DNA of 64,000 bases from a bacterium. Its GTDB lineage: Bacteria; SZUA-182; DTGQ01; JAFGSM01. Positions within the stretch are counted from its first letter, which is position 1; each line of letters opens with the position of its first letter. The notes beneath the pieces are model-generated. The model had not been told where the DNA came from and searched no databases. It saw nothing but the letters and a program-made list of their open reading frames with translations. A program made the translations under genes and the position numbers. This document shows positions 1 through 64,000 of this stretch, one piece after another. The stretch covers positions 1,000 to 64,999 of the forward strand of contig JAFGSM010000080.1 of the NCBI GenBank assembly GCA_016934595.1. The letters run 5' to 3'.

Positions 1-560
1 AGGAATTCCTCCAGGCTTATCGAGGTTTTTTGGGCGAGTGGATGGCTCGCATTCAAAGCAAGGGCCATAACATCCTCTATAAAATCGAAATATAAAAGTT
101 GATCTTCGTTGATCTTGCTGCCTATAACGCCCAAATCAAGGCCTCCATCTATAACCTCCTGTGCTATAGACAGGGTATCACCTATGCTGGAAAAAATCTT
201 TACACACGGGTTTTCTTTGCAGAATCTTTGAATAAAGGGCAAAAGGATATATGCCCCGGGGATATTACTTGAGCCCAGTTTAATTTCTCCCTTCCTGATC
301 CCCAGTATATCATTGATTGCCAGCCTCGCCTTTTTTTCGGATTCAACCATTATCCCTGCGTGCTGTAAAAGGATTTCTCCCGCCTTTGTCAAGACAATCC
401 TTTTGCCGAGACGGTCAAACAGTTTTGTTCCCAATTCCTTTTCCAATGCAATGATCTGGCAGCTTACTGAGGGCTGGCTTAGGTGAACTGCATTGGCCGC
501 CATGGAAAAGCTCTCCATCTCTGCGATCTTTATAAAACTTCTTAATTGTTCCAATGTCAT
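1..560 (-). CDS. LysR-family transcriptional regulator (partial; runs off window start)
   Basis: My translation of the reverse complement from the ATG at 560 gives MTLEQLRSFIKIAEMESFSMAANAVHLSQPSVSCQIIALEKELGTKLFDRLGKRIVLTKAG..., a typical LysR N-terminal wHTH followed by a substrate-binding domain. No stop codon before position 1, so the six-frame track does not list it. Confidence 0.7.
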   Translation of the reverse strand, partial: MTLEQLRSFIKIAEMESFSMAANAVHLSQPSVSCQIIALEKELGTKLFDRLGKRIVLTKAGEILLQHAGIMVESEKKARLAINDILGIRKGEIKLGSSNIPGAYILLPFIQRFCKENPCVKIFSSIGDTLSIAQEVIDGGLDLGVIGSKINEDQLLYFDFIEDVMALALNASHPLAQKTSISLEEF

Positions 561-575
561 ATATTCTTATCAATG

Positions 576-1451
576 TCACTTTATATCAGCCCAGGCATTT
601 TTTGTCTTTTCAATGGCCTCAGGCAAATATTTTATGATTTCCGAAATCTGTGTGGCAGGATTGGGATTAGCCAGCTTTCCAGCCCAGCGGTTGGCTTTTG
701 AGGCAAATGAGCAGGCTTCAACAATATTCATGCCCTTGTATATGAGGGCGGCGGCTATGCCCGTAATGGTGTCGCCTGTCCCGCCAATAGCCTCCAATAC
801 CTCCACAGAGGGGTCATCTACCTTCTCAACAATGGACCCATTGCAGCACACATAGTCTGTGCATCCCTTGACACATAAATATTTTGCCGAATTATTATAC
901 TTATAAGCCCTCTCTATCAGGGCAGCGGCCTCCCCCTCCAGGTGGCATATAAAACCCCTGGTGTAGGCAGGGTGGGAAGCCTTATCGTCAGCCAAAAACG
1001 CCAGTTCTCCAAGGTCAGGTGTAAAAAGGTCGTAAAGGGAGGCTTGTCCGGCAGCTTTGGCCACATACATTGATCCTGCGTCTGCTATCAGGCAAGGGAT
1101 TGGGTCAAGCCTTTGAATGACTGCCATAAGCCTTTTGTGATATTGAATGTTCGGCATAAGGTAATGAAGGACAAGCGTCTTTACCCTGTTTTTCTGAACA
1201 AACGCCTGTATTCCCTCGTATATATTGGCTCCACTTGTTTTTTGTCCTATATCGCCTGCCATTATAACATAGGGTGGGTCCAGATTAAAATACCGGCATG
1301 CTGCTGCAGCCGCCCCCACAAGGGAGGCTGTGCCACGAGTTAAAGGCAAATTCATTGCGTTTATCCTGATAATACCCTTTTCGCCAAAGTCTGCCCTCCC
1401 TGCTATGATCTCTCCAACATTACTTGGCACTGTGCCGGCAAGAAGAAGCAT
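576..1451 (-). CDS. YjeF C-terminal / NnrD-like carbohydrate-kinase-fold protein (ADP-dependent NAD(P)H-hydrate dehydratase family)
   Basis: Motifs LIADAGSM, FTPDLGELAFL, CVKGCTDYV and AIGGTGDTITG line up with the VlDADAL / LTPHpGE / vLKGsgT / GGsGDVLtG pattern of the YjeF_C/NnrD family. It is the last gene of the YeeE-TusA-DUF3343 operon. Confidence 0.5.
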   Translation of the reverse strand: MLLLAGTVPSNVGEIIAGRADFGEKGIIRINAMNLPLTRGTASLVGAAAAACRYFNLDPPYVIMAGDIGQKTSGANIYEGIQAFVQKNRVKTLVLHYLMPNIQYHKRLMAVIQRLDPIPCLIADAGSMYVAKAAGQASLYDLFTPDLGELAFLADDKASHPAYTRGFICHLEGEAAALIERAYKYNNSAKYLCVKGCTDYVCCNGSIVEKVDDPSVEVLEAIGGTGDTITGIAAALIYKGMNIVEACSFASKANRWAGKLANPNPATQISEIIKYLPEAIEKTKNAWADIK

Positions 1452-1454
1452 AAA

Positions 1455-2003
1455 TTAGGCCTCCGCTCCGCCCAGGAGATGTCTTATCTCTTCATAGGCC
1501 ACATTTAATGTGTAAGCGCAGAGGCTAAAACCGATCTGCGCTGGCCCTTCGCATTCATTAAGGGTTTTTCCTATCATCCGGTCAGCAAGATATGGGACAT
1601 CCGGACAACCACCTCCGGATATATTGACTATCTTCAGATTCCCTTTTTCAACGGTTATCTTCATGTTTGCTGCACGCACCATAAGATAACCGCCGAAGTC
1701 TTTTACCCTGCATAATTCCAGAGGGGACGTCGTTTCGTCCGACACAGGAACGATATTGAGCGGAGGGTTCCCGGATTCTTCAAGCTCCCTTGTCATAACA
1801 GTCTGCTCAATCAGATCGAAGGCCACGACAAGGTCGCACCCTGTCCTTATATGCGGAGGAGGCGCCATCAGGCGCACCTTAAAGCCGGCCTTTTTCAGTG
1901 TCTTCTCTGCCCTTATGGCCTGGCCTGCCTCCTGAAAAACAAAAAGCCCCCGTGCCTCTTCTCCTTTAGAATCAACCTTTTTCTTTAGAATATCTTTTAG
2001 CAT
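1455..2003 (-). CDS. DUF3343 (Pfam 'putative Se/S carrier protein-like') domain protein
   Basis: The N-terminal half (FVFQEAGQAIRAEKTLKKAGFKVRLMAPPPHIRTGCDLVVAF) matches the DUF3343 fold with its conserved Cys. The C-terminal half is uncharacterised and carries a GGGC motif. Only a 3-bp gap separates it from the downstream gene. Confidence 0.5.
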   Translation of the reverse strand: MLKDILKKKVDSKGEEARGLFVFQEAGQAIRAEKTLKKAGFKVRLMAPPPHIRTGCDLVVAFDLIEQTVMTRELEESGNPPLNIVPVSDETTSPLELCRVKDFGGYLMVRAANMKITVEKGNLKIVNISGGGCPDVPYLADRMIGKTLNECEGPAQIGFSLCAYTLNVAYEEIRHLLGGAEA

Positions 2004-2126
2004 GAAAAACCCGTGCCTTCATCTTTAAAATCCTGGGTTCCGGCTTTCGCCGGAATGACAGGAAAGGTTATTTTCATCTCCCTTTGTGAATCGGAGATTC
2101 ATGGGCGTTTCAAGAAAATCTACTTT

Positions 2127-2339
2127 CTACTTTTTAAGGGTAAGGATGAATTCGTCCCCCTCCTCTTTACATTCAATCTTCCATCCTTCATGTTCAGCCA
2201 ATCTGGAGATGTTGTCCCTCGAAGTGCCTGTGTCGACAATCACCTCAAATGTCCCCCTTCCCAATTCCTTCATCTTGTTCCTTGTCAAAACAACCGGTTG
2301 CGGGCAGGACAATCCCCTTGCATCAACTTTGTTAATCAT
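2127..2339 (-). CDS. TusA-like sulfurtransferase (CPxP motif)
   Basis: A 70-aa protein with the canonical N-terminal RGLSCPQPVV motif of the TusA/SirA family. The RBS aaaggagg sits just upstream of the ATG on the minus strand. Confidence 0.8.
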   Translation of the reverse strand: MINKVDARGLSCPQPVVLTRNKMKELGRGTFEVIVDTGTSRDNISRLAEHEGWKIECKEEGDEFILTLKK

Positions 2340-2450
2340 TATGTTTCCTCCTTTTTGTGGTTCCGGCTAGAGCCGTTAATTTCTTTGTAACCCCCATGAC
2401 CTTGCAGTCACAACGAAGCATAAAGTGGTGAACTATTACAATTTTTTAAT

Positions 2451-3521
2451 TCAAGCGGTTTGCCTCATGCCAAAGCCAATGCCTAAACAAACTATAATCC
2501 CTATTATTACAGATGCAGGGCCCCATACGGACGGACCTGTGGGGGCGCTTGCCATCGCAAAATTATGTGCAAAAGCGGCTCCGGCCAGCATCCCGAGTAC
2601 AAATATGGCTGCATCTCCATCCCCCTCGCCTGACATGAACAACTGCCTTCCAGGGCACCCCCCCGCAAGCGCAAATGCAAGGCCGGCCAGCACCATGCCT
2701 CCGAAATTCCATAAATGGTTGCTATGGGCTATTGGCTGGCCTGTTATTCCAGGTTGGAACTGCCTGAAAACAAGATTTGTAATAAAAGCTCCGGCTATCA
2801 AGGCAATAACCCCGGAAATAAGATGCGTGTCGCGAATCAGTATAATATCCCTGAATGCGCCCATTGTGCAAAACCTGGTCCTCTGTGCCAGGAATCCTAT
2901 GATTATGGCAATGCTAAGGGATATAAGAACAGGGGCATATTGCGCCCCTGGACCGCTTTCACTGAAAAAAAGGCCGCCTGTAGGGAGCTTTGGCCGGAAA
3001 AGAAGGAGGAGAAGGAATGCAATCATGGTGACAGGAAACAGCAGCCCTGCGAATGTGTTTGACTTATGGTTCCGGCCCAGACTATACCCCGATTTTATAA
3101 AAAGGACGCCGATCCATACCCCAACAACAAGACCCAATATCCCTAAAATGGCATTGCCATCCCCGCCAGCGAGCCTGAGCATGGCGCGCCATGGGCATCC
3201 AAGGAAAACAAGCGACCCTGTCATGGCAAAAAAGCCCAAGATAAACCTTGCGATGGGGGAAGATCCTCCTCTGGGCTTATATTCTTTAAAAAGCAATGCG
3301 GCGATAAATGCCCCAAGCACAAAACCGATGATCTCAGGCCTCATGTATTGCACAACCGCCGCACGGTGAAAACCCAGTGCCCCTGCAATATCCCTTTCCA
3401 TACAGGCCACGCATATCCCCATATTTTTGGGGTTTCCCAGCCTTTGTAAGATGGAGGCAAAGACGCCTATGATTGATCCCACAATGACAATGCCCTTCCT
3501 GGTTGTAAAGAATTTTGACAT
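2451..3521 (-). CDS. YeeE/YedE-family membrane transporter (thiosulfate/sulfur- or selenium-compound uptake)
   Basis: A 356-aa polytopic membrane protein with two repeated halves and conserved Cys-containing motifs (CVACMERDIAGALG and ALAGGCPGRQLF) typical of YeeE/YedE. It is immediately followed by a TusA-like gene, as in the known yeeE-yeeD pairs. Confidence 0.75.
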   Translation of the reverse strand: MSKFFTTRKGIVIVGSIIGVFASILQRLGNPKNMGICVACMERDIAGALGFHRAAVVQYMRPEIIGFVLGAFIAALLFKEYKPRGGSSPIARFILGFFAMTGSLVFLGCPWRAMLRLAGGDGNAILGILGLVVGVWIGVLFIKSGYSLGRNHKSNTFAGLLFPVTMIAFLLLLLFRPKLPTGGLFFSESGPGAQYAPVLISLSIAIIIGFLAQRTRFCTMGAFRDIILIRDTHLISGVIALIAGAFITNLVFRQFQPGITGQPIAHSNHLWNFGGMVLAGLAFALAGGCPGRQLFMSGEGDGDAAIFVLGMLAGAAFAHNFAMASAPTGPSVWGPASVIIGIIVCLGIGFGMRQTA

Positions 3522-3806
3522 ACTGTCGTAACCCCCCTTTCGTTTTAGATAAACAAGGCAGATTAGTAATTATTCAATATGCTGCTAATATGGCCCATAT
3601 AGCCTCTTTAGAAATTGCAGTTGTAAACTATTATATTATTAATAAAATCAATATGTCAAATTGAAATTTTAAATAATAGCCCCCTTTTGAATCAGAAATA
3701 ACTATATTTACGAGTCCATCAATATTTCGGTATGCGTGTTTCATTATTTTATAAATAGCAACCTTCAAATTGACAGATTTCCCTTCATATAGTAAGCTTT
3801 TCTGAT

Positions 3807-5870
3807 ATGATTTATATCCAGAACATCAAAAAACATTTCGGGCACAAAACCATATTCGATAGCGCTTCAGCCCATATACCCCCTAAGACTAGAGTTGGCC
3901 TGGTGGGACCCAATGGCTCTGGGAAAACTACGCTCCTTCGGATCTTAACCGGTGAAGAGGAACTGGATGGCGGCGGTATCTTTATAAATAAAGGAGCCCG
4001 GGCCGGTTATCTCAAACAGGAGGTATGGGATAATCCAGACCGCGGCATTTTGGCAGAGACGCTGTCGGGTTTTCCTGATCTTCAAAAGATTGAACAGGGC
4101 CTGATAGAACTGGAACGGCAGATGGAGGGCAAATTTCTGCCTGACACCCTTGAAAAATATGGAGAGTTGCGTCATCTTTTTGAGATACAAGGCGGTTACG
4201 ATATAGAACATCAGGCCAAGTCATTGCTTTGCGGCATGGGTTTCCGTCCGGAGCAATTCGCTCAGCCCCTGCACCAGTTCTCAGGCGGTTGGATGATGCG
4301 CGTCTGTCTCGCTAAATTACTATTGGCCAAGCCCGATGTGCTTTTGCTGGATGAGCCAACGAACCATCTTGACCTGGAGACTATATTATGGCTTGAAAAT
4401 TTTTTGCTTGAATATCCTGGCACCATCGTGTTCACAACACACGACCAGGTATTTATGCAGAATGTGGCAGGGCGTATTCTGGAAATCAGCCGGTGCAAGT
4501 TGTTTACATTTATAGGAAGCTTCGAGGAATATGTGGAGGAAAAGGCTTCCAGGCAGGAACAGATCGAGGCCCAGTATAAAAACCAGCAGAAAAAGGTCGA
4601 ACAGCAGGAGCGTTTTATTGAGCGCTTCCGGTACAAGGCCACCAAGGCAAAGCAGGTGCAAAGCCGTATCAAAATGCTTCAGAAAAAGGAACGGGTGGAT
4701 ATGATAGAAGACACCCCGCGTGCGATGAAGATTCGCCTGCCCCAACCACCCCGGTCAGGTCAAAAGGTGGTGCATGTCTCAAATGTTACAAAAAAATACG
4801 GCGAGAAGACGGTCTATGAAGGGCTAAACCTTATCATCGAACGGGGTGAGAAGGCGGTGCTGGTTGGGCCGAACGGTGCAGGCAAATCTACACTCCTCAA
4901 GATTATAGCCGGAGTAATAGACATCCAGGCTGGAACCGTATCTTATGGCCACCAGGTCACAATGGATTACTACGCCCAGCATCAGCTCGAAACCCTGAAT
5001 CCGGATTTCAGCATACTGGAGGAATTGACGGCTGTGACACAGGACTTCACTCTTGAGAAACGCCGAAAACTATTAGGGGCATTCCTGTTCTCAGGCGAAG
5101 ATGTTTTTAAGCGCATCTCCATTTTGTCCGGCGGCGAAAAGGCACGAATCGCCCTGGTTAAAATGCTATGCCGGCCAATGAATTTCCTGGTCATGGATGA
5201 GCCTACCAATCACCTGGATATCCTTTCTCGTCAGGTACTTGAGGATGCGCTGTCAGACTATGATGGAACACTTGTTTTTATCTCCCATGACAGGGCATTT
5301 ATCAATTCCTTCGCAAACCGTGTTATCGAGATCAGGGATGGCAAACTGCACAGCTATCCAGGAAATTACGATGACTATGAATGGAAAAAAGCCCAGGAAA
5401 AACCACAAACACCTCTTGATCAAAAAATAAAAAACCGGCTGTCACCCGAATGCGTGGCCCCGGATATTCACGGCTCAAATTCTAATGAAAAGCCCATGAA
5501 TCTTAGATTCACAAAGGGGAATGAAAATATACAGAAGGGATTTTCAGATAAAAAAATCCCGGGCAAAAAAGACGGGCGTCGCGTGCGAGCCGAAAGGATA
5601 CAGGAAAAATCCAGGCGTCTAAAACCGCTTAAGGAGAAACTGGCTATTCTGGAAAAAGATATAGCAGCCCTGGAAGCAGAAAAAGAGGTAATCTCATCGG
5701 CAATATGCGACCCTAATATCATAAGCGATACTTCAGTCTATCCGCAAAAACTCAAAAGACACCGTGTCCTTGAGACAAGACTCCAAATATATTATGACGA
5801 ATGGGCAGAAACTTCCCAGCAGATAGAGGAAACCCTTTCAGAGTTTTCAGAGTTACAACCGGGTGATTAA
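3807..5870 (+). CDS. ABC-F family ATPase (EttA/Uup/YheS-like, two ABC domains) with an extended C-terminal tail
   Basis: Two Walker A motifs ([18 protein letters not shown]), two ABC signature motifs ([19 protein letters not shown]) and no TMDs. The C-terminal roughly 150 aa is a coiled-coil tail that contains an in-frame copy of the dispersed repeat (aa ...[23 protein letters not shown]...). Confidence 0.85.
5496..5560 (+). repeat. One unit of the dispersed structured repeat family, inserted in-frame in the ABC-F tail
   Basis: ATGAATCTTAGATTCACAAAGGGGAATGAAAATATACAGAAGGGATTTTCAGATAAAAAAAT matches the units at 58878, 14803 and 8911. It contains two palindromes: TGAATCTtAGATTCA and GAAAATatacagaagggATTTTC. 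Confidence 0.7.
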
Positions 5871-5906
5871 GATCATCTTAAAAGTCAGACCAACACATTA
5901 ATGACA

Positions 5907-6308
5907 TTACAGATAATCGCAAACCATAAACTTATAACCATCCTCAAAAAGCACCTCCATTTTTTGTGGAGTGATTATATTAGTAACAATCCCTATGCCA
6001 AATTTACTATGATTGATTATCTCATCGATCTTATAAGAACCTCCCATAGTATATAATTTGGCCGAAGCAGAGTCCTTATTTGCCAGAATTTCCTTCCATA
6101 ATTCTGTCTCCTTTTCCTGTGTCCGCGCCAGTTTACCCCTTTTCTTCCTGGGCGCTTTTTCAGTCTTGGATACATCAGCGGACTCTTTCAGTTTAGCCTT
6201 TTTACGGATGCCTGGTTCGCTGGCTCTATAGATATGTTGAGCCTGGCAGGTAAGGCATTTCACCTTCTTGGGACGTCCATCTAAAATGGCCACTACAACA
6301 TGGTTCAA
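5907..6308 (-). CDS. Hypothetical small protein: N-terminal CxxC zinc-ribbon-like motif, Lys-rich linker, C-terminal UvrD/PcrA-C-terminal (Tudor-like) resembling segment
   Basis: A 133-aa ORF. KKVKCLTCQAQH and a basic low-complexity stretch are followed by KIDEIINHSKFGIGIVTNI, which resembles the GDxVxHxxFGxGxV motif. No confident family assignment. Confidence 0.35.
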   Translation of the reverse strand: MNHVVVAILDGRPKKVKCLTCQAQHIYRASEPGIRKKAKLKESADVSKTEKAPRKKRGKLARTQEKETELWKEILANKDSASAKLYTMGGSYKIDEIINHSKFGIGIVTNIITPQKMEVLFEDGYKFMVCDYL

Positions 6309-6662
6309 AACCAGTTTGCATTTTGTACAGTATGCGTCGATCTCATCGCCTGCTATTATTTCTTCTTTTATTTTAATTTTAATCTCCCCCTTCCCTTGAT
6401 AAAATATTTAAAATACAATATCGATCAATATGCCATTTGTGTTTACAGATTTTTCATAATGCCCCCAAATTTTAGATATTATATCAAAGATCAATCAAAA
6501 ATTGAAGTCGTGAAATAACTAATTGTAATCATATATAATAGGCAGAAACGCTTCAATTTTTGTGTCTAACTTTTTGATGAGTTTATAACTTCTAACCTCT
6601 AAAGTTTTAATTAATAAATACCGATAAATAATAGTAGATAATAAAATAAAGGAGGGGGGATA

Positions 6663-7076
6663 ATGAATCTCGTAGAAATAGGGGAAAGGGAAAAGGTTCA
6701 AAGGAAAAAAACCTTAAACCCGTGCCGGATATTGATCGTGGATGACGATCTTTCAATCCGTTCACTGCTGCAAAACTTGCTTAACATGAAGGGCTATGAT
6801 GTCTGGACAGCCGAAGATGCCCTTGCGGCATACCAGGAGATAGAAAGTATCAACCCTCAGTTAATCATTCTCGATATCAGATTGCCATCTGTGGATGGGA
6901 TTGATTTTTTGCATATACTCCAAAATAAGAATATCCATGCGAAGGTCATATTTATGAGCGCTTATGACGATATGGACATCGACAGGGCCTTTTATATGGG
7001 GGCGTATGATTATATAAAAAAGCCCTTTCACCCTGAAGAGATTATCCATTCTATAGAAAAAGTCCTGAATTATTGA
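6663..7076 (+). CDS. Single-domain response regulator (CheY-like receiver)
   Basis: ILIVDDDLSIRSLL...LIILDIRLPSVDGIDFL...KVIFMSAY...KPF carries the receiver-domain Asp pocket and the phospho-acceptor Asp in ILDIRLP. A strong RBS (aaggagggggga) lies 4 nt upstream of the ATG. Confidence 0.8.
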   Translation: MNLVEIGEREKVQRKKTLNPCRILIVDDDLSIRSLLQNLLNMKGYDVWTAEDALAAYQEIESINPQLIILDIRLPSVDGIDFLHILQNKNIHAKVIFMSAYDDMDIDRAFYMGAYDYIKKPFHPEEIIHSIEKVLNY

Positions 7077-7179
7077 GCGCCTTGATATTCCGCAGCTTTA
7101 AAAAAGGCACGAATCGTTCCGGCGCATCTGTCCCAAAGTGCATATTCAGCGGCTGTCAGATAAATTATCAACCTCGAAT

Positions 7180-8547
7180 TTAGATGCCTTTCATTTTCCT
7201 GGCAATGCCTTCCCATGTATAATTTTCTTGTATATTATTCCATCCTCTCTGGGCCATCATATGGGCATTTTGCCAATCAAACAAAATTTTCTCTACACCC
7301 CATACCATTGAACTCGTATTATCATAGATCTGAATGCCGTTTTCTTCATGATTTATCAGCCCACAACCTCCGGCCTGTGTGGCTACCACAGGTTTCTTTG
7401 CGCTCCATGCGGAAAGCACCTGAAATGGCTTAGCCCTTTTCCTATTCGGGATCACAACCATATCGGCAGTCTGAAACAGATCATAAAGGTCTCTTCCTTC
7501 CTTGTGACCGACTAAACGAATGGCATGTTCAAAATATAAATAATGGGCCTTAAGTCTCATAGTCCACATCAATTCGCCTTCCCCTACCAATAAAAACCGG
7601 ACCTGCGGATTATTCTTCAGCAAGGCAGGTATTGCATCCACTAAAATATCCGGAGCGTATGCATCATTAAACTCACCTACAAAAAGGGCCAAAGGGTCTA
7701 TAGGTCCTATCGCATATCTTCTTTTGATCTCCCCTTGATCTTTTATACCCTGAAAATCCTGCCAGTTAAATGGCTCTGAAACAACAAACAGCTTGTTATC
7801 AGGCAGTGAGAAACGTTCCTGGATGTCCGCTTTGACTTTCTGATCATGGAAGAAAATCTTTTGACTCCACTGGACTAATCCCTTCTCAAACAAAGCCGCC
7901 TGCCGGGCGGTCTCATCCGCTTTCTCAAATTCTATTAAATTATCATTCGAATGAAGGGTCAATACTATCCGCCTGGGTATGCCGTTTTGAAGGGATTCTA
8001 TCGCCTTTGCGGGCTGCCAATCATGACAATGAATCACATCAAAATGCCTTCCCTTTGCCTCTATCTCTTTTATTGTTTCATAGATACTGGCGCCAAAACT
8101 ATAACAGCTTTTCAACATTGAGAGGGAGGGATCGACCTGGATACGATGAAAATTTACTCCGTCTATTATCTCATTAGCGGCCTGACCCTGTTTTCTCCTT
8201 GTGAATACGTGGACCTCGTCACCTCCACGTGCCATGACAGATGCCAGGTTACAGGCATATACCCCTCTTGGCCCATTAGGTTCCCCATGTATACAATCCC
8301 AACTTAAAATGGCAACCTTCGACATCTTGGTTTGCAAAGCAACCGGGGTCAAGCTCAATACGGATTTCGGCTCTTCTGTCTCAATATCCTTTTTAACAGC
8401 CTGCTTATCTTCTTCACGGGGTTTGATAACCGTAAACTGTTCAAGCGACTTTTTAAAACCTTTACTCTTGGGATTTTTGACAGGTATTTTAACCTGCACG
8501 GGCTTTTGAGTTGAAGCCAACTCTCCTATTGGCGCCATCATATCCAT
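7180..8547 (-). CDS. Glycosyltransferase (GT1/GT5 glycogen/starch-synthase-like) with an ~80-aa Lys-rich N-terminal extension
   Basis: The central segment KVAILSWDCIHGEPNGPRGVYACNLASVMARGGDEVHVF resembles the GT5 N-terminal domain. The C-terminal segment FVGEFNDAYAPD...LVGEGEL...VVIPNRKRAKPFQVL matches the Glycos_transf_1 E-x7-E region. Confidence 0.65.
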   Translation of the reverse strand: MDMMAPIGELASTQKPVQVKIPVKNPKSKGFKKSLEQFTVIKPREEDKQAVKKDIETEEPKSVLSLTPVALQTKMSKVAILSWDCIHGEPNGPRGVYACNLASVMARGGDEVHVFTRRKQGQAANEIIDGVNFHRIQVDPSLSMLKSCYSFGASIYETIKEIEAKGRHFDVIHCHDWQPAKAIESLQNGIPRRIVLTLHSNDNLIEFEKADETARQAALFEKGLVQWSQKIFFHDQKVKADIQERFSLPDNKLFVVSEPFNWQDFQGIKDQGEIKRRYAIGPIDPLALFVGEFNDAYAPDILVDAIPALLKNNPQVRFLLVGEGELMWTMRLKAHYLYFEHAIRLVGHKEGRDLYDLFQTADMVVIPNRKRAKPFQVLSAWSAKKPVVATQAGGCGLINHEENGIQIYDNTSSMVWGVEKILFDWQNAHMMAQRGWNNIQENYTWEGIARKMKGI

Positions 8548-8910
8548 AGCAATCCTCCAATTTCCATAAAATTTAAGTGGATATTGTTTAAAGATAAATA
8601 AAAAAGGATATGCCCCCCCAACTTTTTAAACGGCCACCCTACCCTGCTAAAAATATTACTTACAAATCCTCATGCCGGATCGCGGCGATACAAGAATCAT
8701 AATAAACAACAAGATTTTTTCAAAACAAAGATAAACCAAAAGGGTTAAAAAATCAAATCGTATAAAAATTATATAATGTTTGGACTATTTAGATTTATAC
8801 CTAATTTGTAGTCGAATGTCAATCCGCTTTTTTGTCCATTTTTTTGTCATCCTGAAGACGTGAGGGGTTCATTTTCAATAGTTGGCGACCTTGGCTGGCT
8901 ATATGGCAAA

Positions 8911-8990
8911 TCAATGAAACACTCATGCCTAAATTCGACACAAAGGAGAATGAAAATCCAAAACTATTTTCAGGTGAAAATCAGCGCAGA
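8911..8990 (+). repeat. One unit of the dispersed structured repeat family (intergenic)
   Basis: AATGAAACACTCATGCCTAAATTCGACACAAAGGAGAATGAAAATCCAAAACTATTTTCAGGTGAAAA is nearly identical to one unit (rc) inside the ydbH-like gene at about 14880-14935. It is open-reading-frame-like (MPKFDTKENENPKLFSGENQRRKIEIPK*). Confidence 0.7.
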
Positions 8991-9173
8991 AAAATAGAAA
9001 TCCCGAAGTGATAACTTCGAGGAGTAAAGGTTGATATTTTAGGCTTGTTTATCTATAATTACACGCGTTAATTATCTGCTAAGATTCCTATTTAAACAGG
9101 GAGTTTCATGAAGGATGTTCGGGTGGAATTAAAGCTTAACTTAAATGACATTGGATTGCGAATTCATACGACT

Positions 9174-9246
9174 GCGCCCGTAGCTCAGGGGACAGAGCGC
9201 AGCGCTCCGGACGCTGAAGCCGAAGGTTCAAGTCCTTCCGGGCGCA
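9174..9246 (+). tRNA. tRNA-Arg (anticodon CCG)
   Basis: Hand-folded cloverleaf. Acceptor GCGCCCG/CGGGCGC, D-stem GCTC/GAGC with a G18G19 loop, anticodon stem CAGCG/CGCTG, loop CTCCGGA (U33, CCG, G37), T-stem GAAGG/CCTTC and T-loop TTCAAGT, discriminator A. No encoded CCA. The six-frame ORF 9108..9302 is an artefact over this tRNA. Confidence 0.85.
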
Positions 9247-9269
9247 TAATTATTTCCTTAATTAACAAT

Positions 9270-9391
9270 GATGGCCTCGTAAAAAGTCTAAAATGCCCTT
9301 AAAAATAAGTTTAATATTATAATTTTGATACATGTTTTGTCGATATAATCTTAGTTTTTCATCATTAAAAATACTTTTTACGAGGCCATCA
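9270..9391. mobile_element. MITE-like element: 18-bp perfect terminal inverted repeats (GATGGCCTCGTAAAAAGT / ACTTTTTACGAGGCCATC) flanked by a 6-bp direct repeat AACAAT
   Basis: Read directly: left TIR 9270-9287 is preceded by AACAAT (9264-9269); right TIR 9374-9391 is followed by AACAAT (9392-9397). The interior is AT-rich and non-coding. It lies 24 bp downstream of tRNA-Arg. Degenerate solo TIR-like copies occur at about 3697-3716 and 13683-13700. Confidence 0.6.
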
Positions 9392-9424
9392 ACAATGCCG
9401 ATAAGAAGATAGAACCTTTTCAAT

Positions 9425-11080
9425 ATGAAATTTAAGGGGGGAAATATGCATAAAAGATATCTATATAATAATAAACGCCCATGTCACCTTATATCGCCAC
9501 AAATAATGAGAATAAACAACGAGATTTATTTTAGGAACAAATATCCATGGCACTTTGGAGCCGCCACGAATCATGAAAATCGAACCTATTTTCGAGACAA
9601 ACGCTCATGCCGCTTCGCTGCGCCACGAATCATGAAAATAAACAACGATGTTTATTTTCGAGACAACAAGAATAAAAACCCTTTGTCCTCGATGTGCCTT
9701 TCTGTAATGATTGTAATGATGATGATAATATTGCCTTGTCTCATTTCTGGCCATGCTATAGCAGACGAAAACAGTGCATTCCCGTTCTATCCATCTTTAA
9801 TCATTCCGGCAGCAGACGGGGGAATAGGTCTGGATGCCTTTAAGGCCGCTATGTCCTGCAGAGGATGTCACCTTTCTACCTTCAAGGAATGGGAGGGATC
9901 AACACACTCCCTTGCCTTTAAAGACCCTGTATTTCTTTCGATGTGCAGATTAGGTTCCAAAGCAACAAACGGACAAACGGACAAATTGTGTCTTGGATGC
10001 CATACACCCATAGGGCTTATTACATCCGATATAACAACCCCTGATGATGAAACTAAGGCAAATCAAATCTCCAAAGATGGCGTTCAGTGCGATTTTTGCC
10101 ATGTCGTAAGCAATACGACCTATAACAAAGCCAAGACCGCTTCCCCCCAGAATGCGTCATTCCTTGTCCAGCCAGGGGAAATTAAATGGGGGCCGATAGA
10201 CAATTGTGAATCCACATTCCACAAATCGGAATTTTCCGAGCTTCATACCAGTTCCAAGTTTTGTGGCAACTGCCACAATATCTTCTTGACAGGCCAGGAT
10301 ATCAAGATTGTAAAGACCTACGACGAATGGGAAAAATCCGTTTACGCCCAGAAAGGTATAGAGTGCCAGGACTGCCATATGATGCCTGTTGAATTGGCAA
10401 AAATAGCGGCAGACAAACTGGAAAAACCTAAAAATTCCGGTAAGGCCGCATCCGTTGCGCCCTTGAGAGAAAATATACATGTGCACAGGTTTGTCGGCGG
10501 AGGATTCGATCTGGAAAAAGGCCCACGCGTAACTAATCAGCAGAAAGAGACGGAAAAAAGGCTAAAAAGCGCGGCAAGACTGGATATCGATGTTAAGCCC
10601 TCCCCTTCCTCAAAAGGCAGCCTGGTCTTAACGGTAACCGTACACAATGAAAGGGCGGGCCATAATCTGCCTACAGGGATCCCTGGCATAAGGCAGTTAT
10701 GGCTTGAGGTAATCATCTCAGACAAAGGCTCAAAAGAGGTGTTTCGTTCAGGCGGCCTGGATAAAGACGGAAATATCCAAAAAGACGCAAAGCGCCTTGG
10801 TGTTGCAGCCGTTGACAAATCAGGCGACCCTGTATATAAACCCTGGGAAATTGCGGCATTAAAGACAGATACAACCATCCCTCCGAAGGGAAAAGGGGGG
10901 TTCAAATTCGACGTAAGCCTTCCCGATGACATTGCGTGGCCGATGACTGCGAAAGCCATTCTTCACTACAGGGCATTCAGTCCATCATTGCTTAAGGATC
11001 TTTTGCCGGATGCCCCTCGTGAGATACCTGTCTTTGACATGGCAACATCAGAGATCGCCATACAAGGCCCTGTTCTCTGA
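9425..11080 (+). CDS. Multiheme c-type cytochrome (five CxxCH motifs), secreted
   Basis: CRGCH, CLGCH, CDFCH, CGNCH and CQDCH are present. A signal-peptide-like segment MCLSVMIVMMMIILPCLISGHAIA sits at about aa 90, which suggests the real start is near 9692. The first roughly 270 nt of the listed ORF are the tandem repeat units. Confidence 0.8.
   Translation: MKFKGGNMHKRYLYNNKRPCHLISPQIMRINNEIYFRNKYPWHFGAATNHENRTYFRDKRSCRFAAPRIMKINNDVYFRDNKNKNPLSSMCLSVMIVMMMIILPCLISGHAIADENSAFPFYPSLIIPAADGGIGLDAFKAAMSCRGCHLSTFKEWEGSTHSLAFKDPVFLSMCRLGSKATNGQTDKLCLGCHTPIGLITSDITTPDDETKANQISKDGVQCDFCHVVSNTTYNKAKTASPQNASFLVQPGEIKWGPIDNCESTFHKSEFSELHTSSKFCGNCHNIFLTGQDIKIVKTYDEWEKSVYAQKGIECQDCHMMPVELAKIAADKLEKPKNSGKAASVAPLRENIHVHRFVGGGFDLEKGPRVTNQQKETEKRLKSAARLDIDVKPSPSSKGSLVLTVTVHNERAGHNLPTGIPGIRQLWLEVIISDKGSKEVFRSGGLDKDGNIQKDAKRLGVAAVDKSGDPVYKPWEIAALKTDTTIPPKGKGGFKFDVSLPDDIAWPMTAKAILHYRAFSPSLLKDLLPDAPREIPVFDMATSEIAIQGPVL
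9473..9664 (+). repeat. Three tandem units (66, 60 and 66 bp) of the dispersed structured repeat family, immediately upstream of or inside the 5' end of the multiheme cytochrome ORF
   Basis: The three units are at 9473-9538, 9539-9598 and 9599-9664. Each contains CCACgAAtcATGAgAAT-loop-ATTTTcGAG-type hairpins (for example GAAAATAAACAacgaTGTTTATTTTC, an 11-bp perfect stem). All three are in-frame with the cytochrome ORF (…RFAAPRIMKINNDVYFRD…). Confidence 0.7.
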
Positions 11081-11086
11081 TGTATT

Positions 11087-11698
11087 TTAATCTTCCTCGT
11101 CTTCTTCGTTCAGGTCATTAAATATCTTTACCCAAAAATTCTGGATCCCCGTTAGATAGGCATCCATTCCCAGATCCACGGTAAATGCCTGAGGGTTATA
11201 ATAGACATTATAAGGATTTCCGGCATTCATATAACTGGTGGTTGTGGGAGGATAACCCCAAAACCCTGTGGCAGTGTTCATTTGGTTATTCCATGCACCC
11301 TGATCGACATAGGCATAAGGTATAGGATATCCGAATGTATCCACATCACGCCACCCATATCCGTTATAGTTGCCTGTATTATAAGAACCCAAAAAGTTCT
11401 GATTATAGCCTGCATTTACATTATAGGCCCCATTATATATGTTAAATCTGGTGTTATACGGATAATATACCCCCATAGCAGGCCCTAACATATATGGATC
11501 CGAAAATGCCTGATAACTGTTGTAATTCATATAATTGGATGGATTGCCCCAACCAATATTCATATTAGCAGTCCATGTGGGGATGTTATAATAGCCGTAA
11601 TAAGCCGATGCCTGGCCGGTCACACCCGCAGAAAATAAAACTATTATTGCAATAATAAAGATATGATACGATTTCATGTTTTTTGTGATGCCTTTCAT
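11087..11698 (-). CDS. Secreted Tyr/Asn/Gly-rich low-complexity (prion-like/amyloid-like) protein with an acidic C-terminal tail
   Basis: The N-terminal signal peptide is MKSYHIFIIAIIVLFSAGVTGQASA. The mature part is about 15% Tyr and 17% Asn with repeated YN/GY/NxY motifs, and ends in NEEDEED. It is convergent with the cytochrome gene with only a 6-bp gap. Confidence 0.5.
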   Translation of the reverse strand: MKGITKNMKSYHIFIIAIIVLFSAGVTGQASAYYGYYNIPTWTANMNIGWGNPSNYMNYNSYQAFSDPYMLGPAMGVYYPYNTRFNIYNGAYNVNAGYNQNFLGSYNTGNYNGYGWRDVDTFGYPIPYAYVDQGAWNNQMNTATGFWGYPPTTTSYMNAGNPYNVYYNPQAFTVDLGMDAYLTGIQNFWVKIFNDLNEEDEED

Positions 11699-11878
11699 TT
11701 TACTCCTCCAAATATTATTGTTATTGGCTAAAATCTCGATTTATAAGACGATAGAAAATAGAAAAAATTACTGCACCAGAATAAAAACCCAAGTAGATCG
11801 TTCAGTTATATCGATGCAATACATTTTGTTCGATCGATTCATTAACCTGGTATTTCCAATGCTATCTATCGGCAATGT

Positions 11879-11958
11879 GTAACTGCTCAATATCCTGTGG
11901 AAATAGTAACTCATTGCCATTTAGAAGCCTGATTGCCCATAACATATTGAGCAGTTAC
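11879..11958. mobile_element. MITE-like element: 15-bp perfect TIRs (GTAACTGCTCAATAT / ATATTGAGCAGTTAC) flanked by an 8-bp direct repeat GGCAATGT
   Basis: Read directly: GGCAATGT occurs at 11871-11878 and 11959-11966. The TIRs are at 11879-11893 and 11944-11958, enclosing a 50-bp non-coding core. It sits in the divergent intergenic region between the Y/N-rich protein gene and the MBL-fold gene. Confidence 0.6.
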
Positions 11959-12029
11959 GGCAATGTTATTTCATGAACGATCTGCTTGGGTTTGAAAATA
12001 TATCTCATTTCTGCTAATTACATATTATT

Positions 12030-13040
12030 ATGACACCTTGCTTTCACCCCAGGCTGGTCAATGGCCCTTTCCATGACCCTGCCTTATATATAGATTTCCT
12101 CTATCAAAACAGGGCCATCCTTTTTGATATAGGAGACATATCGGCGCTGACGACAAAACATATCCATAAAATCACGGATGTCTTTGTCACGCATACCCAC
12201 ATGGATCATTTCATAGGATTGGACTATCTGATAAGGCTATTTCTTGGCAGGGACAAGCGGCTTTCCATATACGGCCCCCCAAGGATAATCGATAATGTGG
12301 CAGGAAAGCTCTCGGCCTATACATGGAATCTGGTTGACAATTTTGAAAACAGTTTCGAGATCCATGTCTTTGAATCGCACACAGATCACATAGAAAAGGC
12401 GATTCTGAAATGCCATAACCTCTTCCAAAAGGAGATGTGCCTTGAAAAAGCGCCTTTCAAAGACAAACTCCTGGACGAAGATGAATTTAGCATCCATACG
12501 GCCTTTCTTGATCATTTTACACCATGCCTGACATTCTGTCTGAAAGAGAAGTCCCATATAAATATCAAAAAGGACGTATTGGACACACTTGGCCTGCCTT
12601 CCGGCCCGTGGCTAAACCAGTTGAAAACAGCGATAAGGCAGCAGGAGCCGGATAATTATCCGATAACGATCAAGGCCAAGAGTTCGGATGATTCTCAGGG
12701 GCAGAAGACTACCCTGGGCTGGGTCAAACAAAAAGGCCTTTTCACAATTTCACAGGGGCAAAAGATAGCCTATGTTACAGATATAGGGTACACACAGGAA
12801 AATATATCCAGGTTAACCTCTTTTGCAATGGATGCGGACTATCTGTTTTGCGAGGCCGCATTCCTTGAAGAAGACAGCCAATTAGCGAAAAAGAAATGCC
12901 ATCTTACAGCGCATCAGGCAGGGCTGATAGCCAGACAGGCAAATGCAAGGAAACTTATCCCTTTCCATTTTTCCCCAAGATATCAGGGCAGGGAAGACCT
13001 TATTTACAAAGAGGCTGAAAGGTCCTTTACTTCTTCATAA
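12030..13040 (+). CDS. MBL-fold metallo-hydrolase (RNase Z/ElaC-like)
   Basis: Contains the HxHxDH motif (VTHTHMDHFIGLDYL) and downstream His/Asp ligands (DHF..., H at TAHQAG) typical of the metallo-beta-lactamase superfamily. Confidence 0.65.
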   Translation: MTPCFHPRLVNGPFHDPALYIDFLYQNRAILFDIGDISALTTKHIHKITDVFVTHTHMDHFIGLDYLIRLFLGRDKRLSIYGPPRIIDNVAGKLSAYTWNLVDNFENSFEIHVFESHTDHIEKAILKCHNLFQKEMCLEKAPFKDKLLDEDEFSIHTAFLDHFTPCLTFCLKEKSHINIKKDVLDTLGLPSGPWLNQLKTAIRQQEPDNYPITIKAKSSDDSQGQKTTLGWVKQKGLFTISQGQKIAYVTDIGYTQENISRLTSFAMDADYLFCEAAFLEEDSQLAKKKCHLTAHQAGLIARQANARKLIPFHFSPRYQGREDLIYKEAERSFTSS

Positions 13041-13635
13041 CCCAAGCGCCATCCTCTTGCTGTATCCACCAACCGGCAGGAGTACTTTTTTGCCAGCTTT
13101 TGGAAAATATCCTTTGTATCTCTTCCATATGCTCTGGCCCTAAGTTGTTTGCCTTCAGTATCTCCTCATATAACAACTTGCGATCCTTGTTTTCATCATC
13201 AACCAGGCGCATCAGATTCGACTTTTCTTTTAATCCAAGCCCCTGCAACTCACGTGCTTCGATCAGTCCCCTGTTTGTCTCCCCTATCCTGCCTGACTCA
13301 TAAAAAGGCCTTAAGCCTGAAAACCTGTTCTTTAAAGACTCCTTTAAAGAACGGATTGCTGGCGTTGTCACCTCAATATCCATTGCAGCATACGCAGCCG
13401 TGACAAATATGGCAAAATCATTCGTCCTGTTGCGAAGCATTGTTTCCTTATCCCCGCCCCCTGAAGGGGCCTCATCTGTTCGTGTATTATCCGTTCCACC
13501 TCCCCTTACCTCACCTACGATCTCATCAGCAGCCTTCTGGACCTCTGCTGCCGGAAAATATATGTTGACAGTCACACATGCAGCCACAACAAACAAAAAC
13601 ATAACGCATAGGACAACAATCCTTTTCTCTGACAT
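13027..13635 (-). CDS. YdbL-like periplasmic protein (DUF1318)
   Basis: Signal peptide plus the conserved DDENKDRKLLYEEILKAN motif of DUF1318/YdbL. It lies directly downstream of an AsmA/YdbH-like gene, as in the E. coli ydbH-ynbE-ydbL operon (no ynbE is visible here). Confidence 0.55.
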   Translation of the reverse strand: MSEKRIVVLCVMFLFVVAACVTVNIYFPAAEVQKAADEIVGEVRGGGTDNTRTDEAPSGGGDKETMLRNRTNDFAIFVTAAYAAMDIEVTTPAIRSLKESLKNRFSGLRPFYESGRIGETNRGLIEARELQGLGLKEKSNLMRLVDDENKDRKLLYEEILKANNLGPEHMEEIQRIFSKSWQKSTPAGWWIQQEDGAWVMKK

Positions 13636-13740
13636 CTTCCAATCCCCCTTTCGATTTTTGAATCCATTATCTCTTCATTGATCGCCTCGTAAAAAGCCGA
13701 TATTACCCTTCCTGTCATTGTGAAATGAATAGACCTCCTG

Positions 13741-15192
13741 CTAATTGACCTTTACTGCCGTACCCCTGTCCTCGAAAATCCTGTTGATCCTTTCCCTCAT
13801 ATCCTTAAAGCTTATTATGTTATCAGGGTTCTGATTGACCATATCGATCCCGCGGAAAAGCCCTTTTCTTATAATAAACTCCTGGCCGTCCTCCTGAATA
13901 AGCCCCCTCAGTGAAAAGATATCGTTTCTTAGCTCGCACCTGAACCCTATTTTTGAGTATGGATAATAGGAAAAAAATCTGTTTAATCCGGAATTAAGAA
14001 CACTCTGAACACCGGAAGACCCTGTGCCGATCATGGAGAGGTTATTAATGGCATCCACGCTGATCTTCTGCCTTACCCCTTTCTGTTTAACCGATTCCAC
14101 CTCCATCAAAAACCTTGCAGGCTGACCATATTCTATCACAAAATCGGTCAACTTTCCTTTGATAACACCGCTGATCTTGCCGATGGGAACCCTTTCTGTC
14201 AGCTTATCAAGCCCTATGCCATCCCAAAAGATAGACCCGCCCAGCCTTCTCCCCTGGCTGAAGGGCATCTCAAGATAAATATCCTTGATATCTAAACCTC
14301 CTCCGAATATTTCAGCATAAAGCGAGCCTGTAAAATCGATCCTGTCATTCTTATATGTCAGATGAGGTATATCTCCATCCAATCGCCCGGATACAGGAAA
14401 ACCTGATCCCTTTGAAATCGTCATCAGATCCAATGCCTTAATGCCTATGGATGCCTGGAAAACAGCGTTTTTGGAGATTATCTCCGCGCCGCTCAGCTCC
14501 CTCAAAAAGACTTCCCCACCGAAGATATTTATATAGACAGGGTCCTTTATCTGGAAACGGTTTTGAGAAAACATGGGATGCAGCTCCAAGTCATCATAAA
14601 ATCCATTTAGCCAGGAAACCTTCTTGATACGGATGACCCCTGAACGTCCATCTGTGAATGGCCCCTGTTCACAGAATGAAGACGCTGCAAGTTCTAAAGG
14701 CAATTCTATAGTCAGTCCAGAGATGGAGATTTCACAGGCAGGTATATCTATTGATGGAAAAGATGCCTTCCATTCGCCGCTAAGCCTCCAACCGCCACTT
14801 TCATCTGAAAATCCCTTCTGGGTATTTTCATTCCCCATTGTGAATCTAAAATTCATGGGCGTTTCACCTGAAAATAGTTTTGGATTTTCATTCTCCTTTG
14901 TGCCGAATTTAGGCATGAGTGTTTCATCTATCATCGCCCTTAGTTTAAAAACAGAGCATCCCGATATATTAATCCCCTGTAAAGCAGGCGGTCCCTGTTC
15001 ATTGCCTTCCGCGATGATAAAACCGAGGAGAGCGGAATGGTTGATGCCAGACGTCTTTGTCTCTAAATCAAGAGACAATCCCTTTTGATCCATTTTTATC
15101 TGAAACCGCAGGCCCCCGATCTCTAAAATATCCAGAACCCCTTTAGACTCTAAACGCTGAAAGTTTGCAAAAAAAAACCGCTTAAATCCCAC
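13741..15192 (-). CDS. YdbH/AsmA-family protein, C-terminal fragment (same gene as 15150..16550 after a +1T correction)
   Basis: Inserting one T in the T9 run (plus-strand A9 at about 15170-15178) joins ...WDLSGFF to FANFQRLESKG... in one frame, giving about 940 aa, comparable to E. coli YdbH. It contains two in-frame repeat units (...MPKFGTKENENPKLFSGETPMNFRFTMGNENTQKGFSDE...). Confidence 0.6.
   Translation of the reverse strand: MGFKRFFFANFQRLESKGVLDILEIGGLRFQIKMDQKGLSLDLETKTSGINHSALLGFIIAEGNEQGPPALQGINISGCSVFKLRAMIDETLMPKFGTKENENPKLFSGETPMNFRFTMGNENTQKGFSDESGGWRLSGEWKASFPSIDIPACEISISGLTIELPLELAASSFCEQGPFTDGRSGVIRIKKVSWLNGFYDDLELHPMFSQNRFQIKDPVYINIFGGEVFLRELSGAEIISKNAVFQASIGIKALDLMTISKGSGFPVSGRLDGDIPHLTYKNDRIDFTGSLYAEIFGGGLDIKDIYLEMPFSQGRRLGGSIFWDGIGLDKLTERVPIGKISGVIKGKLTDFVIEYGQPARFLMEVESVKQKGVRQKISVDAINNLSMIGTGSSGVQSVLNSGLNRFFSYYPYSKIGFRCELRNDIFSLRGLIQEDGQEFIIRKGLFRGIDMVNQNPDNIISFKDMRERINRIFEDRGTAVKVN
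14803..14935 (-). repeat. Two tandem units of the dispersed structured repeat family, in-frame inside the ydbH-like gene
   Basis: The reverse complement reads ...TGAAACACTCATGCCTAAATTCGGCACAAAGGAGAATGAAAATCCAAAACTATTTTCAGGTGAAACGCCCATGAATTTTAGATTCACAATGGGGAATGAAAATACCCAGAAGGGATTTTCAGATGAAA... One unit is nearly identical to the intergenic copy at 8911-8990. Confidence 0.7.
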
Positions 15193-16550
15193 GAAACAGA
15201 GCGCCCGGACAAGTCTTTATATATTGTACCCCAAAGATATTCGCCGTTTTTAATATCTCCATGAGTTCTGAATGTAACCTTGTCATCCGTCGTCTGGGGC
15301 TGGGGATAAACCAGGTCCAGGTTAACATTCAGTTCGATCCCCTCGCCCGCCTTTGTGCCGTCATTGGAACTGAACCCTCCATCCTTTACCTTAATCTCCA
15401 GCCCCCCTTCGAATGTCCATTTCTCCTGCATCCTCATCCCTGTGAGTTGGACGCTGGCATCCCCTCTTCCCTTTACATCCCAAAGATTATTACCTTGGTC
15501 CAAAAACGGACCTATTATTTCAGTCAATCCTGTGATAAAAAAATCCCTTGTAAAAAGCGCAGCCCTGCTGGAACACCCCTCCTTAAAACAAACATCCATA
15601 TGCCCATCAATAACACCCATCTCCGGCGCTTCTGCCTTAAAACCTCTTATGCTCAAGGCCCCCCTTTGCAAATCATATACAATATCCGCATGGATATTAA
15701 TGCCTTTAAGCGCAGGGATATTACCCCCGTCGATCTGAATGCCATTTAACCCCATGTTCACGTCTGGAAGACTTATCTTCTGCGCATCGATAAAGACTCC
15801 GCAATCAAGGCGCATACCCTCTATTGATACGCCTTTTATTGTAATGCCAGAAAGGGATAAGGAAAAGTGCCCGCTGCCTGATAAAACCTGCGAAAGGGGT
15901 GCAAGATTGAGTGTCAACTCTATCTGCCCGGACGTACAGGATAAAAGCGAGGGAGGACATACCTGTAATGCCCCTTTTAAAAAGACCCTGCCCCCTGTGT
16001 CAGCGCCCATATCCCGAACCTCAACAACGGCGTCTTTCAGCTCCAAGATGCCCAGACTGTCGGAAATCTTGATGGAAAAGGCCCCGCCCTTTATATCCAT
16101 CTTCCTTATATACGGCATCTTTCTAATAATATCCTGCAAACGAGAAAAAGCCTGATTGGCATCTAAATGCCCATCACCGGAGGATCTGTCTTTTGAAGAT
16201 TTATTTTTTACAGCATCAGGCATTACATCCAATGCTATATCAGGCTTATAAAATACAAGGTCTACAATCTCGGGCCTGAAGCCGCTTCCGATCCTGCCGT
16301 CAAAGTTAACCGTCTCCACCTCTGCCCTTGCAGAGAGGCCGTCATCCCTCTTTATGGAAAGGCGTTCTATGTTCCCTTCCAATCCGGGTCTTAACGCAAA
16401 ACCTTTCGCATTCAGGGAAATACCGTATTTCAAACGCAGAACATATCCAAGGATATTGACAGGGATGGGGGTAAAGAAAAAAAGGGACACGCAAGCACAA
16501 AAAACTGCGGATAAAAAAATGGCTGTTATTACTATCTTTCTTTTATGCAT
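15150..16550 (-). CDS. YdbH/AsmA-family protein, N-terminal fragment (frameshifted; continues in 13741..15192)
   Basis: An N-terminal signal anchor is followed by long beta-rich repetitive sequence typical of AsmA-like/TamB-like lipid-transfer proteins. Its stop overlaps the next ORF at a T9 homopolymer. Confidence 0.6.
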   Translation of the reverse strand: MHKRKIVITAIFLSAVFCACVSLFFFTPIPVNILGYVLRLKYGISLNAKGFALRPGLEGNIERLSIKRDDGLSARAEVETVNFDGRIGSGFRPEIVDLVFYKPDIALDVMPDAVKNKSSKDRSSGDGHLDANQAFSRLQDIIRKMPYIRKMDIKGGAFSIKISDSLGILELKDAVVEVRDMGADTGGRVFLKGALQVCPPSLLSCTSGQIELTLNLAPLSQVLSGSGHFSLSLSGITIKGVSIEGMRLDCGVFIDAQKISLPDVNMGLNGIQIDGGNIPALKGINIHADIVYDLQRGALSIRGFKAEAPEMGVIDGHMDVCFKEGCSSRAALFTRDFFITGLTEIIGPFLDQGNNLWDVKGRGDASVQLTGMRMQEKWTFEGGLEIKVKDGGFSSNDGTKAGEGIELNVNLDLVYPQPQTTDDKVTFRTHGDIKNGEYLWGTIYKDLSGRSVSWDLSGFFLQTFSV

Positions 16551-16900
16551 AAAAAGGATTCAACTTTTTCTGATGTTTACCATTTCCCCTATTAATGGTG
16601 AAGTCCATGCTACTGAGATATATTTTACCATATTTTGTCGTTTTGTGCCTTACAAGCCCTGCCTCTATATCATGAGATGCTTGTTTTATTAATCTTTCGG
16701 TTGAATTAAGGTGGACAGCATAAACAACTTGATAAGAGGGTGATCTGGTGATATCTTTTCCGTCATTGTCTAATCCCTTTATAAAAATAGATTTGAAAAA
16801 AATCTGTTTCTATATATATTTGGCGTGTTATAATTGAAAATCCTTATTATGGATAAAATTTTTAATTTCAATTCGAATTCTAATCTTAAGAAAGAACCTT

Positions 16901-18511
16901 TTGAATGGATATGGGAAAAAGAGGTATATGTATCATATAAATAATAAGAGGACCCGGTTTTTCTGCCCTCTGGTTTTATATATCGCAGCCTGCCTTTTTG
17001 CGGGCTTTATATTCGGAGAGATAATGGGCGGGGTTTTCGTGGCAGAAAGCAACAGGCAGATACTTTCGGAACAGGAATGGCTGGAGTATAAGGGTTATTT
17101 AGCTGTGCCCGGTACAATTCTGCGTCCGGAGATAAAATCATGGAAGACATACCTCGCAGGAGGGCTGTTTTTTGCCCTCTCCATAGGGTTATGCTATGCC
17201 TTTTCCTGGGGGCTTTTCATCTGGCTTCTCAGCCTCTGGCCCAAGATATTGGCATATACTTCTGCAGGCATCCTCGGCACGATTCTGGCCCTTTTTGTAT
17301 CCACGCCTGGATATAGACAGGTATGGGCCTTTGGCCTTTTTCTCTTCACGCTCCCCCTCATCCTTTTAGCCATCCTTCCCATATTCAGTCCCGGCAAAGA
17401 CAGAAAAGCCGTTTTTTTCAGCGCTATCCCATTTGTCGCCGGGTTTCTGGCCGCCATGCTCGCCGTTTATATCTTTATAACCCCGTCCTTATCAAGCGAC
17501 GATTTTACAAGGATAAGAGATGGGCTGCTTGAAAGGACAAGCATGGGCAGAGCTGTAACCAGGTTTTACTATCAGTATACCCTCTATCCTGCGAGGGTTA
17601 TACAGTCTTACAGCCAGAGGCTTCAGGGATTGCTTAAGATAGAAGACCCGGGATTTACAGAAACAGAGATCAAACGTCTGAAGGATGCACTTGCATGGAG
17701 AGATATTTTTATCGGGGAGGATGCACCTGCAGCCACCATTTTAAAAAAAGACTCTAAGACCGGCAAACTGCTTTTCCTGGGTGATTCTCCACGGTTTCGA
17801 ATCGAGGCAGATATTGAGAGTTTCCTGTCAGATCCCCGCCCTTTATTAAAAGAATACTCTGGCAAGGCAGACCATGCCGTTTTTCTGAGAGAATCCGTAA
17901 AATGGAGCCTGTTCTTTGTATTGCCGGCGCTTCTGATCTTCCTGGTCTTCGGCCTTCTGAACATCCTGTTCAGTTTATTGTCGGGTCTGTTCTTTTCTGG
18001 TTTATTAGGTAAAAATATATCCCGGACAGGAGATATCCTTATGACATTCCTTTTGATGCTTTGCCTGATTGCTGGCCTTAGATTTCTTATTGCCCCCGGA
18101 GGCCCTGTTATCAAAACAGAGGATTTATTGGCTGTGATAGAAGGGAAGCGGCCTGGTGACAAGATAACGGCTGCCATCGAGGTATGGGGCAGGTTGAACG
18201 AGACCAGTGCAAAACCGGAAGATTTTACGCAACATTTTATGGGCATGCTGGGGGACTCCGATCCAAATATCCGTAAATGGGGCATCTGTTTTTTTGCGCT
18301 GGCAGGGGACAGGAAGGCATCAAGACCGCTTATCTCACTCTTGAACGATCCTCATATAGTTGTAGCCTATCATGCAGCCCGCGCACTGGGTACGATACAT
18401 GCCAAAGAGGCAAAGGCCCCCCTTTTAAAAGTGTTAAAGGGTGAGTATGGGTGGTATCTAAAAACAACGGCATATATCGCACTGAGAAAGATCGGATGGA
18501 GCCAGTCATAG
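16901..18511 (+). CDS. Polytopic membrane protein with C-terminal HEAT/PBS-lyase-type repeats
   Basis: There are about 8 predicted TM helices. The C-terminal cytoplasmic segment DSDPNIRKWGICFFALAGD...LLNDPHIVVAYHAARALGTIHAKEA...LKTTAYIALRKIG has the HEAT_2 repeat pattern. Confidence 0.45.
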   Translation: MNGYGKKRYMYHINNKRTRFFCPLVLYIAACLFAGFIFGEIMGGVFVAESNRQILSEQEWLEYKGYLAVPGTILRPEIKSWKTYLAGGLFFALSIGLCYAFSWGLFIWLLSLWPKILAYTSAGILGTILALFVSTPGYRQVWAFGLFLFTLPLILLAILPIFSPGKDRKAVFFSAIPFVAGFLAAMLAVYIFITPSLSSDDFTRIRDGLLERTSMGRAVTRFYYQYTLYPARVIQSYSQRLQGLLKIEDPGFTETEIKRLKDALAWRDIFIGEDAPAATILKKDSKTGKLLFLGDSPRFRIEADIESFLSDPRPLLKEYSGKADHAVFLRESVKWSLFFVLPALLIFLVFGLLNILFSLLSGLFFSGLLGKNISRTGDILMTFLLMLCLIAGLRFLIAPGGPVIKTEDLLAVIEGKRPGDKITAAIEVWGRLNETSAKPEDFTQHFMGMLGDSDPNIRKWGICFFALAGDRKASRPLISLLNDPHIVVAYHAARALGTIHAKEAKAPLLKVLKGEYGWYLKTTAYIALRKIGWSQS

Positions 18512-19182
18512 GCATAGGGCCTCAGCCTGAGAGATATGCCTTGCCCGCAGGCAGGGCGTTTATCCTTGTTTTATTGCTCATATCTCTGGAGATAATTGGG
18601 AATCTTGTATACCAAACCGTTCTAAGCGAATCAAGGATAGATCCACTCATTTTTACTGGCATCCTGAGGGCTATTGGGATGGCTGCAATCCTTGGCCTTG
18701 CTTTCAAATGGGGATACAGCCTTTCTCATATAGGGCTTTCCGCAGGCAGGCTTAAAAAGGGGCTCAAACACGGGCTCTTATGGTGTGCAGGATTTGGCCT
18801 GGCTGTAGGTATATCAGGGGCAATATTATTTTTGTCAGGGACAAATCCCCTATCCTTTTTTGGTCGTGCAGGGTCACGTAATACATCCGGAATAATCGCC
18901 TATTTTCTTATAGGGTGCCTGATAGGCCCGATAGTTGAGGATATGGCATTTATCGGGATCATTTACAACAGCCTCAGGGCCAGGTTGAATCTCGTCTTTT
19001 CTGTCCTGATCGTGGCAGGCATATTTGCAGCCGCGCATGGTTTAATCTCCCTTTCTCTGCTCATTCAGTTTACAGGCGCATTATTGTTCACACTATCGTT
19101 TGAGTTTTCAGGAAGCCTGCTTGCACCGCTAATAATACATTGCGCAGGCAACATGGCAATATTTGCCATTCAGTTTTTGTAA
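18496..19182 (+). CDS. CPBP-family intramembrane metalloprotease (CAAX protease/Abi-like)
   Basis: Contains the EExxxR-like motif (VEDMAFIGIIYNSLRAR) and FxxxH (IFAAAHG) plus 6-7 TM helices. The start was chosen at MEPVIG (the listed ORF starts at 18451). It overlaps the upstream gene. Confidence 0.6.
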   Translation: MEPVIGIGPQPERYALPAGRAFILVLLLISLEIIGNLVYQTVLSESRIDPLIFTGILRAIGMAAILGLAFKWGYSLSHIGLSAGRLKKGLKHGLLWCAGFGLAVGISGAILFLSGTNPLSFFGRAGSRNTSGIIAYFLIGCLIGPIVEDMAFIGIIYNSLRARLNLVFSVLIVAGIFAAAHGLISLSLLIQFTGALLFTLSFEFSGSLLAPLIIHCAGNMAIFAIQFL

Positions 19183-19248
19183 TGGGAATTGTCTTGCTGA
19201 AAAGCGCATTTGGGTTGAATAAAAGGGATTTGTCTGCTGAAATGAAAA

Positions 19249-20577
19249 TCAATCCAGTCCCAGGGTTTTTATCTTTTGATGGAGGAGGCTCCGTTCGATC
19301 TTCAACCTTCTTGCGGCCTGTGATATATTGCCATTGCATGCATTGATGGCCTTTGTAATAAGGCGGCGCTCAAACTCCTTTTTGGCATCCCTGAATGAAG
19401 GCTGTAGATGTTCTTTTCTTAATGATTCCGGTATGTCCATACGGGTGATATGTGAGCCTGGAACCATGATGACAAGACGTTCGACCATGTTCTTCAATTC
19501 TCTCACATTTCCTGGCCAATCGTATGCGAGAAGATCTTCCATCGCCTCTTTGGTTACCGTTCTTAAAGGTTTGCCAAGCTCATCGGAAAAAACCTTCAGG
19601 AAATGACCCACAAGGAGAGGGACATCCTCTTTCCTGTCCCTTAAAGAAGGGATATTAATAGGTATCACATGGAGGCGGTAGTAAAGGTCCTCCCTGAAAT
19701 TTCCCTTTTCCATTTCCTTTTTCAGGTCTTTGTTTGAAGCGGCAATGATCCGGACATCCACCGAGATGGTCTTGTTTCCTCCGATCCTTTGGAAACTCTG
19801 CTCTTCAAGCGCCCTTAAAACCTTGGCCTGGGTCTTCAGGCTCATATCGCCTACCTCGTCCAAAAAAAGGGTGCCTTGATCGGCCAGCTCAAACCTGCCC
19901 TTTCTTTTTACGGTCGCCCCTGTAAAGGAACCTTTCTCATGACCAAACAGCTCGCTTTCGATAAGATCTTCTGGTATGGCTGCGCAATTTAATCCGACAA
20001 AGGGTTTATCAAACCTCCGGCTCCTGTTATGGACCTCTCTTGCGACCAGTTCCTTGCCTGTTCCATTTTCTCCGGTTATAAGTATCCATCCATTGGTCGG
20101 CGCTGCAAGCGCTATCTGACGTTCCAGTTCCTTCACGGCCTTGCTGTCACCCACGATCTGATAACGGTTTGAGTCTTTATGCCTCAGCCTTCTGTTTTCA
20201 GTGCTAAGCCTCTGGGCCTCAAGCGCATGCTGGACTGTAAGCACAGTCTTTTCCAGAGACAAAGGTTTTTCTATAAAGTCATACGCCCCTGCCTTTATGG
20301 TCTTTACAGCAGTCTCTATGTTTCCATGACCTGAAATCATTACTACCGCAATATCAGGCCATTGCTCTCTTATCTTTTGAAGCGCCGCTATCCCGTCCAT
20401 TCCTGGCATCCAAATATCAAGCATAATAAGGTCGGGAGTGTCCTTTTCTATCATTTCCAATGCTTGACTGCCGTCTTCCGCAACACTGACCTCGTGTCCC
20501 TCGTCCTTGAGGATCCCTGCAAGGGCAGAGCGTATCCTTTTCTCGTCATCCACTATAAGTATATGTCCCTTTGTCAT
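19249..20577 (-). CDS. Sigma-54-dependent Fis-family response regulator (NtrC-like: receiver + AAA+ sigma54-interaction + HTH)
   Basis: The receiver is ILIVDDEKRIR...LIMLDIWMPGMDG. The AAA+ domain has GENGTGKELVAREVH, the GAFTGA-type loop (GSFTGA) and ESELFGHEKG. The C-terminal Fis HTH is GNISQAARRLKIERSLLHQKIK. Confidence 0.85.
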   Translation of the reverse strand: MTKGHILIVDDEKRIRSALAGILKDEGHEVSVAEDGSQALEMIEKDTPDLIMLDIWMPGMDGIAALQKIREQWPDIAVVMISGHGNIETAVKTIKAGAYDFIEKPLSLEKTVLTVQHALEAQRLSTENRRLRHKDSNRYQIVGDSKAVKELERQIALAAPTNGWILITGENGTGKELVAREVHNRSRRFDKPFVGLNCAAIPEDLIESELFGHEKGSFTGATVKRKGRFELADQGTLFLDEVGDMSLKTQAKVLRALEEQSFQRIGGNKTISVDVRIIAASNKDLKKEMEKGNFREDLYYRLHVIPINIPSLRDRKEDVPLLVGHFLKVFSDELGKPLRTVTKEAMEDLLAYDWPGNVRELKNMVERLVIMVPGSHITRMDIPESLRKEHLQPSFRDAKKEFERRLITKAINACNGNISQAARRLKIERSLLHQKIKTLGLD

Positions 20578-20599
20578 ATTTGCTAATTTAGTTGATTGA

Positions 20600-21937
20600 T
20601 CAACTGTATCTTTTACAAATCCAGTCTGTCAGCCTCAACGCAGAAAGGCACACCCCCTCCACGCCAAGGCATAGGGGAACACAATCTCCTGTTAAAAACA
20701 GGTTGCGATAGCATGTGAATTCAGAAAACGCCTTGTTGTGTAAAACAGAAAGGGTTTGAGGCACACCCTTTATCCGCCCTAACGGACGTCCGGTAAACCT
20801 CTCATAGGTGGCCGGTGTCGCAGATTCACAGAGACTTATGCCCTCATCAATGAAGGGCATCAGTCCCTTCAATCCATGGATTATCTCTTCCTCTATACGT
20901 TTTTTGCATGCAAAATATTCCTTGCCTTTATTCGCATGCTCATAGGGCTCATACTTGAATATTGACATGGCCCTATACCCTTCCGGCGCCCTCCCCATAT
21001 CCTCAGGAGGATTCATGGCTATAAAAAGAGGGGTTGCCGAATCATTTTCGCCTTTTGTAGGGCTTGGTATGTATAAGACCTCATGACACATCCGGGATGG
21101 TATGCACGACTCCTTAACCCCTAAAAATAAGGCAAAAACAGAGTTTGGGGTTGGCGTCTTTCTCATCCTGTGAATCATCCGCCGCATCCTGTGGCCGTCT
21201 GATATAAGCCTTTCATAGATTCCCCATGGGGTGGTATTTGCTATATAGCATCGCCCCTCCATAACCTCTCCGCTTTCAAGCCTGATGCCGACTGCGTCAT
21301 TTTTCTCCGTCAATATCTCTTTCACGCGGCAGCCCAGCCTGACCTCCCCTCTATGTGAACCTATGTATTCAAAAAGGGGGTTAGATATGGATCCACCCCC
21401 TCCCTTTAAACAAAACCCCCCTGTCGAAGGCAATCCCGCAACCTGGGATGCGAAAGGGATAGCAGTTTTTGTAAATTCTGTCTGTCCCCAAAACAATGTC
21501 TGAAGGTCGAATACAGGCAAAGCTGGGCTTTTTTTAAGTGAACGTGAAAGCGCCCTGCCTGAAGATTTATTTATTGATTTGAGCGCCTCAGGAAATTCCC
21601 TTGCCCATTCCTCCATCATGGCATCAGGGTTCCTGTAGAGGCTAATCCTGTGGCCTGGTATACAGACCTGATAGAATGTGTCCTGAAATATCCTTTCCAG
21701 ATCAAGCCCCAGTTCTCTGAATACCGAATCAAGGCCGCCCCACAGGATATTGGGGAAAAATGTCGGGCCGACATCGAATCTGAATCCTGACCTTGAAAAT
21801 GTCCCGCAGCAGCCGCCAATCCTTGAAGATTGCTCCAGCACAATGACCTTCCATCCCCTTTTTGCCAACAAGGCGCCTGTCGTCAAACCGCCGATTCCCG
21901 CGCCTATTATCAAGGCCAGATCATTCATCATATTCAA
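20600..21937 (-). CDS. FAD-dependent oxidoreductase, phytoene-desaturase (CrtI/amine-oxidase) family
   Basis: N-terminal dinucleotide-binding motif LALIIGAGIGGLTTGALLAKRGWKVIVLEQSSRIGG. Length and C-terminal architecture fit the CrtI-like family; substrate unknown. Confidence 0.65.
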   Translation of the reverse strand: MNMMNDLALIIGAGIGGLTTGALLAKRGWKVIVLEQSSRIGGCCGTFSRSGFRFDVGPTFFPNILWGGLDSVFRELGLDLERIFQDTFYQVCIPGHRISLYRNPDAMMEEWAREFPEALKSINKSSGRALSRSLKKSPALPVFDLQTLFWGQTEFTKTAIPFASQVAGLPSTGGFCLKGGGGSISNPLFEYIGSHRGEVRLGCRVKEILTEKNDAVGIRLESGEVMEGRCYIANTTPWGIYERLISDGHRMRRMIHRMRKTPTPNSVFALFLGVKESCIPSRMCHEVLYIPSPTKGENDSATPLFIAMNPPEDMGRAPEGYRAMSIFKYEPYEHANKGKEYFACKKRIEEEIIHGLKGLMPFIDEGISLCESATPATYERFTGRPLGRIKGVPQTLSVLHNKAFSEFTCYRNLFLTGDCVPLCLGVEGVCLSALRLTDWICKRYS

Positions 21938-22626
21938 TTGAAGAGGCCAAGTCTGACCCTTTTTTTCTTAAAGATGGAAACAAGAAACATGCCCGCGAAA
22001 AAACCTCCGATGTGGGCAAACCAGGCGACTCCGCCATGTCCTGCACCGCCTGCAAGGCTGAGGGTGCCGCTCATAAATTGAATAAAGATCCAGAAGCTCA
22101 ACAAAACCAAGGCAGGCAGTTTTACTATCCTTATGAAATAAAAAAACGTTATCAGGGTCAGCACCCTGGCGCGGGGATAAAGCAGCATGTATGCCCCAAG
22201 CACGCCTGATATGGCGCCGCTTGCCCCGATCATGGGCGTCATTGAATTCGGGTTGACAGCCATATGAGCCAGACTGGCAAAGGCTCCGCAAAGTATATAG
22301 AATATCAAGAATCGGAATTTGCCCATGGCGTCCTCAACATTATCTCCAAATATCCAAAGATATAGCATATTCCCGACAAAGTGCAAAATCCCTCCATGCA
22401 TGAACATGGAGGAAAAGATGGTCAGAAATGTGGGAAAAGGCACCAGCGGGGGTATGTCGGCAAAATTGGTTATTTCAAAAGGGATTGCCCCATATGCAGC
22501 GACAAAACCCTCTGCGTGTTTCCCCAGCGATATCTGAAAAAGAAACACCAGGGAATTGATAATCAGTATGCCAACTGTGATAAATGGGAAACTGCTTGAA
22601 GGGATGTCATCCTTTAGCGGGATCAA
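21934..22626 (-). CDS. Rhomboid-family intramembrane serine protease
   Basis: Catalytic GASGAISGV (GxSG) on TM4 and AHIGGFFAG (His) on TM6, with six TM helices. Start and stop overlap the neighbouring genes by 4 nt (ATGA coupling). Confidence 0.8.
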   Translation of the reverse strand: MIPLKDDIPSSSFPFITVGILIINSLVFLFQISLGKHAEGFVAAYGAIPFEITNFADIPPLVPFPTFLTIFSSMFMHGGILHFVGNMLYLWIFGDNVEDAMGKFRFLIFYILCGAFASLAHMAVNPNSMTPMIGASGAISGVLGAYMLLYPRARVLTLITFFYFIRIVKLPALVLLSFWIFIQFMSGTLSLAGGAGHGGVAWFAHIGGFFAGMFLVSIFKKKRVRLGLFN

Positions 22627-23057
22627 TTCTCGGTATCTAACTCCTTATCTAAATATCCCTTGAGTGTATTAAATACCAACTCTGCCTGAGCCAATGCCTC
22701 CTTTGCCTCCTCATCCCCATAGACTTTGGATGGAACCCATAATGGAAGGTCCGTTCGTTGATAAAGGGGGAACCTGGCCCTTGCTCCGTGTTTTTCCAGG
22801 CTTAACATCGCTTGATATATATCTTCCGCATTCGGAATCAGAGGGGTAAAAACCGCCTTAAACAAGGTTGAAGTCTTATGATCCCTTGTATAAATGCCTT
22901 TCGAAGCAAGGCAGGACTTTGCTATTTTTTCGACAGCCTCCTGCGCAAAATGGATGGTCCTGCTATACAGACCATTTACATGAGTCAATCTTGCCGTTTG
23001 GATATCTACGCTGCTTTCCAAAAGGTACGCCTCTGATATGTCTTTAGGATTGTGCAC
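22623..23057 (-). CDS. Small alpha-helical protein, HEPN-domain-like (tentative)
   Basis: The pattern ...FAQEAVEKIAKSCLASKGIYTRDHKTSTLFKAV... plus a C-terminal helix resembles non-catalytic HEPN domains. No partner nucleotidyltransferase is present. Weak assignment. Confidence 0.35.
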   Translation of the reverse strand: MHNPKDISEAYLLESSVDIQTARLTHVNGLYSRTIHFAQEAVEKIAKSCLASKGIYTRDHKTSTLFKAVFTPLIPNAEDIYQAMLSLEKHGARARFPLYQRTDLPLWVPSKVYGDEEAKEALAQAELVFNTLKGYLDKELDTEN

Positions 23058-23149
23058 TGTTATACCCTCCTTTTGTACGTTATTCTATCTTATTTTGTAA
23101 TGTCTCGTCAAACTTCATAACAAACTCTTCAAAAAACTTCAAAAAATTA

Positions 23150-24127
23150 TCATGAAACCAGATGACAGGCGACCTGGTGGCCGTCTTTCACCTCTTTCAT
23201 AACCGGCTCCTCTATTGAACATATCGGCATTTTTTGAGAACATCTCGTATGAAAACGGCAACCATCCGGAGGATTTACAGGAGAAGGCATATCCCCCTTC
23301 AGGATAATCCTGCCGGATTTGACGTCAGGATCAGGGATCGGCACGGCCGATATCAGACTCATGGTATAAGGATGTAAAGGTGAATCAAAGATCTTATCCA
23401 CACCGGCTTTTTCAACCAGTTTCCCTAGATACATCACTGCCACATAATCACTGATGTAGCGAATCAGGCTCAGATCGTGGGTTATAAACAGGTAGCTTAA
23501 TCCAAACTCCTTTTGAAGATCAAGAAACAGATTAATCACTTGCGCCCTGACAGAAACGTCCAGGGCAGACACGGGCTCGTCCGCCACAATCAATTCCGGA
23601 TCCACGCTCAGCGCTCTTGCAATGCCGATCCTCTGCCTTTGCCCGCCGCTAAACTCATGAGGATACCTCTTCATTAAATCTGAGGAAAGCCCGACCTTCT
23701 CCAGAAGAAAGGCCACCTTTTTTCTCCTCTCATCCTTGCTTAGGCAAATCCTGTTAACAATTAAGGGTTCTCCTATGATAGACTCGACGCTCATCCTTGG
23801 ATTCAGGGATGCATAGGGATCCTGAAATACTATCTGGAGCTTTCTCCTTGCTGCCCTCATACTATCGGAATCAAAAGCGAGCAGGTCATCGCCCTTGAAA
23901 AAGACATGACCTGACGTAGGCTCAACGAGCCTTATAATCCCGCGCGCAACGGTGGATTTCCCGCATCCGCTCTCCCCGACAAGCCCCAATGTTGAGCCTT
24001 TAGGAACAGAAAAACTCACTCCATCAACGGCCTTCAGCCTTTCTTTCACCCTGGAAAAGATTCCCCCCCTTATTGGGAAGTGCTTGACAAGGGCCTCTAC
24101 ACGAAGCAATTCCATGTTCCCGTTCAA
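23150..24127 (-). CDS. Oligopeptide/dipeptide ABC transporter ATP-binding protein (OppF/DppF-like)
   Basis: Walker [10 protein letters not shown], signature [12 protein letters not shown], Walker B LIVADEP, plus the C-terminal oligopeptide-transporter Cys-rich extension ([14 protein letters not shown]). Confidence 0.85.
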
Positions 24128-25101
24128 GGTTTAGCCTCCCAGCAGCTTACAAGATGGCCCGGCCCGATCTCAACAAGCCTTGGCATATCTGTAATGCAAC
24201 GCTGCCTTGCCCGCTCGCATCTTGATGCAAAAGGGCACCCTATAGGCATGTCAAAGAGGTCGGGAACCGTGCCTTTGATCGTCTTCAGCCTGCCGCCCGC
24301 GATTTTCCTGTCATCAAGCCTCGGCAATGAATCAAGAAGCGCGATGGTATAAGGATGTAACGGGCCGTGAAAAAGATCCCTTACCCCCGCCTCTTCAACC
24401 ACATACCCTGCATACATAACCGAGACCTTCTGAGCAGTTTCCGCAACCACGCCGAGGTCATGAGTAACCATGAGAACAGACATACCCAAGCTGTTTTTCA
24501 GGCTGTCTATAAGCTCAAGTATCTGGGCCTGTATAGTAACATCCAGTGCCGAAGTGGGTTCATCTGCGATCAAGAGATCAGGCTGGCATGAAAGGGCCAT
24601 GGCTATCATCACCCTTTGCCTCATACCCCCGCTCATCTGATGGGGATAATCCTTGATCCTTTTTGAAGGATCTGGAATGCCAACCATGTCTAAGATCTCG
24701 ACAGACCTTTGGACCGCCTTTTTGTGGTCAACCCTTTGATGCAGGCGGATAGCTTCGGCTATCTGTTCTCCGACAGTGAAGACCGGATTCAAAGATGTCA
24801 TAGGTTCCTGAAAGATCATGGATGTTTCGTTTCCCCTGATATCGCGCATCTCATCCGGATCGAGACCGAGCAGGTCCCTGCCGTTAAAAGTGATCCTGCC
24901 TGACATAATCCTGCCCGGCGGGTTTGGGACAAGCCTCATGATTGAAAGGGAAAGCACTGTTTTACCGCATCCGGACTCTCCAACCAAACCCAGCGTTTCG
25001 CCTTTTTTTATCTTAAGGTCAACCCCGTTCACAGCCTTTACAACCCCGTCAGAGGTAAAGAAAAAGGTGTGCAGGTCTTCGACAGCAAGCAGGTACTTCA
25101 T
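24124..25101 (-). CDS. Oligopeptide/dipeptide ABC transporter ATP-binding protein (OppD/DppD-like)
   Basis: Walker [10 protein letters not shown], signature [12 protein letters not shown], Walker [13 protein letters not shown], and the C-terminal [14 protein letters not shown] motif. Confidence 0.85.
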
Positions 25102-25161
25102 CTGAAAATCCCTTTCATGTGTTTTTCATCCCTGTTTGCAGATAGAAAATTAATAAGGGTC

Positions 25162-26769
25162 TCATCTCACCCATACACTGTCCAGAAAAAGATCGCCAAG
25201 AGAATTCGTGAAATCGCCTTTGACCCAGCTTCTGGCTGCCCATATCCTGTGAGGATAACAAAGATAAATGGCCACCACTGCCTTATCGATCACGGGGGAC
25301 AGGATGCTGAATGACATATCCCTGACATTGGGATCACACTCCTTGAGAGCCGATGAAAGGTCTTCTTCCCATGTATATGTAGATGCCCCCAGCTTGTTCT
25401 CTAAAGATGAATGGTGATAAAGCCGCCATGTGAATTGATCCGCCCCTCCACCTCCCCTCCAGTCCTCCCAGTCCTCGAGCGCCGCCTGAAAAAAAGCCCT
25501 GTCTTTCCCGCCCCGTCCATACACAAAGTCAAAAAGCTCATTTTTAGACATGGGAAATAAGTCCACAAGGACATTGATATGTGAGAGTTGTTCCTTGATG
25601 ATTTGGGCAATTGCACGGAAAGGCTCATCATCCGTATACATAAGGGAAAAAGAAACCTGCAAATCTGAGGTAAAACCCTCATCCGCAAGCAACTTTAACG
25701 CAAGATTCGGGTCAAAAAACTGCCCGCCGGCGCCTGCGTCATAAAGCCTGTGCCACTGAGGGAGACAAGACAGCGCAGGGGTTGCAAAACCGTCAAATGC
25801 CTTCTTTGCTATCTCCTCCCTGTTTATGCCCAATGAAATGGCCTTCCTGATGTTTGGCCTGTCAAATGGGGACCGGTCTGCATTGAGGTATATCTGGCAT
25901 ATTCTCTGTCCAGGCTTATGAACAAGCCGGATGTATGATCTTGAGGCAAGCCCGGATGCCTCGTTTGTGGAAAGATTTGCAGCGATATCTATCCTTCTTC
26001 GTCTGAGGTCTTGAACCACATCGCTGCCAGGCTCTGGAAAATGGAATATTATCCTGTGGAGAAAGGGATTGTTGGCCTTGTCTGTCTTATATGAATAGTT
26101 TCTTTCAAGGATTACATCCTTTCCCCTTTCCCATTCAATAAATCTGAAAGGGCCTGTGCCAACGGCTGCAACCTTGCCGTAAGAAGACCCATACCGGGTC
26201 ACAGCCTTAATGGAAAGGGGGCGCATCTCATGCCTGGCAAGCAATTCCAAAAGATCAGGGCAATCATGACCTAAAGTGATCTTTATCTGCATCGGAGCAA
26301 TTACCTCAACAGAGTTAATGCCTTGAAATATTTGTCGTGAAGGGCATTGAGTGGCCGGATCAAGCAGCCTCTTTATGGTAAATACAACGTCATTGGCATC
26401 AAGCGGCTTCCCATCATGAAACTTTATATCATGCTTAATCTCGAGTATATATTCATGATCGCTTATTCTCACAGGCATGGATGCTGCAAGCACTGGAACT
26501 ATTCTGTCGTTTTGGTCGTACTCAAGGAGGCCGTCATAAATTTGTTCTATTAACCATTTATCGGACAGGGTTTCCGCCTTTTGAGGGTCTAGTGTATAAA
26601 CATGATCAGGACATGCTAGGACAAGCGCGCCCCCCTCGTGTATTTTGACTTTGTGCGGCTCTTGATGGGTTTTCTCTGGGTAGACAGATAATCCAGCGCC
26701 TATCGTAAGGGAAAATATTACAGATGCTAAAAATACCGTCCTCAAACTAAAAACAAACGGATTCCTCAT
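25162..26769 (-). CDS. ABC transporter substrate-binding protein, family 5 (peptide/nickel/opine type)
   Basis: A signal peptide plus about 510 aa with the SBP_bac_5 pattern (…YTLDPQKA…, …GTGPFRF…). It is followed directly by the two ATPase genes, but no permease genes are adjacent. Confidence 0.75.
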   Translation of the reverse strand: MRNPFVFSLRTVFLASVIFSLTIGAGLSVYPEKTHQEPHKVKIHEGGALVLACPDHVYTLDPQKAETLSDKWLIEQIYDGLLEYDQNDRIVPVLAASMPVRISDHEYILEIKHDIKFHDGKPLDANDVVFTIKRLLDPATQCPSRQIFQGINSVEVIAPMQIKITLGHDCPDLLELLARHEMRPLSIKAVTRYGSSYGKVAAVGTGPFRFIEWERGKDVILERNYSYKTDKANNPFLHRIIFHFPEPGSDVVQDLRRRRIDIAANLSTNEASGLASRSYIRLVHKPGQRICQIYLNADRSPFDRPNIRKAISLGINREEIAKKAFDGFATPALSCLPQWHRLYDAGAGGQFFDPNLALKLLADEGFTSDLQVSFSLMYTDDEPFRAIAQIIKEQLSHINVLVDLFPMSKNELFDFVYGRGGKDRAFFQAALEDWEDWRGGGGADQFTWRLYHHSSLENKLGASTYTWEEDLSSALKECDPNVRDMSFSILSPVIDKAVVAIYLCYPHRIWAARSWVKGDFTNSLGDLFLDSVWVR

Positions 26770-27210
26770 TTACAGCCCCTTCACAATCTTCCAGCCTCCA
26801 TCCTCCTTCCTAAGAAAGATCTGTTCCTTTCCCCTGGCGCGGTCTCTTTTAGCGCCGGCAAAAAAAACAATCTCATAATCCTCAACAAGCATGGCCTTTT
26901 GACCTTCCAAATAGACCGTCCTTTTTGATGTCAAAAAATCTATCATTTCAAAGACCTCAAAGTTTTTCTGCATCCTTTCCCTTACCACATCAAAGGAGTC
27001 TTCTCTGTCTTTGTAATCTTTGGATATGCATGTCATATAAAGGTCTATGTCCTTTTCCCTTATAGCCTTTTCTCTGATGGACATAACTTGATTTATCGCC
27101 TTTTCCGCCTCTGCGCTTGATCGATCTGTAGATGCGCAGCCTGCAAAAAAGGCCACAAAAAACATGAGGGGGATGGTTATGGTATTTATTCGGGCTCGAT
27201 ATCTTTGCAT
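26770..27210 (-). CDS. Hypothetical lipoprotein (NTF2/SnoaL-like fold plausible)
   Basis: Signal peptide with lipobox FFAGC. Small alpha+beta protein; no confident family. Confidence 0.35.
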   Translation of the reverse strand: MQRYRARINTITIPLMFFVAFFAGCASTDRSSAEAEKAINQVMSIREKAIREKDIDLYMTCISKDYKDREDSFDVVRERMQKNFEVFEMIDFLTSKRTVYLEGQKAMLVEDYEIVFFAGAKRDRARGKEQIFLRKEDGGWKIVKGL

Positions 27211-28019
27211 GAAACCTTGATCTTTTCCGTGAAAGGGCTTTCTGGAAACTCCCGGCAGAGGTATGCCTGAACGCCCCTCGCCTCGTCTAACATGCCCTCC
27301 ATCATGTATGTCTGGGAAAGCAGATAAAGGGTCTCATCCCTCCACGGGACTTCAGGATAAAGCGACCATATCTTCTGAAGCCTGCCTCTTGCCGCCTTGT
27401 ACGAGCCGGTCTTCAGGTAAAACCTGGCCACATAGAGGTCATGCTCAGAAAGCCTCAAACGGCATTTGGATACACTATCCTTTGCCTCTTCTGTCATCTG
27501 GCTCTGCGGATATTCCTTGAGGAATCTCTCGAATGATTCCAGAGCCTTGATCGTATAAGTCTGATCCCGATCCGGCCCCAATATTTGCTTAAAAAATGTC
27601 TGCCCTATCCTGAACCTAGCCATGTCAGCCTTTGAATGGAGGGGGTGAAGATTAAGGAATCTCTCGTATTCCGCCCTTGCAGAATCAAATTCTTTGAGTT
27701 GAAAATAACAATCGGCCCTGTTCAGTCTGGTCTTGGCCATCAAAGGGCTCTCAGGATACTCCTCTGTCAGCCTGCCAAAGACCTCCTCCGCCTTCCGGAA
27801 TTTGTCCTTGCCCAGATAATCCATGGCCTGATTATATAGCTCCTGATCCGTAAGCACTCTTGCCTTTTTGCTGCAAGAAGGCAAGGCTGGGGACATGATG
27901 ACAAGGAGGCAGATAACCCATAGAGAAAATATGGTACGTCCTTTTTTATTTTCAATAAATATTTTCGTCTGAAAATCGTTTATGATTTTCATCCTCCTTT
28001 GTGCCAATTTTATTGGCAT
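27186..28019 (-). CDS. bamD: Outer-membrane protein assembly factor BamD-like TPR lipoprotein
   Basis: Lipobox ALPSC after a signal peptide, then TPR repeats with BamD-like motifs (YNQAMDYLGKDKFRKAEEVF..., ...YVARFYLKTGSYKAARGRLQ...). The true start is probably an internal Met. Confidence 0.65.
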   Translation of the reverse strand: MPIKLAQRRMKIINDFQTKIFIENKKGRTIFSLWVICLLVIMSPALPSCSKKARVLTDQELYNQAMDYLGKDKFRKAEEVFGRLTEEYPESPLMAKTRLNRADCYFQLKEFDSARAEYERFLNLHPLHSKADMARFRIGQTFFKQILGPDRDQTYTIKALESFERFLKEYPQSQMTEEAKDSVSKCRLRLSEHDLYVARFYLKTGSYKAARGRLQKIWSLYPEVPWRDETLYLLSQTYMMEGMLDEARGVQAYLCREFPESPFTEKIKVSCKDIEPE

Positions 28020-28091
28020 GGTTGTTTCATTATAATTTGTAAAGGTAAATTAAAAATCCATTAAATAGTTTTGCCGAAAGATTGTCGCTTG

Positions 28092-28235
28092 TCAGCGCAA
28101 GCATTCCAAAAAACTTTGTCTCACGCCAGGGACGCAGGGCATGTCGGGCATAAGACATCCGCAACCGGAGATGAACAAAAAAACAAGGGCGATACAAAGG
28201 AAAAAAGCAAACCTCTTTTTTAACCATATCATCAT
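28092..28235 (-). CDS. Small Cys-rich lipoprotein-like ORF (47 aa), translationally coupled to trpA (ATGA overlap)
   Basis: My translation is [47 protein letters not shown]. It has a positive n-region, a hydrophobic core and an ISGC lipobox, and its ATG overlaps the trpA TGA stop. The listed six-frame ORF 28030..28281 is in a different frame and looks spurious. Confidence 0.3.
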   Translation of the reverse strand: MMIWLKKRFAFFLCIALVFLFISGCGCLMPDMPCVPGVRQSFLECLR

Positions 28236-29083
28236 GATATCCTGTCCTCCATAGCATGTTTAATCTTGGCGGCAAAATCACCTGTCAGGTCAAGGGCGTG
28301 TTCAGAAAAGCCGTTTTCTTCGAGGATATTAATAATGGCGCTTCCAACTATCACCCCGTCTGCCCACTCCGCTATCCGTGCTGCATGTTCCGGAGTGGAC
28401 ACGCCAAAACCTACTGCGACAGGCATGTCAGTGACCGACCTTATCTCTTTTATGTGGTCTCTTATTGACAATGGCAAATCATCCCTTGCACCGGTAACCC
28501 CTGTGACGGATACATAATAGATAAAACCTGTGGCCTTTTCAGCAACGAGACTTATCCTCTTCATAGTGCTGGTCGGGGCAAGGAAAAAGATGACAGCGAT
28601 ACCGTGCCTCTGCCCCAGGGAGATCAATTCCTCACCCTCCTCTGGCGGAAGGTCGGGACAGATCAGGCCATCAACCCCTGCGTCAACCATCCATCTGAAT
28701 GTCTCGTCAAGACCAGGCCTCAGGACAGGATTATAGTAGCTCATCAAAGCTATAGGAATTTTTATATCCTTGCGAATGCCCTCTATGAAATGGCAGATTT
28801 TCCTGAGTGTCGCCCCTTTTGCAAGGGCACGATGGGATGCCCTCTGGATGACAGGCCCGTCTGCAAGAGGATCTGAAAACGGGACGCCAAGTTCTATGAT
28901 GTCGGCCCCATTTTTCTCAAGGATCGTGACGAGGCTTCTGGTCATCTCAAGATCAGGGTCGCCTGCTGTGACAAAGGGGATAAAGACCTTTCGCCCATCC
29001 TTTCTTGCCGACTGGAAGACCTTGCTAATCCTGTCCATCTGCTGCTCCCAGGATTTGCGTGGCCTGCTGGACATCCTTGTCAC
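28232..29083 (-). CDS. trpA: Tryptophan synthase alpha subunit
   Basis: ...[47 protein letters not shown]... is the canonical TrpA active-site region. The likely start is MDRISKVF (internal Met) because the listed ORF overlaps trpB by 59 nt. Confidence 0.9.
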
Positions 29084-30233
29084 CCCTTCCGGACAGGCAG
29101 ACTATTATGATTTTGTCCTTTTCCAGGGCAGGGGCGAGTTTTTTAAGATATGCCAGCGCGTGGGCGCTTTCAAGGGCGGGTATGATCCCTTCCTTCACAG
29201 AGCATAACTGAAAAGCCTCAAGGGCCTCATCGTCCGTGATCACTTCGTATTTAACCCTGCCTGAATCCCTAAGATAGCAATGCTCAGGGCCGACTCCGGG
29301 GTAGTCAAGGCCTGCTGACACTGAATGGGCTATCTTTATCTGTCCATCCTCATCCTGAAGGAGATACCCTTTGCTGCCGTGGAGCACCCCTATGCTTCCA
29401 TGGCATATAGAAGCGGCATGTTTTCCTGTGTTCACTCCAAAGCCCCCGGCCTCGATTCCTACCATCGAAACCCCTTTGTCATCCAAAAAACGGTAGAAAA
29501 GCCCCATGGAATTGCTTCCGCCTCCGACACATGCGACAAGAAAATCAGGCCCCCTCCCTTCGGCCTCCATAACCTGCCTTTGAGTCTCATTGCCTATAAC
29601 CGTTTGGAAATCCCTAACCATCATGGGATAAGGGTGTGGTCCGGCAACAGACCCTATCACATAATGGGTCGTCCTGACCGTCGTCACCCAGTCACGAATG
29701 GCCTCATTCATGGCGTCCTTCAGGGTCTGGCTGCCTGATTTAACAGGCGTCACCTTCGACCCCAGAAGATTCATACGGAAGACATTCAGGCGCTGCCGCC
29801 GGATATCTTCCACCCCCATATAGACCTGGCATTCAAGTCCAAACATGGCGGCGGCGGTCGCAGTGGCGACCCCATGTTGTCCTGCCCCTGTCTCTGCAAT
29901 GACACGCCCCTTGCCCATCCTCTTTGCAAGCAGTACCTGCCCTATGGTATTGTTGATCTTGTGGGCGCCTGTATGGCACAGGTCTTCCCTTTTCAGATAG
30001 ATCCTGGCGCCTCCAAAGTGGTCTGTCAGCCTCCTTGCAAAATACAAAGGCGTAGGTCTTCCGACATACTGACGAAGGTAGTATTCCAATTCCTCATGAA
30101 AACGCCTGTCCTTTTTTGCATCGCCGTAAGCAGCCTCCAGCTCTTCCAGTGCAGGCATAAGGGTCTCCGGGACATATTTGCCCCCATAAGGCCCAAAATG
30201 CCCATTGGCGTCAGGCATGATCTCAACCATCAA
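29025..30233 (-). CDS. trpB: Tryptophan synthase beta subunit (TrpB1)
   Basis: The PLP-lysine motif HTGAHKINN and GGGSNAMG-like GGGSNSMG are present; length is about 400 aa. Confidence 0.9.
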
Positions 30234-30287
30234 TCCATAACCCTTTATTATTTTGCGATATCAACGCGATATCAATATGAATAGGTC

Positions 30288-31649
30288 TCAATACGATTCG
30301 ATCAGGGGCAGCCTGCTTAACGCCTCCCTGATCTTTTCCTCCGGATGTTCATAGTCTTCAAGCTTATTTGCGAGATATGCATCATAGGCGGCAAGGTCAA
30401 AATAACCGTGACCGCTAAGATTAAAGGCTATGACCTCTTCCTTCCCTTCCTCTTTGCATCTTTTGGCCTCTTCAACAACGGCCATTATAGCATGTGCGGC
30501 CTCAGGGGCAGGGATTATGCCCTCTGCCTTTGCAAATAGCACAGCATTGTCAAACACAGGGTTCTGATGATAGGCAGCCCCTTCGACTATCCCTTCCTTT
30601 ACAAGATGACTCAAAAGCGGGGAATCCCCATGGTACCTGAGTCCTCCCGCATGTATCCCTGCAGGCACAAAATCGTGCCCAAGTGTATACATCTTCATCA
30701 GAGGCGTCAACTCGGCAGTGTCCCCGAAATCATAGCGGAATTCACCTTTTGTGAAGGTTGGACAGGCTGTAGGCTCAACCGCCACGAACCTTATATCCTC
30801 TCCTGCCATCTTATCCCTTACGAAGGGTATCATAAATCCGCCATAATTGCTCCCGCCTCCGCAACACCCTATTATGACATTCGGTTTGACGCCTGCCTCT
30901 TCAAACTGCTTTTTCGATTCAAGGCCGACTATGGTCTGATGCAGGAGGACATGATTAAGAACGCTCCCCAGGGAATAATTAGTCCCTTCGTGGGTCGCTG
31001 CATCCTCCACTGCCTCGCTTATAGCTATACCAAGGCTTCCCAGGGATTCTGGATCCTTGGCGAGTATCCTTCTGCCTGCCTCTGTATCCCTGCTTGGGCT
31101 CGGCACAACCGTGCTTCCCCAGACCTGCATCATGGAACGGCGGTAGGGTTTTTGCTGATAACTTACCTTGACCATATATACCTTGCACTCAAGGCCAAAA
31201 AAACTGCACGCAAAGCTTAGTGCGCTTCCCCACTGGCCTGCGCCTGTCTCGGTAGTCAGGCGTTTCACACCCGCCTTTTTATTATAGTATGCCTGTGCCA
31301 CGGCTGTATTTGGTTTATGGCTGCCAGGAGGGCTCACCCCTTCATATTTATAATATATCTTTGCAGGGGTGCCCAATGCCTTTTCCAGATTGTAGGCGCG
31401 AAACATCGGCGTTGGTCTCCACAAGCTATATACGTCCATCAATTCTTCAGGGATGGGGATTTCAGATTTGGGGCTCATTTCCTGCTCGATAAGGGCCATT
31501 GGAAATATGGCGGCCAAGTCTTCAGGATTGATCGGTTTTTGGGTCTTGGGATTGAGAGGCGGCGCCAATGGTGTTTTCAGCTCAGGCAATATGTTATACC
31601 AATATCTTGGAATATCCTTTTCTCCTAAAAGTATCTTGCGGTCTTTCAT
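30288..31649 (-). CDS. Tryptophan synthase beta-like protein, TrpB2 type
   Basis: A roughly 450-aa TrpB paralog with the characteristic TrpB2 N-terminus ([24 protein letters not shown]...) and [14 protein letters not shown] around the PLP-Lys. Confidence 0.8.
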
Positions 31650-31744
31650 CTTCTTCCTCCTGAGTTATTAATATTTAACTGTTCGTAATGATTTTCTTGC
31701 CCCCTGCCTCGGGTCAAAGTTTAAATAATTGCATATGCACACGG

Positions 31745-32074
31745 CTAATTTTCAAAGGGACTGTTATCGTTATCTATGTTCAGCCTCAAATTTAACTCAT
31801 TCAGGAACGCCCTGTCCTCTGTTGTCAGCTCAAACCTGATTTCTTCATTTGGTATGGCGCCGTTGCCTGAATCTTTCTGCATTAAATCAGTATTGCAATA
31901 AAGGCCAAGGCCGATTACCATAGAAAGATCAACCCCCAGCCCCCATTTTCTCATTTGCCTCAAAACCTCCTGCACGTCATCAGAATGAGACAATGTATCG
32001 TTTATCACATCTCCCAGTTTTTTAAACAACAGCTTCAGCTCTTCTTTTTTTTCCTTGGATTCTCCTTCAATCAT
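31745..32074 (-). CDS. Hypothetical protein
   Basis: A 109-aa ORF with reasonable codon usage in a 3-gene-wide gap. No recognisable motifs. Confidence 0.3.
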   Translation of the reverse strand: MIEGESKEKKEELKLLFKKLGDVINDTLSHSDDVQEVLRQMRKWGLGVDLSMVIGLGLYCNTDLMQKDSGNGAIPNEEIRFELTTEDRAFLNELNLRLNIDNDNSPFEN

Positions 32075-32093
32075 TTCAGCAATAACCCCCTTC

Positions 32094-33887
32094 TTATAGG
32101 ATAGATTCCAGTTTGGAATCCGCTGTCCTTTTCTTGTCTTCTATCATGTTTCTGACCTTGGCCGCTATATGGGGCAATCCCTCCCTGACCACATCCTTTG
32201 AATCCCGCCATTTCATCTCCACCATACCTTCTCTCAGGGATTTAATGCCCACAGTAACCCGAAGAGGGATGCCTATAAGGTCAGCGTCCTTAAATTTGAT
32301 TCCCGGGCTTTCATCACGGTCATCCAGCAAAACCTCTATTCCCTCCTTCTGCAAATCCTGATAAATCTCCTCCCCTGCGCCGGAAACGTCTTCGTTGTCC
32401 ATGTTAACCGGAAGTATATGCACCTGAAACGGCGCAATTGGAAGGGGCCATATAATGCCATCCTCATCATGATTTTGCTCGATCGCAGCAGCCATAGTCC
32501 TTCCAATGCCTATACCGTAACAACCCATTATCATGTATTGTTCCCTTCCGTCCTCATCCAGAAACACGGCCTTCATGGATTTGCTATATTTCGTCCCCAG
32601 CTTGAATACATGCCCGACCTCAATGCCTCTATGAAAATTAAGGATCCCTGAGCATCTTGGACATTTATCCTTATCAGTTATGTATCGAAGGTCGGCGTAA
32701 CGGTCAACCTTAAAGTCACGATCCAGATTCACGTTCAAGAGGTGTTTATCCGCCTCATTTGCCCCAACGACAAAATTCACCATCCCTTTTAAAGACAAAT
32801 CCGCCAGTATAGGCAACCCTTTTAGGCCGACCGGCCCGGAAAAACCGCTGGGGCCGCCGGTGGCGTATTCAATGGTTGACTCATCCGCCAATATCACTTC
32901 AGAAACCCCGCCGAGGAGGTTCTTCAATTTGATCTCATTGACCTCATGATCCCCTCTTACCAGAACAGCCAAAGGTTTCCCCTCCTGAATGAATATCATT
33001 GTCTTCACCAGCTGCTCCGGCCTGCAGCCGAGAAATTCACAAACATCTTCCACAGACTTCCTGCCGGGTGTCTCAACCTCGGCCATATCCTTCATGCAGG
33101 GACCCTCAGGCAGTTCATTCATCCGTGGCCCGACGCATTCCGCCTTTTCCAGATTGGATGCATAATCACACTCTGTACAGCTTGCGATCGAATCCTCCCC
33201 TGATTCGGCCAGCACCATAAACTCATGCGAGAAGCTCCCTCCAATAGGGCCCGAATCTGCCTCAACCGCCCTAAAATCAAGGCCGCACCGTGCGAATATA
33301 CGATTGTATGCCTTATACATCATAGAATAAGCCCTCTGCGCGCCCGCCTCATGCCTGTCAAAACTATATCCGTCCTTCATCATAAACTCCCGCCCCCTCA
33401 TAAGACCGAAACGGGGCCTGATCTCGTCCCTGAACTTGGTCTGTATCTGATAAAGGTTAATGGGAAGCTGCCTGTATGAACGCACCTCCCTTCTCACAAG
33501 GTCTGTAATCACCTCCTCATGGGTAGGACCTAAACAAAAATCCCTGCCGTGCCTATCGGTGATCCTCATAAGCTCCTTGCCATAGGCATCCCACCTGGCG
33601 CTTTCATGCCATAACTCTGAAGGACAAAGCACAGGGAGAAAGACCTCCTGCGCGCCTGCCAGTTCCATCTCCTCGCGGACAATCTGCTCGATCTTTTTCA
33701 TAACCCTCCACCCAAGGGGCAGAAAATTGTAGACGCCCGCAGCCAGTTTTCTTATCAGCCCTGAGCGCAGCATGAGGCAATGGCTCACTATCTCCGCCTC
33801 GCCAGGATCTTCCCTGAGCGTAGGGATAAGCATTCTTGAATATCTCACAACCGCCTCCAAGATATACAATGGGTTTTTAAATTTCAA
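32094..33887 (-). CDS. proS: Prolyl-tRNA synthetase (bacterial type with INS editing domain)
   Basis: Class II motifs: ...PTLREDPGEAEIVSHCLMLRSGLIRKLAAGVYNFLPLGWRVMKKIE... in the N-terminal catalytic core, with an anticodon-binding C-terminus. The true start is probably MLIPTLRE. Confidence 0.9.
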   Translation of the reverse strand: MKFKNPLYILEAVVRYSRMLIPTLREDPGEAEIVSHCLMLRSGLIRKLAAGVYNFLPLGWRVMKKIEQIVREEMELAGAQEVFLPVLCPSELWHESARWDAYGKELMRITDRHGRDFCLGPTHEEVITDLVRREVRSYRQLPINLYQIQTKFRDEIRPRFGLMRGREFMMKDGYSFDRHEAGAQRAYSMMYKAYNRIFARCGLDFRAVEADSGPIGGSFSHEFMVLAESGEDSIASCTECDYASNLEKAECVGPRMNELPEGPCMKDMAEVETPGRKSVEDVCEFLGCRPEQLVKTMIFIQEGKPLAVLVRGDHEVNEIKLKNLLGGVSEVILADESTIEYATGGPSGFSGPVGLKGLPILADLSLKGMVNFVVGANEADKHLLNVNLDRDFKVDRYADLRYITDKDKCPRCSGILNFHRGIEVGHVFKLGTKYSKSMKAVFLDEDGREQYMIMGCYGIGIGRTMAAAIEQNHDEDGIIWPLPIAPFQVHILPVNMDNEDVSGAGEEIYQDLQKEGIEVLLDDRDESPGIKFKDADLIGIPLRVTVGIKSLREGMVEMKWRDSKDVVREGLPHIAAKVRNMIEDKKRTADSKLESIL

Positions 33888-34057
33888 AAAAATAGACGAT
33901 CGATTCTAACAAAATGACAGCCATATTGCAATATTGTTAACTCCCCCCCCATGACCTTACAATCGCAACAACATGAGAATGATTGAAAACAAAGTATTGT
34001 CCGATCGTTTTCATATAAATCCCAAAATCATTGACCTGTTCAATCTTGCATTGCTTA

Positions 34058-35389
34058 TCAACCTAAAACTGCAGTAATCTTACCCCAGGTTCCTTCCTCC
34101 GCAACCTTTTCCACCCTTACCATAACCATTTTATTAAACTTGTCAGCGCCGGCCTTGATATAAACAGGTATATAATTTCCTGTTAGAGCGACCTTATAAC
34201 CTGGTTCAGGAGCAGACTGGTTCAGCACCAGCCCTTTAAGTTCTTTACCGATAAACCTGCTTCTAAACATACCCCTTTTGATGCGTCCAATCCTTCTTAA
34301 ATAAAGGCTCCTTTCCTTCTTTGTTTGAATATCCACCTGATCCGGCATAAGCTCTGCAAGAGTGCCCGGCCTGGGAGAATAACTGAATACATGAAGATAG
34401 GCCAATGGAAGGGTATCTATAAGCCTGCAAGTCATCTCAAAATCGCTGCCGGTTTCACCAGGAAAGCCTGTCATTACATCAGCACCTATCGCAGATAAGG
34501 GATTCCGCTGGTTTATCCTGTAAATTACATCAGAATATTCCTCAGGGGTATATGGCCTTCCCATACGCTCCAATATCCTTTTGCTTCCGCTTTGCAAAGG
34601 GACATGAAAGTGAGGGCATAAATTTGGGGCAGAACCTATAAGATCAAAAAGCCTTTCTGAAAATTCACTTGATTCGATTGAGCTCAAACGCAATCTGTTC
34701 TGTCTGTTATCTGATAAGAGCCTGTCCAGCAATCCACAAAGATCATTCCTCGGGTGCAAGTCCTTCCCGTATTGCCCCAGATGTATGCCCGTAAGAACGA
34801 TTTCCCTGTAGCCAGATCCCCATAATGTGAGCACCTGGCTGACGACCTCATCAACAGGGACGCTGCGTGCAGGCCCTCTTGCCTTAGGGACTATACAATA
34901 TGTGCAATGGGCGTCGCATCCCTCCTGAACCTTAATGAATGATCGTGTATAGTCAGTGAATCTTTTGATTGACATAGGAAAAAGCGGGATGTTTTTTTGC
35001 CCCCACCCGCAGACCTTGACCCTGAGGGGCTCTCCTTTTTTCAAACCATCCAAAAAACTTAAAATATGCGCCTTTTCCCTGTTGCCAACCACCAAATCCA
35101 CGCCGGATATAGAGCCAAAACCATTCGGATCAACCTGAGCCGCGCAGCCGGTCACTATAACTATCCCATCGGGATTCCCCCTTATCGCCCTTCTGACCGC
35201 CTGATATGAATGTTTTTGACTTTTTGATGTCACGGCGCATGTATTGATCAGATAAACATCCGCCTTTGAAGGAAACGGCGCCTGCTCATATCCCATATCC
35301 TTAAAGAGATCTGCTATGTAAGCCGTTTCAAACTGGTTGAGTTTGCAACCAAGCGTAAATAAAGATACCTTTGACATACTATCCTTCAT
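34058..35389 (-). CDS. MiaB-family radical-SAM methylthiotransferase (MtaB-like, tRNA modification)
   Basis: The N-terminal UPF0004 domain (VSLFTLGCKLNQFETAYI) and the radical-SAM motif CDAHCTYC are followed by a C-terminal TRAM-like domain. Confidence 0.8.
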   Translation of the reverse strand: MKDSMSKVSLFTLGCKLNQFETAYIADLFKDMGYEQAPFPSKADVYLINTCAVTSKSQKHSYQAVRRAIRGNPDGIVIVTGCAAQVDPNGFGSISGVDLVVGNREKAHILSFLDGLKKGEPLRVKVCGWGQKNIPLFPMSIKRFTDYTRSFIKVQEGCDAHCTYCIVPKARGPARSVPVDEVVSQVLTLWGSGYREIVLTGIHLGQYGKDLHPRNDLCGLLDRLLSDNRQNRLRLSSIESSEFSERLFDLIGSAPNLCPHFHVPLQSGSKRILERMGRPYTPEEYSDVIYRINQRNPLSAIGADVMTGFPGETGSDFEMTCRLIDTLPLAYLHVFSYSPRPGTLAELMPDQVDIQTKKERSLYLRRIGRIKRGMFRSRFIGKELKGLVLNQSAPEPGYKVALTGNYIPVYIKAGADKFNKMVMVRVEKVAEEGTWGKITAVLG

Positions 35390-35449
35390 GTTAAACCGAC
35401 TTCACCGGTAATCTTTTTCTTTTTTTTAGTTTTTTATAATATTTTTGCC

Positions 35450-35478
35450 TTGACAGGATTTATAACCAATGATAATAT
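35450..35478 (+). promoter_or_regulatory. Candidate sigma-70 promoter (TTGACA-17nt-TAATAT) upstream of the pilin gene cluster
   Basis: Read directly: TTGACAggatttataaccaatgaTAATAT. The orientation is toward the pilin genes, about 410 bp upstream of the first ATG. Confidence 0.3.
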
Positions 35479-35886
35479 CATTTCGAATATCTATAAGTAC
35501 AGAGTCAAAGCGGCCTTGATTTGGGTTGCCGGTAATCAGGCTTTTGCTTGCAAACACCAGGGCCTCTTCAGAAATAGTCATTCTGAGGCGTCCGGGAGGG
35601 GGGTGAGTATATAGCAAGTCGGATTTTTTCTTTTTAACACATACCTTATATAAACATATACAGAGACTACCATTACAAACAGGGTTTATGAAATATGCGC
35701 CAGTTCTTGCTCATCCTTATATGTTTCTTGTCTAACTAACAGTATACAGTATTTAGAAATCCGTCAATAAGATTGATACACAGATCGATCGTTATTATTT
35801 TTTATCCCTATGGATTATTATTTATTTATTTTATTGTCTATTATTATACGAAATTGCCAACAGCTTAAACGGGGGAGGTCAAAGAA

Positions 35887-36369
35887 ATGATTAAGATTCT
35901 TGGTTCTTTAAGAAAAAACGAGACAGGCTTTACCTTGATCGAGGTAATGGTTGTGATAATCATGGTGGGTATCCTTGCGGCAATAGCCGTGCCCATTTAC
36001 ACCAATTATGTATACAGGGCCAGAACCAGTGAAGCTGTCTCAACACTGGGCGCAGTCAAGACTTATGTCCTGGAAAGACGCAATGCAACAGGCCGTTGGC
36101 CTACCGTTGATGAAATTAGAGCCGAATTTAGAGGCTTTAACGAGCTTTATTACTTCAACAACTCCACAATTAGACTCATTGAATCAGGGGATCGTTTGGC
36201 TGTACGTCTTGAGGCATCGGCCAATTTTGACGCGCCAAGCTCTATTACCGAACAATGGGTACAGTTAGATATCGATTTGAATGGGAATGATGCGAATATG
36301 GGATGGAGCGGGGGGATAGTAACCAGCTATGCAAGCCATCTCAAAGGATGCACATCCCCTTTAACATAA
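35887..36369 (+). CDS. Type IV pilin / pseudopilin (prepilin N-terminal methylation domain)
   Basis: ...NETGFTLIEVMVVIIMVGILAAIAVPIYTNYV... has the prepilin peptidase cleavage site (G|F) and the conserved Glu at position +5. Confidence 0.75.
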   Translation: MIKILGSLRKNETGFTLIEVMVVIIMVGILAAIAVPIYTNYVYRARTSEAVSTLGAVKTYVLERRNATGRWPTVDEIRAEFRGFNELYYFNNSTIRLIESGDRLAVRLEASANFDAPSSITEQWVQLDIDLNGNDANMGWSGGIVTSYASHLKGCTSPLT

Positions 36370-36427
36370 GCGAGTATCTGTATTCTTAATCTAAATAATA
36401 TAACAAGATATAAAGCGTGTTAACATA

Positions 36428-36901
36428 TTGAAAATTAGAATATTTTCAGGTTTAAAAGATCAGAAGCCGTCTTATGGTTCTATATTGATCGAGGTCCTGA
36501 TCTCTATTTTATTGCTGAGTTTTTTTATAATCGGATCTGTTTATTCTTATAGTTTTGTGCACCAGAGGATTCGCCGGCAACTGCATCGAAGAGTACTTTT
36601 AAGCGCCGCGCAGGGATGGATAGAGCAGACAAGGTTTCATTTAGTTAATATTGCCAGGGATACTACCTTGGATCCAAACCAGATCATGACCTCTTCGTTT
36701 CAACGAACCCAGGAAGGTTTGCTCAAGGCAAGATTCGATAAAGAATCCCAGGATATGTTAAACCTGGAACCTGATATGGCGACTATTGATATACATTTAA
36801 GCAATTCTGAGAATAATTTTGTAAATATTTTGATAACTGCGGAACTGGACGGATCGCCAGTAATATTATATACGCAGATCAGCCCGGATATACACAGATA
36901 A
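36428..36901 (+). CDS. Minor (pseudo)pilin, PilV-like
   Basis: Atypical prepilin N-terminus ...PSYGSILIEVLISILLLSFFIIG with the Glu at position +5 relative to the putative cleavage site. Confidence 0.5.
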   Translation: MKIRIFSGLKDQKPSYGSILIEVLISILLLSFFIIGSVYSYSFVHQRIRRQLHRRVLLSAAQGWIEQTRFHLVNIARDTTLDPNQIMTSSFQRTQEGLLKARFDKESQDMLNLEPDMATIDIHLSNSENNFVNILITAELDGSPVILYTQISPDIHR

Positions 36902-36927
36902 ATCAAGAACAGGTAATAAAAAGGCCA

Positions 36928-37539
36928 TTGGTATTAAAAGCTATCCGTAAAAAAAATATACATGGATTTACCCTGATAGAGATTTTGGTTGTTGTCGGCA
37001 TCATTGGCATATTGTTCAGCGCCGGCTTTGGATATTTTTTTAGCGGAGTCTGGCAAGAGCATCGAATATCTGAACAAAAACATTACCTGCAAAGGGAAGC
37101 CAGGTTTGCCATGGATTTTATAATCAATGGAACCATGCAGGCAAATAATCAGGGGTATTTTCGTTTTGGAGGTATCATCGGTTCCCACTTTGTTGAAATC
37201 AGCAATGACCCGAACAGCCAAGGGGGTAATGTGATAACGCTGAAGGACAAAGATAATAATCTGACCGGCCGCATCATGGGTTTCCCCGCGGAAAATCCTG
37301 TGTCTTTGATATTTGATGTAGATCAGGTATCGGGCAATGGCAATGAATTTGTTATAATCCCTCATCAGGTGCAGGATGAACCAGGCGCATTTGGTGTGAC
37401 TGTGAATTTTAGCCAGGACCCAAACAATCCTTCCCTGATCGGCATTGGCATCCAGCTTGACCGGCAAACACCGCAGGGCAGAGATTTAACTGTCCGGTTG
37501 TATTCATCTGTTGCATTAAGGAATGTAGGGGGCATTTGA
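36928..37539 (+). CDS. Minor (pseudo)pilin, PilW-like
   Basis: ...NIHGFTLIEILVVVGIIGILFSAGFGYF... prepilin-type N-terminal domain. Confidence 0.6.
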   Translation: MVLKAIRKKNIHGFTLIEILVVVGIIGILFSAGFGYFFSGVWQEHRISEQKHYLQREARFAMDFIINGTMQANNQGYFRFGGIIGSHFVEISNDPNSQGGNVITLKDKDNNLTGRIMGFPAENPVSLIFDVDQVSGNGNEFVIIPHQVQDEPGAFGVTVNFSQDPNNPSLIGIGIQLDRQTPQGRDLTVRLYSSVALRNVGGI

Positions 37540-37583
37540 ATACCCTTTGAAATGTTTATTTAGTTAGATATCTAATAAAAACC

Positions 37584-38969
37584 ATGGCTAACATAAACGA
37601 TATTAAAAATAATGATGACGGGGCTGTTCTTGTCCTTACAATGGTAGTTTTGCTTATCATCTCGATCCTCACATTATCCTTCTTCTATCTTCAAATCATG
37701 GAGGTAGATTTAATAGCCTATGAAACGGATTATATCCAGGCGTTTTACCTTGCAAATGCCGCTTTAGAGCATGGAATTAAACGCCTTATCGATGACCCAA
37801 ATGGTATTTCCACACAGTGGATATCTCTCAATCTCGAATCTGATATAGTAACGGCGCTAAATCTTGAGGAACCTCCTTTTATAGATTACAGGCATATACA
37901 AAACCAGGATGGAACTATCACAGTTCTGGCCAAGGCCAGGGTCAATAATATAGAAAGGAGAATCCAGGCAGGCATCATCCCCCCCAGCCGTTTTGGAAGC
38001 CAAAGCAGCGATTTCAATAAAAAAATATATGAAACAATCGAGGATCTAAAGGGTGATATACTAAAAGATGCAACCTTTACATCCATAAATAAACTGACAG
38101 GCGAGGTTCCCCTCAAATTGGTAGACATAGAGGCTAATCCCTATGGGATAAAGTTGTTGACGACAGATGATGCATACAAGGACGAATACGCCGCTGATAT
38201 TATAGAAGCATCCCCAAATGATGAACGTTATGCGGCTCTTTATATTGATCCCGAAAACACAAACTCCCTTGTCAAGGGATGGACGTATAAGATAAGCAGG
38301 GTAAGCGCTAACGATTATAACAACAACGAGCTTCTTTTTTACAAGGATGACGGCATCAGGGATTGTTATGAGTGGTGGACTAAAACTATCGATTGGGCAG
38401 ATTACAGTGAGTTTAACTTTAGCGAAAAGCGCGATGCCAAAACCAGCGCAGGGATTCCGGTTCATCCGATTTTGACACTCAAGGAGGGGAAAACACTTGT
38501 CCTTGTGCCTGGAACGTACTTTTTTGAAGAACTGACCCTGATGAAAAACTCAAGATTGGTCACAAACGGAGAGGTCATATTATTTGCCACAAAATGTATA
38601 ATAAACGAGGGCGCAAAGATGATGGGAACGGATCCGGATGACCTGAACAAACAGGTTCCTGAAAACCTGATAGCCATAATTGCAACGACAGTCGGCTCCA
38701 ACCTTACCCCCCAGATAGAAATAAAGGGAAGCGCAGAGGTGCATGGACATATTTTGGCTCCGGATGGCAAAACAACCCTCTATACAGGCACAAACTCCAA
38801 AACCCTTGTCAATGGTTCAATCTTTACAAAGGATTTTGCCTCGACATATACAAAAAACTATTATTCTTATACCTATCAAATTGGTTACGAGGGATGGCCT
38901 AATATGGGACGGCTGCAAACAATACCTGGATCTTGGAAAGAGATAGGGGACCCTAATGGAATATTATGA
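37584..38969 (+). CDS. PilX-like large minor pilin / pilus tip-associated protein
   Basis: An N-terminal hydrophobic helix following ...DDGAVLVLTMVVLLIISILTLSFFYL... matches the PilX_N pattern. It is a large, 461-aa beta-rich protein. Confidence 0.5.
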   Translation: MANINDIKNNDDGAVLVLTMVVLLIISILTLSFFYLQIMEVDLIAYETDYIQAFYLANAALEHGIKRLIDDPNGISTQWISLNLESDIVTALNLEEPPFIDYRHIQNQDGTITVLAKARVNNIERRIQAGIIPPSRFGSQSSDFNKKIYETIEDLKGDILKDATFTSINKLTGEVPLKLVDIEANPYGIKLLTTDDAYKDEYAADIIEASPNDERYAALYIDPENTNSLVKGWTYKISRVSANDYNNNELLFYKDDGIRDCYEWWTKTIDWADYSEFNFSEKRDAKTSAGIPVHPILTLKEGKTLVLVPGTYFFEELTLMKNSRLVTNGEVILFATKCIINEGAKMMGTDPDDLNKQVPENLIAIIATTVGSNLTPQIEIKGSAEVHGHILAPDGKTTLYTGTNSKTLVNGSIFTKDFASTYTKNYYSYTYQIGYEGWPNMGRLQTIPGSWKEIGDPNGIL

Positions 38970-39861
38970 ACTGTTCGGTTTAAAAAGGGAACCTTTTTCC
39001 TTATCTCCGGATCCGGATTTTTTTTATCATTCCCTTCACTATACCGAATGCCTGCAAAGGCTTGAAATATCCATCAGGCTTAGGCGCGGACTGAACCTTA
39101 TACTGGGGGATATGGGCACTGGAAAGACAACCATCAGCAGGATACTGATCAATAGATTTAAAAACGAAAAGGACAGGTTTCTATTCTTTCTAATCCTTGA
39201 CCCGTCATATAATTCGGAATTTCAATTTCTCTCTGCCTTGCTGCGGCTTTTTGATATAAAGCCAAAAAGGAGAAGCAGCCTTGATTATAAAGAGGCGTTG
39301 CAGGACTTTCTTTTCACCAAAGGCGTGCAGGAAGGAAAGGTTATAGTGCTCTTAGTGGACGAAGGGCAAAAGCTGGGGTCAATCCAGATCGAAATATTGC
39401 GAAGCCTTCTCAATTATGAGACAAACGAATACAAGCTGCTCCAACTTGTCATACTTGCCCAGCTTGAATTTCTGAATTTAATAGTGGAACATAAAAATTT
39501 TCTTGACCGTGTAAATTTCAATTACACAATCAGGCCGCTTACCCTGGAGGAGGCCAAATCTCTTATAGAATACAGGCTTCAAAAGGCAGGGCAGCCTGAA
39601 GGCAAATCCCTTTTTGCAGACGAGGCTATACGCCTGATCCATTTACATACAAAGGGATATCCCAGAAAAATAATCAAGCTGTGCCATCATTCTTTGATCT
39701 CCATGTACGCAAGGGGGAAGCAATGTGTGGATATCGGGATCGTGCAATCCCTTCAAGAAAATCAGGTTGTATTGGATAGCGACCTTTTCGCATTGAAACG
39801 AAATCTTCAACAATTCGGCAGGAGATGTTCACGCCCCTGGGCTCAGGCAGGCATTAAATGA
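38956..39861 (+). CDS. ExeA/GspA-like AAA+ ATPase
   Basis: Walker A GDMGTGKTTISRIL, Walker B VLLVDEGQKL and an overall AAA_22-like organisation. Confidence 0.7.
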   Translation: MEYYELFGLKREPFSLSPDPDFFYHSLHYTECLQRLEISIRLRRGLNLILGDMGTGKTTISRILINRFKNEKDRFLFFLILDPSYNSEFQFLSALLRLFDIKPKRRSSLDYKEALQDFLFTKGVQEGKVIVLLVDEGQKLGSIQIEILRSLLNYETNEYKLLQLVILAQLEFLNLIVEHKNFLDRVNFNYTIRPLTLEEAKSLIEYRLQKAGQPEGKSLFADEAIRLIHLHTKGYPRKIIKLCHHSLISMYARGKQCVDIGIVQSLQENQVVLDSDLFALKRNLQQFGRRCSRPWAQAGIK

Positions 39862-39884
39862 AAACTTACGGGTATTAATCAAAA

Positions 39885-41222
39885 ATGGAAGATAAAGATA
39901 AAGAGATCGCTGCCACAAACAGGCTCCTTAATATTATCAGGGGAGATGAAGGAGATTATAGTCCACAGCAAAAAGCAGTTAAGACATCTTCCAATGATGA
40001 GCAGAAGGAAGCCCAAAAAAAAGAGACAGGCTGGAAGACTGGAGGAAACCAGGACAATTCTGCATCGGCTATCAAGGTCCAAGAGAAGTTTTCACCTTTG
40101 CCCCAAAGTGGTTCGCCTCCTGCACAAGCCATATTCCAAAAAAAGGAAAAGAGACCGTCATGGCTCTCATGGATAAGAAACAGTGAAAAAAAGGCATTGG
40201 GTGTTGATATAGGTTCATACAGCCTTAAATATGTGCTTGTTCAAAAGGGTATTGGCGGCATTAAGTTGCTGGATTATAATATAGTTGACCTGCATCCAGA
40301 GGGAGGCGGCGATGCAGATGGCGGGATGTCGCCAGAAAAGGCCCTGCGGTCAATGGTTTCAGGAATCGATCTTGATTCCACTAAAGTAATTAGTTCGGTA
40401 AGCGGGCCATCTGTTATCGTCAGGCACGTCCAGTTCCCCCAGATGAGCGAAAAGGAGCTAATGTCATCATTAAACTGGGAGGCAAGGAGCTATATCCCCT
40501 TCCCGCTTGACGAAATCAACCTGGACTATCAAATCCTGCCCAGAAAGGAAAAGGACCGAAGGCTGGATGTCATTCTGGTGTCCGTCACAAAAAAACTGCT
40601 GCGCTCTCACCTGGATCTTTTGGAAAGCGCATATATAGAGCCTGCTATTGTGGATATAAATCCTTTATCCATGATAAACACTTATATGATGACCTGCAAT
40701 GACAATGAGGCCAAGACAATCGCCCTTCTTAATATGGGCGCCCAGTCTTCTTCATTGAGCATATATAGGATTGGAAGTCTATTTTTTACAAGGGATATCC
40801 GGATCGGTGGCAATTCGTTCACAAAACTGGTTCAATCAAAATTCAAGATTTCATATGCGGAGGCGGAATCGATAAAAAAGGGGGCATCCGGCAATGATAC
40901 CCCGACGGAAAAAACCCAGGATATGCAGAACATCTTCAAACCATTGCTTGATGAATTGATTTTGGAGACAAGGAGGTCATTGATTTATTATGACAACCAG
41001 ACAGGGAAAAAGGGCTTCAGTTTTATCGTATTGACCGGAGGCGGATCCCTGCTTAATGGCCTGCCTGAAACCCTGGAATCCGAGCTTGATATCCCTGTAC
41101 AATTTCTGGAACCTTTTAGAAAACTGCGCTTAGAGGGGGTCGTCTCCCCTGCGCTTTTGAAAAAAGAGATATCAGAAAGACTATCATTAAGCATCGGCCT
41201 TGCGTTAAGGGGGATTTCATGA
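39885..41222 (+). CDS. pilM: Type IV pilus assembly protein PilM (actin-like) with a ~100-aa disordered N-terminal extension
   Basis: LGVDIGSYSLKYVLVQK... (actin-fold phosphate-1 motif) and ...IVLTGGGSLLNGLPE... (phosphate-2 motif). Confidence 0.8.
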   Translation: MEDKDKEIAATNRLLNIIRGDEGDYSPQQKAVKTSSNDEQKEAQKKETGWKTGGNQDNSASAIKVQEKFSPLPQSGSPPAQAIFQKKEKRPSWLSWIRNSEKKALGVDIGSYSLKYVLVQKGIGGIKLLDYNIVDLHPEGGGDADGGMSPEKALRSMVSGIDLDSTKVISSVSGPSVIVRHVQFPQMSEKELMSSLNWEARSYIPFPLDEINLDYQILPRKEKDRRLDVILVSVTKKLLRSHLDLLESAYIEPAIVDINPLSMINTYMMTCNDNEAKTIALLNMGAQSSSLSIYRIGSLFFTRDIRIGGNSFTKLVQSKFKISYAEAESIKKGASGNDTPTEKTQDMQNIFKPLLDELILETRRSLIYYDNQTGKKGFSFIVLTGGGSLLNGLPETLESELDIPVQFLEPFRKLRLEGVVSPALLKKEISERLSLSIGLALRGIS

Positions 41223-41842
41223 AAAAAACCTTATTCAACATAAATCTGTACATGCCTGAGAAGAAGAAAAAAAAGGTGATTAAACCTCCCCGCGACGGCA
41301 GGTTCATGGGCATCGTTGCCTTTTTCGCGGCCATTGTGCTTATTCTCGTTATCGGATACCTTTTCTTTGGCATATATATCCCGCAAATGCGTATGATCGA
41401 GGATGCCCATTCCGAGGAAGAAAGGCTGGAATCGCAGCTTCAGGGGATAAAGGCCGTTTCACAAAGGCTGGCAAGGAAAAAGGGATTATATTTAGATATA
41501 AGGGGCGAGGCCGTTTCCTGGCCTGAAAAATTGCTTGCGATTATGGATGCCTTGCCTGAAAGCATCTGGCTTCACAAGCTCGACTTTCAGGGCCGGTCTG
41601 GAGATGTCAAAGGGGGACAGACCCTTACTATCTCCGGATTTACATTCTCAGGCGCAATGAAAGGCAACCTTGATCAAATCGGGATATTTTTAACAAACAT
41701 AAATCAATCCGCCGAATTTGAAGCAGAATTCGACCCGCTGCGGCTGGATTTTACCCGCAAATCGAAATCTGAACAGGGCACAGTCGAATTTCAGCTCACG
41801 GGAAAGGCCAGGGATTTGGCTTTGTCGGCATACACCCGATAA
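41219..41842 (+). CDS. pilN: PilN-like inner-membrane pilus assembly protein
   Basis: A short cytoplasmic N-terminus, one TM helix (MGIVAFFAAIVLILVIGYLFFGI) and a periplasmic coiled-coil domain. Position after pilM, with a 4-nt overlap. Confidence 0.6.
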   Translation: MKKTLFNINLYMPEKKKKKVIKPPRDGRFMGIVAFFAAIVLILVIGYLFFGIYIPQMRMIEDAHSEEERLESQLQGIKAVSQRLARKKGLYLDIRGEAVSWPEKLLAIMDALPESIWLHKLDFQGRSGDVKGGQTLTISGFTFSGAMKGNLDQIGIFLTNINQSAEFEAEFDPLRLDFTRKSKSEQGTVEFQLTGKARDLALSAYTR

Positions 41843-41856
41843 GGAATTAATAAAAT

Positions 41857-42822
41857 ATGAAAAAGGCCGGTTATTACTTCATTTTTATTTGCCTGTTTTT
41901 GGTTGTCGCTATATGTTTCGTCTTTTATTATACCTTGTATAGACCCAATCAGGTTGAATTGACGCGAACCGAAAACAAGATCAATGCCCTCAAGGAAGAA
42001 ATCCGGTCAAACGAAAAGACTATCGACGCGATAAGAAAAGATATATCGGGTTTTGACCTCAGTCCGGTGAACATCAACTATTTTAACCGTAACAAGGGCA
42101 AAGGAGAAGAAAGGTCCGCCCTTTTTCTCAAATCTTTAAATGACCTTTCAAACAAACTGGGTGTAAGGTTGATTTCTATAACACCAGGTCCTTCCAAACA
42201 AAATCCGGATTACACAAAAGACACCTTCGAGGTACTATTGACATCCGATTTTCAGAGATTGATACACCTCCTTTTTTATTTGAAAAACACCATCGGCCTC
42301 AATATGGACCGTTTGAACATCGTCAAGGAGGATAATAAAGGCATTTCCGACCTGACCGTCCTTTTATTGCTGAACACATTGGAAATGACAGAGCCTGAAG
42401 AACAAAAAGCAGGCAACCTCGAAGAGCTTAGGGCCTTGCATATTGAAAGCGAGCCGAACCTTAGCGATATAAAACCTGCAAAAACAAAAGATCCCGACAA
42501 TTTTCTTGCATCCCTGGGCGTTGCGCAGGACAATGCGAGGGACCCCTTTGCAAAACCCGAATTTATAGCGCAAGTCCAGGAAAAATTAAATCAGATCGAA
42601 AAGGATTTACAGGCAAGCAGGCTTCTAGGCATAATCGATTTTGACGGACAAAGGCATGCCATAATCGGGAATCATACAGTAAAAAGGGGTGAAAAAATCT
42701 TCAACATGGAGGTTCTGGAGATATTGCCGGATGCCGTAGTCCTGGGAAACAACAATTTAAGGTTTACATATCAGCTTAAAGAAAACGAAACCAATTTAAA
42801 CAAAAAACAAGGAGAACTCTAA
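41857..42822 (+). CDS. PilO-like protein with a C-terminal PilP-like beta domain (apparent PilO-PilP fusion)
   Basis: TM helix plus coiled coil (PilO-like). The C-terminal ...LLGIIDFDGQRHAIIGNHTVKRGEKIFNMEVLEILPDAVVLGNNN... resembles the PilP beta-sandwich. No separate pilP ORF lies before the secretin gene. Confidence 0.5.
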   Translation: MKKAGYYFIFICLFLVVAICFVFYYTLYRPNQVELTRTENKINALKEEIRSNEKTIDAIRKDISGFDLSPVNINYFNRNKGKGEERSALFLKSLNDLSNKLGVRLISITPGPSKQNPDYTKDTFEVLLTSDFQRLIHLLFYLKNTIGLNMDRLNIVKEDNKGISDLTVLLLLNTLEMTEPEEQKAGNLEELRALHIESEPNLSDIKPAKTKDPDNFLASLGVAQDNARDPFAKPEFIAQVQEKLNQIEKDLQASRLLGIIDFDGQRHAIIGNHTVKRGEKIFNMEVLEILPDAVVLGNNNLRFTYQLKENETNLNKKQGEL

Positions 42823-42823
42823 T

Positions 42824-44371
42824 ATGAAGGATCATCATATATCTGCATCATGCAGGGTGTTATTGTGTATATCCTTGATGCTCACAATGGTCTTGTTTGC
42901 CAACATGACATCATACGCTCAATTCAGACGCAGGTATCATGGAATAGATCTCGATTTCCCCGGGAAAAAATGCTCTATGAAATTAGTGGGCGCAGAAGTC
43001 TCAGATGTCCTCCGCACATTTGCCAATCAGTACAAGCTCAACCTTGTTGTCGGGGCTGACGTATCCGGCAAAATCGACCTGACGTTAAAAGATGTGGATA
43101 TCAAGGATGCCTTTTTGACTATACTTCGTTCTGCCAAACTGGCATATATAAAAGAGGGAAAGATTTACAGGATCATGCCTCTGGAAAAACTGGCAGAGGA
43201 AAACAGGCTGGAAGAAAGCTCGCTTGATATGGAAATAAAGATATTCAGCCCCCAATATGCAAGCGCTCCGAGGCTTGCAAAAAGCATGCAAAATCTTCTG
43301 TCAAAAAGGGATGGCACTTTCATAGATGCCGATGAAAGGACCAATTCCATTGTCGTCAAGGACATTCCGCAAAAACTTTATGAAATGGAGAGACTTTTCA
43401 GATTATTGGATGTGGAACAGGTTACAGACGTTCGCTCTATAGACACAGAAATCATAGAATTAAAATTTATAGATATAAAGGAGATGGGCAAAAATGTGGG
43501 GTCAATGATATCAAACGCAGGGAGGGTTGACATCAATGAAAAAACCCATTCCTTGATAATATCGGATATAAGCGAAAATCTTGTGCAGATCAAAAACCTG
43601 ATAAACAAACTGGATAAACCTTCAAGACAGGTATATATAAAGGCGAAGATAGTTGAGGTCACAAAGAACTTTAGCAGAGACATTGGCATACAATGGGGGG
43701 GACATTATACAGACGGCCCCCCGTCAGGCAAGACGTTTCCAAAGGTTACCCTGACTGGGATGGGTGATATCCAGAATTTCGCCGTGAATTTGCCTACGAC
43801 CTTAAACCCGGCATACGGCGGAATCGGCCTCTCCCTCGGACACATTAATAATAAAGCGCAATTGGATGTTCAATTAAAGGCGCTGGAAGACAAGGGCGAG
43901 GCCCATGTCTCATCCTCGCCTGAAATAGTCACCCTGGACAATACAAAGGCCGTAATAGAAACGGGGACACGGGTTCCATATAGAACCTTAGATTTGGGCG
44001 CAGGAACAGCCGAAGCCGCCACTGTTAAATATTTTGATGCCTTTACACGGCTGGAGGTCATACCCCACATCACCTCGGATAACCGTATAAAGATGAAAAT
44101 CATAGCAGATAAGGATTGGGCTGATATTACAAAAGGGGTGGATGGCAATCCATTGATATTCCGGAAGGGGGCTGAGACAGAACTAATAGTCAAGGATGGC
44201 GAGACAACTGTGATAGGGGGTCTCTCTATAAGTGAATCCAAGGAATCCCGGAAAAAGGTGCCGTGGTTTGCCGATATACCCTTAATCGGCGCCCTGTTTA
44301 AAAATAGTTTCAAATCCAAAAACTATGATGAGGTCCTGATCTTCATCACGCCTCATATTATTGAAAATTGA
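42824..44371 (+). CDS. pilQ: Type IV pilus / T2SS secretin (PilQ/GspD family)
   Basis: Signal peptide, secretin_N repeats and the conserved C-terminal secretin domain (...TTVIGGLSISES...VPWFADIPLIGALFK...VLIFITPHII). Confidence 0.85.
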   Translation: MKDHHISASCRVLLCISLMLTMVLFANMTSYAQFRRRYHGIDLDFPGKKCSMKLVGAEVSDVLRTFANQYKLNLVVGADVSGKIDLTLKDVDIKDAFLTILRSAKLAYIKEGKIYRIMPLEKLAEENRLEESSLDMEIKIFSPQYASAPRLAKSMQNLLSKRDGTFIDADERTNSIVVKDIPQKLYEMERLFRLLDVEQVTDVRSIDTEIIELKFIDIKEMGKNVGSMISNAGRVDINEKTHSLIISDISENLVQIKNLINKLDKPSRQVYIKAKIVEVTKNFSRDIGIQWGGHYTDGPPSGKTFPKVTLTGMGDIQNFAVNLPTTLNPAYGGIGLSLGHINNKAQLDVQLKALEDKGEAHVSSSPEIVTLDNTKAVIETGTRVPYRTLDLGAGTAEAATVKYFDAFTRLEVIPHITSDNRIKMKIIADKDWADITKGVDGNPLIFRKGAETELIVKDGETTVIGGLSISESKESRKKVPWFADIPLIGALFKNSFKSKNYDEVLIFITPHIIEN

Positions 44372-46110
44372 TTGACATGTCCCAGAAAAAGTACCGATCA
44401 GGATATACACAGATAGGAGAGCTGCTAATACAGGAAGGGCTGATTACCCAGCCCCAATTAGAGCAGGCTTATAATAAACAAAAACATACAGGCGAACGAA
44501 TCGGCGTGATCCTGGTAAACATGGGTATCATTTCGGAGCAGAGTCTTCTAAAAGGTTTGGCCAAACAGCTCAATATAGATTACATCCCTGCCCCTGATCT
44601 TGCTAAAATAGATAGTGACACTGCCGGTATTATCCCTGAGCATCTGGCCCGCAAACACCTGGCCATACCTTTTAAAAAAGTCCATGATTCCCTAAAGGTG
44701 ATTATGGCCGACCCCTTCGATCTTCTCTCAATCGATGATTTACAGCGAATCACAGGCATGGATATCAAGCCTGCCATCAGTTCAGGAAAGGATATCGAGG
44801 CAGCCATCGCCCAAATCTATAAACCAAAAGAGGAGAAAAGGATACTCGAAGTGCTCGAGAACCTCCAATCCACACAGATGGAGGTCGAAAAGAAGACAGA
44901 CGAAGAAGGCCCGGACCTGGAAACAATAAAGGAACAGGTTGAGGATGCGCCTATTGTCAAGCTTGTCGATTACATAATCACCAATGCCGTCAATAAACGG
45001 GCAAGCGACATACATGTAGAACCGCAGGAAGGCAATGTTCTAATCCGGTACCGGATCGACGGCGTGCTCTATGACATAATATCGCCTCCCAGAAATCTCC
45101 GCATGGCTATCACTTCCAGGATAAAAATCCTTTCCAATCTTGATATAGCGGAAAGAAGGCTCCCTCAAGACGGGCGTTTTACAATCAAATACAACAACAG
45201 AGAGATAGACCTGCGCGTATCATGCGTGCCAACTATATTTGGAGAAAAGATTGTCTTGAGGCTGCTGGAAAAAACGGTGTTCGGTTTTCAGTTTGAAAAA
45301 CTCGGATTGGATACAAACCAGCTTGAGATAGTCAAACATTACATGTATCAGCCATACGGGATGATCCTCCTTACAGGGCCAACAGGAAGCGGCAAATCAA
45401 CCACCCTTTATGCTATACTATCGAGGATCCGTTCCCCTGAAAAGAATATTATTACTATTGAAGACCCCGTTGAGTATCAAGTCAAGGGAATAAATCAGAT
45501 TCAGGCAAATTTCAAGATAGGGCTGACCTTCGCGAATGGCCTTCGGTCTATTCTGCGTCAGGACCCTGATACGATTATGGTGGGAGAAATCAGGGACCAG
45601 GAAACGGCTGAGATAAGCATCCGTTCAGCGCTAACCGGTCATCTGGTCTTTTCTACTTTGCATACGAATGATGCGATCGGCACAGTGGTGAGATTGATAA
45701 ACATGGGAATCGAACCTTTTCTGGTATGCAATTCCCTATCTCTTGCAATAGCCCAAAGGCTGGTGCGCCGTATCTGCGTTGAGTGCCGCGAGGCATATAC
45801 GCCCAGCTCCACCCTCCTCGAAAACTTCGGCCTTAAACCCGACAAAAGAGAAGAGATACTCTTCTATCGCGGCAAAGGCTGCAACGCCTGTAATTATACC
45901 GGTTATCTGGGCCGTGTAGGTATCTTTGAGGTCATGGTCATGACACAGGACATTCGGAACCTTGTGTTACAAAACGCACTTCCCAGCATTATAAAACGGA
46001 AGGCCCAGGAAAATGGGATGACAACGCTCCTGGAGAGCGGCCTTCATAAGGTCATCCAGGGCGTGACCAGCATAGATGAGGTCATGAGCACTTGTATTGA
46101 GGAAGAATAG
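44368..46110 (+). CDS. pilB: Type IV pilus assembly ATPase PilB / GspE family
   Basis: N-terminal GSPII_E_N domain, Walker A GPTGSGKSTT, Asp box, Walker B ...IMVGEIRD, His box, and a tetracysteine motif CVECREAY...CNAC. Confidence 0.9.
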   Translation: MIDMSQKKYRSGYTQIGELLIQEGLITQPQLEQAYNKQKHTGERIGVILVNMGIISEQSLLKGLAKQLNIDYIPAPDLAKIDSDTAGIIPEHLARKHLAIPFKKVHDSLKVIMADPFDLLSIDDLQRITGMDIKPAISSGKDIEAAIAQIYKPKEEKRILEVLENLQSTQMEVEKKTDEEGPDLETIKEQVEDAPIVKLVDYIITNAVNKRASDIHVEPQEGNVLIRYRIDGVLYDIISPPRNLRMAITSRIKILSNLDIAERRLPQDGRFTIKYNNREIDLRVSCVPTIFGEKIVLRLLEKTVFGFQFEKLGLDTNQLEIVKHYMYQPYGMILLTGPTGSGKSTTLYAILSRIRSPEKNIITIEDPVEYQVKGINQIQANFKIGLTFANGLRSILRQDPDTIMVGEIRDQETAEISIRSALTGHLVFSTLHTNDAIGTVVRLINMGIEPFLVCNSLSLAIAQRLVRRICVECREAYTPSSTLLENFGLKPDKREEILFYRGKGCNACNYTGYLGRVGIFEVMVMTQDIRNLVLQNALPSIIKRKAQENGMTTLLESGLHKVIQGVTSIDEVMSTCIEEE

Positions 46111-47356
46111 GGAGAGACAAGACTTGCCTTTTTATACATACAAAGCTAGAGAATTTAATGGCAAAACCTTTAGCGGCATTATGGACGTGGAAAATGAGGA
46201 TGCCTTGATAGAAAGGCTGCACCGGAGGGATGCGGTGCCCTTAAATATCAATATTGTCAATGCGCCGCCCAAAAGATCCTCCTTCTTTGAAAAACTTAAG
46301 ATAGGGATCAAACGCACAACCAATCCTATAAGGCTGCATGAGATCCTCATGTTTACGCATCAGTTGTCGGCGATGTTCAGCTCCGGCATACCACTGTCAA
46401 GGAGCCTTCAATCGATCGCCATAGACTCGAAGAACAAACACCTCCAGGAGATCATCACAGAAATATACCGCTCCATTGAGGCAGGGGAAGACCTGTCCCA
46501 GGCCATGTCCCGATATCCGGAGGTCTTTGATGAATTATATGTTAATTTGATCCGTTCAGGGGAGATAAGCGGAACCCTGGCGATAGTCTTGCCCCAACTC
46601 GTATCATATATTGAAAGGTATTTAGAGGTCAGGGGTAAGGTTAAGGCCGCCATCACATATCCTTTTGTCATTATAAGTTTCGCCATACTGGTTATAGCCT
46701 TTCTGGTTCTTATCATCGTACCCAAGTTCGGCATCATATATAATCGCCTTAAGGCCCCGCTTCCATTGCCGACCAAGATACTTCTTACAGGGAGCCAGTT
46801 GATCAGACAAAATTTTTTTGCGATGATATTTTTATCGCTGATGATCCTGTTTCTGCTTTATCTATGTTTTCAAACCGAAAGGATAGAGTTTTTATGGGAC
46901 AGAGCAAAGCTAAGAATCCCCATATTTGGCCCCCTTGTTCTAAAAAGCATTTTTGCCAAATTCTGTAAAACACTGTCCGTTCTTCTCCAAAGCGGATTGC
47001 CCATTATTCAGTCTATACAGATTGCTTCCAATACACTAAACAACCGCTATTTGCAGCATGTCCTTGAAAAATGCAATCTGAGCATACAGAAAGGGGCATC
47101 GATATCAGAGGCATTTGCGGAATCCAGCGCCTTCCCTGATTTACTGATCCAAATGGTCTCTTCAGGCGAAGAATCTGGCACCCTTCATATAATGTTAGAG
47201 AAGACATCAAATTTTTATCAGCAACAGGTCAATAGCACTGTCAACGCATTAACCTCTATAATAGAGCCCATATTGATCATCATTATCGGAGTGATAGTCG
47301 CCGGGATAGCCATAGCCGTTTTCCTTCCGATCTTTAAAATGGGAGAGGCGTTGTAA
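46097..47356 (+). CDS. pilC: Type IV pilus / T2SS platform protein PilC / GspF family
   Basis: Two T2SSF repeats (…FTHQLSAMFSSGIPLSRSL… and …FCKTLSVLLQSGLPIIQSI…) with three TM helices. Confidence 0.85.
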   Translation: MRKNRERQDLPFYTYKAREFNGKTFSGIMDVENEDALIERLHRRDAVPLNINIVNAPPKRSSFFEKLKIGIKRTTNPIRLHEILMFTHQLSAMFSSGIPLSRSLQSIAIDSKNKHLQEIITEIYRSIEAGEDLSQAMSRYPEVFDELYVNLIRSGEISGTLAIVLPQLVSYIERYLEVRGKVKAAITYPFVIISFAILVIAFLVLIIVPKFGIIYNRLKAPLPLPTKILLTGSQLIRQNFFAMIFLSLMILFLLYLCFQTERIEFLWDRAKLRIPIFGPLVLKSIFAKFCKTLSVLLQSGLPIIQSIQIASNTLNNRYLQHVLEKCNLSIQKGASISEAFAESSAFPDLLIQMVSSGEESGTLHIMLEKTSNFYQQQVNSTVNALTSIIEPILIIIIGVIVAGIAIAVFLPIFKMGEAL

Positions 47357-47390
47357 AAAAGCGCTCAGATTAAGGAGATTTCAACCGCTC

Positions 47391-47702
47391 ATGGTAGAGT
47401 TCAAAAAATTTTCATCAAAAATGAAGAAGGCCAACATCAGGGTAATAATCTATGTGTCAGGCTTTAAAATTTTTGGCAACATCCACCTGCCCATAGGTGG
47501 CAGGCTGACTGATTTTCTTAATACCAAGGGGCTTGGCGCAGAAGGCGAAGTTTTTATACCCGTCACCGATGTCAGCATTCACGACATCTCCGATGGAAGG
47601 CTTCTGCATTACACATCCTTTCTCAATGTGAACAAGGATAAGATTTTATTCATTTTCCCATTCGAGGATGTTAAGGATTCCAAACCAGAGAAAAAGGATT
47701 GA
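47391..47702 (+). CDS. Hypothetical small protein (possibly degenerate PilZ-like)
   Basis: A 103-aa ORF directly after pilC. ...HDISDGRLLH weakly resembles the PilZ DxSxGG motif. Low confidence. Confidence 0.3.
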   Translation: MVEFKKFSSKMKKANIRVIIYVSGFKIFGNIHLPIGGRLTDFLNTKGLGAEGEVFIPVTDVSIHDISDGRLLHYTSFLNVNKDKILFIFPFEDVKDSKPEKKD

Positions 47703-47765
47703 GGAAAAAACTTGACACCAAAAACATTATAGCTTAGGATCAAAAGCCAGAAAAAGGAAAACATC

Positions 47766-48590
47766 ATGGACAAAAACTTGCTTAAGATATCCTTCTCTGT
47801 CATCTTTATCCTGTGTGTATTATTATCTTCAGGATGTCAGTCTAATGATCTAAAAAATACCGTTCAAAAGGATCTGGATGACATCCAGAAACAAATATTT
47901 GAGATGCAGCAGGATCAGGCATATATAAACACAAAAGTCGAGCAGACATCCGCAAAGATTTCCCATATCAATGAACTTATGGATACTCAAGACAAGCGGA
48001 TAATGGAGATTTTACAGAGACAGGATGACATTGATAAAAATATAAAAACCTTGAGGGAAAAACCTGCGGCGCAATCAGCAGCGCAATCAGCAACGCAATC
48101 AAAAAAGTCAGAAATGCGATCAATAGATATGGATAAAGATATTGACGCTTATAAAAAGATCGCTTTTGACGCAAACCAAGATATGGATGTCTCAAAGGAG
48201 ATGTATTTAAGCCCAAGAAAGCTGTATGACAAAGCATTGGAGATGATATTTTCAGGGAAGATCGACCCTGCCATCCCTCTTCTAAATAAATATATCGAGC
48301 TTTATCCACGCACTGAGCTTGCAGACAATGCACAGTACTGGCTTGGGGAATCCTATTACAAGAAAGGAGATATTCAGAAGGCTATTCAGGAATTCAAAAA
48401 GGTTATGACCGATTATCCGAGTGGAAACAAGACCCCTGCGGCGCTTCTTAAATTAGGCTATGCATATTACGAAATCAAACAAATACCGCAATCCCTGGAA
48501 ACATTGGAGAGGGTCGTTAGGGAATTTCCAAATGATCCATCCAAGGTTTTGGCTCAAAAAAAGATAGACATTATTTTGTCAGAAAGGTGA
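47766..48590 (+). CDS. CpoB/YbgF-like TPR lipoprotein (coiled-coil + TPR)
   Basis: Signal peptide with lipobox LLSSGC, an N-terminal coiled coil, and C-terminal TPRs (AQYWLGESYYKKGDIQKAIQEFKKVMTDYPSGNKTPAALLKLGYAYYEIKQ) typical of YbgF. It contains an AAQSAAQSATQS tandem repeat. Confidence 0.55.
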   Translation: MDKNLLKISFSVIFILCVLLSSGCQSNDLKNTVQKDLDDIQKQIFEMQQDQAYINTKVEQTSAKISHINELMDTQDKRIMEILQRQDDIDKNIKTLREKPAAQSAAQSATQSKKSEMRSIDMDKDIDAYKKIAFDANQDMDVSKEMYLSPRKLYDKALEMIFSGKIDPAIPLLNKYIELYPRTELADNAQYWLGESYYKKGDIQKAIQEFKKVMTDYPSGNKTPAALLKLGYAYYEIKQIPQSLETLERVVREFPNDPSKVLAQKKIDIILSER

Positions 48591-48594
48591 ATAT

Positions 48595-49692
48595 ATGTTG
48601 GAAAAACTGCCTTTTAAAAATCTCATCAAGACGTTATCCGCTTTGTTTTATGTTTTTGTTCTATCCATCCTTTTCGTTAATTCGTTAAATATCGCCCGAG
48701 CCCAAGAAGCGAAATCAGTTTCAGACATATATATCGTGACGGAAGGAGACACCTTATGGGACATATCAGCCAGATTTTTTGGCGATCCCTTCCTTTGGCC
48801 AAGCCTGTGGCAAAAAAATCCACAGGTCAATGACCCTCACTGGATATACCCAGGACAAATCATCTACCTGAAAGAATCTCCCCTGGCGGTTTCTAAACCC
48901 AGCCCAATCAAGCCCCTTAAAACATCCCTTGAAAAAGAGGCTATTGAAACAAAGGCCGTGGCCATCGAAGATTCTCTAACTGCCAAAACCCGTTATGATA
49001 TCTCGCAGGACAAGATGGATAGCTGCAGCTATATAATCCCTGTCTCGGTTTTTAATCAAAGGCAGAAAGAAGAAGGTTCCGGCAAGATCACCAACAGCAA
49101 AGAAGAAAAAATAAGCCTCAGTTATCTTGATCATGTCTATATAGATTTGGGTGAAGGAAAGGTCAAACCTGGGCAAATCATGAGCATATTTAGGGCCGAA
49201 TATGACACAAATGGCCTTAAAGGACTAAATGAGCCCCATTGCATGATACGCATCCTTGGAAAGGCAAAGGTATTAGAGGTGCAAGATAATATGAGCTTGG
49301 CCGAGATCATAAAATCCTATCATGCAATATCCATAGGGGATATGCTAACGCCTTATCAAGCGATGCCCAAACCCGTCCTTAAACCTCCGAAGGTAAAAGA
49401 CCTGGATGGTTCAATAGTTGCGAGCGAGGAACCAAAGGAATATCTTTCCGATTTTGATACCGTTTTTTTAAATTTAGGGAAAAGGGATGGATTGGAATCC
49501 GGAAATCCTCTTGAAATATACCGTCTGAAGCAAATTAAGACGGGAGCAAACGATAAAACGGGAGATTTGATTGTTGTTCCGCTTGGCGAAGTCCTTGTAT
49601 TAAAAACCGAGGATGGCACTTCAACAGGGATGGTCACCAAAAGCATTCAGCCTGTCCTGCTTGGAGACAGAATAAGGGTTTATCAGGATTAA
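48595..49692 (+). CDS. LysM-domain peptidoglycan-binding protein
   Basis: Signal peptide, then the LysM motif IYIVTEGDTLWDISARFFGD...LWQKNPQV...PGQIIYL. Confidence 0.65.
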   Translation: MLEKLPFKNLIKTLSALFYVFVLSILFVNSLNIARAQEAKSVSDIYIVTEGDTLWDISARFFGDPFLWPSLWQKNPQVNDPHWIYPGQIIYLKESPLAVSKPSPIKPLKTSLEKEAIETKAVAIEDSLTAKTRYDISQDKMDSCSYIIPVSVFNQRQKEEGSGKITNSKEEKISLSYLDHVYIDLGEGKVKPGQIMSIFRAEYDTNGLKGLNEPHCMIRILGKAKVLEVQDNMSLAEIIKSYHAISIGDMLTPYQAMPKPVLKPPKVKDLDGSIVASEEPKEYLSDFDTVFLNLGKRDGLESGNPLEIYRLKQIKTGANDKTGDLIVVPLGEVLVLKTEDGTSTGMVTKSIQPVLLGDRIRVYQD

Positions 49693-49726
49693 ACCCTCAT
49701 GAACAAAAGTTGTTCGCACCAGAGGA

Positions 49727-49762
49727 TGAAAATGTATTTTCATGGTAAAAGGCGTGGTTCAA
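49727..49762. promoter_or_regulatory. Short member of the structured repeat family, placed as a bidirectional terminator-like hairpin between convergent genes
   Basis: CACCAGAGGATGAAAATgtATTTTCATGGTAAAAGG contains an 8-bp perfect palindrome (ATGAAAAT/ATTTTCAT). It shares the CAC.A..GG.ATGAAAAT-ATTTTCA.G..AAAA frame of the repeat family. Confidence 0.45.
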
Positions 49763-49766
49763 TCAC

Positions 49767-51767
49767 CTAATTTTTTGTATCCACTCCGTCACTATCAAAT
49801 ATGATTGCCGGACTTTTATCCATTTGCCGATCCAAGACCTGTATAAATGCATGAACAACCTTGGGGTCAAATTGGGTACCTGCGCATCGCCTGAGTTCCT
49901 CTATGGCAGCTTCATGACTTTTTGCCTTTCTATAAGGGCGATCGGATGTCATCGCATCATATGAGTCAGCCACGGATAATATCTTTGTTTCTATAGAAAT
50001 ATCCGAAGGCCCAAGGCCGTCTGGATAGCCTTTGCCGTCATATCTTTCATGATGGTGACGGATACCGTCCTTTACATCCTTTAAAAAGTCTATATGGTCT
50101 ATAATCCTGCTGCCTATCTGGGAATGCTCACGAATAATCTTGATCTCTTCAGGAGTCAGGTTTATAGTCTTGTGAAGGATATTCAGGCTTACGCCGATCT
50201 TGCCTACATCATGAAGAATGCCTGCGTGCCGAATGACCTCCAGGCTTTTTTCGCCAAGATTTAGAGACCTGCCGACTTCCAGCGACAGGCGTGTAACCCT
50301 TTCGGAATGTCCATATGTATAGGGGTCTTTTGCTTCTATGGCATTTACCAGCGCCCTTATCGCATCAAAATAACTCTTCTTAAGATCTCTGTACAGATTG
50401 GAGTTTTCAAGGGCCACCGCCGCTTCACATGAAATAGTAGTAAGAAGTTCCAAGTCGCTTACAGAAAAGGCGCATCCGTCATCCCTGTCTATCATCCCAA
50501 TGATCCCTATTATCTTTCCCTTGGCCTGAAGGGGGGCATAGAGTACAGTTTTAGGGATGTATGTCCTGTCACCGTTACCTAAAAACCGGCCGTCTGCTTT
50601 GAAATCCGGCAAAAGCAACGCCTTTTCACTTTCAAACACATATTTCGCTATCTTTCTGTGTATCGAATCCTCCCAGAATTCCTTTCCTTTATCTGCGCAC
50701 ACCAGACATTTCAGTTCTATCTCGCCTGTGTTCCTCTCAACTACCGATATGAGCCCCGCCTTTGCATGCACAATAGCCGATGTCATCTTAAGGATCGAGT
50801 CCAAAAGGGTGTCTATATCCAGCACCGAATTTATATCTTTGCCGATATTATTAAGCGTCGTCAAGATGTTTAATGTCCTCTGTAACAAACGGTTTTTTTC
50901 TTCTATCTGAGATTTATACTTTAATTCTTCCTCTGCTTTTACAAGGGCATTCTCCTTCTTCAGGTCTTCTTCGTGAAGGCTGTTTATCTCCTTGATCATA
51001 AAGTTGAATGTATTGCCTAATTCTCCGATTTCATCTTCGGTATCAACCTTGACCCTTGCATGCCAATCGCCGTTCCTAACGATATCCATAATCCTGATTA
51101 ATCTTCTAACCGGACGGTCAACTAAATGCCCTAAAATGAAGTATATGGATATAGAAATAAGCAACAATGTGAAGACTGCGGAGATAATCATAAAGACGCG
51201 TGTGGCGATTATCGGAACGCTCATCCATGCAATAGACACATTGACATCCAGGACGCCCATTATGTTTTCATCTTTTGTATGGCACTCATAGCATGGAGGC
51301 TTGCCTTCAATAGGCTTGAGCATGGATATGAGCCTTCTTTCGAGATCGATATGAACGACCTCCCGCTGCCCGTTTCTGATCATATTTAAATTAGGCAATT
51401 CTGTCTTCTGTCCTTCTTCATCCATCTTTGCAGAGATCAATATAAGCCCATCCTCAGTAACTATACGAAGATCCCTCATATCGCTCTCAGATCCGATAGT
51501 GAACAACAGGTCCCTTACATCATCATGTTTGCCTATCAACATTGAATGGACAATACTGTTCTCTATTGTCTCAGTTAAAAGGATTGCCCTGCGGCGGGAA
51601 TTGTCCAAAAATTGCCTGGTCTGCATGTATATGCTGATATAGGTCGAGGAGCCTATCCATATAACAAGAATAAGAAACATGAAAAGGATCACTTTGAGAT
51701 AAAGCCGCCTTTTTATATAGTTATGAAGGGAAAAGATAAAATGTCTGATTGTGTTTTTAATCTTCAC
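49767..51767 (-). CDS. Membrane sensor protein: periplasmic domain with a c-type heme-binding CxxCH motif, then HAMP, GAF and an HD-GYP c-di-GMP phosphodiesterase domain
   Basis: Two TM helices bracket a roughly 150-aa periplasmic domain containing PPCYECHTKDEN. HAMP-like coiled coils and a GAF domain follow. The HD-GYP motifs are HDVGKIGV, HHERYDGKGYPDGL and a conserved metal-binding HD. Confidence 0.75.
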   Translation of the reverse strand: MKIKNTIRHFIFSLHNYIKRRLYLKVILFMFLILVIWIGSSTYISIYMQTRQFLDNSRRRAILLTETIENSIVHSMLIGKHDDVRDLLFTIGSESDMRDLRIVTEDGLILISAKMDEEGQKTELPNLNMIRNGQREVVHIDLERRLISMLKPIEGKPPCYECHTKDENIMGVLDVNVSIAWMSVPIIATRVFMIISAVFTLLLISISIYFILGHLVDRPVRRLIRIMDIVRNGDWHARVKVDTEDEIGELGNTFNFMIKEINSLHEEDLKKENALVKAEEELKYKSQIEEKNRLLQRTLNILTTLNNIGKDINSVLDIDTLLDSILKMTSAIVHAKAGLISVVERNTGEIELKCLVCADKGKEFWEDSIHRKIAKYVFESEKALLLPDFKADGRFLGNGDRTYIPKTVLYAPLQAKGKIIGIIGMIDRDDGCAFSVSDLELLTTISCEAAVALENSNLYRDLKKSYFDAIRALVNAIEAKDPYTYGHSERVTRLSLEVGRSLNLGEKSLEVIRHAGILHDVGKIGVSLNILHKTINLTPEEIKIIREHSQIGSRIIDHIDFLKDVKDGIRHHHERYDGKGYPDGLGPSDISIETKILSVADSYDAMTSDRPYRKAKSHEAAIEELRRCAGTQFDPKVVHAFIQVLDRQMDKSPAIIFDSDGVDTKN

Positions 51768-51993
51768 TAACTTGTCCTCTTATCTTTATAAATCGGCTTT
51801 TTGCCCGTTGATGAACTAAAATCAGGATAATATGACATATAACTTTTTCTATTTGACATTATGGATAGACAAAACTATACTGTCAAATGGAATAAGTGTT
51901 TTCATTTAAAGCGACCCTGTTGTTTTTTGTTTTCAAAAATATCTCATTAAACATCCAAGACTATAAATATTTAAAATAGTCATAAACAAGCAC

Positions 51994-52038
51994 GAAAATA
52001 GATTTGATGCTGTTCTGGACAGGATCAAATCTATTTTC
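51994..52038. promoter_or_regulatory. 15-bp perfect inverted repeat (GAAAATAGATTTGAT-15nt-ATCAAATCTATTTTC) with a palindromic loop, 13 nt upstream of the HIT gene start
   Basis: Read directly. The loop GCTGTTCTGGACAGG is itself palindromic (CTGTTC/GGACAG). The flanks (CAC..., ...AAATTAAAA) resemble the dispersed repeat family frame. Confidence 0.4.
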
Positions 52039-52050
52039 AAATTAAAAAAT

Positions 52051-52548
52051 ATGAATATTGCCTGGGCGCCCTGGCGGATGGATTATATCCAAAGTGAATC
52101 ACCTGATGGATGTATATTCTGCAGTAAATTTTCCGAATCCAAAGATAGAGAAAATTTTATACTCTATCGGGGCGATTCGGGGTTTGTTATGCTTAATATC
52201 TATCCGTATAACAACGGCCATATAATGATTGCCCCGATAAGGCACATAGGGGATATAACCCTTTTGGAGAAAAAGGAGATTTGCGAGATGATGTGTCTTG
52301 TCCAAAAATGTGTTGCTATTTTATCCCTGGTTTATAAACCAGGGGGTTTTAACATAGGCATGAATCTTGGGACAGTCGCGGGGGCAGGGATAGCGGATCA
52401 TTTGCATATACATATAGTTCCCAGATGGCAAGGGGATACTAATTTTATGCCTGTGTTGGCCGACACAAAGGTAATGCCGCAATGCTTAAAAAACACCTAT
52501 GAGTGCCTGTTTGGGCACTTTTCCAGTATAAATAATCTAAATAAATAA
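52051..52548 (+). CDS. HIT-family hydrolase (histidine triad)
   Basis: The histidine triad DHLHIHIVPRW is present, with an N-terminal CxxC. Confidence 0.75.
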   Translation: MNIAWAPWRMDYIQSESPDGCIFCSKFSESKDRENFILYRGDSGFVMLNIYPYNNGHIMIAPIRHIGDITLLEKKEICEMMCLVQKCVAILSLVYKPGGFNIGMNLGTVAGAGIADHLHIHIVPRWQGDTNFMPVLADTKVMPQCLKNTYECLFGHFSSINNLNK

Positions 52549-52566
52549 AGATAAGGAGATAATTCA

Positions 52567-52899
52567 ATGCAAGTTCTAAAGATGATATTATTTATACTCC
52601 TTGTGGTGCTTGTAGTCACCTTCGTGCTTCAAAATCAATGGATAATACAGGAAAGATTCTCTGTGAGATACTTTTTATATGAAACTGTCCCCATATCTTT
52701 GTCTATTATACTGCTGATCACCTTTTCCCTTGGCGCGTTTCTTTGCGCATGCTGTTATATTATAAAAAACAACAAATTGAAAAGGCTCCTAAATCAGCAT
52801 AAAAAAAAGATAAAACAGATGGAGAAGGAGCTTGTCTCTCTAAGGAACCTTCCTATAACTGAAGATCAAAAAAGGGAAACGCCTATCCAGGCTGGCTGA
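52567..52899 (+). CDS. lapA: LapA-like inner-membrane protein (DUF1049)
   Basis: Two TM helices followed by a basic coiled-coil tail. It lies directly upstream of a LapB-like gene with a 2-nt gap. Confidence 0.55.
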   Translation: MQVLKMILFILLVVLVVTFVLQNQWIIQERFSVRYFLYETVPISLSIILLITFSLGAFLCACCYIIKNNKLKRLLNQHKKKIKQMEKELVSLRNLPITEDQKRETPIQAG

Positions 52900-52900
52900 T

Positions 52901-54070
52901 ATGTCGTTTTATATTTTATCAATCATATTCGCATGCATAGCCCTTTTTATCGGGATATTAGTGGGCCGTTATTTGATTCCATCATCATCACAACCAGAGC
53001 CACTTGATGCCCTTGAAATGGAAAAGGGGGCTTATATCAAGGGTTTAAAATACATCATCTCCAACGAGCCTGATAAGGCCATTGCGGAATTCACCCGCGC
53101 AGTTCAAATAAACTCTGATACGGTTGAAATCTATATCAATCTTGGAAATCTCTTTAGGGAAAAGGGTGAAATTGAGAGGGCTATAAGGATACATCAAAGC
53201 ATACTGCTCAGACCCAAACTCAGTCAATCGGTCAAAGAATCCGCTCTTATGGATCTGGGCCTTGACTACTCGGCTGCCGGTCTTTTTGACCGGGCTATCA
53301 GCACGTTTCAACAGCTCATATCCCTGAATCCCGACAATCCTCAAGCACACAGAGAGCTTGAAAAACTCTATGAGGAAGAAGCAGAGTGGGAAAATGCCTT
53401 TGATGAGGCCAAAAAATATAAAAGAATGTCCGGTTCCGATGCCTCTTCTCTGTTGGCTCATATTATCACAGAGCTGGGAAAAGAGTTGTATAACAAAAAT
53501 GAAAACAATCAGGCTATTAAGGAACTAAAACGGGCTATAAGCATTAATAAAAATTCCACAGAGGCATATCTGATACTTGGCGATATATTTTTTTCCGAGG
53601 GAAAACTCGGCCATGCCATAGCTGCGTGGGAAAAGATCATACATCTTAACCTCCCTTTTAGCTATTTTGCGTATGAAAAATTGGAGAAGGCATATCTAAA
53701 AAAAGGGGACTATGATCATATAGAACAAATCTACAGAGAGGTTCTTGCCAAAAGGCCTGATGATTTTACCACCCGAATCATACTTGCGGAATATTATCAA
53801 AAGAAGGGGCTAAGCAATAAGGCCGTCAAAGAACTACGGGATGCCATAAGGTTTAAGCCCAAATCCTTAACCATTAGAAAAAAGCTTGGCGAGATATTGT
53901 TGAAGGAAGACCTCAAAGACGCAATCCGCAATGAATATCAGGCTTTGATTGAAGAAATGAAAGGGCAAAGGATTTACTCCTGCAGTAAATGCGGTTATCA
54001 GGGAATAGATTTTATATGGAAGTGTCCCCAATGCAAAGAATGGGACACCTTTGTTGAAGAAGATACATGA
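52901..54070 (+). CDS. lapB: LapB/YciM-like TPR protein with a C-terminal rubredoxin-type zinc ribbon
   Basis: N-terminal TM, multiple TPRs, and C-terminal CSKCGYQGIDFIWKCPQCKEWDTF (CxxC...CxxC), as in LapB. Confidence 0.8.
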   Translation: MSFYILSIIFACIALFIGILVGRYLIPSSSQPEPLDALEMEKGAYIKGLKYIISNEPDKAIAEFTRAVQINSDTVEIYINLGNLFREKGEIERAIRIHQSILLRPKLSQSVKESALMDLGLDYSAAGLFDRAISTFQQLISLNPDNPQAHRELEKLYEEEAEWENAFDEAKKYKRMSGSDASSLLAHIITELGKELYNKNENNQAIKELKRAISINKNSTEAYLILGDIFFSEGKLGHAIAAWEKIIHLNLPFSYFAYEKLEKAYLKKGDYDHIEQIYREVLAKRPDDFTTRIILAEYYQKKGLSNKAVKELRDAIRFKPKSLTIRKKLGEILLKEDLKDAIRNEYQALIEEMKGQRIYSCSKCGYQGIDFIWKCPQCKEWDTFVEEDT

Positions 54071-56690
54071 AATGGGCAACAGTGAAACCCCTTTGATGAA
54101 GCAATATGCCTCCATCAAGGCCGAATATCCTGAGCATATATTATTTTTTAGACTTGGCGACTTTTATGAGATGTTTGATCAGGATGCAGTCACGGCCTCA
54201 AAAATACTCAACATCACGCTTACAACAAGAGACAAGAAAAAAGAGGATGCAGTCCCTCTATGTGGAGTCCCTTATCATTCTGCCAATACATATATAAAAC
54301 GGCTCCTTCAAAATGGCTTCAGGGTAGCCATATGTGAACAGATAGAAGATCCCAAGATTTCAAAGGGTATCGTCAAACGCGATGTTGTCCGCCTGGTAAC
54401 ACCGGGCACCGTTTTTGAAACCGACCTGCTAAACGAAAAGGAACACAATTTCCTTGCAGGCATTTATCTTGAAGAAAACGGCATGGGGATATCCTTTTTA
54501 GACCTGACTACAGGAGAGTTCAGGACAACTCAACACACGGGCAAAGACTATCTTGCCCGGCTGAGGGGCGAGATAAGCCGAATGGACCCAAAAGAGATAG
54601 TCATACCCCGGGATTATAAAACCGATAAAAATATAGCGACAATCCTCGATTCGTTTTCCATTCAATTAAGCCGTATTGATATTGATAGCCTTGGGTTTGA
54701 AGAAGCAGCCGAAAGATTAAAATCCTTTTATGGAATACCACAGGCAGAAGGGATGGGCCTGAATGACAAGCCTTTTGCTTGTATTGCCTCGGCGTATCTT
54801 ATTGAATACCTTAAGATGTCGCAAAAGAGGCCCCTTTTTCATATCAAACCCCCTCATCTTTACGGCCTTGGTGACATCATGATCCTTGACCATACAACTC
54901 TTATGAATCTTGAACTGGTAAGATCCATGGACCCAGGGACAAAAGGTGGAACGCTCTTAGAGATAATCGATCAGACATCCACCCCTATGGGGGCCAGATG
55001 CCTTAAAGACTGGGTACTGCATCCATTGATTGATTGTGATTCCATCCAAAAAAGGCTCGATGCAGTAGAGGAATTGTTATGCAATCAAGACACAAGATCG
55101 AGGATCAGTGGCCTTTTAACGGGCATATTCGACCTGGAAAGGATATGCGGACGCATTTCCCTTGGAATCGTATCGTCACAAAACATGCTTGCTTTAAAGT
55201 CAAGCATCCCTCTAATACAGGAAATCCGGAAAGAGGCTTCTGCATTTGAGTCGCCCCTTCTTAAGGAAGAAAATGAAAGATGTCATCCTCTTCAGGAGGT
55301 TTATGACCTGATAAACAATACATTGGCTGACGACAATCCATATAGCCAGCAAAAGACCGGCCTTATAAAAAGAAACGTAAATGAAGAACTTGACCGGCTT
55401 TACGATATTTCCCGGAATGGAAAGGAATGGATTTCACGCCTTGAGGCAAAGGAGCGAAAAAGGACGGGAATAACCTCCCTTAAAATCGGTTATAATAAGA
55501 TATTCGGCTACTATATTGAGGTTACCAAGGCCAATCTGCCTTATGTCCCTAATGAATACATACGCAAACAAACCATTGTAAACGGCGAACGATATATCAC
55601 GGAGGAATTAAAAAAACTCGAATACGAGATCCTGGGAGCTGAAGAAAAAATAATGGGGCTCGAAAAGGAAATCTTCGGCCAGCTCGTAAATGCCCTTATT
55701 ACATATCTATCTCTGATTCAGGAAACCGCTCAATCATTATCCAATTTGGATTGCCTTGTTTCGCTGGCTGAGGTGGCTGCAAAACACAACTACACCAAGC
55801 CCCAGATTGATTTGTCTTTGGAACTGGATATCAAACAGGGAAGGCATCCTGTTCTGGAGGCCGCAGAAAAGGAAAGGCCGTTTGTTCCTAATGATATCTT
55901 CATGGATTGTAAAGGGCAACAACTAATAATCCTTACAGGTCCAAATATGGCAGGGAAATCTACCTATATGCGTCAAGTCGCGCTTATAGTGCTTATGGCG
56001 CAAATAGGTTCATTTGTGCCCGCAAAGAAGGCCAAAATTGGCCTGGTAGACAGAATATTTACCAGAGTTGGGGCATCTGACAGGCTTTATAAAGGGCAGA
56101 GCACCTTTTTGGTAGAAATGATAGAAACAGCCAGTATTTTACACCAGGCCACACATAGAAGCCTTATAATATTGGACGAAATAGGAAGAGGTACAAGCAC
56201 CTATGATGGGATAAGCATCGCCTGGGCCGTTGCTGAATACATACATGATGATGAAAAGCTGGGGGCCAGAACACTTTTTGCCACACATTATCATGAGCTG
56301 ACCGAACTGTCTAATTGCCTCGAAAGGGCCAGAAATTTCACTATTGACGTCCATGAAGAAAACGGCAAGGTAATCTTTTTATACAATGTTATAGAAGGTG
56401 GAAGCGACAAAAGTTATGGGGTGCATGTCGCCGAACTGGCCGGCCTTCCAAGAAATGTTATAGAAAATGCCTACTCTATTTTGAATGAAATGGAATATAG
56501 AAGGGGCGTTGAGATTACCCAAATTAAATCGATACATAAGTATAAATTTGCCTCAAAACCTAAGCAGTTGGCCCTTTTTTCTGACCCCAAAGCAAATATA
56601 ATAAGAGATATCAAAGATCTTGATCCAACCAGACTATCTCCGCTTATGGCGCTAAAAAAAATAAACTCCTGGAAAAAAAACCTGACTTAA
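54051..56690 (+). CDS. mutS: DNA mismatch repair protein MutS
   Basis: Mismatch-binding N-terminus TPLMKQYASIKAEYPEHILFFRLGDFYEMF, ATPase Walker A GPNMAGKSTYMRQ, and STFLVEM...DEIGRGTSTYDG. The likely true start is MGNSETPLM (about 54072). Confidence 0.95.
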   Translation: MLKKIHEMGNSETPLMKQYASIKAEYPEHILFFRLGDFYEMFDQDAVTASKILNITLTTRDKKKEDAVPLCGVPYHSANTYIKRLLQNGFRVAICEQIEDPKISKGIVKRDVVRLVTPGTVFETDLLNEKEHNFLAGIYLEENGMGISFLDLTTGEFRTTQHTGKDYLARLRGEISRMDPKEIVIPRDYKTDKNIATILDSFSIQLSRIDIDSLGFEEAAERLKSFYGIPQAEGMGLNDKPFACIASAYLIEYLKMSQKRPLFHIKPPHLYGLGDIMILDHTTLMNLELVRSMDPGTKGGTLLEIIDQTSTPMGARCLKDWVLHPLIDCDSIQKRLDAVEELLCNQDTRSRISGLLTGIFDLERICGRISLGIVSSQNMLALKSSIPLIQEIRKEASAFESPLLKEENERCHPLQEVYDLINNTLADDNPYSQQKTGLIKRNVNEELDRLYDISRNGKEWISRLEAKERKRTGITSLKIGYNKIFGYYIEVTKANLPYVPNEYIRKQTIVNGERYITEELKKLEYEILGAEEKIMGLEKEIFGQLVNALITYLSLIQETAQSLSNLDCLVSLAEVAAKHNYTKPQIDLSLELDIKQGRHPVLEAAEKERPFVPNDIFMDCKGQQLIILTGPNMAGKSTYMRQVALIVLMAQIGSFVPAKKAKIGLVDRIFTRVGASDRLYKGQSTFLVEMIETASILHQATHRSLIILDEIGRGTSTYDGISIAWAVAEYIHDDEKLGARTLFATHYHELTELSNCLERARNFTIDVHEENGKVIFLYNVIEGGSDKSYGVHVAELAGLPRNVIENAYSILNEMEYRRGVEITQIKSIHKYKFASKPKQLALFSDPKANIIRDIKDLDPTRLSPLMALKKINSWKKNLT

Positions 56691-57628
56691 CGAAATATCT
56701 TTTTCCCCAGAATGGTCATCATAACCCAGAACATAAGGTTGCCAAACAATACCTCGGTAATGACCAGACACATGCCAAATATAGTTCGGGGCAGGATGTC
56801 TCCAAAACCCAGAGTTGTAAAGGTAACAACGCTGAAATAATAGCGCTCGACGACCCTGCTGAATCCGGTAAGTCCGCGATCCGTTTCAAGATATGTAAAA
56901 TAATAAAAACTTGCATAAAAAGTTATGACAAAAAGGCACCAGAGAACCCACCGTCCTACGCTTGTACCATAATTGCTGGTAAGCCCCCAAAACCAATACC
57001 AAACCTTTTTGATAGTGCTCGCATTTATTTTTGCCTTCCATTTGATATGCTCTATTGTAATGCTGTCGTATTCCTTAGAAAAATCCCTTTCATTCAGCAT
57101 GCGTAAAATCTTTTTATATTTTATATCTATAAGGTGGACACTTAATTTCTCAGCCTCGTCCGTTAGATTGCTCATGACCCCCGCTTGCCATTTTGGAATC
57201 AATTTAAATTGCCTGATCCCCTTGTTAAAAGCCTCGCGATGAAAATAGATGTCCTCGGGATTATTGAGATAACATTCCACTGCCCTGCAATATTCCAATC
57301 CAGCCAATTCATGCCAATTTTGTCCTGGCTGATTATTTTCGGCACATGCGACAAAGCACTCCGCTGATATAAAGTGAAAATTCCCTGCCCTGTCCCATTT
57401 GTTTCTGAATATCGACTCGTTTTGGCCTTCATGCCAGTTGGCTAAATTATGAAACAATCTTCCAGCCGATTCAAAATTTCGTAAAAGCTTTTCTCTTCTT
57501 GCTAGATCTTCCAATTCCCTGACTTCTTCAGGAATCACAGGTTCCAGATTTGAGCCCAAATAACTATCCGCCGGCATAAATTTACTGGTCTTGGTTATCC
57601 CCTGGCTTTTGACATCCATTTCGCTCAC
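56687..57628 (-). CDS. Two-TM potassium-channel-like pore protein (TTLGFGD selectivity filter) with a ~210-aa uncharacterised cytoplasmic N-terminal domain
   Basis: The C-terminal segment is ...WVLWCLFVITFYASFYYF...YYFSVVTFTTLGFGDILP...MCLVITEVLFG... (an Ion_trans_2-type pore). The N-terminal domain has no recognisable motif. Confidence 0.55.
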   Translation of the reverse strand: MSEMDVKSQGITKTSKFMPADSYLGSNLEPVIPEEVRELEDLARREKLLRNFESAGRLFHNLANWHEGQNESIFRNKWDRAGNFHFISAECFVACAENNQPGQNWHELAGLEYCRAVECYLNNPEDIYFHREAFNKGIRQFKLIPKWQAGVMSNLTDEAEKLSVHLIDIKYKKILRMLNERDFSKEYDSITIEHIKWKAKINASTIKKVWYWFWGLTSNYGTSVGRWVLWCLFVITFYASFYYFTYLETDRGLTGFSRVVERYYFSVVTFTTLGFGDILPRTIFGMCLVITEVLFGNLMFWVMMTILGKKIFR

Positions 57629-57773
57629 AGCCTCAATCCTCTCGATTATTGTTTATATCAATTATGGATTAGATTGATATCATCATAAGATTTATCGGTC
57701 AAAAGCCTAATATTCAGCGGCAAATTGCCTGACACAAATTACCTTGCTTGGCTATCCGATTGAGACGCTAAAA

Positions 57774-58745
57774 TCATATTGAATAGTCTAATCCAACATT
57801 GTGTCTGGCCTTGGAAAGATACTCCCCCGCGATATTTCTGGCCTTCTCGGAACCCTCCATCAGGATTTCCTTGACAACATCTATCTCTTTGATTAAATTT
57901 TCCCTTTTTTTGCGAAATGGGGCAAAATATTCCCAAATGACCCCTATAAGCTCTTTTTTTATATCGCTATATTTTAAGCCCGGCGTAAGATAACGGTCCC
58001 TGAGCTTTGATCGCTGTTCGTTGTCAATAAACAGTGAATAAAGGGCGAAGAGAATGCATTTGTCCGGGTCTTTAGGCGCCATTACAGGGGTAGAATCTGT
58101 CTTTATGGATAATATCTTCTCTTTTAATTCAGTTTCGCTACAAAAAATCTGTATTGTATTATCGTAAGACTTTGACATCTTTTGTCCATCTATCCCAGGT
58201 ATGACAGCCACATCCTCTGGTATCTCTGCCTCAGGTATGACAAATGTATCACCATAAGTATTGTTGAAACGAATAGCGATATCCCTTGTCATCTCAACAT
58301 GCTGTTTTTGGTCTTTACCTACAGGTATCTTTTCAGAGCCGTATAAAAGAATATCAGCAGCCATAAGAACAGGATATGAAAATAGGCCATGATTAGGCAC
58401 CATCCCTCGGGCCAGTTTATCCTTGTAAGAATGCGCCCTCTCCAGGAGACCGACATTAACCACATTAGAAAGAATCCATGTCAATTCTGTAACCTCAGGA
58501 ACGTCTGACTGGACCCAGAAGACAGATTTTTCAGGGTCTATGCCAAGGCTGAGAAAATCACACGCAGCATTAATTGTGTTTCCTCGAAGCCGTTTTGCAT
58601 CAAATACAGAGGTGAGGGCATGATAGTTAACTATAAAACAAAATAGCTCATGATTTTTTTGATACTCTATCATCCTTTTCATCATAGCAAAATAATTACC
58701 AATATGCAGAGACCCTGAGGGCTGGATGCCTGAAAGAATGCGCAT
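57774..58745 (-). CDS. trpS: Tryptophanyl-tRNA synthetase
   Basis: Class I HIGH (SGSLHIGNYF) and KMSKS motifs are present. The length of about 320 aa is typical for bacterial TrpRS. Confidence 0.9.
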   Translation of the reverse strand: MRILSGIQPSGSLHIGNYFAMMKRMIEYQKNHELFCFIVNYHALTSVFDAKRLRGNTINAACDFLSLGIDPEKSVFWVQSDVPEVTELTWILSNVVNVGLLERAHSYKDKLARGMVPNHGLFSYPVLMAADILLYGSEKIPVGKDQKQHVEMTRDIAIRFNNTYGDTFVIPEAEIPEDVAVIPGIDGQKMSKSYDNTIQIFCSETELKEKILSIKTDSTPVMAPKDPDKCILFALYSLFIDNEQRSKLRDRYLTPGLKYSDIKKELIGVIWEYFAPFRKKRENLIKEIDVVKEILMEGSEKARNIAGEYLSKARHNVGLDYSI

Positions 58746-58877
58746 TTTTTCTCCTCTCCTTGTCTTTTGTTAATTTATAAATATACCTTGAAAGGTCATA
58801 ACCCGAATATTCATAGATTATAAGTGAGATATTCAAATGAATCAATTAAATATGGAAAAAACTTTGATGATAGGATA

Positions 58878-59035
58878 AAATGAAACACCCATGAATCTAC
58901 GATTCACAAAAAAGGATGAAAATACCCAAAGGGGATTTTCAGGTGAAAAAATAAAATGAAACACACATAAATCTCTCGCCTCACAAAGAAGTGTGCGAAT
59001 ACCCAAACAGGGATTTTCATGTGAAAAAATAAAAA
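58878..59035 (+). repeat. Two tandem units of the dispersed structured repeat family (intergenic, upstream of an epimerase gene)
   Basis: Unit 1 is AAATGAAACACCCATGAATCTACGATTCACAAAAAAGGATGAAAATACCCAAAGGGGATTTTCAGGTGAAAAAATA. Unit 2 is AAATGAAACACACATAAATCTCTCGCCTCACAAAGAAGTGTGCGAATACCCAAACAGGGATTTTCATGTGAAAAAATA. Unit 1 is itself a mini-ORF: MNLRFTKKDENTQRGFSGEKIK*. Confidence 0.7.
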
Positions 59036-59132
59036 ATGCCTACTTTCACAAGCTATTAAGCATTTATGATAAATCCTTTTTCCGGGACATTAGGCATTTA
59101 TGACAAATCTTATAAAGACATAAGGCAAAGGG

Positions 59133-60053
59133 ATGCGAAAACGAAAAATACTAATAACAGGAGCAAGTGGATTTCTGGGTAATCACCTGACAAAATTATA
59201 CTTAGGGGAAGCTGAAAAATTTGAGGTTTTTGCGACCTTCTATAACAATCATCCTCACGGTTTGCAAGGTATAAAGCTTATTGGCATTAATCTTGGCGAT
59301 TCCAATACAACTAAGGACCTAATCCAGAAAATACAACCCGATATCTGTTTTCATTTGGCAGCGCTGTCAAGCCCTGATAAATGCCATACAAACCAGGAAC
59401 TCGCAAAAAGTATTAATATCCTCGGGACAAAAAATCTTGTAGACTCTTTGCCTGTGTCCTGCAAATTAATTTTCACCTCCACGGATTTGGTATTTGATGG
59501 AGAAAAGGGCTGGTACTCTGAATCCGACTCCCCTAATCCAACCAATTATTATTCTCAAACAAAATTAGAGGCTGAAAAAATAACAAATAATTTTAAAGGC
59601 ATTTATTGCATCGTCAGGCTCTCTTTGATGTTTGGATGGGGAGATGATAATCATCAAAGCTTCTCTGACTGGATAATAAATTCGATCAGGGGTGAAAAAA
59701 CCATCGGTCTATATACTGATCAATTCAGGACCATGATTTATGTAAAACATGCTGCACTTATTTTAAAATGGATTAGCGAATCCAGCATCAAAGGGACAGT
59801 TCACCTGGGGGGCTTCGACAGGATATCAAGATACAATTTTGGCATTCAACTTTGCGAGGCATTTGGCTTATCTAACAGGCTATTGAGGCCAGTTAAAATG
59901 GGCATTTGTAATGGAAAAGCCGTCAGAGGGAGGGATTGCTCCCTTTCAACCACAAGGTTGATCCATGAATTAGGGATTAAACCTTATACCATAAAGATGG
60001 GCTTGGAAGATATGAAAAGAGATGACAGTTTTTCATCACAACAGGCATTTTGA
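59133..60053 (+). CDS. NAD(P)-dependent sugar epimerase/reductase (SDR family, RmlD/GDP-sugar-reductase-like)
   Basis: Rossmann motif ILITGASGFLGNHL and catalytic YSQTK (YxxxK). Confidence 0.7.
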   Translation: MRKRKILITGASGFLGNHLTKLYLGEAEKFEVFATFYNNHPHGLQGIKLIGINLGDSNTTKDLIQKIQPDICFHLAALSSPDKCHTNQELAKSINILGTKNLVDSLPVSCKLIFTSTDLVFDGEKGWYSESDSPNPTNYYSQTKLEAEKITNNFKGIYCIVRLSLMFGWGDDNHQSFSDWIINSIRGEKTIGLYTDQFRTMIYVKHAALILKWISESSIKGTVHLGGFDRISRYNFGIQLCEAFGLSNRLLRPVKMGICNGKAVRGRDCSLSTTRLIHELGIKPYTIKMGLEDMKRDDSFSSQQAF

Positions 60054-60098
60054 CATTTTTTATTAAAGCTCGACATTCAGATTGACATGATCTTTGAC

Positions 60099-60131
60099 AT
60101 AATCTTGGTATAATCTTGGTATAATCTTGAT
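60099..60131 (+). promoter_or_regulatory. Three tandem 11-bp repeats (ATAATCTTGGT x2, ATAATCTTGAT) carrying TATAAT-like hexamers, preceded by two TTGACA hexamers, about 100 bp upstream of ispH
   Basis: Read directly: TTGACATGATCTTTGACATAATCTTGGTATAATCTTGGTATAATCTTGATG. Spacings to the -35-like hexamers are non-canonical (9, 20 or 21 nt), so the promoter assignment is tentative. Confidence 0.3.
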
Positions 60132-60235
60132 GATTTATGGATATTGTGTTAAAATATTTAGCAATATTTAAGGCAATAGCCTGCCTTGAGATTATATCTT
60201 ATCTAAAAAATAGACCGTAAATCATAAGGGTTTTT

Positions 60236-61078
60236 ATGGAAATCGAAATAGCAAGCAAATCGGGTTTTTGTTTTGGCGTACAAAGGGCTGTTGATATAGC
60301 CTTTAAGCTGGGATGCAAGTACTCTAAAGGGGTATATACTCTGGGGCCTATAATACATAATCCCAAGGTTGTTGAACAACTTGAAAAAGCCTCTGTCCAC
60401 ATGCTTAACGATATAGACAACATAAAATCAGGGATACTTATTGTTAGATCTCATGGATTGCCGCCAAACATCATAGACGAGGCAAAAAAAAAGGGCCTTA
60501 AGGTTGTAGATGCTACGTGTCCTTTTGTTAAAAAGGTTCAAACCTATGCAATATCGCTCAAGGAAAAAGGTTATCCTGTATTGCTTATCGGTGATAAAAA
60601 TCATCCGGAGGTCATAGCCATAAGAGGATATGTTAATGATGAGATCATAATCTGTGAATCCGTCAATGACCTTAACAAATTGGATATTCCTCCCAAACTG
60701 GGTGTTGTTGCGCAGACCACTCAAGACTATGAAAAATTCAAAACGATAGTCACTAATTTGCTTGATTGTGTGAGGGAACTAAAGGTTTACAACACTATTT
60801 GTGATTCTACAGTTGTTAGGCAGCAGTCCGCTCTCAAACTTGCCAAAAAGGTAGACTTGATGTTCGTGATAGGAGGGAAAAACAGCGCCAATACGAACCG
60901 GCTATCAAATATATGCAGCATTGTAAATCCAAAAACTCATTTAATAGAATCTTCGGAAGAGATCGATGAAAAATGGCTTGATAGCATTTCTAAGATAGGA
61001 ATTACCGCAGGGGCATCAACACCAAAATGGATTATAGATGATGTTGTTGAAAGGCTTAAAAATATTTCTATAAATTAG
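60236..61078 (+). CDS. ispH: 4-hydroxy-3-methylbut-2-enyl diphosphate reductase
   Basis: MEIEIASKSGFCFGVQRAV (first Fe-S Cys), and later conserved Cys at ...DATCPFV... and ...YNTICDST..., the canonical three-Cys pattern of IspH/LytB. Confidence 0.9.
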   Translation: MEIEIASKSGFCFGVQRAVDIAFKLGCKYSKGVYTLGPIIHNPKVVEQLEKASVHMLNDIDNIKSGILIVRSHGLPPNIIDEAKKKGLKVVDATCPFVKKVQTYAISLKEKGYPVLLIGDKNHPEVIAIRGYVNDEIIICESVNDLNKLDIPPKLGVVAQTTQDYEKFKTIVTNLLDCVRELKVYNTICDSTVVRQQSALKLAKKVDLMFVIGGKNSANTNRLSNICSIVNPKTHLIESSEEIDEKWLDSISKIGITAGASTPKWIIDDVVERLKNISIN

Positions 61079-61155
61079 CGATATATTTTTATTAAAGCAT
61101 AAAAGGCTGTAATAAATATGGCCTATATTATTTATATCAGGGGGTATAAAATCAG

Positions 61156-63108
61156 ATGAGTTCGGACAAAAAAACAAGAAAGGAAGAAACCCTTAAAGAG
61201 GCGGTCAGCGACAAGGCAAATGACAAAATGCCTGACATAAGGGATTCAGAAACAGTTAGTGTTCAGTTAAAGGAAGAAAGGGAATCGCAAAACGATATGT
61301 CATATGATTATGAAGCTGAGACGGAATTTGATTATGATGAAATGTGTTCATTGTATGAAGAAACCCTTGTAAATATAGAAGAGGGCGAGGTTGTAAAGGG
61401 TAAAGTTATAAAAATCTTGGAAAACGATGTCCTTGTTGACGTTGGCTATAAATCAGAAGGCACTATACCTATTGAAGAATTTCAAAAACAAGGAAAAGAG
61501 ATGGCCCTGAAAGAGGGAGATGTCATCGATGTTTTTTTGGAAAACATCGAAGACTCAGACGGACTTGTTGTACTATCAAAAGAAAAGGCTGATAAGATAA
61601 AGATATGGGATGATCTAAACAAGGCATACGAAAATGAAACCGTGATAAAGGGGAAGGTTGTAAAAAGGATCAAAGGCGGCTTAACTGTTGACATAGGCAT
61701 ACCCGCTTTTCTTCCCGGCTCTCAGATTGATACAAAGCCTATCCGGAATCTTGATCTTATGATAAACGAAGACATAAAGGTCAAAATTATAAAGCTCAAC
61801 CGCAAGAGAGGAAATATTGTTGTCTCCAGACGTTCGATCCTTGAGGAAGAAAGAGAAAGCAAGCGGATTGAGACGATAAAAAACATCGCTGAGGGAAACC
61901 TTGTCAAGGGCATTGTAAAGAATATCACAGAATATGGGGTTTTTATCGATCTTGGAGGAATAGATGGATTGCTTCATATCACTGATATGTCCTGGGGCAG
62001 GATACGTCACCCGTCGGAACTATTTATGATCGGTGATGAGGTAGAGGTCAAGGTATTGAAGTTCGATCCAGAAACAGAAAAGGTTTCATTAGGCCTAAAG
62101 CAAAAAACTGTTGACCCGTGGGAAAAGGCTGATGAAAGATACGTCATCGGAAACAGAATCAGGGCAAAGGTTGTCAGCCTTACTGATTATGGCGCTTTTG
62201 TTGAACTCGAAGAGGGCGTTGAGGGTCTGATACATGTGTCTGAGATGTCCTGGACAAAAAAGATCAGGCACCCATCGCGCGTTGTTGCCATCGGTGACGT
62301 AGTTGAGGTTATAGTGCTGGATGTTGACAAGGAAAGGAAAAGGATCTCGCTTGGCATGAAACAGACCGAACCTAATCCATGGCTTATTATCGAAAATAAG
62401 TATAAGATAGGTTCGAAAATAACAGGCAGGGTTAGAAATTTAACAGATTTTGGCGCTTTCGTTGAATTAGAAGAAGGGGTCGATGGATTAATACACATAT
62501 CTGACATGTCATGGACTCAAAGGGTCAAACACCCTTCTGATGTTATAAAGAAAGGAGAACGGATCGAAGCGGTTATATTAAACATTGACAGCAAAAATGA
62601 AAGGTTGTCGATGGGTATAAAGCAGCTTACACCTGACCCATGGTTGAGTGTTCCGGAGAAATATCCGATAGGTTCAAATTGCAAATGCAAGGTGGTCAAA
62701 CTAATCGAAAATGGCGCTATCGTTGAGCTTGAGGAGGGGATTGATGGTTATATACATATTTCTGAAATCTCAGAGGAGGATATTAACTCACCAAAAGACG
62801 TCTTAAAGGAAGGTGATTTCATAAGGGCTAAAATCATAAGACTCGATCCTGAAAACAGAAAGATAGGTCTTAGCATAAGGGCTCATAACAAAGAGCAATC
62901 TGATCTGGAACTTTCAAACTACAACAAGAAGGGAGAAATGCTTAACACATTAGACTCTGCCCCCTTAAAAGAAATCATAGAGGCCCATGCAAAGGCCAAG
63001 CAGCCGATAATATCTGTAGACGAAGATTTAACTGTGGGTGAAGAAAGTCACGAAACTGAATCATCAGGCTCTGATGATATTTCAGACTCTGATGATGTTA
63101 AGGATTAA
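61156..63108 (+). CDS. rpsA: 30S ribosomal protein S1 (multiple S1 domains) with acidic N- and C-terminal extensions
   Basis: At least five repeated S1 OB-fold domains (GxV...G.FV.L..GV.GL.H.SE.SW). The ispH-rpsA adjacency is a common conserved arrangement. Confidence 0.85.
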   Translation: MSSDKKTRKEETLKEAVSDKANDKMPDIRDSETVSVQLKEERESQNDMSYDYEAETEFDYDEMCSLYEETLVNIEEGEVVKGKVIKILENDVLVDVGYKSEGTIPIEEFQKQGKEMALKEGDVIDVFLENIEDSDGLVVLSKEKADKIKIWDDLNKAYENETVIKGKVVKRIKGGLTVDIGIPAFLPGSQIDTKPIRNLDLMINEDIKVKIIKLNRKRGNIVVSRRSILEEERESKRIETIKNIAEGNLVKGIVKNITEYGVFIDLGGIDGLLHITDMSWGRIRHPSELFMIGDEVEVKVLKFDPETEKVSLGLKQKTVDPWEKADERYVIGNRIRAKVVSLTDYGAFVELEEGVEGLIHVSEMSWTKKIRHPSRVVAIGDVVEVIVLDVDKERKRISLGMKQTEPNPWLIIENKYKIGSKITGRVRNLTDFGAFVELEEGVDGLIHISDMSWTQRVKHPSDVIKKGERIEAVILNIDSKNERLSMGIKQLTPDPWLSVPEKYPIGSNCKCKVVKLIENGAIVELEEGIDGYIHISEISEEDINSPKDVLKEGDFIRAKIIRLDPENRKIGLSIRAHNKEQSDLELSNYNKKGEMLNTLDSAPLKEIIEAHAKAKQPIISVDEDLTVGEESHETESSGSDDISDSDDVKD

Positions 63109-63116
63109 ACATTTAA

Positions 63117-63234
63117 CTCTACTTTCGCACTTTTTTGTGTAACCCTATGAAAATATTGATAAAATATGTTGTTTTGTTTAATAAGATATCTTATTGAAAA
63201 ATATGGCTTTTTATAAAAAAGTGCAAAAGTAGAG
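63117..63234. mobile_element. MITE-like element: ~19-20-bp TIRs (CTCTACTTTCGCACTTTTTT / AAAAAAGTGCAAAAGTAGAG, one mismatch) flanked by a 6-bp direct repeat ATTTAA
   Basis: Read directly: ATTTAA occurs at 63111-63116 and 63235-63240. The interior is AT-rich and non-coding. It lies between rpsA and sppA. Confidence 0.55.
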
Positions 63235-63245
63235 ATTTAATATTA

Positions 63246-64000
63246 ATGAATATTTATCGAATTATTAAAGGGATAATTTATTTTACTATAACCATACTGC
63301 TTGTATATTTGATAACGCTTGTCTTTTCTTTGTATTTTGGCAACAGAATAATAACCGGCAAAGAAGGCAAAATTGGTTTGATAAATGTCGAAGGTGTTAT
63401 AATCTCATCAAAATCTTTTATAAAACAACTTGAAAGATTTTCTGATGATGACTCGGTAAAGGCCATTGTAATAAGGATAGACAGCGGTGGAGGCGGCGTG
63501 GCGCCATCACAGGAAATGTATGAGGCGGTTATCAATTTCAAGAAAGAAACAAAGAAAAAGGTGGTAGTTTCTTTTGGTAATATAGCCGCCTCGGGGGGCT
63601 ATTATGTCGCATGCGCCGCAGACAAGATCGTATCAAATCCTGGGACTATAACGGGAAGCATTTCTGTAATAATGAGAATCCCTAATCTTCAATCCCTGTT
63701 CAAAAAGTTAGGATATGAAGAACAGATTGTGAAAAGTGGAAAATTCAAAGATATTGGATCTATTTCAAGAGCCATGACAAAAGAAGAAAGGGCAATATTA
63801 GAAGATATGATGCTTGACGTGCACGAACAATTTATAGAGGCTATTTCACGGTCACGAAATATAGATTTAGAATATATTAGAGAGATTGCTGACGGAAGAA
63901 TATTTTCCGGCAGGCAGGCAAAGGAACTCAACCTGGTTGACAATCTTGGAACAATGGAAGATGCTATTGATCTTGCCGGAAAATTGGCAGGCATCTCAGG
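63246..64000 (+). CDS. sppA: Signal peptide peptidase SppA (36K type), partial (runs off window end)
   Basis: My translation from the ATG at 63246 is MNIYRIIKGIIYFTITILLVYL...KAIVIRIDSGGGGVAPSQEMYEAVINF...GNIAASGGYYVACAADKIVSNPGTITGSI..., matching the ClpP/crotonase-fold S49 peptidase with catalytic Ser in AASGGYY. Confidence 0.8.
   Translation, partial: MNIYRIIKGIIYFTITILLVYLITLVFSLYFGNRIITGKEGKIGLINVEGVIISSKSFIKQLERFSDDDSVKAIVIRIDSGGGGVAPSQEMYEAVINFKKETKKKVVVSFGNIAASGGYYVACAADKIVSNPGTITGSISVIMRIPNLQSLFKKLGYEEQIVKSGKFKDIGSISRAMTKEERAILEDMMLDVHEQFIEAISRSRNIDLEYIREIADGRIFSGRQAKELNLVDNLGTMEDAIDLAGKLAGIS

Follow-up and report, generated by a model that had tools for sequence, protein, structure and literature searches.

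The window analyzed here is a 64,000-nucleotide stretch of bacterial DNA in which five co-directional genes, all on the minus strand, were found as originally predicted. In order, these genes encode a 356-amino-acid YedE transporter (2451..3521), a 70-amino-acid TusA-like protein (2127..2339), a 182-amino-acid protein with a DUF3343 and a DUF8182 domain (1455..2003), a 291-amino-acid protein with a kinase fold (576..1451), and a LysR regulator (1..560), which is truncated by the start of the window to the N-terminal 186 of its 299 residues. The intergenic gaps measured 111, 123, 3, and 15 bp instead of the range of 3 to 111 bp given initially, with the stop codon of the DUF3343-DUF8182 gene only 3 bp ahead of the kinase-fold ATG and the LysR gene beginning 15 bp past the kinase-fold stop codon. 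About 109 bp 5' of the yedE ATG lies a σ70-type element (TTGACA-18-TATAAT; 3630..3659, minus strand) that matches the consensus at 12 of 12 positions and, judged by this match, is a candidate promoter. We infer that the five genes are cotranscribed as an operon. An AT-rich, imperfect inverted repeat of 22 nt (3634-3678) overlaps the σ70-type element.

At 123 bp, the spacer between the tusA-like and DUF3343 genes is unusually long and contains a perfect hairpin (TTCCGGC-GAAA-GCCGGAA; 2038..2060, minus strand) that occurs in a single copy within the window. This hairpin resembles a REP-type insertion and is probably outside the system. The TusA gene of most related loci ends approximately 540 to 560 bp before the kinase-fold gene; the DUF3343 gene is about this long, so the corresponding spacer is short in most of these loci.

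The transporter and regulator belong to selenium-associated families

YedE was assigned to the seleno_YedE family by TIGR04112 (486.4 bits versus a cut-off of 200), with model positions 2 to 337 of 337 covered. Thus, the YeeE/YedE family originally proposed for a sulfur or selenium transporter holds, and its type can be narrowed to the selenium YedE rather than the thiosulfate transporter TsuA/YeeE. The latter identity was rejected by both available models (NF041049, 26.1 bits versus 645; NF052577, 46.9 versus 400), with a TsuA-model match that was only partial at about 115 residues. YedE contains the cysteine motifs GICVAC (C37/C40), GCPWR (C109), RFCTMG (C218), and GGCPGR (C289). YedE was reported to be confined to selenium-utilizing organisms (Lin et al. 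2015, PMC5322559), and yedE of Methanococcus maripaludis is upregulated 5.3 log2-fold under selenium starvation (PMC11097638). Since deletion of the yedE operon in M. maripaludis gave no clear selenium transport phenotype (PMC11097638), the selenium cargo of YedE is putative. Selenium rather than sulfur appears to be the cargo of the operon.

The LysR protein, with HTH_1 and LysR_substrate domains, was completed to 299 amino acids from a public contig (L001) that is identical, with 0 mismatches across 2109 bp. The full protein passed NF040786 for LysR_Se (257.4 bits versus a cut-off of 250), for which the 186-residue fragment in the window scored 150.6 bits. The regulator predicted at the end of the operon is therefore of the selenium metabolism type, which Lin et al. 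2015 (PMC5322559) found only in SelD-containing organisms. We detected no selD, selA, selB, tRNA-Sec, or recognizable selenoprotein gene in this 64,000-nt stretch.

A single-domain TusA-like carrier precedes a two-domain DUF3343 protein

The TusA-like protein passed PF01206 (64.8 bits versus a gathering score of 28.6) and reads DARGLSCPQP, supporting the predicted CPxP carrier with a CPQP motif at Cys12 in a single domain. Its best NCBIfam match was the N-terminal domain of YedF (TIGR03527), below the cut-off; identity as YedF was rejected by both TIGR03527 (58.5 bits versus 110, restricted to 64 N-terminal positions of 194) and NF008242 (27.5 bits versus 79). The gene sits beside the transporter where YedF or TsuB would be encoded. 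For comparison with related loci, we used 80 species-level genome loci, which were the best scoring of at least 551 and not a random sample. In 51 of these 80 loci, YedE and the DUF3343 gene flank a TusA gene.

The DUF3343 protein carries the expected Se_S_carrier domain (PF11823, 56.9 bits versus a gathering score of 25) at residues 19 to 85 (1749..1949, minus strand), but a second, C-terminal domain, assigned to DUF8182 (1455..1748, minus strand), had been overlooked. This assignment comes from precomputed Pfam hits, in which PF26554 for DUF8182 is listed for the exact 182-amino-acid protein and for all 120 of its best homologues. Cys56 in a GCD motif of the DUF3343 domain is invariant in 75 orthologues and in alignment A3, and the DUF8182 domain contributes two further invariant cysteines, Cys133 in SGGGCPDVPYLA and Cys162 in LCxY. 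A PDB sequence search revealed no relative of the DUF8182 domain, and profile comparison of this domain with TusA and DUF3343 revealed no similarity.

The DUF3343-DUF8182 protein and a kinase-fold protein form a conserved module

The 291-amino-acid protein belongs to the ribokinase superfamily, with the three-layer α/β/α fold common to ribokinase, PfkB, ThiD, ThiM, PdxK, and YjeF_C. As predicted, its nearest fold is that of NnrD/YjeF_C. The conserved motifs are GGTGD, which is retained in 347 of 351 family members, TPDxGE, IADAGxMYVAK, and HPxYTRG, and the invariant charged residues of the family include R39, D67, D124, K132, D146, E149, D155, R165, K195, D227, and R255. However, the protein failed both NnrD family cut-offs, marginally for PF01256 Carb_kinase (26.8 bits versus a gathering score of 27) and by far for TIGR00196 (21.1 versus 129.85). 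PDB profile similarity was confined to the GGxGD region (E = 2e-4). Since the family profile retrieved only 439 representatives among 1.84 billion, the family does not merge with canonical NnrD. The kinase-fold protein had been singled out as a nonstandard member, and the published YedE/YedF/DUF3343/LysR_Se gene set (PMC5322559) indeed does not include it. We found no paper in the literature tying the kinase-fold family or DUF8182 to selenium.

Of 76 testable loci, 75 have the DUF3343-DUF8182 gene on the same strand as the kinase-fold gene and no more than 100 bp upstream of it, and YedE is encoded within 8 kb upstream of the kinase-fold gene in 54 of 60. These loci belong to Thermodesulfobacteriota, Nitrospirota, Bacillota/Syntrophomonadaceae, and Synergistaceae. 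The proposed link of the kinase-fold gene with YeeE and DUF3343 is thus conserved in other genomes, where it comes with the selenium traits described below. We also identified natural DUF3343-DUF8182-kinase fusions in approximately 40 protein clusters; the fusions occur in the same YedE-TusA context, and 39 of 41 keep all three cysteine motifs. An AlphaFold2 model of one such fusion (P0432; pLDDT of 91.6 and pTM of 0.91, with a well-ordered linker) predicts that it folds as one compact body. The conserved unit is the pair of DUF3343-DUF8182 and kinase-fold proteins, probably an obligate two-subunit module that is a single polypeptide in some lineages. This two-protein module is widespread and unstudied.

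These data bear on whether the 291-amino-acid protein is in fact NnrD, an NAD(P)HX dehydratase, and lies beside selenium genes by chance. NCBI and JGI name its relatives "NAD(P)H-hydrate dehydratase" and "sugar kinase," PF01256 matches weakly, and NnrD structures are the best fold matches. Set against these points are the two failed cut-offs, the restriction of PDB similarity to the region around GGxGD, a family profile that does not retrieve the large NnrD family, the near-invariant adjacency to DUF3343-DUF8182, and the natural fusions. The TPHxGE motif of NnrD also reads TPDxGE here, a difference that rests on a weak alignment and is not significant alone. We regard NnrD identity as highly improbable.

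Related loci link the module to selD

Among the 51 loci of the same architecture, 19 carry selD (TIGR00476, 366 bits), which corresponds to a binomial P of ~2e-31 relative to the ~0.5% expected for a gene present once per 3-Mb genome. An in-frame TGA (Sec) codon occupies the active-site position of GxG-U-xxK in each of the 20 selD genes found. LysR_Se is encoded in 13 of the 51 loci and YedF in 5, and at least one of SelD, LysR_Se, and YedF is encoded in 27. A true YedF (219 bits) is encoded downstream of selD in five related loci, and a gene for glycine reductase selenoprotein A also adjoins the cassette in related loci.

In 11 of 42 loci, selD is directly downstream of the module and co-directional with it. 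This arrangement argues against the cassette serving in selenium detoxification or storage, in which it would sequester or export excess selenium and not supply SelD. In favor of such a role, the import direction assumed for YedE is putative, cysteine-rich carriers are able to sequester selenium, and detoxification roles for YedF were considered by Lin et al. (PMC5322559). Nevertheless, yedE of M. maripaludis is induced by starvation for selenium and not by its excess (PMC11097638), and LysR_Se has been linked to genes for Sec biosynthesis (PMC5322559). A detoxification or storage role thus seems very unlikely.

A second subfamily of the module is found in 17 of the 80 loci. In these, genes for ThiS, lyases, and a MoeB/ThiF-like E1 come after the module, and selD is lacking in the vicinity. 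Given this context, sulfur is possible for at least that branch, and the arrangement suggests that the module is able to feed sulfur or selenium to a carrier protein. Neither a rhodanese nor a cysteine desulfurase is encoded in the ThiS-linked loci, so the module may fill that role. The ThiS-linked kinases form a sequence cluster separate from the TusA-linked kinases, and the kinase in the window is of the TusA-linked type.

Considering the ThiS-linked loci, the entire cassette might handle sulfur: thiosulfate or zero-valent sulfur would enter through YedE, a persulfide would be relayed by TusA and DUF3343-DUF8182 with the assistance of the kinase-fold protein, and the selenium link would reflect only shared sulfur and selenium chemistry. 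In favor of this reading, YedE shares homology with YeeE/TsuA, a transporter of thiosulfate, and TusA carries sulfur. In addition, no DUF3343 subfamily specific to selenium emerged in Lin et al. 2015 (PMC5322559), and the lack of a clear selenium phenotype upon yedE deletion in M. maripaludis (PMC11097638) would fit as well. In contrast, YedE passed the selenium YedE equivalog and fell hundreds of bits short of either TsuA model, the regulator passed the LysR model for selenium metabolism, Sec-containing selD occurs far above expectation in loci of the same type, YedF and selenoprotein A genes can also adjoin the cassette, and the kinases of the ThiS-linked branch cluster apart from the TusA-linked gene in the window. 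We therefore consider a sulfur cassette rather unlikely.

A proposed nucleotide-dependent selenium step between YedE/TusA and SelD

Our preferred reading, to which we assign a probability of roughly 55%, is that the region is a selenium acquisition operon in which the module performs a nucleotide-dependent selenium step between YedE/TusA and SelD. YedE would bring in a selenium species, which the TusA-like protein would accept on Cys12 at the membrane in the way that TsuB serves TsuA. C56, C133, and C162 of the DUF3343-DUF8182 protein may then keep selenium as a protein-bound Se-S species. The kinase-fold partner would use ATP or ADP for a phosphoryl transfer that drives conversion or release, possibly by phosphorylation and then elimination in analogy to NnrD, and a selenide equivalent would be passed to SelD. 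We infer both this relay through cysteines and the chemistry that depends on nucleotide. The kinase-fold/DUF8182 module would then be a candidate for a missing selenium-handling step in anaerobic bacteria.

The reaction of selenite with thiols is spontaneous and needs no ATP, which makes it less than evident why a nucleotide-dependent step would be required. This chemistry is compatible with a noncatalytic kinase-fold subunit, which might bind nucleotide as a regulator or scaffold and gate uptake by YedE or the loading of carriers according to ATP/ADP status, or might only stabilize the DUF8182 carrier. A structural or regulatory partner would account equally well for the close pairing, the fusions, and a predicted assembly that is compact, and no substrate can be named. 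However, near-universal retention of GGTGD and the many invariant charged residues resemble the conservation pattern of an active enzyme, and we view a noncatalytic subunit as distinctly unlikely.

A bolder version of the selenium step, which we hold to be doubtful, is that the module is an unrecognized nucleotide-dependent selenium-activating enzyme. The kinase might phosphorylate a selenium oxyanion or protein-bound selenium on the GGGC(133) loop, for which the ATP-driven activation of a sulfur oxyacid by sulfiredoxin and the phosphorylate-then-eliminate chemistry of NnrD would be analogues. Scarce selenium would thereby be committed to the cysteine relay, which might give SelD selenide, or even a phosphorylated selenium species, directly. 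If true, this enzyme would be the bacterial "selenium delivery" step that has been missing, and selenium could be discriminated from sulfur on this basis.

Comparison with known systems

Relative to the known YedE-YedF genes (Lin et al. 2015, PMC5322559; TIGR04112, TIGR03527, NF040786), the operon shares the transporter family, a TusA-type carrier beside the transporter, a DUF3343 domain, the LysR subfamily, and frequent association with selD. It differs in that the carrier is a 70-amino-acid single domain below the YedF cut-off, DUF3343 is fused to the extra cysteine-bearing DUF8182 domain, and an obligate ribokinase-fold partner outside the published gene set is present.

The TusA-like cytoplasmic protein TsuB (YeeD) is required for thiosulfate uptake with TsuA (YeeE) (Tanaka et al. 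2020, as cited in PMC11582611). Both systems encode a YeeE/YedE-fold membrane protein with conserved cysteines and then a TusA-like protein. In contrast to TsuA, YedE here fails the TsuA models (26 versus 645 bits and 47 versus 400 bits), TsuAB lacks a DUF3343-DUF8182 or kinase-fold partner, and the genes associated with the cassette described here are selD and LysR_Se instead of those for cysteine synthesis. Similarity to ThiS/MoaD-type systems with an E1-like adenylyltransferase (ThiF/MoeB) lies in the second subfamily, whose module is directly followed by ThiS-like and MoeB/ThiF-like E1 genes, a context not present in this window.

The kinase-fold protein is only 13 to 20% identical to NnrD/YjeF_C, the ADP/ATP-dependent NAD(P)HX dehydratase (PDB 2ax3, 6efx, 2r3b, and 3rph). 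Its gene has no YjeF_N epimerase partner in the examined loci, where the partner is always DUF3343-DUF8182, and the protein has motifs of its own (IADAGxMYVAK, TPDxGE, and HPxYTRG) as well as an N-terminal β-strand extension. Finally, the selenophosphate synthetase SelD (TIGR00476) is the known ATP-dependent selenium-activating enzyme, and its gene often comes directly after the module. Its glycine-rich Cys/Sec loop (GxG-U/C-xxK) superficially resembles SGGGCPD in DUF8182, but the PurM-like fold of SelD has no homology to the ribokinase-like fold, and the module occurs together with SelD, not in its place.

Operon layout and identity of the transporter, carrier, and regulator

ORF listing and translation established that all five co-directional genes of the original prediction are present on the minus strand of the window: yedE (3521..2451, 356 aa), a tusA-like gene (2339..2127, 70 aa), the gene for a DUF3343 protein (2003..1455, 182 aa), a kinase-fold gene (1451..576, 291 aa), and a LysR gene (560..1) truncated at the window edge. 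The gaps measured 111, 123, 3, and 15 bp, so the predicted minimum of 3 bp held and the predicted maximum of 111 bp was slightly understated. A perfect-consensus sigma-70 promoter (TTGACA-18-TATAAT; 3659..3630, minus strand) lies ~109 bp upstream of yedE, and the frequency of terminator-like sites inside the operon region did not exceed that in shuffled sequence, which together make co-transcription of the five genes plausible. Overlapping this promoter is an AT-rich 22-nt imperfect inverted repeat (window 3634-3678, 77% complementary) that could be an operator, e.g., for the LysR regulator.

The spacer between tusA and the DUF3343 gene (window 2004-2126) is 123 bp long here and close to zero in most of the related loci. 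It holds a perfect hairpin, TTCCGGC-GAAA-GCCGGAA, at 2038-2060, which occurs as a single copy within the window. Because related loci lack the spacer, we set aside a regulatory role for the hairpin and consider it a probable REP-like insertion. The complementary strand of the spacer encodes "...PAFAGMTG..." within a spurious ORF (2013-2390). Such features are typical of a small REP/MITE-like element present in many environmental genomes.

The original call of a YeeE/YedE transporter had the family right, and the window protein is a selenium-type YedE, scoring 486 bits against the TIGR04112 cut-off of 200. The thiosulfate transporter TsuA was rejected as its identity (26 bits versus 645 and 47 versus 400). 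The 70-aa protein is a TusA-fold carrier with a CPQP motif (PF01206, 64.8 bits), as predicted; its top NCBIfam match was the YedF N-terminal domain, at 58.5 bits against a cut-off of 110 that it failed. The LysR gene could be completed to 299 codons with a public 2.5-kb Logan contig (L001), retrieved by exact-protein look-up and identical to window bases 1-2109 with 0 mismatches. The full-length 299-aa protein exceeded the threshold of the selenium metabolism-associated LysR (LysR_Se) equivalog (257.4 bits versus 250).

A two-domain cysteine protein and a compact kinase-fold family

The 182-aa protein carries the predicted DUF3343/Se_S_carrier domain at residues 19-85, and precomputed Pfam hits assign it a C-terminal DUF8182 domain that the prediction had overlooked. 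Three of its cysteines do not vary among 75 orthologues: C56 (GCD), C133 (SGGGCPDVPYLA), and C162 (LCxY). For DUF8182, neither a PDB profile search nor a scan with the local Pfam copy returned a match, and we found no paper mentioning it. Comparison with TusA and DUF3343 alignments by hhalign gave probabilities below 2%, so DUF8182 is no detectable duplicate of either.

For the 291-aa protein, the earlier description as a YjeF_C-like kinase fold stands as a description of fold and is unsupported as membership in the NnrD family: PF01256 scored 26.8 bits against a gathering score of 27, TIGR00196 scored 21 bits against 130, and none of the curated NCBIfam models covers the protein. Its AlphaFold2 model is confident (pLDDT 91, pTM 0.92), and only its GGxGD region resembles solved structures in sequence (E = 2e-4 to TM0922). 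When 1.84 billion cluster representatives were searched by profile, only 439 proteins came up at E <= 1e-3, indicating a compact family separate from the very large NnrD family. On these grounds we rejected the protein as a true NnrD. Several database entries for this family (P0001, P0007-P0009, P0065, P0076, P0089, and P0104) are named "sugar kinase" or "NAD(P)H-hydrate dehydratase"; scores and gene context indicate that these names are probably wrong over-predictions, and they are unfit for further propagation.

An alignment of 20 homologues with 45-66% identity to the window protein contained 65 invariant columns, including the stretches IADAGxMYVAK, PDxGExAFLAD, HPxxTRG, VKG, and GGTGD. 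GGTGD is kept in 347/351 full-length family members, as would be expected of an active phosphotransferase-type enzyme. From the fold, the motif conservation, and the NnrD precedent of phosphorylation-driven elimination, we hypothesize that the kinase-fold protein may perform nucleotide-dependent chemistry. That it is instead a noncatalytic regulatory or scaffold subunit appears improbable beside this retention of GGTGD.

The two proteins are linked across species and in some cases naturally fused

Scanning a single genome for each GTDB species, we obtained at least 551 relatives and retained the best 80 loci, which are a best-scoring subset and not a random sample; locus gene content was determined by tblastn and de novo ORF clustering. 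The linkage of the kinase-fold gene with YedE and DUF3343 proved to be conserved: the DUF3343-DUF8182 gene lay at most 100 bp upstream of, and in the same orientation as, the kinase gene in 75 of the 76 loci with enough upstream DNA, and YedE was encoded upstream of the kinase gene within 2.5 kb in 52/60 loci and within 8 kb in 54/60. Hosts included Thermodesulfobacteriota, Nitrospirota (Thermodesulfovibrio), Syntrophomonadaceae/Bacillota, and Synergistaceae. DUF8182 and the kinase-fold partner each comprise >4,000 protein clusters and occur in at least 551 species-level genomes. A genuine NnrD placed here by chance, suggested by a weak PF01256 match, is very improbable given this linkage and the distinctness of the family.

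A search of representatives also recovered proteins of 470-590 aa in which DUF3343-DUF8182 is joined N-terminally to the kinase-fold domain. A follow-up search extended these fusions to ~40 clusters (90% identity), including one that represents 69 sequences on 37 contigs; all three cysteine motifs are kept in 39/41 fusions, and the three fusion loci inspected all encode YedE, TusA, and the fusion. In one fusion-type locus, a GRDA gene (glycine/sarcosine/betaine reductase selenoprotein A; L089:8657-8989) adjoins the cassette. The AlphaFold2 model of the shortest fusion (P0432, 472 aa), built from an alignment that combined fusions with separate proteins, predicts one compact body with a well-ordered linker (pLDDT 91.6, pTM 0.91). 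The fusions, this compact model, and the 3-bp gap between the two window genes provide Rosetta-stone evidence that the window's DUF3343-DUF8182 and kinase-fold proteins act as a complex. The natural fusions are also ready-made reagents for biochemistry.

TusA-linked and ThiS-linked loci

Most of the 80 loci follow one of two architectures. The window's kind of locus, Type A (51 loci), encodes YedE, TusA, DUF3343-DUF8182, and the kinase. Type B (17 loci) encodes a PhnD-like protein, a NosD-like protein, a 180-aa membrane/TPR-like protein, YedE, DUF3343-DUF8182, the kinase, a ThiS-like protein (87 aa), and a 190-aa protein that matched no family and shows, by eye, an HxH...D motif (L005:3829-14496; also L002, L010, L014, L021, L024, L028, L029, L032, L036, L037, L039, and L043). 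Optional further Type B genes encode a Glu-dehydrogenase-like protein, two adenylosuccinate-lyase/CoM-XcbD-like lyases, and a MoeB/ThiF-like E1, and the hosts are Desulfobulbaceae including cable bacteria, Thermodesulfatator, and Desulfocapsa. Kinase identity is 55% within Type A, 66% within Type B, and 45% between them, and the two form separate sequence clusters. Type B looks like an uncharacterised pathway that charges a ThiS-type carrier with sulfur or selenium for a small molecule. In loci with the pair only (L016 from Electrothrix and L041), the neighbours offered no functional clue.

Directly downstream of the kinase gene, ~10 Type A loci encode a Cys-rich protein of ~82 aa with a CICC motif and a weak, sub-threshold DUF1858 match (18 bits), which could be a candidate thiol/disulfide redox partner of the pair (L045, L047, L051, L057, L061, L068, L070, L077, L078, and L084; e.g., L068:1246-1494). 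Seven Type A loci have 2-hydroxyglutaryl-CoA-dehydratase D-component-like genes near the cassette (PF06050, 396 bits; L011, L049, L050, L051, L054, L062, and L078; e.g., L078:12178-13458), alongside genes that resemble BcrAD/BadFG-type activases by appearance. In Lin et al. 2015 (PMC5322559), these dehydratase/activase families turn up among the STRING partners of YedE, YedF, and DUF3343.

Selenium genes often adjoin the Type A cassette

Unbiased clustering of neighbouring ORFs yielded a 316-aa family in 20/80 loci that is SelD (TIGR00476, 366 bits versus 125). In each of the 20 selD genes, the active-site position of GxG-U-xxK is an in-frame TGA, making SelD itself a selenoprotein there and indicating that the hosts decode Sec (L025, L044, L047-L050, L052, L054, L055, L058, L064-L067, L077, L079-L081, L085, and L086; e.g., L080:10969-11919). 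Plain ORF calling shortens these genes by ~30 residues, which probably hides the adjacency of selD and the cassette from annotation-based surveys.

Among Type A loci, selD directly follows the kinase gene, in the same orientation, in 11 of the 42 with enough sequence and occurs anywhere in 19/51, against ~0.5% expected for a single-copy gene (binomial P ~2e-31). In 5 loci, selD is followed by a true YedF gene (219 bits); LysR_Se (307 bits) is encoded in 13 Type A loci and one other; and at least one of SelD, YedF, and LysR_Se is encoded in 27/51 Type A loci. One example of a "complete" island, L081, encodes LysR_Se, YedE, TusA, DUF3343-DUF8182, kinase, SelD(Sec), and YedF. These findings, with the LysR_Se and selenium-type YedE of the window itself, uphold the proposed selenium link of the operon. 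With SelD so often beside the cassette, selenium detoxification or storage is quite improbable.

Near Type B clusters, we found no selD, so this branch could serve sulfur or selenium; its YedE is also above the TIGR04112 cut-off (384 bits). Sulfur trafficking, suggested by the TusA- and ThiS-like carriers, is a possible and rather unlikely role for the window operon, considering its YedE and LysR scores. Within the window, an NCBIfam scan of the 20 largest other ORFs, Rfam, and an in-frame-TGA check found no selD, selA, selB, tRNA-Sec, or selenoprotein genes: those ORFs were housekeeping, pilus, regulatory, and ABC genes only, one tRNA (Arg) was the sole Rfam match, and no in-frame-TGA gene was convincing. 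A 551-aa protein (9425-11080) had weak, sub-threshold matches to the multihaem cytochrome "(seleno)protein ExtKL" (53.5 bits versus 250) and to a UshA-like (seleno)protein (25 bits versus 275), with no in-frame TGA detected.

A candidate selenium-delivery module

All results are computational, and at that level they confirm the overall observation of the original prediction and support its selenium/kinase-link interpretation; there is good support for the module's obligate pairing and for its location among selenium genes. We infer that the operon most likely serves a five-step selenium path from YedE through TusA and DUF3343-DUF8182/kinase to SelD. YedE would bring in a selenium species, which would pass at the membrane to the TusA-like protein, in the way that TsuB serves TsuA, and the three-cysteine DUF3343-DUF8182 protein would keep selenium as a Se-S species. 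The ribokinase-fold partner would spend ATP or ADP on phosphoryl transfer for conversion or release, and a selenide equivalent would be handed on to SelD, with LysR_Se setting expression by selenium status.

YedE, YedF, DUF3343, and LysR_Se were predicted as selenium genes by Lin et al. 2015 (PMC5322559), with YedE restricted to Se-utilising organisms and LysR_Se to SelD-containing ones. PSTK (O-phosphoseryl-tRNA kinase) is the sole "kinase" which that paper mentions, and its candidate genes thus include no kinase-fold protein. The kinase is likewise absent from the preprint of Kayrouz et al., where yedF and duf3343 are among the top selD-overlapping genes. A 2026 selenoproteome review draws no link between the kinase-fold family and selenium, and literature searches combining YedE/selenophosphate with YjeF/carbohydrate kinase/hydrate dehydratase, or on selenium delivery, returned nothing relevant. 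In M. maripaludis, yedE is up 5.3 log2-fold under selenium starvation and its deletion has no clear phenotype (PMC11097638); according to these authors, a selenium-specific transporter is known in no organism, and no bacterial selenium delivery protein has been demonstrated.

How bacteria bring trace selenium from outside to SelD amid a large sulfur excess is the question that these findings address. The module is a concrete, testable candidate for the selenium-delivery step upstream of SelD. As a whole, the operon falls within the known YedE/YedF/DUF3343/LysR_Se selenium gene set, which has stood as a prediction of comparative genomics ever since 2015. To this set, the window locus adds two new components, the Cys-bearing DUF8182 domain and its dedicated ribokinase-fold, NnrD-like partner, which are undescribed and widespread, occur as an obligate pair, and are often encoded directly upstream of selD.

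Follow-up and report, generated by a model that had tools for sequence, protein, structure and literature searches.

An in-frame copy of a dispersed two-hairpin repeat in the linker of a YheS-like ABC-F ATPase gene

How did a short dispersed repeat come to lie inside the reading frame of an ABC-F ATPase gene, and what does it mean for the protein? The gene occupies positions 3807-5870 (+ strand) of the window, the whole 64-kb stretch of DNA from a bacterial metagenome-assembled genome (MAG) that was analysed here. Its frame is intact from end to end and encodes 687 residues, identical to the deposited protein MBN2372973.1, in the order NBD1, PtIM linker, NBD2, disordered linker and coiled-coil C-terminal domain (CTD). 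Two matches to PF00005 (ABC_tran) enclose one to PF12848 (ABC_tran_Xtn, residues 225-303), and the protein passes the NCBIfam model ribo_prot_ABC_F with 449 bits (cut-off 380). In the AlphaFold model, NBD1, a helical linker, NBD2, the disordered linker and the coiled coil make up the whole chain. The domain matches and the modelled chain, with tandem NBDs, an ABC-F-specific linker and no membrane domain, place the protein in the ABC-F family. Among solved structures, E. coli YheS is the best match (E=7e-106); because the protein reaches only 410 bits with the YheS equivalog model PRK10636, against a cut-off of 917, it is best described as YheS-like and not as a proven ortholog. The Uup model gives 425 bits against a cut-off of 900. 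NBD2 ends at about residue 531, and beyond it lie the linker (residues 535-586), which is predicted to be disordered (pLDDT<50), and the CTD (residues 587-681), an intact, in-frame helical hairpin with confidently modelled helices at 587-633 and 644-681 (pLDDT above 80). PF16326 (ABC_tran_CTD) matches residues 609-668 with 34.3 bits against a cut-off of 32.

An earlier note on this DNA had proposed that the gene carries an in-frame copy of a repeat, and the insert is indeed real. The copy matches far beyond chance an nhmmer profile built without it (E=1.5e-14), a second profile drawn exclusively from other organisms' copies (E=1.5e-8) and a covariance model (E=1.4e-14), the last over positions 5485-5554 (+). 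The net insertion spans positions 5487-5549 and adds 63 nt, hence 21 codons (residues 561-581); the note had found the right locus, although its coordinates (5496-5560, 65 bp) were a few bases off, and the 23-residue peptide that it gave is encoded by 5490-5558. The segment is an indel, as the note had supposed, and is absent from 37 of 37 aligned ABC-F orthologs (up to 69% identical). As the nearest ortholog is only 69% identical, there is no clean DNA-level empty site for the insert. Minus its 21 residues the linker is 34 aa long, the ortholog range being about 24-40; linker length varies among the orthologs, and one of them (P0028) has an unrelated linker insert that is longer still. A single sense frame remains open across the copy, and does so for 1711 nt upstream and 313 nt downstream, with no in-frame stop codon upstream of the insert, and the CTD that follows is 62% identical to the orthologs, against 76% for the core and 4-18% for the linker. 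As the frame is intact and the CTD conserved, we infer that the ABC-F protein is translated through the insert.

In the predicted structure, the insert falls between NBD2 and the CTD, in their hypervariable disordered linker, and leaves both folded parts uninterrupted; the note had placed it in the CTD, which begins only after this linker. Nor is ribosome contact by the CTD, which the note expected to be altered, an established property, and the C-terminal extension is invisible in cryo-EM of E. coli YheS, the closest solved relative (PMC13249984). ABCF C-terminal extensions are easily lengthened or shortened during evolution (PMC6723617). To call the element "fixed", as the note did, goes too far for one MAG consensus with no relative closer than 69% identity. 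The description of the host as "essential-class" is unsupported as well, each of the four ABC-F paralogs of E. coli being individually dispensable.

The segment is part of a dispersed repeat family, as had been claimed, with support from profile and covariance model alike. The repeat unit, 60-66 nt long with GAAA at either end, has one open sense frame and combines a Shine-Dalgarno-like core with a pair of independent hairpins (5-7 bp). In the ABC-F copy, hairpin P1 (5497-5511, +) reads TGAATCT-T-AGATTCA; the conserved single-stranded core (5512-5521, +) is CAAAGGGGAA (consensus CACAAAGGAGRA), which is Shine-Dalgarno-like and is read as T-K-G-N; and hairpin P2 (5522-5546, +) consists of TGAAAAT, an 11-nt loop and ATTTTCA. 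The core motif is AAAGGGG in this copy and the canonical AAAGGAG in the module. P1 covaries, its stem differences between copies being compensatory changes, among them CG<->AU double changes at two positions, in 14 and 7 sequences; the P2 stem is nearly invariant throughout the family. Both hairpins are supported, with 94.9% of cells paired and the observed values reached by none of 500 shuffles, and the counts of G-U and A-C pairs (11:10) favour neither strand. Mini-ORF readings, MK(H/R)P* among them, are not conserved beyond the source MAG, because the length of P1 varies. The ends of the unit are direct (5' RTGAAAC, 3' RTGAAA), and each copy has GAAA at either end; the 3' RTG varies, with GGG, GAG or AAG in its place in some copies. 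The 2-4 bases that precede the terminal GAAA agree in some copies (AGATGAAA at 14797-14927, AGATGA at 25095-25165, AAGAAA in L002) and disagree in others, and the direct repeats show no consistent extension into identical target-site duplications.

In the 64-kb window, 8 loci together hold the 10 copies that the covariance model finds at E<1e-3. An intergenic copy upstream of a Se/S-carrier gene (2018-2113, -) carries a further, GC-rich hairpin (2032-2059) within its P2 loop. A second intergenic copy (8914-8980, +) is 98% identical to 14862-14927, and this identity, measured over 8914-8979, points to recent spread. At 9470-9669 (+), three degenerate units lie in tandem at the 5' end of a cytochrome-c ORF; they belong to a variant subfamily without the Shine-Dalgarno-like core. 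The junction between an OppA-like and an OppD-like gene is filled by a diverged copy (25095-25165, -), where a chain of ATGA overlaps runs from the upstream stop through two mini-ORFs to the OppD-like start. Another copy (27962-28030, -) overlaps the 5' end of a BamD-like ORF (27186-28019), and the 5' motif (ATTAAAC) of a further diverged copy (49688-49750, +) holds the stop codon of ORF 48595-49692. Two tandem copies (58880-59027, +) lie about 105 nt upstream of an RmlD-like gene. About 9 of 10 copies between same-direction genes are co-oriented with those genes, and many copies are hundreds of nucleotides away from any ORF.

The ABC-F gene is not the only coding host. The YdbH/DUF748-like gene (13741-16550, -) is made up of two frames joined at a T9 run, a conserved frameshift site at 15169-15177. 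Its insertion consists of two tandem units (14798-14927, -) of 60 + 63 nt, adding 123 nt or 41 codons, and its frame is that of the ABC-F copy (TPMNFRFTMGNENTQKGFSD), an agreement that the note had asserted and that in-frame comparison bears out. The note had further called the two "identical at nucleotide level"; they are the same repeat, but the ABC-F copy is 91%, not 100%, identical to the copy at 14799-14866 (over 68 nt). A relative, L025, presents the empty site, ATA GAT GAT AAT GGG (I-D-D-N-G), where the window has ATA GAT GAA-[123 nt]-AGT GGC; the two share one frame. The gene is collinear with its homologs, and the insertion falls in a variable loop. Furthermore, a ParB-N protein of the same MAG (MBN2372769.1) contains two in-frame units, flanked by ...YE and ...GE. 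A GAA codon opens and closes all three coding insertions, and in this one MAG at least three unrelated proteins carry the repeat in the same frame. A word-indexed protein search with the 43-aa element peptide returned no candidates, and an exhaustive search of representative proteins was successful, although it is insensitive for a query as short as this peptide.

Outside the window, no copies were found in 36.8 kb from four relatives, and single related copies are found in diverse MAGs whose GC content is 32-55% and whose phylum labels differ. When the sequences within 250 nt on either side of 10 external copies are aligned, conservation ends at the ends of the unit and the flanks are unrelated. 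The unpaired blocks are conserved across these distant MAGs, which would be odd if the element were purely selfish and suggests that it may have a function. Copies are often placed between a stop and a start codon, and the repeat abuts these codons at UvrA/RimO-like, phosphatase/CobB-like and OppA/OppD-like junctions. In L001, the UvrA stop lies in the 5' ATGAAAC of the repeat and the RimO-like start follows; the starts of the RimO-like, CobB-like and OppD-like genes fall in its 3' RTGAAA, and the stop/start arrangement is seen in both L001 and L009. The genes downstream of the repeat encode a Se/S carrier, OppD-like, BamD-like, RmlD-like, RimO-like and CobB-like proteins, YbbR and a nucleotidyltransferase.

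The family seems to be undescribed. In an Rfam scan of the whole window, only a tRNA reaches its gathering score, and a permissive scan of the dimer locus (58800-59140) gave nothing near one; a pattern scan of viral contigs, blastn of the repeat against plasmids and a literature search for its core sequence found no match. Pfam identified no transposase among about 30 window ORFs, in a search confined to the first half of the window. Several known kinds of element can be rejected. The repeat is not a MITE, there being no terminal inverted repeats and no match between the reverse-complemented 3' end and the 5' end; conservation is confined to the unit, which excludes a larger conserved element containing it; the units abut without spacers and are dispersed, which speaks against a CRISPR-like or minisatellite array; and the downstream genes are unrelated and share no one pathway, as a riboswitch or gene-specific leader would require. 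With two hairpins, no GTAG/CGTC head and three intragenic hosts, it does not qualify as a RAYT-mobilised REP/BIME either, these being single, extragenic imperfect palindromes of 20-40 nt.

Closer likenesses are found among small repeats that enter genes. In the account given in PMC10969869, the Rickettsia palindromic elements (RPEs; Ogata et al. 2000) are a familiar example of repeats inserted in frame into housekeeping genes, and the note's word "unusual" can hold only in a relative sense. Like the RPEs, the present repeat is short, non-autonomous and found both in intergenic DNA and within unrelated housekeeping genes, and it is inserted in frame, through one open frame, at fold-compatible sites (a disordered linker and a variable loop). 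Set against the RPEs by description, however, it differs in unit and structure (60-66 nt with two separate short hairpins, versus about 100-150 bp with one long palindrome), in its unrelated host lineage, Shine-Dalgarno-like core and direct GAAA ends, in having related copies in MAGs of different phylum labels, and in that most of its copies are intergenic and co-oriented with genes. Intragenic ERIC and other small mobile sequences of enterobacteria with ORFs, as far as the citation of Delihas 2007 in PMC10969869 describes them, form a further comparison. ERIC-type sequences and this repeat both have open frames that are now and then fused in frame to host genes, although ERIC is 127 bp long with terminal inverted repeats, which are missing here. 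With REP/BIME and the palindrome-associated elements derived from IS200/IS605 (PMC3733652), the repeat shares small hairpins, high copy number, no coding capacity of its own and, presumably, mobilisation in trans, and its two subterminal hairpins resemble the left and right ends of IS200/IS605 elements. Unlike REP/BIME, its arrays are direct tandems and not inverted BIME pairs, some copies are intragenic, and no cognate Y1 transposase is seen among the annotated window ORFs. The dimers at 14798-14927 and 58880-59027, the co-orientation, the ATGA chain at 25095-25165 and the stop/start arrangement in L001 and L009 recall the layout of mycobacterial interspersed repetitive units (MIRUs), with which no kinship in sequence is expected. 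MIRUs, which Supply and co-workers are said to have described in 1997, are reportedly units of 40-100 bp, often in tandem, in the intergenic regions of operons and oriented with transcription, with small ORFs that overlap the start and stop codons of the flanking genes. They are not known for covarying conserved hairpins or for in-frame insertion into proteins.

We consider it likely that the ABC-F segment is a tolerated, probably neutral, RPE-like in-frame insertion of a dispersed repeat unit. One 63-nt unit of a non-autonomous repeat would have entered the gene, to judge from the ortholog comparison, at an (A)ATGAAA(A)-like site, presumably in the phase xAT-GAA-Axx. Because the unit's length is divisible by three and it landed in the one sense frame of the element that is open, the gene would be read on through the insert and acquire 21 hydrophilic residues. 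The flexible tether would thereby be lengthened from about 34 to 55 residues, close to neutrally, and the insert may persist since nothing selects against it. The same process could have placed two units in the variable loop of the YdbH-like protein and two in the ParB-like protein, the repeat having presumably multiplied in the source lineage. Its placement at junctions fits a preference for RTGAAA, which is common at Met-Lys starts and ATGA overlaps. A hairpin-recognising single-strand (HUH/Y1) transposase acting in trans would be a speculative candidate for the mover.

Other explanations deserve consideration. The repeat might be primarily a functional, portable intercistronic RNA module (stop, hairpin, Shine-Dalgarno sequence, hairpin, start), and not selfish DNA, with its in-gene copies as accidental by-products, a reading that we regard as doubtful. 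It would account for a discrete unit with unrelated flanks at 10 aligned loci, for single-stranded blocks conserved in MAGs labelled as different phyla, and for the co-orientation, the stop/start abutment and the canonical AAAGGAG. However, many copies lie hundreds of nucleotides from the nearest ORF, the variant subfamily at 9470-9669 lacks the Shine-Dalgarno-like core, the 3' RTG varies, the pair counts do not favour a sense-strand RNA, the flanking genes are functionally unrelated, and both the proliferation of copies within one MAG and the gene insertions look like mobility. It is improbable that the ABC-F insertion has been co-opted, with a longer tether altering the reach of the CTD, or with the hairpins and internal Shine-Dalgarno-like sequence modulating translation of the mRNA. 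Both hairpins are perfectly intact in this copy, its AAAGGGG core is Shine-Dalgarno-like, the linker is nearly doubled in length and the element's unpaired blocks are conserved in distant MAGs; but the linker is hypervariable in sequence and length, the longer insert of P0028 is unrelated, every ortholog does without the segment, and the element is also present in unrelated proteins and intergenic DNA. Moreover, 4 of 20 compared residues differ from the 91%-identical YdbH copy, so that the few nucleotide differences mostly alter the protein.

Removal or bypass of the element at the RNA or ribosome level, or decay of the gene into a pseudogene, is very unlikely. The element is strongly structured, and ribosome-bypassed mobile inserts do exist, as in mitochondrial byps and T4 gene 60. 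Yet all three coding hosts have inserts of 3n length in a single open frame (63 nt; 60 + 63 nt; two units in the ParB-like protein), which would be needless under excision or bypass; the downstream CTD is moreover conserved and in frame, and the core is free of lesions. An assembly artefact, in which a chimeric join at the repeat mimics an insertion, is scarcely credible. The contig is metagenome-assembled and repeats can mislead assemblers, but both flanks belong to one ABC-F ortholog group and are collinear with the 37 orthologs, the copies (85-91% identical over <70 nt) are too short and diverged to collapse, and the YdbH-like gene is collinear with its homologs too.

The tolerated insertion that we favour provides a clean case outside Rickettsia in which housekeeping proteins are lengthened by a small repeat and stay intact. 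The case shows large insertions to be tolerated in the linker that precedes the ABC-F CTD, which helps to interpret the length variation of ABC-F tails. Repeat units also give rise to spurious mini-ORFs and doubtful N-terminal extensions, for example in the BamD-like and cytochrome-c ORFs. The repeat itself could be a new junction-targeting mobile element or a reusable translation-coupling module. More tentatively, and with less confidence than we place in the insertion itself, it may be a widespread two-hairpin module of 60-90 nt that targets RTGAAA, at once a "polite" portable intercistronic cassette and a junction-seeking mobile element. If so, its insertion would regenerate the upstream stop and the downstream start and bring along a Shine-Dalgarno sequence, having 3n length and a single open frame would allow it to survive inside genes, and the ABC-F, YdbH-like and ParB-like inserts would be the coding footprint of a new class of element across phyla.

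The ABC-F gene (3807..5870, +) is an uninterrupted ORF of 687 aa in the window. Its product is identical to the deposited protein MBN2372973.1 ([quoted passage not shown]), which comes from a MAG contig of 67,308 bp. Pfam identifies two ABC_tran domains, the ABC-F linker ABC_tran_Xtn (residues 225-303) and ABC_tran_CTD (609-668). The protein passes the generic NCBIfam ABC-F model and reaches none of the equivalogs for the E. coli paralogs; E. coli YheS is its nearest solved structure. The repeat unit that the earlier note placed inside this open ORF is real and belongs to a significant repeat family, its length being 63 nt (5487-5549) rather than the claimed 65 bp; the coding nucleotides of the peptide quoted in that note are 5490-5558. 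A repeat search within the window pairs 5486-5553 with 14799-14866 (91% over 68 nt), and nhmmer together with a covariance model detects 10 copies at 8 loci (E<1e-3). When the profile excludes the ABC-F copy, this copy is still recovered at E=1.5e-14, and a profile made only from other organisms' copies recovers it at E=1.5e-8.

The repeat segment is absent from all 37 of the best ABC-F orthologs (identity ≤69%; most 649-657 aa; many labelled candidate division KSB1), and no stop lies ahead of the repeat in the ORF; the insertion reading survives both checks. A DNA-level empty site for this locus was found in none of the available relatives, all of which are too distant (≤69% identity). The segment lies after the end of NBD2 (...YEWKKAQE, ~aa 530) and before the start of the CTD, in an interval with 4-18% identity among orthologs (core 76%, CTD 62%). 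This linker is ~24 to 40 aa long in orthologs, with 78 aa in one, and would be 34 aa in the window protein without the 21 inserted residues. In an AlphaFold2 model with the ortholog alignment as input, residues 535-586 have pLDDT<50 and are followed by confident helices at 587-633 and 644-681, so the insert is predicted to lengthen a disordered tether, leaving the CTD intact and in frame. The earlier proposal of a mobile repeat inserted in frame stands, with its site moved from the CTD to the linker, and its description of the element as "fixed" in an "essential-class" factor is not borne out. YheS has a C-terminal extension that is invisible on the ribosome (PMC13249984), and the C-terminal extensions of ABCF proteins are "readily extended or reduced" in evolution (PMC6723617).

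The consensus unit consists of RTGAAAC-NNN-CATG, the rest of hairpin P1, the Shine-Dalgarno (SD)-like core CACAAAGGRGR, hairpin P2 (TGAAAAT, loop, ATTTTCA) and G-RTGAAA. The P1 stem, which begins at the TG of CATG, differs in sequence among copies with pairing kept (TGAAT/ATTCA, TGCC/GGCA, TGCCAAT/ATTGGCA, TGCCGAC/GTCGGCA). Among 38 model-aligned copies, 94.9% of cells are paired, and CG<->AU double changes occur at two P1 positions (in 14 and 7 sequences), values reached in 0 of 500 shuffles. P2 is uninformative for covariation because it is nearly invariant, and its loop varies from 2 to ~45 nt. The ratio of G-U to A-C pairs is 11:10, which fits structure at the RNA or the DNA level equally. 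The unit has one open sense frame only, the ATG AAA CNC CCA TGA and A TGA frames being stopped, and this is the frame used in ABC-F. In the copy at 2018-2113, a GC-rich hairpin with a GAAA tetraloop (GTCATTCCGGCGAAAGCCGGAACCCAGG; 2032-2059, −), single-copy in the window, is nested in the P2 loop. At 9470-9669 (+), the 5′ end of ORF 9425-11080 (multihaem cytochrome c-like) holds three degenerate units in tandem; they belong to a variant subfamily (CACGAATCATGAAAAT) that lacks the SD-like core, and they are open in frame with the ORF. Since a signal-peptide-like stretch comes after them, they could be 5′ UTR and not coding sequence.

ABC-F is not the only coding host. One YdbH/DUF748-like gene is split between ORFs 15150-16550 and 13741-15192 (−); its homologs are single 839-aa ORFs, some with PF05359 or PF11739. 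Its residues DETLMPKFGTKENENPKLFSGETPMNFRFTMGNENTQKGFS are two repeat units (60 + 63 nt) absent from 11 of 11 aligned homologs; the empty site of the closest relative reads ATA GAT GAT AAT GGG GGT TGG and the occupied site ATA GAT GAA-[123 nt]-AGT GGC GGT TGG. An exhaustive search with this insert peptide found MBN2372769.1, a ParB-N-domain protein in which two units lie in frame, and the annotated 47-aa mini-ORF MBN2373981.1 (JXL19_09370). That the ParB-like protein and the mini-ORF belong to the window's own MAG is indicated by their neighbouring accession numbers and by the JXL19 tags carried by the mini-ORF and the YdbH-like protein. A module like the nested 2032-2059 hairpin is translated as ...HSGEGWNPG... 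in a unit of this ParB-like protein. All three coding insertions begin and end with a GAA codon in the phase xAT-GAA-Axx. The ABC-F copy differs from its 91%-identical YdbH counterpart at 4 of 20 compared residues; thus the encoded peptide shows no sign of constraint at the protein level. At 27962-28030 (−), the longest BamD-like ORF (27186-28019) begins inside a repeat copy; because its true start is ambiguous (CCATG, a mid-element ATG or further downstream), the repeat may add an N-terminal extension before the lipoprotein signal peptide.

The two YdbH-like frames (13741-16550) overlap at a T9 run (15169-15177, −; GG-TTTTTTTTT-G), where a protein collinear with the 839-aa homologs would result from a −1 shift of the ribosome or from a single additional U in the transcript. 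The run recurs with the same position and frame change in three other independent assemblies (L025 ~3001-3009, L027 ~2968-2976, L028 ~1278-1286) whose C-terminal products share only 42-53% identity with that of the window; at this position, a homolog with a single ORF (L029) carries a T7 that is in frame. The run has the look of a conserved site for programmed frameshifting or transcriptional slippage and not of an assembly error.

A strict pattern search detects the repeat in 9 contigs of species-representative genomes and in 15 metagenome contigs, with one or two copies per genome; these contigs have 32 to 55% GC, and their record titles name Vulcanimicrobiota, Gammaproteobacteria, Actinomycetota or "bacterium". 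Beyond pattern-forced bases, the features retained in these copies are GAAAC-NNN-CATG, a covarying P1 and CAGNNGAAA, and conservation ends at the unit's ends. Four contigs of relatives (36.8 kb) hold 0 copies versus 10 in the 64-kb window, where intergenic 8914-8979 shares 98% identity across 66 nt with 14862-14927 in the YdbH-like gene. This identity implies very recent copying and, with the absence from relatives, indicates a recent burst specific to this lineage.

Of the copies between same-direction genes, ~9 of 10 are co-oriented with those genes, and at 10 loci the stop codon on the upstream side falls within ~17 nt of the repeat 5′ end. In MAG JALXFI01, one copy (contig L001, 2532-2604) lies exactly between UvrA and a RimO/MiaB-like gene, the UvrA stop being the TGA of the 5′ ATGAAAC, and another (contig L009, 3517-3589) separates a histidine phosphatase from a CobB-like gene. 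In the window, the ATGAAAC motif likewise contains the stops of two ORFs, the OppA-like one and ORF 48595-49692. The RimO-like (GTG), CobB-like (GTG) and window OppD-like genes have the 3′ RTG as their start codon; these starts put the beginnings of the Pfam domains at residues 5 and 9. At the OppA-like/OppD-like junction (25095-25165, −), a diverged copy encloses a whole chain of upstream stop, 16-codon mini-ORF, 6-codon mini-ORF and OppD-like start, with three successive ATGA overlaps. A tRNA gene (9174-9246, +) lies ~200 nt downstream of the copy at 8914-8980, and a tRNA-like sequence recognized by eye lies ~150 nt upstream of a copy in contig L010; this proximity may be coincidence.

We propose that the repeat inserts at RTGAAA-like sites, which are plentiful along the sense strand, both at Met-Lys starts and at ATGA stop/start overlaps; such a preference would account for both the co-orientation and the junction positions. 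The repeated (RT)GAAA would preserve the upstream stop and downstream start. Inside a gene, a stop codon is avoided only if a 3n unit length is combined with the xAT-GAA-Axx phase, and the three coding hosts show exactly this combination. The dinucleotides flanking GAAA match in some copies and differ in others, so GAAA may be either a target-site duplication or an intrinsic element end. The annotated part of the window contains no transposase; a speculative candidate for the mobiliser is a HUH/Y1 enzyme that recognises hairpins. In a relative with 0 repeat copies, a Y1 transposase (PF01797) gene fragment lies directly upstream of the YdbH-like gene (L027, 1602-1913).

The intergenic behaviour of the repeat is similar to that of mycobacterial MIRUs. 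Rickettsia palindromic elements (RPEs) are inserted in frame at fold-compatible sites of unrelated genes (PMC10969869), a habit shared by the repeat, although size and architecture differ and argue against membership. The unit has GAAA at both ends in direct orientation and no terminal inverted repeats, which sets it apart from MITEs, and has two hairpins and no GTAG or CGTC head, which sets it apart from REPs. The functionally unrelated flanking genes speak against a riboswitch. No Rfam family, plasmid or viral sequence matches the repeat, and a literature search for its core sequence gave no hit. The family looks undescribed and has some unusual properties, and we consider it unlikely, if conceivable, that it is a cross-phylum, junction-seeking intercistronic cassette. 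The in-frame insertion into ABC-F is itself ordinary in kind, and its effect is most likely a longer flexible tether and no more.

Follow-up and report, generated by a model that had tools for sequence, protein, structure and literature searches.

A probable non-autonomous transposon downstream of a tRNA-Arg gene shares its ends with IS1182-like insertion sequences of Desulfobacterota

The 64-kb stretch of bacterial DNA analysed here (the window) carries a tRNA-Arg(CCG) gene on the plus strand at nt 9173–9247, predicted by ARAGORN and matched by the Rfam model RF00005 with 67 bits. The genes around it encode a glycosyltransferase, a response regulator, a multihaem cytochrome and a metallo-beta-lactamase-fold protein. 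A sigma-70-type promoter match (TTGATA, 17-nt spacer, TATAAT; 11/12) is found on the plus strand at nt 9031–9059, about 115 nt upstream of the tRNA gene, and from its sequence is a plausible candidate for the tRNA-Arg promoter.

Downstream of the tRNA gene, which lies outside it, is a short element bounded by inverted repeats. Its left terminal inverted repeat (TIR; GATGGCCTCGTAAAAAGT, nt 9270–9287, plus strand) is followed by an AT-rich, non-coding interior of 85 nt (nt 9288–9372) and by the right TIR (ACTTTTTACGAGGCCATC, nt 9373–9390, minus strand), which is the perfect complement of the left. The perfect 18-bp repeats described in the earlier note are present as claimed, and extend to 19 nt when T9269 is counted, giving arms of TGATGGCCTCGTAAAAAGT (nt 9269–9287) and ACTTTTTACGAGGCCATCA (nt 9373–9391) that are 100% complementary and 85 nt apart. 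By our own arithmetic, a perfect 19-nt inverted repeat within 200 nt would be expected about 5 × 10^-5 times by chance in 64 kb. From GATGG to CCATC the element measures 121 bp; the bounded unit had been recognised before, with its length put at 122 bp. It is flanked by two copies of AACAAT, one at nt 9264–9269, which fits the AANNTT target of the family (see below) at five of six positions, and one at nt 9391–9396, directly outside the right arm. Both had been noted previously, with the end of the segment placed at nt 9397, one base too far. Including the two copies, the segment spans nt 9264–9396 (133 bp), and the empty site at the tRNA-Arg locus can be reconstructed as ...TTCCTTAATTAACAATGCCGATAAGAAG... 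The distance from the end of the tRNA gene is 22 nt to the inverted repeat and 16 nt to AACAAT, and not the 24 bp given earlier.

The only ORFs that cross the element are of 53 and 64 codons, the latter overlapping the tRNA gene, and the element shows no sequence similarity to the cognate transposase described below. One promoter-like match lies inside it, on the minus strand from nt 9343 to 9316; with four matches in the region against 2.9 expected from shuffled sequences, promoters are not in excess there.

Further copies of the end sequence were sought within the window. Three matches to the 18-mer were found at up to three mismatches, against 0.08 expected, and none of 100 shuffled sequences reached three. 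A second, truncated copy lies on the plus strand at nt 13680–13710, consisting of a left TIR that agrees at 16 of 18 positions (nt 13680–13697) and about 13 nt of interior, without a right end. The earlier note had rightly seen a degenerate repeat here, placing it 3 nt off, at nt 13683–13700. Nucleotides 13676–13710 are 80% identical to nt 9266–9300 and the match runs on from the TIR into the interior, which assigns this truncated copy to the subfamily of the complete element; the subfamily has thus occupied no fewer than two sites in this genome. The copy sits between an ORF at nt 13741–15192 and a DUF1318 gene at nt 13027–13635, both on the minus strand. Another sequence, TTTACGAGTCCATC (nt 3707–3726, plus strand), is a possible decayed right end, agreeing weakly at 14 of 18 positions (nt 3707–3720) and followed by AATATT; no left partner was found. 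The sequence had been located at nt 3697–3716 and taken as another degenerate TIR. About 0.5 matches of this quality are expected by chance in the window (own arithmetic), so the solo copy is within chance and is not established. The window thus holds one complete element, one truncated copy and one doubtful remnant.

The exact 18-mer was scanned across GTDB representatives, one genome per species, and among the matches listed it occurs at a minimum of 105 loci in 67 assemblies (at least 105), so the sequence is not confined to a single occurrence. Nearly all of the hosts among the matches listed are MAGs of Desulfobacterota type, with labels that include Desulfobacteraceae, Desulfosarcina, Desulfatitalea, Smithella, Syntrophaceae, Thermodesulfobacteriota and 'Deltaproteobacteria'; three are Nitrospirota and a few carry unspecific labels. 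Several assemblies hold many copies, with up to nine loci in one MAG among the matches listed. Several of the matches fall no more than about 50 nt from a true contig end, a pattern expected where high-copy repeats interrupt assembly.

At most loci the 18-mer is followed within 45–292 bp by a degenerate ACTTTTTACGAnnnCATC, while the sequence between the two differs. Small elements with the same ends were collected (81 elements, 45–292 bp), and 43 of them show a perfect 6-bp direct repeat in the exact register. When the flanks were shuffled, the mean was 1.5 and the maximum 6, and when the register was shifted by 1–3 nt, 0–1 matches remained. The target consensus is AANNTT: among the 81 elements, the first base is A in 68 and the sixth is T in 71. 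The TIR consensus is GATGGCCTCGTAAAAAGTC, to which the left TIR of the element in the window is identical; positions 5–7 are variable and the core TCGTAAAAAGT is nearly invariant. Perfectly matching arms are found in only four of the 81 family members, suggesting that the insertion beside tRNA-Arg is relatively recent. A 4-bp duplication with TG...CA ends was considered, as T ends most of the left flanks, and was rejected, both because flanks without the A...T pattern still match at all six positions (e.g., TTATTT) and because shifting the register abolishes the match.

Clustering of the 81 elements gave at least 27 unrelated interiors carried on one TIR across the 67 genomes. The interior of the element studied here (nt 9288–9372) is a singleton among 27 interior clusters, with no relative in the 80 other elements, and an exact scan of JGI metagenomes for the TIR/interior junction GTAAAAAGTCTAAAATGCCCTT gave no match. 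The interior of the largest cluster (33 of 81 elements) is a hairpin module, and a sequence matching it, CTGGGTTCCGGCTTTCGCCGGAATGACAGG, is present in the window at nt 2020–2060. It has no recognisable inverted repeat there and is immediately adjoined by a unit belonging to a second repeat family (described below), an arrangement that, judged from the sequence, suggests mosaic assemblies of repeat modules.

At seven of 110 left ends, the right end of another element lies exactly 6 nt upstream, with one duplication shared between the two. Such head-to-tail arrays were seen in L072 (nt 3503–5681), L088 (nt 4354–6415), L020 (nt ~7016–7240), L070 (nt 1730–2041), L045 (nt 4240–4416) and L085 (nt ~6557–6712); the order in L072 is MITE-AAACTT-MITE-AAACTT-insertion sequence-AAACTT, where MITE denotes the small non-autonomous element. 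Spacing by a single 6-bp copy of the target indicates repeated insertion into the duplication left by an earlier insertion, and the sharing of one duplication points to a strong target preference.

An autonomous insertion sequence with matching ends, which the earlier note had proposed looking for, was found in a Desulfatitalea MAG, where a 5.66-Mb contig (CAXXCO010000002.1) carries three identical copies of a 1901-bp element. Its ends are GATGAAATCGTAAAAAGT and ACTTTTTACGAGGCCATC, the right end being equal to the left TIR of the element in the window, and the identity among the three copies stops exactly there. Their duplications differ (AAACTT, AATATT and AACCTT). The single ORF encodes a protein of 583 aa with DUF772, DDE_Tnp_1 and DDE_Tnp_1_6 domains, the Pfam matches to DUF772 and DDE_Tnp_1_6 being above their cutoffs. 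Against the NCBIfam IS1182 model NF033551 the protein aligns over its full length with 171.7 bits; as the curated cutoff is 270, it is IS1182-like and not a certified member, and the family assignment is approximate. Relatives on plasmids, about 26% identical to it, bear an IS1182-family annotation. No cognate transposase was found in the window when the 583-aa protein was used as a tblastn query over the 64 kb (E ≤ 1e-3), in agreement with what had been reported from the sequence alone.

A protein search returned 4,588 relatives of the transposase at E ≤ 1e-30, most of them on stand-alone contigs of about 1.9–2.3 kb. Four further homologs were fetched (61–76% identity), all with the same inverted repeats. 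In each of them the right repeat terminates 17 nt past the stop codon, and in three the left repeat lies 124–134 nt before the ATG, none being detected in the fourth (L110); the matching duplications are AAGATT, AATATT, AATATT and ATGTTT. Altogether, six transposase variants with these ends were found (61–100% identical), no two from the same assembly or metagenome, and for five of the six both ends and 6-bp duplications are present on the fetched DNA. Elements range from 1888 to 1901 bp, with one ORF of 579–583 aa and 18-nt inverted repeats. In locus L102, a truncated transposase homolog (68% identical) lies 133 nt from an exact copy of the 18-mer. The only transposase homolog labelled '[bacterium]', MCP4622954.1, was considered as coming from the same MAG as the window and was set aside, its accession being unlike that of the window protein MBN2372977.1 (JXL19_04230).

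A more distant relative of the transposase (40% identical) is carried by an alphaproteobacterial plasmid, that of Microvirga sp. VF16 (NZ_CP069355.1, locus L109), and lacks an annotation in the PLSDB gene table, itself incomplete. Its bounds are formed by a 36-nt inverted repeat (nt 528–563 and 2312–2347) of which the inner 18 nt, GACGGGGCGGTAAAAAGT, resemble the Desulfobacterota repeat, while the outer half holds a second GACGG motif. Since the Microvirga relative ends in this sequence, the core GTAAAAAGT appears to be an old feature of the transposase clade.

These comparisons show that the inverted repeats beside tRNA-Arg are the end sequences of an insertion sequence of about 1.9 kb with one gene, encoding a DUF772 + DDE_Tnp_1_6 transposase of about 580 aa, and that elements with these ends bear 6-bp duplications at AANNTT-type targets. 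By sequence, the transposase is taken to be a divergent relative of the IS1182 family, and the insertion sequence is widespread in bacteria of the sulfate-reducer type. TIRs of this kind also fit an in-situ origin, in which a full-length insertion sequence inserted next to tRNA-Arg and then lost its interior, the 121-bp unit never having transposed itself. An intact 6-bp duplication is consistent with such a single insertion, and a one-off deletion product would be expected to show a unique interior, as is seen here. However, the subterminal DNA of the insertion sequences sampled contains, beyond the TIR, nothing similar to the 85-nt interior, and the truncated copy at nt 13680–13710 shares about 13 nt of it, placing the small element or its progenitor at more than one position. 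On this evidence a deletion remnant is very unlikely, and an element that moved as a small unit is preferred.

The position of the element raises two further alternatives. The stretch directly 3' of a tRNA gene is a classic position for integration, and AACAAT could in principle represent the half-sites of an att site, or of a scar left by a phage, a genomic island or another integrative element. The repeated 6-mer, however, is not part of the tRNA, the same TIRs are found at hundreds of sites unrelated to tRNAs, and an att site is effectively excluded because no repeat of the tRNA 3' end occurs in the first 20 kb of the window and no integrase is encoded among the neighbouring genes. We consider this explanation to have a negligible chance of being correct.

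In the second alternative, the 19-bp stem is a functional structured RNA or regulatory hairpin of the tRNA-Arg transcription unit, with a role in termination or processing, or as a small RNA. The predicted RNA fold is stable (−35.6 kcal/mol, z = −6.9 relative to shuffled sequences), and no intrinsic terminator was detected across nt 9000–9800, making read-through from the tRNA gene plausible. A tRNA gene is present in six of the 105 foreign loci, and in three of them (L054, L056 and L073) a family member lies 85–97 nt 3' of it, so that, with the window, four of about 110 elements are found just 3' of a tRNA. This enrichment is weak and may reflect permissive AT-rich spacers, and most family members lie away from tRNAs. 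The hairpin also lacks a T-run after its stem. Rfam searches of the window at the gathering threshold, and of nt 8800–9800 and 14650–15050 at a permissive threshold, returned the tRNA and noise only, with no match to the hairpin above noise. Conservation of the whole segment in distant relatives, named in the earlier note as a sign of a regulatory element, was not observed, the loop being conserved nowhere among the sampled elements. Above all, the stem sequence terminates an insertion sequence that encodes a transposase, as well as dozens of unrelated small elements that carry duplications; as a transposon end present at hundreds of unrelated sites, it is improbable as a dedicated regulatory hairpin, and a role of that kind would be secondary and co-opted at best. 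It is conceivable that the 19-bp stem, if transcribed, affects formation of the tRNA 3' end.

The locus was also searched for in other sequence data. The tRNA-proximal flank GCGCATAATTATTTCCTTAATT had no exact match in JGI metagenomes, and exact-protein look-ups at the locus returned just two Logan contigs, both short and both from the same organism, which is also contained in the read set SRR13394437. These short-read contigs stop at window positions 8968 and 9637, either side of the tRNA and the MITE. The break points fall within copies of the second repeat family and not within the MITE; such copies surround the region, and contig ends are expected around repeats.

This second family is unrelated to the first and consists of units of about 63–66 nt. 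In the window, units occur on the plus strand at nt 2066–2119, at nt 14799–14927 (two in tandem, within the minus-strand ORF at nt 13741–15192), at nt 27969–28005 and, weakly, at nt ~25097–25160; and on the minus strand at nt 5486–5553 (within the ORF at nt 3807–5870, an ABC-F ATPase), at nt 8914–8979 (98% identical to nt 14862–14927), at nt 9473–9666 (three diverged units in tandem) and at nt 58881–58948. Relatives were found elsewhere in L041 (nt 7490–7559), L044 (nt 341–407) and L068 (nt 629–690). Each unit forms two predicted hairpins, TGAAAAT-loop-ATTTTCA followed by a variable stem just before CATG, and the conserved flanks are GTTTCAnCTGAAAAT and CATGGGCGTTTCA. In the second stem, both sides co-change in several copies at four of five predicted pairs, with three to five standard pair types each. 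No Rfam match to this family was found in the permissive searches of nt 8800–9800 and 14650–15050. The copies at nt 5486–5553 and 14799–14927 provide a stop-free frame inside long ORFs, one translation being ETLMPKFGTKENENPKLFSGETPMNFRFTMGNENTQKGFSDE. At the repeat, the linker of the ABC-F protein is about 47 residues longer than that of E. coli YheS (residues 542–599, against 544–554 of YheS), which is reminiscent of the way Rickettsia palindromic elements insert in frame.

The three tandem units at nt 9473–9666 bear on the annotation of the cytochrome gene downstream of the MITE. The deposited protein (P0001) is 544 aa long and the longest ORF starts at nt 9425, while homologs have about 460–480 aa, and a signal-peptide-like sequence, MCLSVMIVMMMIILPCLISGHA, starts at nt 9692. 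The extra length is probably explained by extension of the ORF across the neighbouring repeat units, the annotated N-terminus reading through all three, and the true start is likely to be at nt 9692; repeats at this locus thus mislead annotation. Neither the deposited cytochrome nor the shortened version had a record in the exact-protein look-ups, and the nearest cytochrome homolog, at 55% identity, has different neighbours and is not syntenic.

The segment at nt 9264–9396 is therefore, with high confidence, a non-autonomous DNA transposon (MITE) of 121 bp, in which two perfect 18-nt TIRs enclose an 85-nt non-coding core. This is the class proposed in the earlier note, and it accords with the TIRs, the 6-bp duplication, the small non-coding size and the partner insertion sequence. 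Transposase provided in trans by a full-length element, located elsewhere in the genome now or at an earlier time, would have bound both TIRs and joined the element ends to a 6-bp staggered cut at an AANNTT-type site, here AACAAT, and repair of the gaps would have produced the flanking duplication. The insertion point would have been in the AT-rich spacer, 16 nt past the end of tRNA-Arg(CCG). Should the 3' end of the tRNA or the cytochrome gene further downstream be affected, this would be a side effect.

The MITE is real and undescribed in searchable papers, but it is ordinary in kind: a routine mobile-DNA insertion, with nothing to suggest a new mechanism. The TIR sequence is absent from the searchable open literature save for chance matches to primers, ISfinder lying outside this comparison, and a term search of the open literature for MITEs and sulfate reducers returned no Desulfobacterota MITE by title or abstract. 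The most notable features are the breadth of the family, its modular interiors and its habit of tandem insertion. Taken jointly, the observations allow a broader reading that we offer tentatively, as possible and not as established. It envisages an undescribed MITE superfamily across much of Desulfobacterota and some Nitrospirota, with dozens of unrelated modular interiors on a nearly invariant end of 18–19 nt, GATGnnnTCGTAAAAAGTC, that would owe their mobility to a large and divergent clade of IS1182-like transposases with over 4,500 proteins. Its members would make 6-bp duplications at AANNTT and re-insert preferentially into the duplication beside an existing copy, giving head-to-tail arrays. 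There may also be a mild preference for sites just 3' of tRNA genes, where a transcribed hairpin could affect tRNA 3'-end formation.

In practical terms, one short conserved end tags both an abundant repeat family and its parent insertion sequence of about 1.9 kb in many Desulfobacterota MAGs. Such repeats break short-read assemblies, with many of the family matches at contig ends and most of the parent contigs standing alone at about 2 kb. With its regular 6-bp duplication at AANNTT and its tandem arrays, the family offers a testable handle on target choice, which is useful because the insertion behaviour of the IS1182 family has been reported as heterogeneous, some members targeting palindromes (PMC5678879).

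Among known insertion sequences, the partner element compares best with the IS1182 family, which includes IS1272 of staphylococci and ISAcma46, annotated in Acaryochloris. The DUF772 + DDE_Tnp_1_6 architecture of the transposase and its full-length alignment to the NCBIfam model are shared with this family, and the size of about 1.9 kb, the single ORF and the short TIRs also fit, IS1272 being 1,934 bp long with 16-bp inverted repeats (PMC5678879). It differs in the strength of the match (171.7 against the cutoff of 270 bits) and in having only about 26% identity to annotated members. The AANNTT target is a palindromic hexamer, which may be compared with the targets of the palindrome-seeking members. 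IS1272 itself makes no target duplication and replaces stem-loops (PMC5678879), unlike the partner clade described here, which makes a regular 6-bp duplication.

REP and REPIN sequences, associated with RAYT (Y1) transposases, are likewise short, abundant, intergenic and hairpin-forming, with possible inverted doublets. The present family differs from them in that its arms are not self-palindromic, duplications are present, no RAYT gene is flanked and the partner is an insertion sequence with a DDE transposase.

Bacterial MITEs described previously include the Correia elements of Neisseria, RUP of Streptococcus pneumoniae and MITEAba12 of Acinetobacter (PMC6382973; review PMC10969869). The element beside tRNA-Arg resembles these in being a short, non-coding and intergenic unit (~100–150 bp) with TIRs and a target-site duplication, in having TIRs in common with an insertion sequence that would supply transposase in trans, and in the long hairpin it would form if transcribed. 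It differs from them in its TIR sequence, its 6-bp AANNTT duplication and its IS1182-like partner, the duplication of MITEAba12 being outside this comparison. Correia elements duplicate TA, and RUP is linked to IS630-Spn1. With at least 27 interiors on one TIR, the family described here is also more modular than a typical MITE family of a single species.
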